Shown here: one piece after another, positions 1 to 12,187 of the stretch
Numbering within the stretch: position 1 is the first letter of the stretch
Layout: every line of letters starts with the position of its first letter
Source: Candidatus Sigynarchaeum calidifontis
GTDB taxonomy: Archaea > Asgardarchaeota > Lokiarchaeia > Sigyniarchaeales > Sigyniarchaeaceae
Assembly: GCA_030587475.2 (NCBI GenBank)
Contig: JAUQYZ020000131.1
Span: 1 to 12,187 of the forward strand
Direction of reading: 5' to 3'
DNA length: 12,187 bases
Notes under the pieces: generated by a model
Told to the model about the DNA's origin: nothing
Databases searched by the model: none
What the model saw: only the letters and a program-made list of their open reading frames with translations
Program-made: the position numbers and the translations under genes

Positions 1-166
1 GTAATGGTCGGTCTTCAAAGAACGTTATATACTTATCCGATCGACAATAAATACGTTGTTCGCACGTCCGGGGTCTCTCCACGGGCTCACGCGATCGTGC
101 ATTCGAGCATGGACGCGGGGAGATGAAAATTATTATGCACGTCGGTTTTACCTGGCATGATGACGA

Positions 167-1087
167 ATGGCAGAAAACATCCCGTTGTCGATAGTGCTGG
201 CGTTGATCACGGCCTTCTCTGCTGGTACCGGGTTTTACTTGCAAAAAAAGGGACAGACCGAGATACGCGCGGACGGCTTGTCTCTACTCAAGTACTTGCT
301 TGTTGCCGCAAGGAATAAAAAATGGTTTCTTGGATTCGCGCTCACGGTTTTCCACATCCCGCTGTACGTGTATGCGCTCAACATTGGCTTGATAACCATC
401 ACACAGCCCTTGGCAAACACGTCCATCGCGTTCATCGTGCTGCTCGGTGTCAAGTTTCTCGGGGAAAAATTGAACAAGGTCGAGATCGCAAGCCTGGTAA
501 TCCTGGTCGCGGGCATTTTCGTGATCGCCTTCACCCCACCGCTGCCACCCGAGGAAATCATGCATCCTTCCACCCCCCAGCTTCTCAGTGGCCTTGGCGT
601 TCTCGTAGCATTAATGGTCATTGCTTACGCGGCGTGCGTGCTCTTGATCATCATGAAAAGGAAGGCGATTGGCCTTGCATTCATGGCCGGGCTCTCGATG
701 GGCATGTCCGCCATCTTCATCTCCGTCCTCTCGCGCATGCTCGGGAACGCGGGTTTGCACGACTTCCTCGACCTTCACCAGGACCTTCGCATCATTTTTG
801 GCATCTTTCGCAACGACCTCGTTCTTGAATCCGTGATTTTTTATGGAGCCGCTTTGTTCTTGTTGCTCTACTTCATTGCGGTTATCTTCGCCTTGCGATC
901 GGGGAAACTCACCCTCGTCATCCCCGTGGAAATGGGCACGAGCTTCATCCTGCCCGTGTTCGTCGGTTTCTTCTTGTTCCTCGAACCGGCCGTGCCCTCC
1001 TTGATCGTCGGCATCGTCGCATGCATGGCCGGCGCGCTGATGCTATCCAAGGTGCAAGCGGACATGGAGGCAAGGCTAAGTACCTAA
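167..1087 (+). CDS. DMT-superfamily membrane transporter, NIPA-like (putative Mg2+ or small-solute transporter)
   Basis: 306 aa with about 9 hydrophobic helices. The pattern G-F-Y-LQKKG...KYL...W-F-LG...TQPL...FLGEKL and the C-terminal GFFLFLEP match DMT/EamA repeats and the NIPA-type pattern. The substrate cannot be determined from sequence. Confidence 0.75.
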   Translation: MAENIPLSIVLALITAFSAGTGFYLQKKGQTEIRADGLSLLKYLLVAARNKKWFLGFALTVFHIPLYVYALNIGLITITQPLANTSIAFIVLLGVKFLGEKLNKVEIASLVILVAGIFVIAFTPPLPPEEIMHPSTPQLLSGLGVLVALMVIAYAACVLLIIMKRKAIGLAFMAGLSMGMSAIFISVLSRMLGNAGLHDFLDLHQDLRIIFGIFRNDLVLESVIFYGAALFLLLYFIAVIFALRSGKLTLVIPVEMGTSFILPVFVGFFLFLEPAVPSLIVGIVACMAGALMLSKVQADMEARLST

Positions 1088-1158
1088 CATTGCCTTGGCA
1101 CGGCAAGGTCAAGATCCTTGAATGCTTTAAGGTTAAAGAGATGCAAAGAAAAGACGCA

Positions 1159-1524
1159 TTATTTCGAGATCCAGGCGATGGCATCGCCGATGTTTTCGAA
1201 GATTTGCTCGCGATCCACCATTTGTGTCACGAGTTTTGCAAATCGCTCGTATCCTATTACCTTGTGCAATTTCGTGACCACGGCTAACCTGAATTTCGGG
1301 TTTTGCTTCCGCATCGACACGATGAGCCGGTGAATTTGCAACCGGAAATCCTCGCACGCGGTGAACTTGTCTGGGATCATGGCAATGAACTTGTCGCATT
1401 TCTTGACCCTCGCATTTGCTTGCAATTCATGCAGTGCATCACGCGTTTCCTCGTCGCACATGTTCTCCGCGAGATGGATGATGCACGCATCAACGTTATC
1501 GTTGAACTCGATCCGGGTGTGCAA
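1159..1524 (-). CDS. small STAS/SEC14 (SpoIIAA-like) alpha/beta protein; true start possibly upstream at about 1566
   Basis: Alternating beta/alpha pattern with 'RLAVVT' and C-terminal 'IFENIGDAIAWI' (F-x5-A-x2-W), typical of SpoIIAA-like proteins. It is codirectional with the ligase, and a U-rich tract follows the stop. Confidence 0.55.
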   Translation of the reverse strand: MHTRIEFNDNVDACIIHLAENMCDEETRDALHELQANARVKKCDKFIAMIPDKFTACEDFRLQIHRLIVSMRKQNPKFRLAVVTKLHKVIGYERFAKLVTQMVDREQIFENIGDAIAWISK

Positions 1525-1570
1525 GTGGCGCGCCTCGTCTGCTAGTCGTGTGAAGCTTGCTGATATGATG

Positions 1571-1578
1571 ACCTCCTT
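1571..1578 (-). promoter_or_regulatory. Shine-Dalgarno sequence AAGGAGGT
   Basis: Perfect SD on the minus strand about 10 nt downstream of the ligase stop and upstream of the STAS-like ORF, 4 nt before an in-frame ATA (1566-1564). Confidence 0.5.
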
Positions 1579-1587
1579 GCTTAAATA

Positions 1588-3384
1588 TCAAACATTCGCG
1601 CCACCACGCATTGCCAGGATTTCGGCCACGGTCGTGATATCATCCGGACTCTTGTCTTCGCGGATGCGGATGATCCGAGGGAACCGGATGGAAATGCCAA
1701 CGACGGTTGAAGCTGATTCGGTTATCTCGTCGCCAATGATCTCCAGCACGATGGTAGGATCTATCCACTTGTCCGGGGTTTCTCCGCTTCGCACGTTCGG
1801 CGGCGGCTTAGGGATCACGGTCAAGTTTTTCAAGAACCATTCCGCTTTCTCGTCATCCATGCCCGACGAAACCCGCGTGACCACGTCGAGGGTGCCCGTG
1901 TCCTCGTTTCGCGCGGCGACGAGTAGCGTTCCATACTGCCGTGCGCGGCGGCCCTCGCCCATGTTGACACCGACGACCACGAGCTCTATGGAATCCGGGA
2001 GCTTGCCCCGCTGGAGGCTCTTGAGCTTGATCCAGAGCCAGCCACGCGCCCCGGGCTGGTAGACCGATTCCGGCTTTATTGACTTGGTCAAGAGACCCTC
2101 CGTGCCATCCTTGATGGCCTGGTTGAAGTAAGCCGTGAGCTCGTCGAGCGTCGAGACGATCCGCTGGGGCACCGGGATCACCTTGTTCTGGGGCGGGTCG
2201 CGGGAGATGACCCGCTCAAGCGCCGCCCGCCGCTCGAGATACGGGACATCTAGCATGGAATGTCCATCGAGCAATATCACGTCGAAGGCATAATAACACG
2301 TCGGGATTTCCTCGCTTTTCTCTGCTACATCATGCTTCCGGCGACGCTGCATGAGCACCTGGAAGGCGATCAACTTGCCAGTTCCCTTCTCCACTGCTAC
2401 GACCTCGCCATCCATGATGATCTCCGATGCAATGACATGTTTCTTGACATTTTCGATGACATCCGGAAACTGGCTCGTGATGTTCTCTTGCCGCCGCGAG
2501 AACAAGATCACGTCATTCCCACGCTTGTGCACTTGCATCCGCTCGCCATCGAGCTTGTACTCGCACGCGAACGGGCCGCCGTGTTTCACGGGAAACTCCT
2601 CCAGCGTGTCTAGCCGCTGCGCGAGCATCGAGCGGATCGGGACGCCGATCTGCGGTTGGAACCGCTTTAGCGGCTCGATCCCTTCAAGCATTGCCGTCTT
2701 GATCACGTGGCCGAGATCGGGATAGATGTTATACGCGCGTTCGATGATCTCGCGATTCGCTGCTTGCCCGGCTTTGAGCGCGTCGGCCTCGTCCTTTTCT
2801 ACGCTTGTCACACCACCCGCAAGGAGGCGCGCGATGGCTTCGATCATGGTCAGGTCGTTCGCTCCGAGTCGCATCTTCCCGTCCACGAAGCGCCCGATAT
2901 ACTTGGCCTCCACGGCGCTGCATCGCCCGAGCAACCCGGCAAGGGCGCGGATCTTTTTTACTTGTGAGTCGGCACCTGCTAGCCCGGCAATTTGCACGAG
3001 AGCTGCATGCACTTCCGACACCATCAAGTTTTTTTCGCGGGTGATGAGCATCGATCGTGTTCCTTTTTGCTTGAGCATGGCGAATGTATTCCCGAGATCC
3101 CCGGATTTCTTGAGCAGATCTGACACCGTCTTTGGACTGAAGCCGGTCGCTTGTGCGATCGCCCGCTTCGCGAGCTCTTGGGCCATCTGCAGCTCGGGCT
3201 TCCCGAGAAAATCGGGATATAGCTTCCCCTGGCAAAAATAGATGATTTTATCATGGACAGGTTCGTTGTTTCCCTCAAAGAGATCATCTTGCATGAAGAT
3301 CTCCTGGAAAATGGCCATTATTTCGAGTCGCTTCGACGTGTTTTCCATGCGGGAAAGAAAGGAGCATAATTTTTTGAACATCAT
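1588..3384 (-). CDS. lig: ATP-dependent DNA ligase, archaeal/eukaryotic Lig1 type
   Basis: Motif I EYKLDGER (adenylated Lys), III IMDGEVV, IIIa YYAFDVI, IV TEGLLTK, V WIKLK, VI SIRFPRIIRIREDK, plus an N-terminal helical DNA-binding domain (SGDLG, GKMRLG). Start set at MMFKKL (3384). The ORF-track start at 3549 is probably over-extended; GTG at 3411 is an alternative. Confidence 0.96.
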   Translation of the reverse strand: MMFKKLCSFLSRMENTSKRLEIMAIFQEIFMQDDLFEGNNEPVHDKIIYFCQGKLYPDFLGKPELQMAQELAKRAIAQATGFSPKTVSDLLKKSGDLGNTFAMLKQKGTRSMLITREKNLMVSEVHAALVQIAGLAGADSQVKKIRALAGLLGRCSAVEAKYIGRFVDGKMRLGANDLTMIEAIARLLAGGVTSVEKDEADALKAGQAANREIIERAYNIYPDLGHVIKTAMLEGIEPLKRFQPQIGVPIRSMLAQRLDTLEEFPVKHGGPFACEYKLDGERMQVHKRGNDVILFSRRQENITSQFPDVIENVKKHVIASEIIMDGEVVAVEKGTGKLIAFQVLMQRRRKHDVAEKSEEIPTCYYAFDVILLDGHSMLDVPYLERRAALERVISRDPPQNKVIPVPQRIVSTLDELTAYFNQAIKDGTEGLLTKSIKPESVYQPGARGWLWIKLKSLQRGKLPDSIELVVVGVNMGEGRRARQYGTLLVAARNEDTGTLDVVTRVSSGMDDEKAEWFLKNLTVIPKPPPNVRSGETPDKWIDPTIVLEIIGDEITESASTVVGISIRFPRIIRIREDKSPDDITTVAEILAMRGGANV

Positions 3385-3570
3385 AAACTTATCATCGACT
3401 TTAGATTCCACGGGCCCGACATCGGCATTTCGATGGCCACTCCATCCTTTAGTGCAAAAGTGCTTAAACGACTCAAGGCTCAACAACATTGAAAGGATGC
3501 GTGCCGGGATGCCACGCAGCTCTATCAGTCCTAGGTACAATTCATGCATAAAAGGTCGATTGATAATCCC

Positions 3571-4656
3571 ATGGCAAGCAAACAGACGGGCGCCTTCACC
3601 GACTTCACCGCGTGGAACCTCGCGTTCATGTTGCTTTATTTTCTGAACGCGATAAACATCGCGCTCGATTTCAACAACCCTTTTTCTCGTGCCGGAGCAG
3701 TCGCACTCATGGGCGTGCAGTCGGGGCTCGTCGTTTTGCTAGCATTCACGCGGAAGCCGGTCACGGCCTTGATCTCAGCGATGGTTCCCGTCTGTTGCTT
3801 TTATGTTTATGCTTTCACCACCGGCATTACCAATAGCATGGGCCTATGGATCCCCGGGATTTCGGTCGGGGTTCCTGCATTCCACGTCATCTTCAGCGTG
3901 CTTGGGAGTATGCTCGTCCGCTGGATAAAGCCCCGGTGCATGGATACGGCACGGCCGGCGAGCATTCCCGGGCTCGAAATATTACCCGGCATCAATGATA
4001 AAGCGGACACGAGACGGATGATGGTTTCATGCCTCAAGCTTGCAACTATCGCTGCCATTGCGAGCGTGATCTACTGCATCGGTTTCCTCCTTGCATGGAT
4101 CGGGGATGCGGCAATGCGAGCGAACGCGCTCGCCTCCTTGCCCGTAATGGCAGGCATGAATTTCGGCCTTGTCGCGGCATTCATCGCGTCTCCCCGTGCT
4201 CCGCGTGTGATATACAACGCGGTCCTCACGCACCACGTGATCGAGGATGCAGACCATGCCATCGGTATCAAGCTGGGAAAATCGACCATCTTCCTTTGCA
4301 CGAGGTGCACGGCCATGCTTTCCGGCCTTTTCTTCAGCATGTACACGTTCGCGACCCTCCGGCTTCGTATCGACCAGTTCATGGCCTTCTTCCTCGACAT
4401 CTTCATTCCCGCGCCCGTTTTCATCGACTGGGGCCTCCAGCGATTCGGTTTTCGGAAAGCAACGACCCGATCTCGTATCATCACGGGGGCACTTACGGGG
4501 CTTGGCTTCGCGCTCGTCCCGCTTGCATCGCCCGGGTATGCGATGCACGCAGCCATCGTGCTAATGAGTTATTTCGCAATCTTTTTCTTGATATATTTCT
4601 TGAGCGCGAGGCGTGGATATTATTACAAGGCTGACGCGGAACCGGTCGAAGGATGA
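3571..4656 (+). CDS. polytopic membrane protein with C-terminal DUF2085 domain
   Basis: About 10 TM segments. 'LCTRCTAMLSG' and 'IDWGLQRFGFRKATTRSRIITGALTGLG' match the DUF2085 pattern (CxRC...DgxxQ...R..TG...G.G). ATG 3571 is preferred over 3544. Confidence 0.7.
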   Translation: MASKQTGAFTDFTAWNLAFMLLYFLNAINIALDFNNPFSRAGAVALMGVQSGLVVLLAFTRKPVTALISAMVPVCCFYVYAFTTGITNSMGLWIPGISVGVPAFHVIFSVLGSMLVRWIKPRCMDTARPASIPGLEILPGINDKADTRRMMVSCLKLATIAAIASVIYCIGFLLAWIGDAAMRANALASLPVMAGMNFGLVAAFIASPRAPRVIYNAVLTHHVIEDADHAIGIKLGKSTIFLCTRCTAMLSGLFFSMYTFATLRLRIDQFMAFFLDIFIPAPVFIDWGLQRFGFRKATTRSRIITGALTGLGFALVPLASPGYAMHAAIVLMSYFAIFFLIYFLSARRGYYYKADAEPVEG

Positions 4657-4729
4657 TGGCAAATGGAGGCTAGCTTGGAGACATGGTAGTTCAATTCAGT
4701 TAAATTCTAATGGTTAGAGAAGGATCTGG

Positions 4730-4738
4730 ATATAGAAA
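4730..4738 (+). promoter_or_regulatory. candidate archaeal TATA box (ATATAGAAA) for a leaderless transcript
   Basis: AT-rich box about 23-31 nt upstream of ATG 4761, which begins just before the first CxxC. Confidence 0.4.
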
Positions 4739-4760
4739 CACGCGGGTGTTGACGCGAATC

Positions 4761-6590
4761 ATGACGGATTGCACGTCGTGCGGGCGTACGAATTCACCGC
4801 AAGCACGGTTCTGCATTAGCTGCGGCAAACCGCTGCCAAGAACCGACAAAGTAGAGTGTCCCAGGTGTAAAAAACTAAACAACAGCTACAACATGTTCTG
4901 CATCCACTGTGGAGCTAAGATCTCGCAGCCATCCGCCGAGTGGAAGGAGGCGGATTTGCGGGTGTCATCGCAACCAGCGGTCGAGGCCGCGTGGAAGGAT
5001 GAGAACATCATCTATTGCCCGAGCTGCAACTACGGGTGCCAGAAAGATTGGCCCGTGTGCCCGATGTGCAAGACGCCGCTCGGCGGAACCGGCCCGGGTA
5101 CGGGCGTGCCCATGTTCATCGACGATGCCGGCGATTCTGGCGATACCGCCGTGCCCGGGGGGCCGGTCTTCAAGCCAAAGGCAGCACCGACGCAGCAACT
5201 CAAGGCTTCCATCTTGAAGGCACTCGCGCCGGTCATCGCGAACATGGACGTGATCTCGATTCCCGAGCTTGCCCGCCAGGTAAACAGTGACGAGGAAACC
5301 GTCTCGACTATCGTGAAAGAACTCATCGCGACGGATGCGGTCGAGGGCCACATTGATGTTTCCACGAACGAGTTCATCTCCGAGGTAGATGGCTTGAGCC
5401 CGAGGGAATTGTTCATTGAAGAACCAACCGCGCCTGCATCCACGCCCGCAGCGAAACCACGTGCCGATACCGATTCCGCGCCAAAGATCGTCGGCGAGAG
5501 CGACATGTCCGATCTCAAGGCCGTCATCCAAAAAGAACGAGGCATGGACATCGATGATTTTGTCAAGGAGCTCGTCAACTCACTGGAAATCAAGCGAGGC
5601 TATGATTTCGAAGGTGGTCGCATTCACTTCAAGGTCGTGGTAAAGAACAACTCGAAGCTCGTCATCCATGACGTCAAGGTTTACCTGGATGTGTCGGACT
5701 TCTTCAAGACGGAAGAGGACGAGCAAGGCAGGAGCGTCCCGACGCTGAACCCGGGCGAGTCGCGCGGCATCGATTTCTATCTCGATCCAAAGAAATGCGG
5801 GACGGCCGAAATTTCCGCCACGGTCTTGTTCAAAGACATTTACGGGAAGCGCCACGCCAAGCTCGTGCCACCGGTCGAGGTGCAAGTGAAGCAGCCCATC
5901 ATCGCGCCGTCCAAATCAAGCATCGAGTACATCAAGGAGCAGACCTCGCGAATGGCTAGCGACATGAAGATGTTCGCGATCAAGGACCTGGATTCCGAGT
6001 TGCTTTACAACGCGGCCTTCCGCGCCATCTCCAAGTTCGACATGAGCTGCGCGCACGACGAGAAACGCCCTGATTCGCTGGAGGCATGGTTCTCCGCAGT
6101 TTCCAAGACAGACAAGGAACCCATCATCGCTCGCATCATCATGGGAACGACGGGCGAGCGGGTACTCGAGATACGCGTGTGGTGCAACGACGACAAGCAG
6201 CTCACGGGCTTCCTGGCCAAGATCATCACGAACTTGCGCGACGAGATCGAGCTCATCCGGCGCATCAAGGCCGAGGACAAGAGCCAGGCATTGAAACTGA
6301 TGGCCCTCGGGCGCAACATCGAGGTGCTCAAGAACTACGCGGGGTTGAACTGGGAGGCAGGCGATATATCCAATGTCTTGCACGAGGTAAAGGGGATCTT
6401 GATAAAATCGTTCAGCAATAGCAAGGACGTGCAAGGCGTGATCGCCGAGATCAACGTGTGGATCGACCGCATGAACGGCCTCAAGACAGACGAGCATATC
6501 AGCCAGGAATTCGGTAATCGACTCTACACGGATGTCGAGCATTGGCAGGACGTGATCAACATGCAACTCGGCATCGTACAGAAGAAATAA
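4761..6590 (+). CDS. multidomain protein: double zinc ribbon + zinc ribbon + PCI-like winged helix + beta-COP/adaptin-appendage-like Ig and platform domains + helical C-terminus
   Basis: Six CxxC pairs (CTSC/CISC, CPRC/CIHC, CPSC/CPMC). PCI-like segment 'ISIPELARQVNSDEETVSTIVKELIATDAVEGHID'. Ig-like segment 'FKVVVKNNS..IHDVKV..TLNPGES..'. An alpha/beta platform follows. Alternative start at 4710. Confidence 0.7.
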   Translation: MTDCTSCGRTNSPQARFCISCGKPLPRTDKVECPRCKKLNNSYNMFCIHCGAKISQPSAEWKEADLRVSSQPAVEAAWKDENIIYCPSCNYGCQKDWPVCPMCKTPLGGTGPGTGVPMFIDDAGDSGDTAVPGGPVFKPKAAPTQQLKASILKALAPVIANMDVISIPELARQVNSDEETVSTIVKELIATDAVEGHIDVSTNEFISEVDGLSPRELFIEEPTAPASTPAAKPRADTDSAPKIVGESDMSDLKAVIQKERGMDIDDFVKELVNSLEIKRGYDFEGGRIHFKVVVKNNSKLVIHDVKVYLDVSDFFKTEEDEQGRSVPTLNPGESRGIDFYLDPKKCGTAEISATVLFKDIYGKRHAKLVPPVEVQVKQPIIAPSKSSIEYIKEQTSRMASDMKMFAIKDLDSELLYNAAFRAISKFDMSCAHDEKRPDSLEAWFSAVSKTDKEPIIARIIMGTTGERVLEIRVWCNDDKQLTGFLAKIITNLRDEIELIRRIKAEDKSQALKLMALGRNIEVLKNYAGLNWEAGDISNVLHEVKGILIKSFSNSKDVQGVIAEINVWIDRMNGLKTDEHISQEFGNRLYTDVEHWQDVINMQLGIVQKK

Positions 6591-6633
6591 TAACGGCCAC
6601 GGTTCCCTTTTCTCTGAACCTGGTGCTCCAATC

Positions 6634-6646
6634 TTTTTTTGTTTTT
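6634..6646 (+). terminator. U-rich archaeal-type terminator tract
   Basis: TTTTTTTGTTTTT about 45 nt after a TAA TAA double stop, preceded by a hairpin at 6597-6623. Confidence 0.55.
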
Positions 6647-6736
6647 CACGCGTCAAAGGTTTTTCATGACTTGGTGCTGGTACTCCGCTGGGCATGCGAG
6701 TATCGCGAAGACCGTGTCGAATCTCGATGATAGACG

Positions 6737-6746
6737 TTTTTTAATA
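6737..6746 (+). promoter_or_regulatory. candidate TATA box (TTTTTTAATA) for a leaderless GH172 transcript
   Basis: Located 21-30 nt upstream of ATG 6767, with no SD sequence in between. Confidence 0.45.
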
Positions 6747-6766
6747 CTCGACTCGAAGCAGATTTT

Positions 6767-8035
6767 ATGGCTGCAGATACTTTCGGATCCTCTTCTTTGC
6801 GAGACATCGCAAAGATAAAGCGATTTCGCCGGAAAAGAGCATCTTCATACGATAGGACAGGCGGGAACATCGATTTCATCCTCATCGCGCCTGGCGAGCG
6901 CAAGGTCATCTTCGACACGCCTGGGCCCGGCTGCATCACGCACATTTGGACCACGCAGATGGCATGGAACGCGCCAGCGTGGCCAAGACACGTGATCCTC
7001 CGGATGTGGTGGGATGGTGAAGCGGAACCGAGCGTGGAATGCCCATTGGGAGATTTCTTCGGCCTGGGGCATGGCCAGAGACTTAACTTCGACTCGGAAC
7101 CCTTGCAAATGTCCCCGGATCACGGGAAGGGATTCAATTGCTGGTGGCCGATGCCGTTCAAGAAACATGTCCGCATCGAAATCGAGAACGACAACCCGAC
7201 GTCGAAAGTCCTGGATCCAGACCACCCGCTCAAGCTGCGACCAGGGATCATGCTCTATTATTACATCGATTACGAGATTTACGACGAGTGGCCGGCGGAG
7301 CCAGATTCACCGCTTGGCTATTTTCACGTCCAATTTCGATGCAATGACTACAAGGACCAGCGAACCGACTTCACCACGGGGAAGCGGATGAACTGGCTCG
7401 AATGGCAGGTTTTGAAAGGAAAGAACACTCGAGAAAACGGGGGCTACGACCGGAACCACGTCATCCTTGAAGCGAAAGGCACGGGGCATTATGTCGGATG
7501 CGTTATCAACATCGACAACCCGCGGCGGTGGTGGATGCCGATAATGAACTGGCCTGGCGAGGGTGACGACATGATATTCATCGACGATGATGTTGGTGGC
7601 GAACCAACGTTATACGGCACGGGCACAGAGGATTACGTCAACATGGCATTTTGTCCCCAGGAAAAATACAGCTCTGCATACCATGGCGTCATCAAGGGCG
7701 GGGGCTGGAATTGGGCGGGAAAAATCACCTATTACAGGTTTCATGTTCAGGACCGGATCACGTTCCAGAAGCAGATCAAGGTTACCATCGAGCACGGGCA
7801 CAACAACCACCGTGGCGGTCGATGGGAAACGACGGCGTACTGGTACCAGCTAGAACCCCATGCTGCATCGTTGAATCCCCCGTTGCCAACCAGGGAAGCC
7901 AGGATGCCGAGGCCATACCACGAAACTGCAGCGCGAATAGGAAAGAAAATTGCATCACTCGTCGTGAAAACAAGCCTCTACGTCTTGCTTGTCTACGCGA
8001 CTGTACTCGTTTTGCAAGTATTTGGCTTGATTTAA
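6767..8035 (+). CDS. DUF2961 / glycoside hydrolase family 172 protein with C-terminal transmembrane helix
   Basis: Family motifs SSYDRTGGN, GPGCITHIW, WDGE..PSVECPLGDFFG, FNCWWPMPF, G.GHYVG, WPGEGDD, YGTGTEDY, YYRFH..D.I.F, IEHGH, AYWYQ. Characterised GH172 enzymes act on alpha-D-arabinofuranosides and fructofuranosides; the substrate here is unproven. Confidence 0.9.
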   Translation: MAADTFGSSSLRDIAKIKRFRRKRASSYDRTGGNIDFILIAPGERKVIFDTPGPGCITHIWTTQMAWNAPAWPRHVILRMWWDGEAEPSVECPLGDFFGLGHGQRLNFDSEPLQMSPDHGKGFNCWWPMPFKKHVRIEIENDNPTSKVLDPDHPLKLRPGIMLYYYIDYEIYDEWPAEPDSPLGYFHVQFRCNDYKDQRTDFTTGKRMNWLEWQVLKGKNTRENGGYDRNHVILEAKGTGHYVGCVINIDNPRRWWMPIMNWPGEGDDMIFIDDDVGGEPTLYGTGTEDYVNMAFCPQEKYSSAYHGVIKGGGWNWAGKITYYRFHVQDRITFQKQIKVTIEHGHNNHRGGRWETTAYWYQLEPHAASLNPPLPTREARMPRPYHETAARIGKKIASLVVKTSLYVLLVYATVLVLQVFGLI

Positions 8036-8044
8036 TTTTTTTTT
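8036..8044 (+). terminator. T9 tract terminator
   Basis: Nine consecutive T immediately after the TAA of the GH172 gene, in a convergent intergenic region. Confidence 0.6.
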
Positions 8045-8101
8045 CTCTCGAATCTTCTCTTGCTAGCGTTCCCTTTTTTAGTAGAACGCAAGGAGGTATC
8101 C

Positions 8102-8122
8102 AAGAAATTGAAAGAAAAAGAA
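8102..8122 (-). terminator. U-rich terminator for the NMO-SCP2 operon
   Basis: The minus strand reads TTCTTTTTCTTTCAATTTCTT directly after the SCP2 stop. Confidence 0.5.
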
Positions 8123-8626
8123 TTAAACGTCGATACCATTCTCTTCGTAATATGTTGTAACCCATTCCCTTCCGAGAACGGCCAGCTTGATGGGTCCTTG
8201 AACCGTGAGATCGCCCTTGAAGAAATAGGAATCAGTGTTCGGGTTTCCCGCCATAATCTGCTTCATGGCTTCCGGCACCATCTCCAGCATCACCGGGTTT
8301 TTCCACTTGCCCTCGTCCTGGATCTCCTTCCAATTCCCCGTGTAGATGCCGAGCATGTGGTCTTTTTCGTTCTGCACCATGACGACCTTGATGGGGGTGT
8401 CCCTGACCTCGAAATATTGCGCCACCTCGCCGTATTGCAAGATGGCATCGTCGACGATCTCGCGGTAGCTCTTGTTCAGCAAACCGAACTCGGCCATCGC
8501 GCCGAAGAACAAGAGAACATCATCGAGGCTGTCGCCCCGGTAGTCTCCCGCCTTGTACTTGGCGAGCCACTTCTCGTTACATCCCTTGACTTCCGCTTCG
8601 TCCTTTATCCACCTGGTTATCGGCAT
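8123..8626 (-). CDS. SCP2 sterol/lipid-binding domain protein
   Basis: C-terminal 'PVMLEMVPEAMKQIMAGNPNTDSYFFKGDLTVQGPIKLAV' matches the SCP2 signature (..i..G.l.p..af..Gkl.v.Gd...a). SD-like GAGGTG lies at 8637-8642. Confidence 0.75.
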   Translation of the reverse strand: MPITRWIKDEAEVKGCNEKWLAKYKAGDYRGDSLDDVLLFFGAMAEFGLLNKSYREIVDDAILQYGEVAQYFEVRDTPIKVVMVQNEKDHMLGIYTGNWKEIQDEGKWKNPVMLEMVPEAMKQIMAGNPNTDSYFFKGDLTVQGPIKLAVLGREWVTTYYEENGIDV

Positions 8627-8646
8627 TGCTTACACGCACCTCGTGT

Positions 8647-9684
8647 TCATGATATCATCGCGCTGATGCGCTTGATAGCGGCCTCGGCTCCCTTCACGAT
8701 GTCGTCGATGATGTCCTTGACGTTCTTGATGTCGTTGATGATGCCGATCGACTGGCCGAGCAGCACGGCGCCGTTTTGGATGTCGCCCTTGTAGGTTAGC
8801 TCGTAATGGCGTTGATCCTCCATCAACGCCTTGACATCGAGGCTTTGCTCTTGCGCGATCTTGGCATCCTTGTTCTCGACGACGGGATGGGATTTCGCAT
8901 ATTCATTGTTCCAGAGCCGGATCGGGCCAAATACCCCCGTGTACAGGTTCGTGTCGGTATCTTTCGCGCCCGGTATGATTTTCTTGTATTCATCGTGGAA
9001 CTCGGATTCCTTCGATGCGATGAACCTCGAGCCCATTGCGATGGCGCCCGCACCGAGGGCCAGCGCTGCAGCGAGACTTTCGCCAGTCGCGAAACCACCA
9101 CACGCGACCTTCGGTATATCCGGCCAAGCTTGCTGGGCCTCCTGGAGAAGCACGAGAGTCGAGACCTTCTCGTAAGACTGGTGGCCGCCACCCTCCGTCC
9201 CCGTGAGCACGAGCCCCTCGACACCCCGCGCGACGCATTTTTCAGCGAGCCACTTTGCAGGCGCGACATGAAAATGCATGGTATTCGGATTGGACTCCTT
9301 GAGTTTTTTCCACGTCACGGTTTCTGGCAGCATGGTCGGGCTGCCAGCGCTGGTGAGCGCATAGACGCACTGTTCGCGCAATTTCTGGTTTTCCATGATA
9401 AACCGCGGGATGCGCCGGCATAGCATGTCGGCATCGGGCTGCATGCGTGCCGTCCGGATATTGAAGCCGAAGGGTTTGTCTGTGTGTTCAATGACCTTGA
9501 GCATGTTGTTCTGCATTTCCTTGAGAGAATCCTTGCCCTCGAGATTCGTGTGCGATAGAACACCCAGCCCGCCGGCCTCCGAGACAGCTATCGTGAGCTC
9601 GGTCGTGTAAAACGGGCCCATTGGAGCGGAGATGATGGGCACTTTCATCCCCAGCCGTTCCATTAGTTTCGTCTTGATTGCCAT
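8647..9684 (-). CDS. nitronate monooxygenase / FabK-like FMN-dependent oxidoreductase
   Basis: PIISAPMG, AVSEAGGLG, TDKPFGFN, G-x-EGGGH (catalytic His), ACGG..G..LAAALALGA..I.MGSRF.ASKES, and GQSIG.I motifs. Confidence 0.9.
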   Translation of the reverse strand: MAIKTKLMERLGMKVPIISAPMGPFYTTELTIAVSEAGGLGVLSHTNLEGKDSLKEMQNNMLKVIEHTDKPFGFNIRTARMQPDADMLCRRIPRFIMENQKLREQCVYALTSAGSPTMLPETVTWKKLKESNPNTMHFHVAPAKWLAEKCVARGVEGLVLTGTEGGGHQSYEKVSTLVLLQEAQQAWPDIPKVACGGFATGESLAAALALGAGAIAMGSRFIASKESEFHDEYKKIIPGAKDTDTNLYTGVFGPIRLWNNEYAKSHPVVENKDAKIAQEQSLDVKALMEDQRHYELTYKGDIQNGAVLLGQSIGIINDIKNVKDIIDDIVKGAEAAIKRISAMIS

Positions 9685-9732
9685 TGCTGATCATCGATAG
9701 TATGGTAGCACATCAACATCTGACGTTGAGCC

Positions 9733-9740
9733 ATTTAAAA
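9733..9740 (-). promoter_or_regulatory. candidate TATA box TTTTAAAT for the NMO-SCP2 operon
   Basis: Consensus-like archaeal TATA box about 50 nt upstream of ATG 9684. A second candidate, TTTATAAA, lies at 9791-9798. Confidence 0.5.
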
Positions 9741-9806
9741 CTCGCGTGAAACCACCTTCGCAGAAATCGGAACCCGGTTCGTGAATCGCCTTTATAAATC
9801 AATGCT

Positions 9807-11897
9807 TCACACGAGATCCTCGAACCTGGTCGGCCCGATGCCATAAGATAGCTTCAGCACTTGAAACACCTTGTCTCGCTCGATCTCGTCGAGGAACGAG
9901 GATCGTTTCATGATTGTCGTCTTGTTAAAGGACCACCGTGCTTGTGCATAGGTGAAATAGAGCTCCTTTCGTGCCCTCGTTGAGGCCACGTAAAAGAGCC
10001 GTCGCTCCTCTTCAAGGTCATCCGGGTGATCCATCGAGAGAGCATGGGGTAACAAAGTTTCCGCAGTGCCGATCACGTAGACCACGTCCCATTCTAGGCC
10101 CTTGGCTTGATGGATGGTCGACAAGACAAGCGGCTTCTCGTCCTTGGCCTTGTCCGCGTTCTTGGTCGTTTCCCCCACGAACGTTTCCGAAATGGCGATT
10201 TCCTCCAGCAACTCCTGCAGCGACGGGTACTTGCCGGCGATCGTGACGAACTCGCGCAACTCGAGAAGCCGATCGTCGGCATCTTCGTGCTTGTCCTTCA
10301 AGAGGGGCTCGTAGATCTTGAGCACCGCGTCGAAGAACTCGTCTGGCTTGGGCAATTTCTCGGCGGGAATGGGAATGCCGGTCTTTTCATCAATGGCGAT
10401 ACTCTTGTAAAACGCTTGGAGCGATGCCAACCTCGTGATGGAATCCGCTTGGACGCGCTTCCCCTTGAGCTCGACTTTCAAGTTTGCAGTGGCGAAGCAT
10501 GCAAGCGGTTGCGATGACTGGAGCAGCGCGGCCACGACGCGCTCGACCGATGCAGGACCCATGCCTGGATACAACCCGAGAATCCTCGACCATGCGATCT
10601 CGTTGCGCGGGTTCTGGACGACGAGACCGAAGGCGAGCAAGTCCTTCACGTGGGCCGTCTCGTAGAACTTCAGTCCTGCACGCTTGATGTAAGGGATCTT
10701 ATAGGTGAGCAAGGCCTTCTCCAGGATCAAGCTCTGGAAGGCAGCGCGGAACAAGACGGCTTGCTCGTGGTAGGGGACTCCACTTTTTGCCGTCTCTATG
10801 ACCTTCTGGCAGATGAAATTCGATTCCTCGTCATCGTCCATGCACGGGACGACTTGTGGTAACTTCCCCTTCGCGGCCCTCGTCTTGAGATCCTTCTTGA
10901 ATTGTTTCTTGTTGTGCTTGATACTCGCATTCGCGAAATGAAGTATCTGCGGCGTGCTGCGGTAATTCTCCGTGAGGAAGTACTTGCGCACGTTGGGCAA
11001 GAGCACCTCGAAATCGAGCATGTGCTGCACGCTTGCGCCTCTGAATGAATAGATGGACTGTGCATCGTCACCCACGACCATCGCGCTGTCCGCGCGCCGG
11101 GCGATCTCGATGACAATGTCCGCTTGGAGCTGGTTCACGTCTTGATACTCGTCGACCAGTATGTGCCGAACTTGCTTGAAGATGCGCTCATTTACTGGTT
11201 CCATCCGGAGTAACCGCAAAAAATAGATTAGAAGGTCGTCGAAATCCATAAAATTATTTTTTTTCTTGAGATCGACGTACCGTGCAAGAGCGTGGCTGAT
11301 ATCTTGCTCCAGATCGATGAACTGGCGGTAGAAACTGGCCAGGATTTCTTTCACTTGCAAGTGCATGTTGTTCGCACGTGAATAGATATTGACAAGGTCG
11401 CTCGGGCGGGGATACCGTTTTTTTTCCTCTGGATCCTTGTTGCCGGTCACTTCCCCGAGTGCCTTCTTCATGAGTTGTTGTGCGTCGCTATCATCGAGGA
11501 TCGTGAAATTGGGCTCAAATCCAAGAAGCTTAGCGTGCCTTCGAAGAAAACGATTCGCGACCGAATGGAATGTCCCTGAAAGAAGTTTACCTCGCGCAAA
11601 ATTGACAAGCTTTTGAACCCTGCTAGTCATTTCCTCCGCGGCTTTTTTCGTGAACGTGACGAGCATGATCGATTGCGGCAGCGCGCCTTGCTCGATGAGC
11701 CGGGCCACGCGATACGTGAGCACGCGTGTTTTTCCCGATCCCGCCCCTGCAACAACAATGGCATTTCCCTTGTCGTGCATCACGGCCTGGTATTGCTCGT
11801 CGTTCAATTTCCCGGCATAATCTATGGTGTTCGCCACCGGCGGGGGTTTTATCACGAACACGTTGCCCGGCAACTCATCATCGTCGCGATCGCTCAT
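9807..11897 (-). CDS. UvrD/PcrA/Rep-family (SF1A) ATP-dependent DNA helicase
   Basis: Q-motif LNDEQ, Walker A AGAGSGKT, Ia VTFTKKAA, GTFHS, Walker B VDEYQD, III VGDDAQSIYSFRGA, IV NYRST, V STIHQAKGLEW, VI EERRLFYVASTRA. Start set at MSDRDDD (11897); the ORF track extends to GTG 12014. Confidence 0.95.
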   Translation of the reverse strand: MSDRDDDELPGNVFVIKPPPVANTIDYAGKLNDEQYQAVMHDKGNAIVVAGAGSGKTRVLTYRVARLIEQGALPQSIMLVTFTKKAAEEMTSRVQKLVNFARGKLLSGTFHSVANRFLRRHAKLLGFEPNFTILDDSDAQQLMKKALGEVTGNKDPEEKKRYPRPSDLVNIYSRANNMHLQVKEILASFYRQFIDLEQDISHALARYVDLKKKNNFMDFDDLLIYFLRLLRMEPVNERIFKQVRHILVDEYQDVNQLQADIVIEIARRADSAMVVGDDAQSIYSFRGASVQHMLDFEVLLPNVRKYFLTENYRSTPQILHFANASIKHNKKQFKKDLKTRAAKGKLPQVVPCMDDDEESNFICQKVIETAKSGVPYHEQAVLFRAAFQSLILEKALLTYKIPYIKRAGLKFYETAHVKDLLAFGLVVQNPRNEIAWSRILGLYPGMGPASVERVVAALLQSSQPLACFATANLKVELKGKRVQADSITRLASLQAFYKSIAIDEKTGIPIPAEKLPKPDEFFDAVLKIYEPLLKDKHEDADDRLLELREFVTIAGKYPSLQELLEEIAISETFVGETTKNADKAKDEKPLVLSTIHQAKGLEWDVVYVIGTAETLLPHALSMDHPDDLEEERRLFYVASTRARKELYFTYAQARWSFNKTTIMKRSSFLDEIERDKVFQVLKLSYGIGPTRFEDLV

Positions 11898-12026
11898 TGT
11901 TACTTTGCGCCCGAGCATGAACCATGATCGAATGTCATTAAGAAATCCACGATCAGCCGCATTAAGACCTTTGATCCTCGCATGAATTTCTGAAAACCCA
12001 TGCGCGTCAATCACGGATTAGAAAAC

Positions 12027-12187
12027 ATGGAGAGAACCCGAAATCTTAAAAAAGGACTCGCATTAAATACTTCGACGCTTGAAGGCATTACATTCGAGAC
12101 CTCTTGCTTTGAAATGATGCTGCAAGAATGGAGCGACAAAAACATGAACGATCAAGAACGCAGGGATGCGGCACGACTCTTGAAGCG
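12027..12187 (+). CDS. possible 5' fragment of a divergent gene, truncated by the window end
   Basis: Open frame from ATG 12027 to the edge, with further in-frame ATGs at 12114, 12117 and 12144 (MNDQERRDAARLLK...). AT-rich boxes at 12045-12053 and 12062-12069 favour a later start. Too short to identify. Confidence 0.35.
   Translation, partial: MERTRNLKKGLALNTSTLEGITFETSCFEMMLQEWSDKNMNDQERRDAARLLK

Follow-up and report, generated by a model that had tools for sequence, protein, structure and literature searches.

The locus studied here raises the question of whether one archaeal protein joins modules that eukaryotes separate into proteostasis and trafficking complexes and, if so, what kind of system it serves. 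In the window, the whole 12,187-nucleotide stretch of Candidatus Sigynarchaeum calidifontis DNA that was analyzed, an open reading frame (ORF) of 609 aa occupies positions 4761–6590 of the forward strand. A sequence-only reading had listed in it zinc ribbons, a PCI-like winged helix, an appendage-like module, and a helical tail, connected by flexible linkers, and had proposed a scaffold belonging to an undescribed Asgard coat/adaptor system. Homologues and an architecture census confirmed the ORF and the listed modules and gave the layout as double zinc ribbon (DZR), third ribbon, winged helix (WH), Ig-like domain, platform, and Vps28 C-terminal domain (Vps28-CTD).

The nearest named relative, at 90% identity, is a protein of Ca. 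Sigynarchaeum springense; it is one of 19 close homologues (43–90% identity), and the other 18 (43–87%) share the layout. Close orthologues also share the Met at 4761, which is therefore the likely start, rather than an upstream ATG at 4710; a zinc ribbon forms the N-terminus of the protein. The AlphaFold model has a mean pLDDT of 69.5, with the folded domains mostly at 70–90. As had been read from the letters, the chain contains a Gly/Pro-rich flexible linker (5082–5189, +; pLDDT <50 at residues 109–142) and a Pro/Ala/Thr-rich one of variable length (5388–5498, +), both modeled with low confidence and poorly conserved (0.38 and 0.25, respectively). Conservation is 0.60 in the Vps28-CTD and 0.76–0.78 in the appendage-like module, or ear, which is the most conserved of the chain's large parts. 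Ahead of the Ig domain, a short helix pair (5499–5576, +; predicted helices at residues 249–260 and 264–274) is conserved in the alignments of the three-ribbon subfamily to which the protein belongs. The 609-aa chain has no transmembrane (TM) segment (maximum 19-residue hydropathy 1.53), and this, together with the domain layout, supports the suggested cytoplasmic multimodule scaffold. A promoter and terminator scan gave signals at chance level only, and a DUF6659 match under the cut-off (E 1e-4) was set aside as probable chance.

The C-terminal tail had been described as a ~115-aa amphipathic helical segment. It is helical, but its identity had been missed: residues 508–603 (6282–6569, +) form the four-helix bundle of the Vps28-CTD of ESCRT-I. 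Three methods agree on this assignment. In distant homologues and paralogues, the final 100 residues score above the Pfam VPS28 cut-off (E 5e-9), and with a profile of the C-terminal module the top four matches among all PDB sequences were Vps28-CTD structures (E 0.006). The model of the tail superimposes on the yeast Vps28-CTD (2j9u_A) with Z 11.1 and rmsd 1.9 over 93 of 94 residues, a Z that helical bundles can reach by chance and of which the sequence evidence is independent. Single-sequence searches were blind to the domain: phmmer returned 0 matches in the PDB, Pfam VPS28 did not match this protein, and a VPS28 family search of the genome came back empty, so that the tail is detectable only through paralogues, profile, and fold.

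In eukaryotes, the Vps28-CTD binds ESCRT-II and CHMP6, and human Vps28 requires F206, D207, and E209 for the binding of CHMP6 (PMC4772496). Mapped via the yeast alignment, the acidic pair of this F-D-x-E surface is kept in the three-ribbon subfamily (D591 in 15 of 16 members, E593 in 12 of 16), while the Phe is lost and mostly replaced by Thr or Asn. In helix 1, both ordinary Lokiarchaeia Vps28 and the parent paralogue described below have an invariant Asp, at whose position the three-ribbon subfamily has Asn, Thr, or Tyr. The steadiness box is absent: a Lokiarchaeia Vps28 profile gives no match to this protein, and in the paralogues the Pfam VPS28 match begins no earlier than position 87. Lacking the box, the protein cannot join a Vps23/Vps37 headpiece. 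A complex prediction for the Vps28-CTD and the Vps22 of this genome returned "no answer" with a score of 0.00 and weighs neither way.

The module preceding the bundle proved to be a true ear of the adaptin/COP type, as its description as appendage-like had implied. It consists of an Ig-like (GAE) sandwich (residues 273–378; 5577–5894, +) and a TBP-like platform subdomain (residues 379–500; 5895–6260, +). By Foldseek, the ear matched COPI at E 4e-10 and the alpha-adaptin ear at E 3e-8, with the COPI and alpha/beta-adaptin matches ranging from 4e-10 to 1e-7. The platform superimposes on the beta4-adaptin appendage (2mj7) with Z 12.0 and rmsd 2.7 over 118 aligned residues.

Among representatives at 50% identity, 1057 are related to the ear module, and they fall into four layouts: a ~790-aa form with multiple winged helices; the three-ribbon form of this protein; a form with about 170 further residues after the Vps28-CTD, consistent with published longin fusions; and one in which a ~55-residue tail replaces the Vps28-CTD, with a zinc ribbon in one example inspected by eye. 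A distant ear protein of this genome (G000:C133:14731-16146, +; L103) likewise ends in a zinc ribbon instead of a Vps28-CTD. Named members of the family are Asgard, which supports confinement to these archaea. Records labeled Bathyarchaeota, Nanopelagicaceae, Thorarchaeota, and Hodarchaeota were rejected as a wider range: the four loci checked were syntenic with Lokiarchaeia, and the metagenome-assembled genomes concerned (L008, L013, L052, and L081) are probably mislabeled or misbinned, L013 having 95–99% protein identity to a Lokiarchaeia locus.

Most genomes of the order carry the ~790-aa form, cog.003822, Promethearchaeum syntrophicum and Ca. Lokiarchaeum ossiferum among them; the ESM Atlas yielded this parent family alone (at 0.86), as a lead. 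The three-ribbon form was found in three of the four genomes of the Sigynarchaeum family and in none elsewhere among 400 genomes of the phylum; this genome (G000) and two others (G159 and G160) carry both paralogues. In a quick, midpoint-rooted tree, the three-ribbon form is a separate clade, sister to the parent (SH-aLRT 100), and the other copy in this genome, on contig C40, falls in the parent clade. That parent gene is split between two contigs (G000:C101:3-1484, –, and C40:1-1227, +), whose ends have 50 identical bases in common. Identity between this protein and the parent is 37–39% over the C-terminal 335 aa. The gene and the pan-Lokiarchaeia cog.003822 are sister paralogues that differ in their N-terminal halves, this one being the lineage-specific duplicate; it is not a cog.003822 orthologue, nor is the protein a Vps28, a full PCI subunit, or an adaptin.

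The genome also encodes Vps22, Vps25, and four ESCRT-III subunits. Vps4 is missing from the assembly, probably through a contig break at Vps25, beside which it lies in three sister genomes; the Vps4-Vps25-Vps22 cluster of the sister genomes has no recognizable ESCRT-I gene adjoining it. A Lokiarchaeia Vps28 profile that matches 133 of 160 genomes of the class (a few over the steadiness box only) found no ordinary Vps28 in any of the four family genomes, which are 63–89% complete and where a very divergent copy is possible; in this genome, Vps28-CTDs were thus detected in the two ear fusions alone. Another family, too, includes near-complete genomes that are without an ordinary Vps28, and these have no such duplicate. 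Searches with steadiness-box and UEV families gave no match, but their controls were equally silent, making them uninformative. Sigynarchaeota have been reported to lack Vps28 and EAP30 domains (10.1101/2021.04.02.438162). Our results agree on the absence of an ordinary Vps28 and qualify the rest, as Vps28-CTDs persist in the two ear fusions and, contrary to that report, all four family genomes (L001 and L106–L108) contain EAP30/Vps22.

Other genes of these systems were recorded in passing. A gene for a zinc-ribbon membrane protein lies upstream of the ordinary Vps28 genes of Lokiarchaeia (L111, L112, L119, and L120); in this genome that gene is at G000:C22:28507-29490, and no Vps28 follows it. 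A 471-aa protein with C-terminal EAP30-type winged helices is encoded outside the ESCRT cluster (G000:C221:5599-7023, +; L002). A ubiquitin operon (G000:C26; L105:1851-7949) encodes a ubiquitin-like protein, E1-like, E2, and JAB-like proteins, a membrane protein that ends in a finger of RING-like type, and a 585-aa protein carrying a ubiquitin-like domain close to the C-terminus, the E1, JAB, and RING assignments having been made by eye.

Fusions of this general kind are already in the literature, and the system is not "undescribed" as first thought. Liu 2020/21 and Makarova 2024 describe fused zinc-binding domains, UFL1-like winged helices, adaptin ears, and Vps28 C-terminal domains. Liu 2020/21 reported Asgard proteins in which Vps28, C-terminal domains of adaptin/COPI, and UFL1 are fused, and predicted that they remodel membranes in a ubiquitin-dependent manner. 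Makarova 2024 lists cog.003822 with the same order of parts, proposes the Vps28-C/adaptin-appendage proteins as functional analogues of ESCRT-0, and suggests that they could reach ESCRT-II without a core ESCRT-I. In the part of its text consulted, the form with three ribbons and a single WH is not mentioned, although the exact architecture may already be drawn in the figures of either paper. In the literature surveyed, we found no experimental test of any member of the ear–Vps28-CTD class. What is new here is the three-ribbon subfamily, the narrow range in which it occurs, and the fact that it coincides with an undetectable ESCRT-I.

On balance, we think it probable that the protein is a soluble, flexible cytosolic adaptor of the ESCRT-0/I type that docks partners on ESCRT-II/III. 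The ear and the N-terminal modules (the ribbons, a Trp-acidic motif described below, and the acidic WH) would bind protein partners, for example, membrane proteins through their cytosolic tails, or other scaffolds. The Vps28-CTD would then dock on ESCRT-II (Vps22) and/or an ESCRT-III subunit, with no need for a steadiness-box ESCRT-I core, and Vps25, ESCRT-III, and Vps4 would remodel the membrane at the docking site. The duplicate would add a second input specificity to a shared ear–Vps28-CTD output. We prefer this reading because the identity of the Vps28-CTD was reached by three methods and its acidic D/E pair is kept; because lokiarchaeal ESCRT-I (Vps28 and/or Vps23) interacts with Vps22 in a two-hybrid assay (Hatano et al.; PMC9192718) and ESCRT and ubiquitin genes are present in the genome; and because the family genomes have no detectable ordinary Vps28 and Makarova 2024 proposes such a role for the class. 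Against the adaptor reading stand the partly eroded Vps28 surface, the lower conservation of the Vps28-CTD than of the ear, the near-complete genomes of another family that have neither an ordinary Vps28 nor the duplicate, and the location of the gene, which is not near ESCRT or ubiquitin genes and has a DNA ligase, DUF2085, GH172, and UvrD as its neighbors; among the recurrent neighbors of the parent family, judged by eye, no ESCRT gene was recognized either.

Among the alternatives, a scaffold of the type found in the BBSome or the Fanconi core, in which the Ig-platform-bundle unit pairs the two paralogues or two copies and the bundle is a dimerization or capping element only, appears rather unlikely. 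Foldseek aligned the protein to such subunits over 318–443 columns (E 6e-8 to 4e-6), but with an rmsd of 12–27; the coexistence of both paralogues in three genomes and the partial loss of the canonical Vps28 surface would also fit. The profile of the bundle, however, singles out Vps28 among all PDB sequences, and the D/E pair is kept. BBS2, BBS7, and BBS9 have a beta-propeller and a coiled coil, and this chain has neither.

An unlikely extension of the adaptor reading is that the Sigynarchaeum family lost its steadiness-box ESCRT-I and that the duplicate replaces ESCRT-0/I in one chain: the third ribbon or the ribbon array would read ubiquitin-tagged cargo, the ear would bind sorting motifs, and the Vps28 bundle would pass the cargo to ESCRT-II/III. 

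The double ribbon (Cys4–Cys50; 4770–4910, +) matches Pfam DZR at E 2e-10, both of its ribbons have the RanBP2/NZF-like spacing CxxC-x3-N-x6-CxxC, and its best PDB matches are DZANK1 and RanBP2-type fingers. The third ribbon, seen in the alignment as CxxC-x10-CxxC (Cys86–Cys103; 5016–5069, +), had also been correctly recognized; it has an invariant Asn-Tyr, a fifth invariant Cys, and a Met before the last Cys. All three ribbons have the NZF spacing CxxC-x10-CxxC, and ubiquitin-binding NZF fingers are marked by Thr-Phe/Tyr after the second Cys (PMC12805371). That motif is missing from all three, which have Gly-Arg, Lys-Lys, and Asn-Tyr in its place, and ubiquitin binding is unsupported. Ser and His precede the last Cys of the first two ribbons, and Met or Ile that of ribbon 3, which with its Asn-Tyr and Met retains half of the NZF motif; NZF is absent among the PDB matches of ribbon 3. 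A RING finger was rejected for this ribbon: the matches have E 0.002 or worse and align the terminal CxxC pairs alone.

Upstream of ribbon 3, in a disordered linker, the alignment shows a short W-x-E-x-[DE]-L motif (4941–4958, +), a candidate peptide ligand, which precedes this ribbon in 15 of 20 subfamily sequences. Elsewhere in the genome, a protein with no Pfam match (G000:C160:3188-4723, +; L101) has W-T-E-x-E-L three times in tandem and then a ribbon of the ribbon-3 type, which suggests that motif and ribbon form a mobile cassette. A vWA-domain protein (G000:C73:2022-3269, –; L100) ends at its C-terminus in more zinc fingers and a ribbon-3-type finger.

A scaffold of the ubiquitin system, of the UFL1/DDRGK1 or PCI-complex type, seems distinctly unlikely. 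The WH would extend the WH array of the paralogue or join a PCI ring and serve modifier ligation or degradation, not membrane sorting. The domain itself (residues 144–209; 5190–5387, +) is a single, acidic winged helix of the PCI/DDRGK1 type, as Pfam, profile, and fold indicate. In isolation it scores 24.1 bits with Pfam PCI (cut-off 22), a family matched by 12 of 13 orthologues, and by profile it is closest to DDRGK1 (E 3e-7), then CSN2 (E 2e-4) and CSN4. This likeness, the match of the parent paralogue to Pfam E3_UFM1_ligase (E 1e-13), and the ubiquitin operon and several PCI-type proteins of the genome favor such a role. Yet the protein has only one WH, and the helical repeats that directly precede it in lid, CSN, and eIF3 subunits are absent, the disordered Gly/Pro linker standing there instead; membership in a ring of that type therefore does not follow. 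Moreover, the ear, not the WH, is best conserved, and elsewhere the ear–Vps28-CTD unit is preceded by HTH, Ig, FG-GAP, or further kinds of N-terminus that lack a PCI-type WH.

The model originally proposed, a COPI/AP-like coat subunit whose winged helix mediates self-assembly and whose partners are small GTPases, we regard as quite improbable, both the coat and the self-assembly being unsupported. The true two-subdomain ear on flexible linkers speaks for it, as does a distant ear protein annotated as a Rab-family GTPase fusion. The chain nevertheless has no solenoid trunk and no membrane anchor, ears also occur in noncoat archaeal ESCRT loci, and a coat leaves unexplained the Vps28-CTD, which points to ESCRT. 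The surroundings of the gene give the coat no support either. By Pfam, the window encodes an EamA-like transporter (167–1087, +), an ATP-dependent DNA ligase (1588–3549, –), and a DUF2085 membrane protein (3544–4656, +) upstream, and a DUF2961/GH172 protein (6767–8035, +), an SCP2-like protein (8123–8626, –), a nitronate monooxygenase family protein (8647–9684, –), and a UvrD helicase (9807–12014, –) downstream. A 121-aa ORF (1159–1524, –) has no Pfam match; in two relatives (L094 and L095), an ORF of 121–123 aa flanks the ligase on the corresponding side. The order of the neighbors is largely conserved in relatives, with GH172 codirectional here and convergent in L094, L095, and L099, and this conserved neighborhood contains no ESCRT, ubiquitin, trafficking, GTPase, or coat genes.

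A DNA-binding regulator with an ordinary winged HTH is highly improbable: DNA-binding winged helices (Z 8.8–9.3) lie within one to two Z units of CSN2 (Z 10.6) and close to UFL1/DDRGK1 (Z 9.4), so that fold alone is not decisive, and in some relatives the ear module is joined to MarR/ArsR-like HTHs, but in the profile search the best DNA-binding HTH (E 0.46 or worse) trails DDRGK1 by about six orders of magnitude, and the WH is net acidic (D+E > K+R) in 13 of 13 orthologues. Neither outcome that the sequence-only reading had named as refuting its proposal was observed: the WH did not resolve as an ordinary DNA-binding HTH, and the full architecture did not prove widespread in bacteria or non-Asgard archaea.

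The three-ribbon protein reveals no new coat system. The ear–Vps28-CTD proteins of Asgard archaea are the most direct physical link between a coat-adaptor ear and ESCRT in a prokaryote. Being small and soluble, and coming from a family in which no ordinary Vps28 is detectable while Vps4, ESCRT-II, and ESCRT-III remain, this one offers a clean case in which to ask if fusions of this kind can take the place of ESCRT-I.

Compared with known systems, the protein combines parts found elsewhere in other settings. With eukaryotic Vps28 (PDB 2j9u, 2g3k, and 2j9w), it shares the four-helix bundle, an invariant Trp, and the acidic D-x-E pair, but it is without the steadiness box and has other residues in place of the F-D-x-E Phe and the helix-1 Asp. 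The yeast Vps28 bundle also binds an NZF. The Ig and platform ear on a flexible hinge is that of the AP-2 alpha/beta, AP-4 beta, and gamma/beta-COP appendages and of the BBSome GAE-platform, at 10–13% identity; here the Vps28 bundle follows the ear, which is not the end of the chain. The large subunits of AP and COPI have the same two-subdomain ear on a hinge, whereas their N-terminal HEAT/solenoid trunk is absent from the 609-aa chain. For residues 144–209, the winged helices of DDRGK1/UFL1 and CSN2/CSN4 are the best sequence and fold matches; unlike DDRGK1, the protein has no TM anchor, and unlike full PCI domains, its WH is single and isolated, with no helical repeats. The Vps28-C and appendage class, as set out in Makarova 2024, has its Vps28-C, Ig and TBP-like platform, and HTH/PCI accessory domain all represented here, together with a patchy, lineage-restricted architecture, while longin, TPR, and extra Ig domains are not part of this chain. 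Closest is the parent cog.003822, from which the protein differs in gene neighborhood, in the loss of the helix-1 Asp from the CTD, in length (about 600 aa against about 790), in its match to E3_UFM1_ligase (E 0.007 against 1e-13), and in having three small ribbons and one WH where the parent has a larger zinc-binding region and a UFL1-like array of multiple winged helices; the order from zinc-binding region through WH, Ig, and platform to Vps28-CTD is the same in both.
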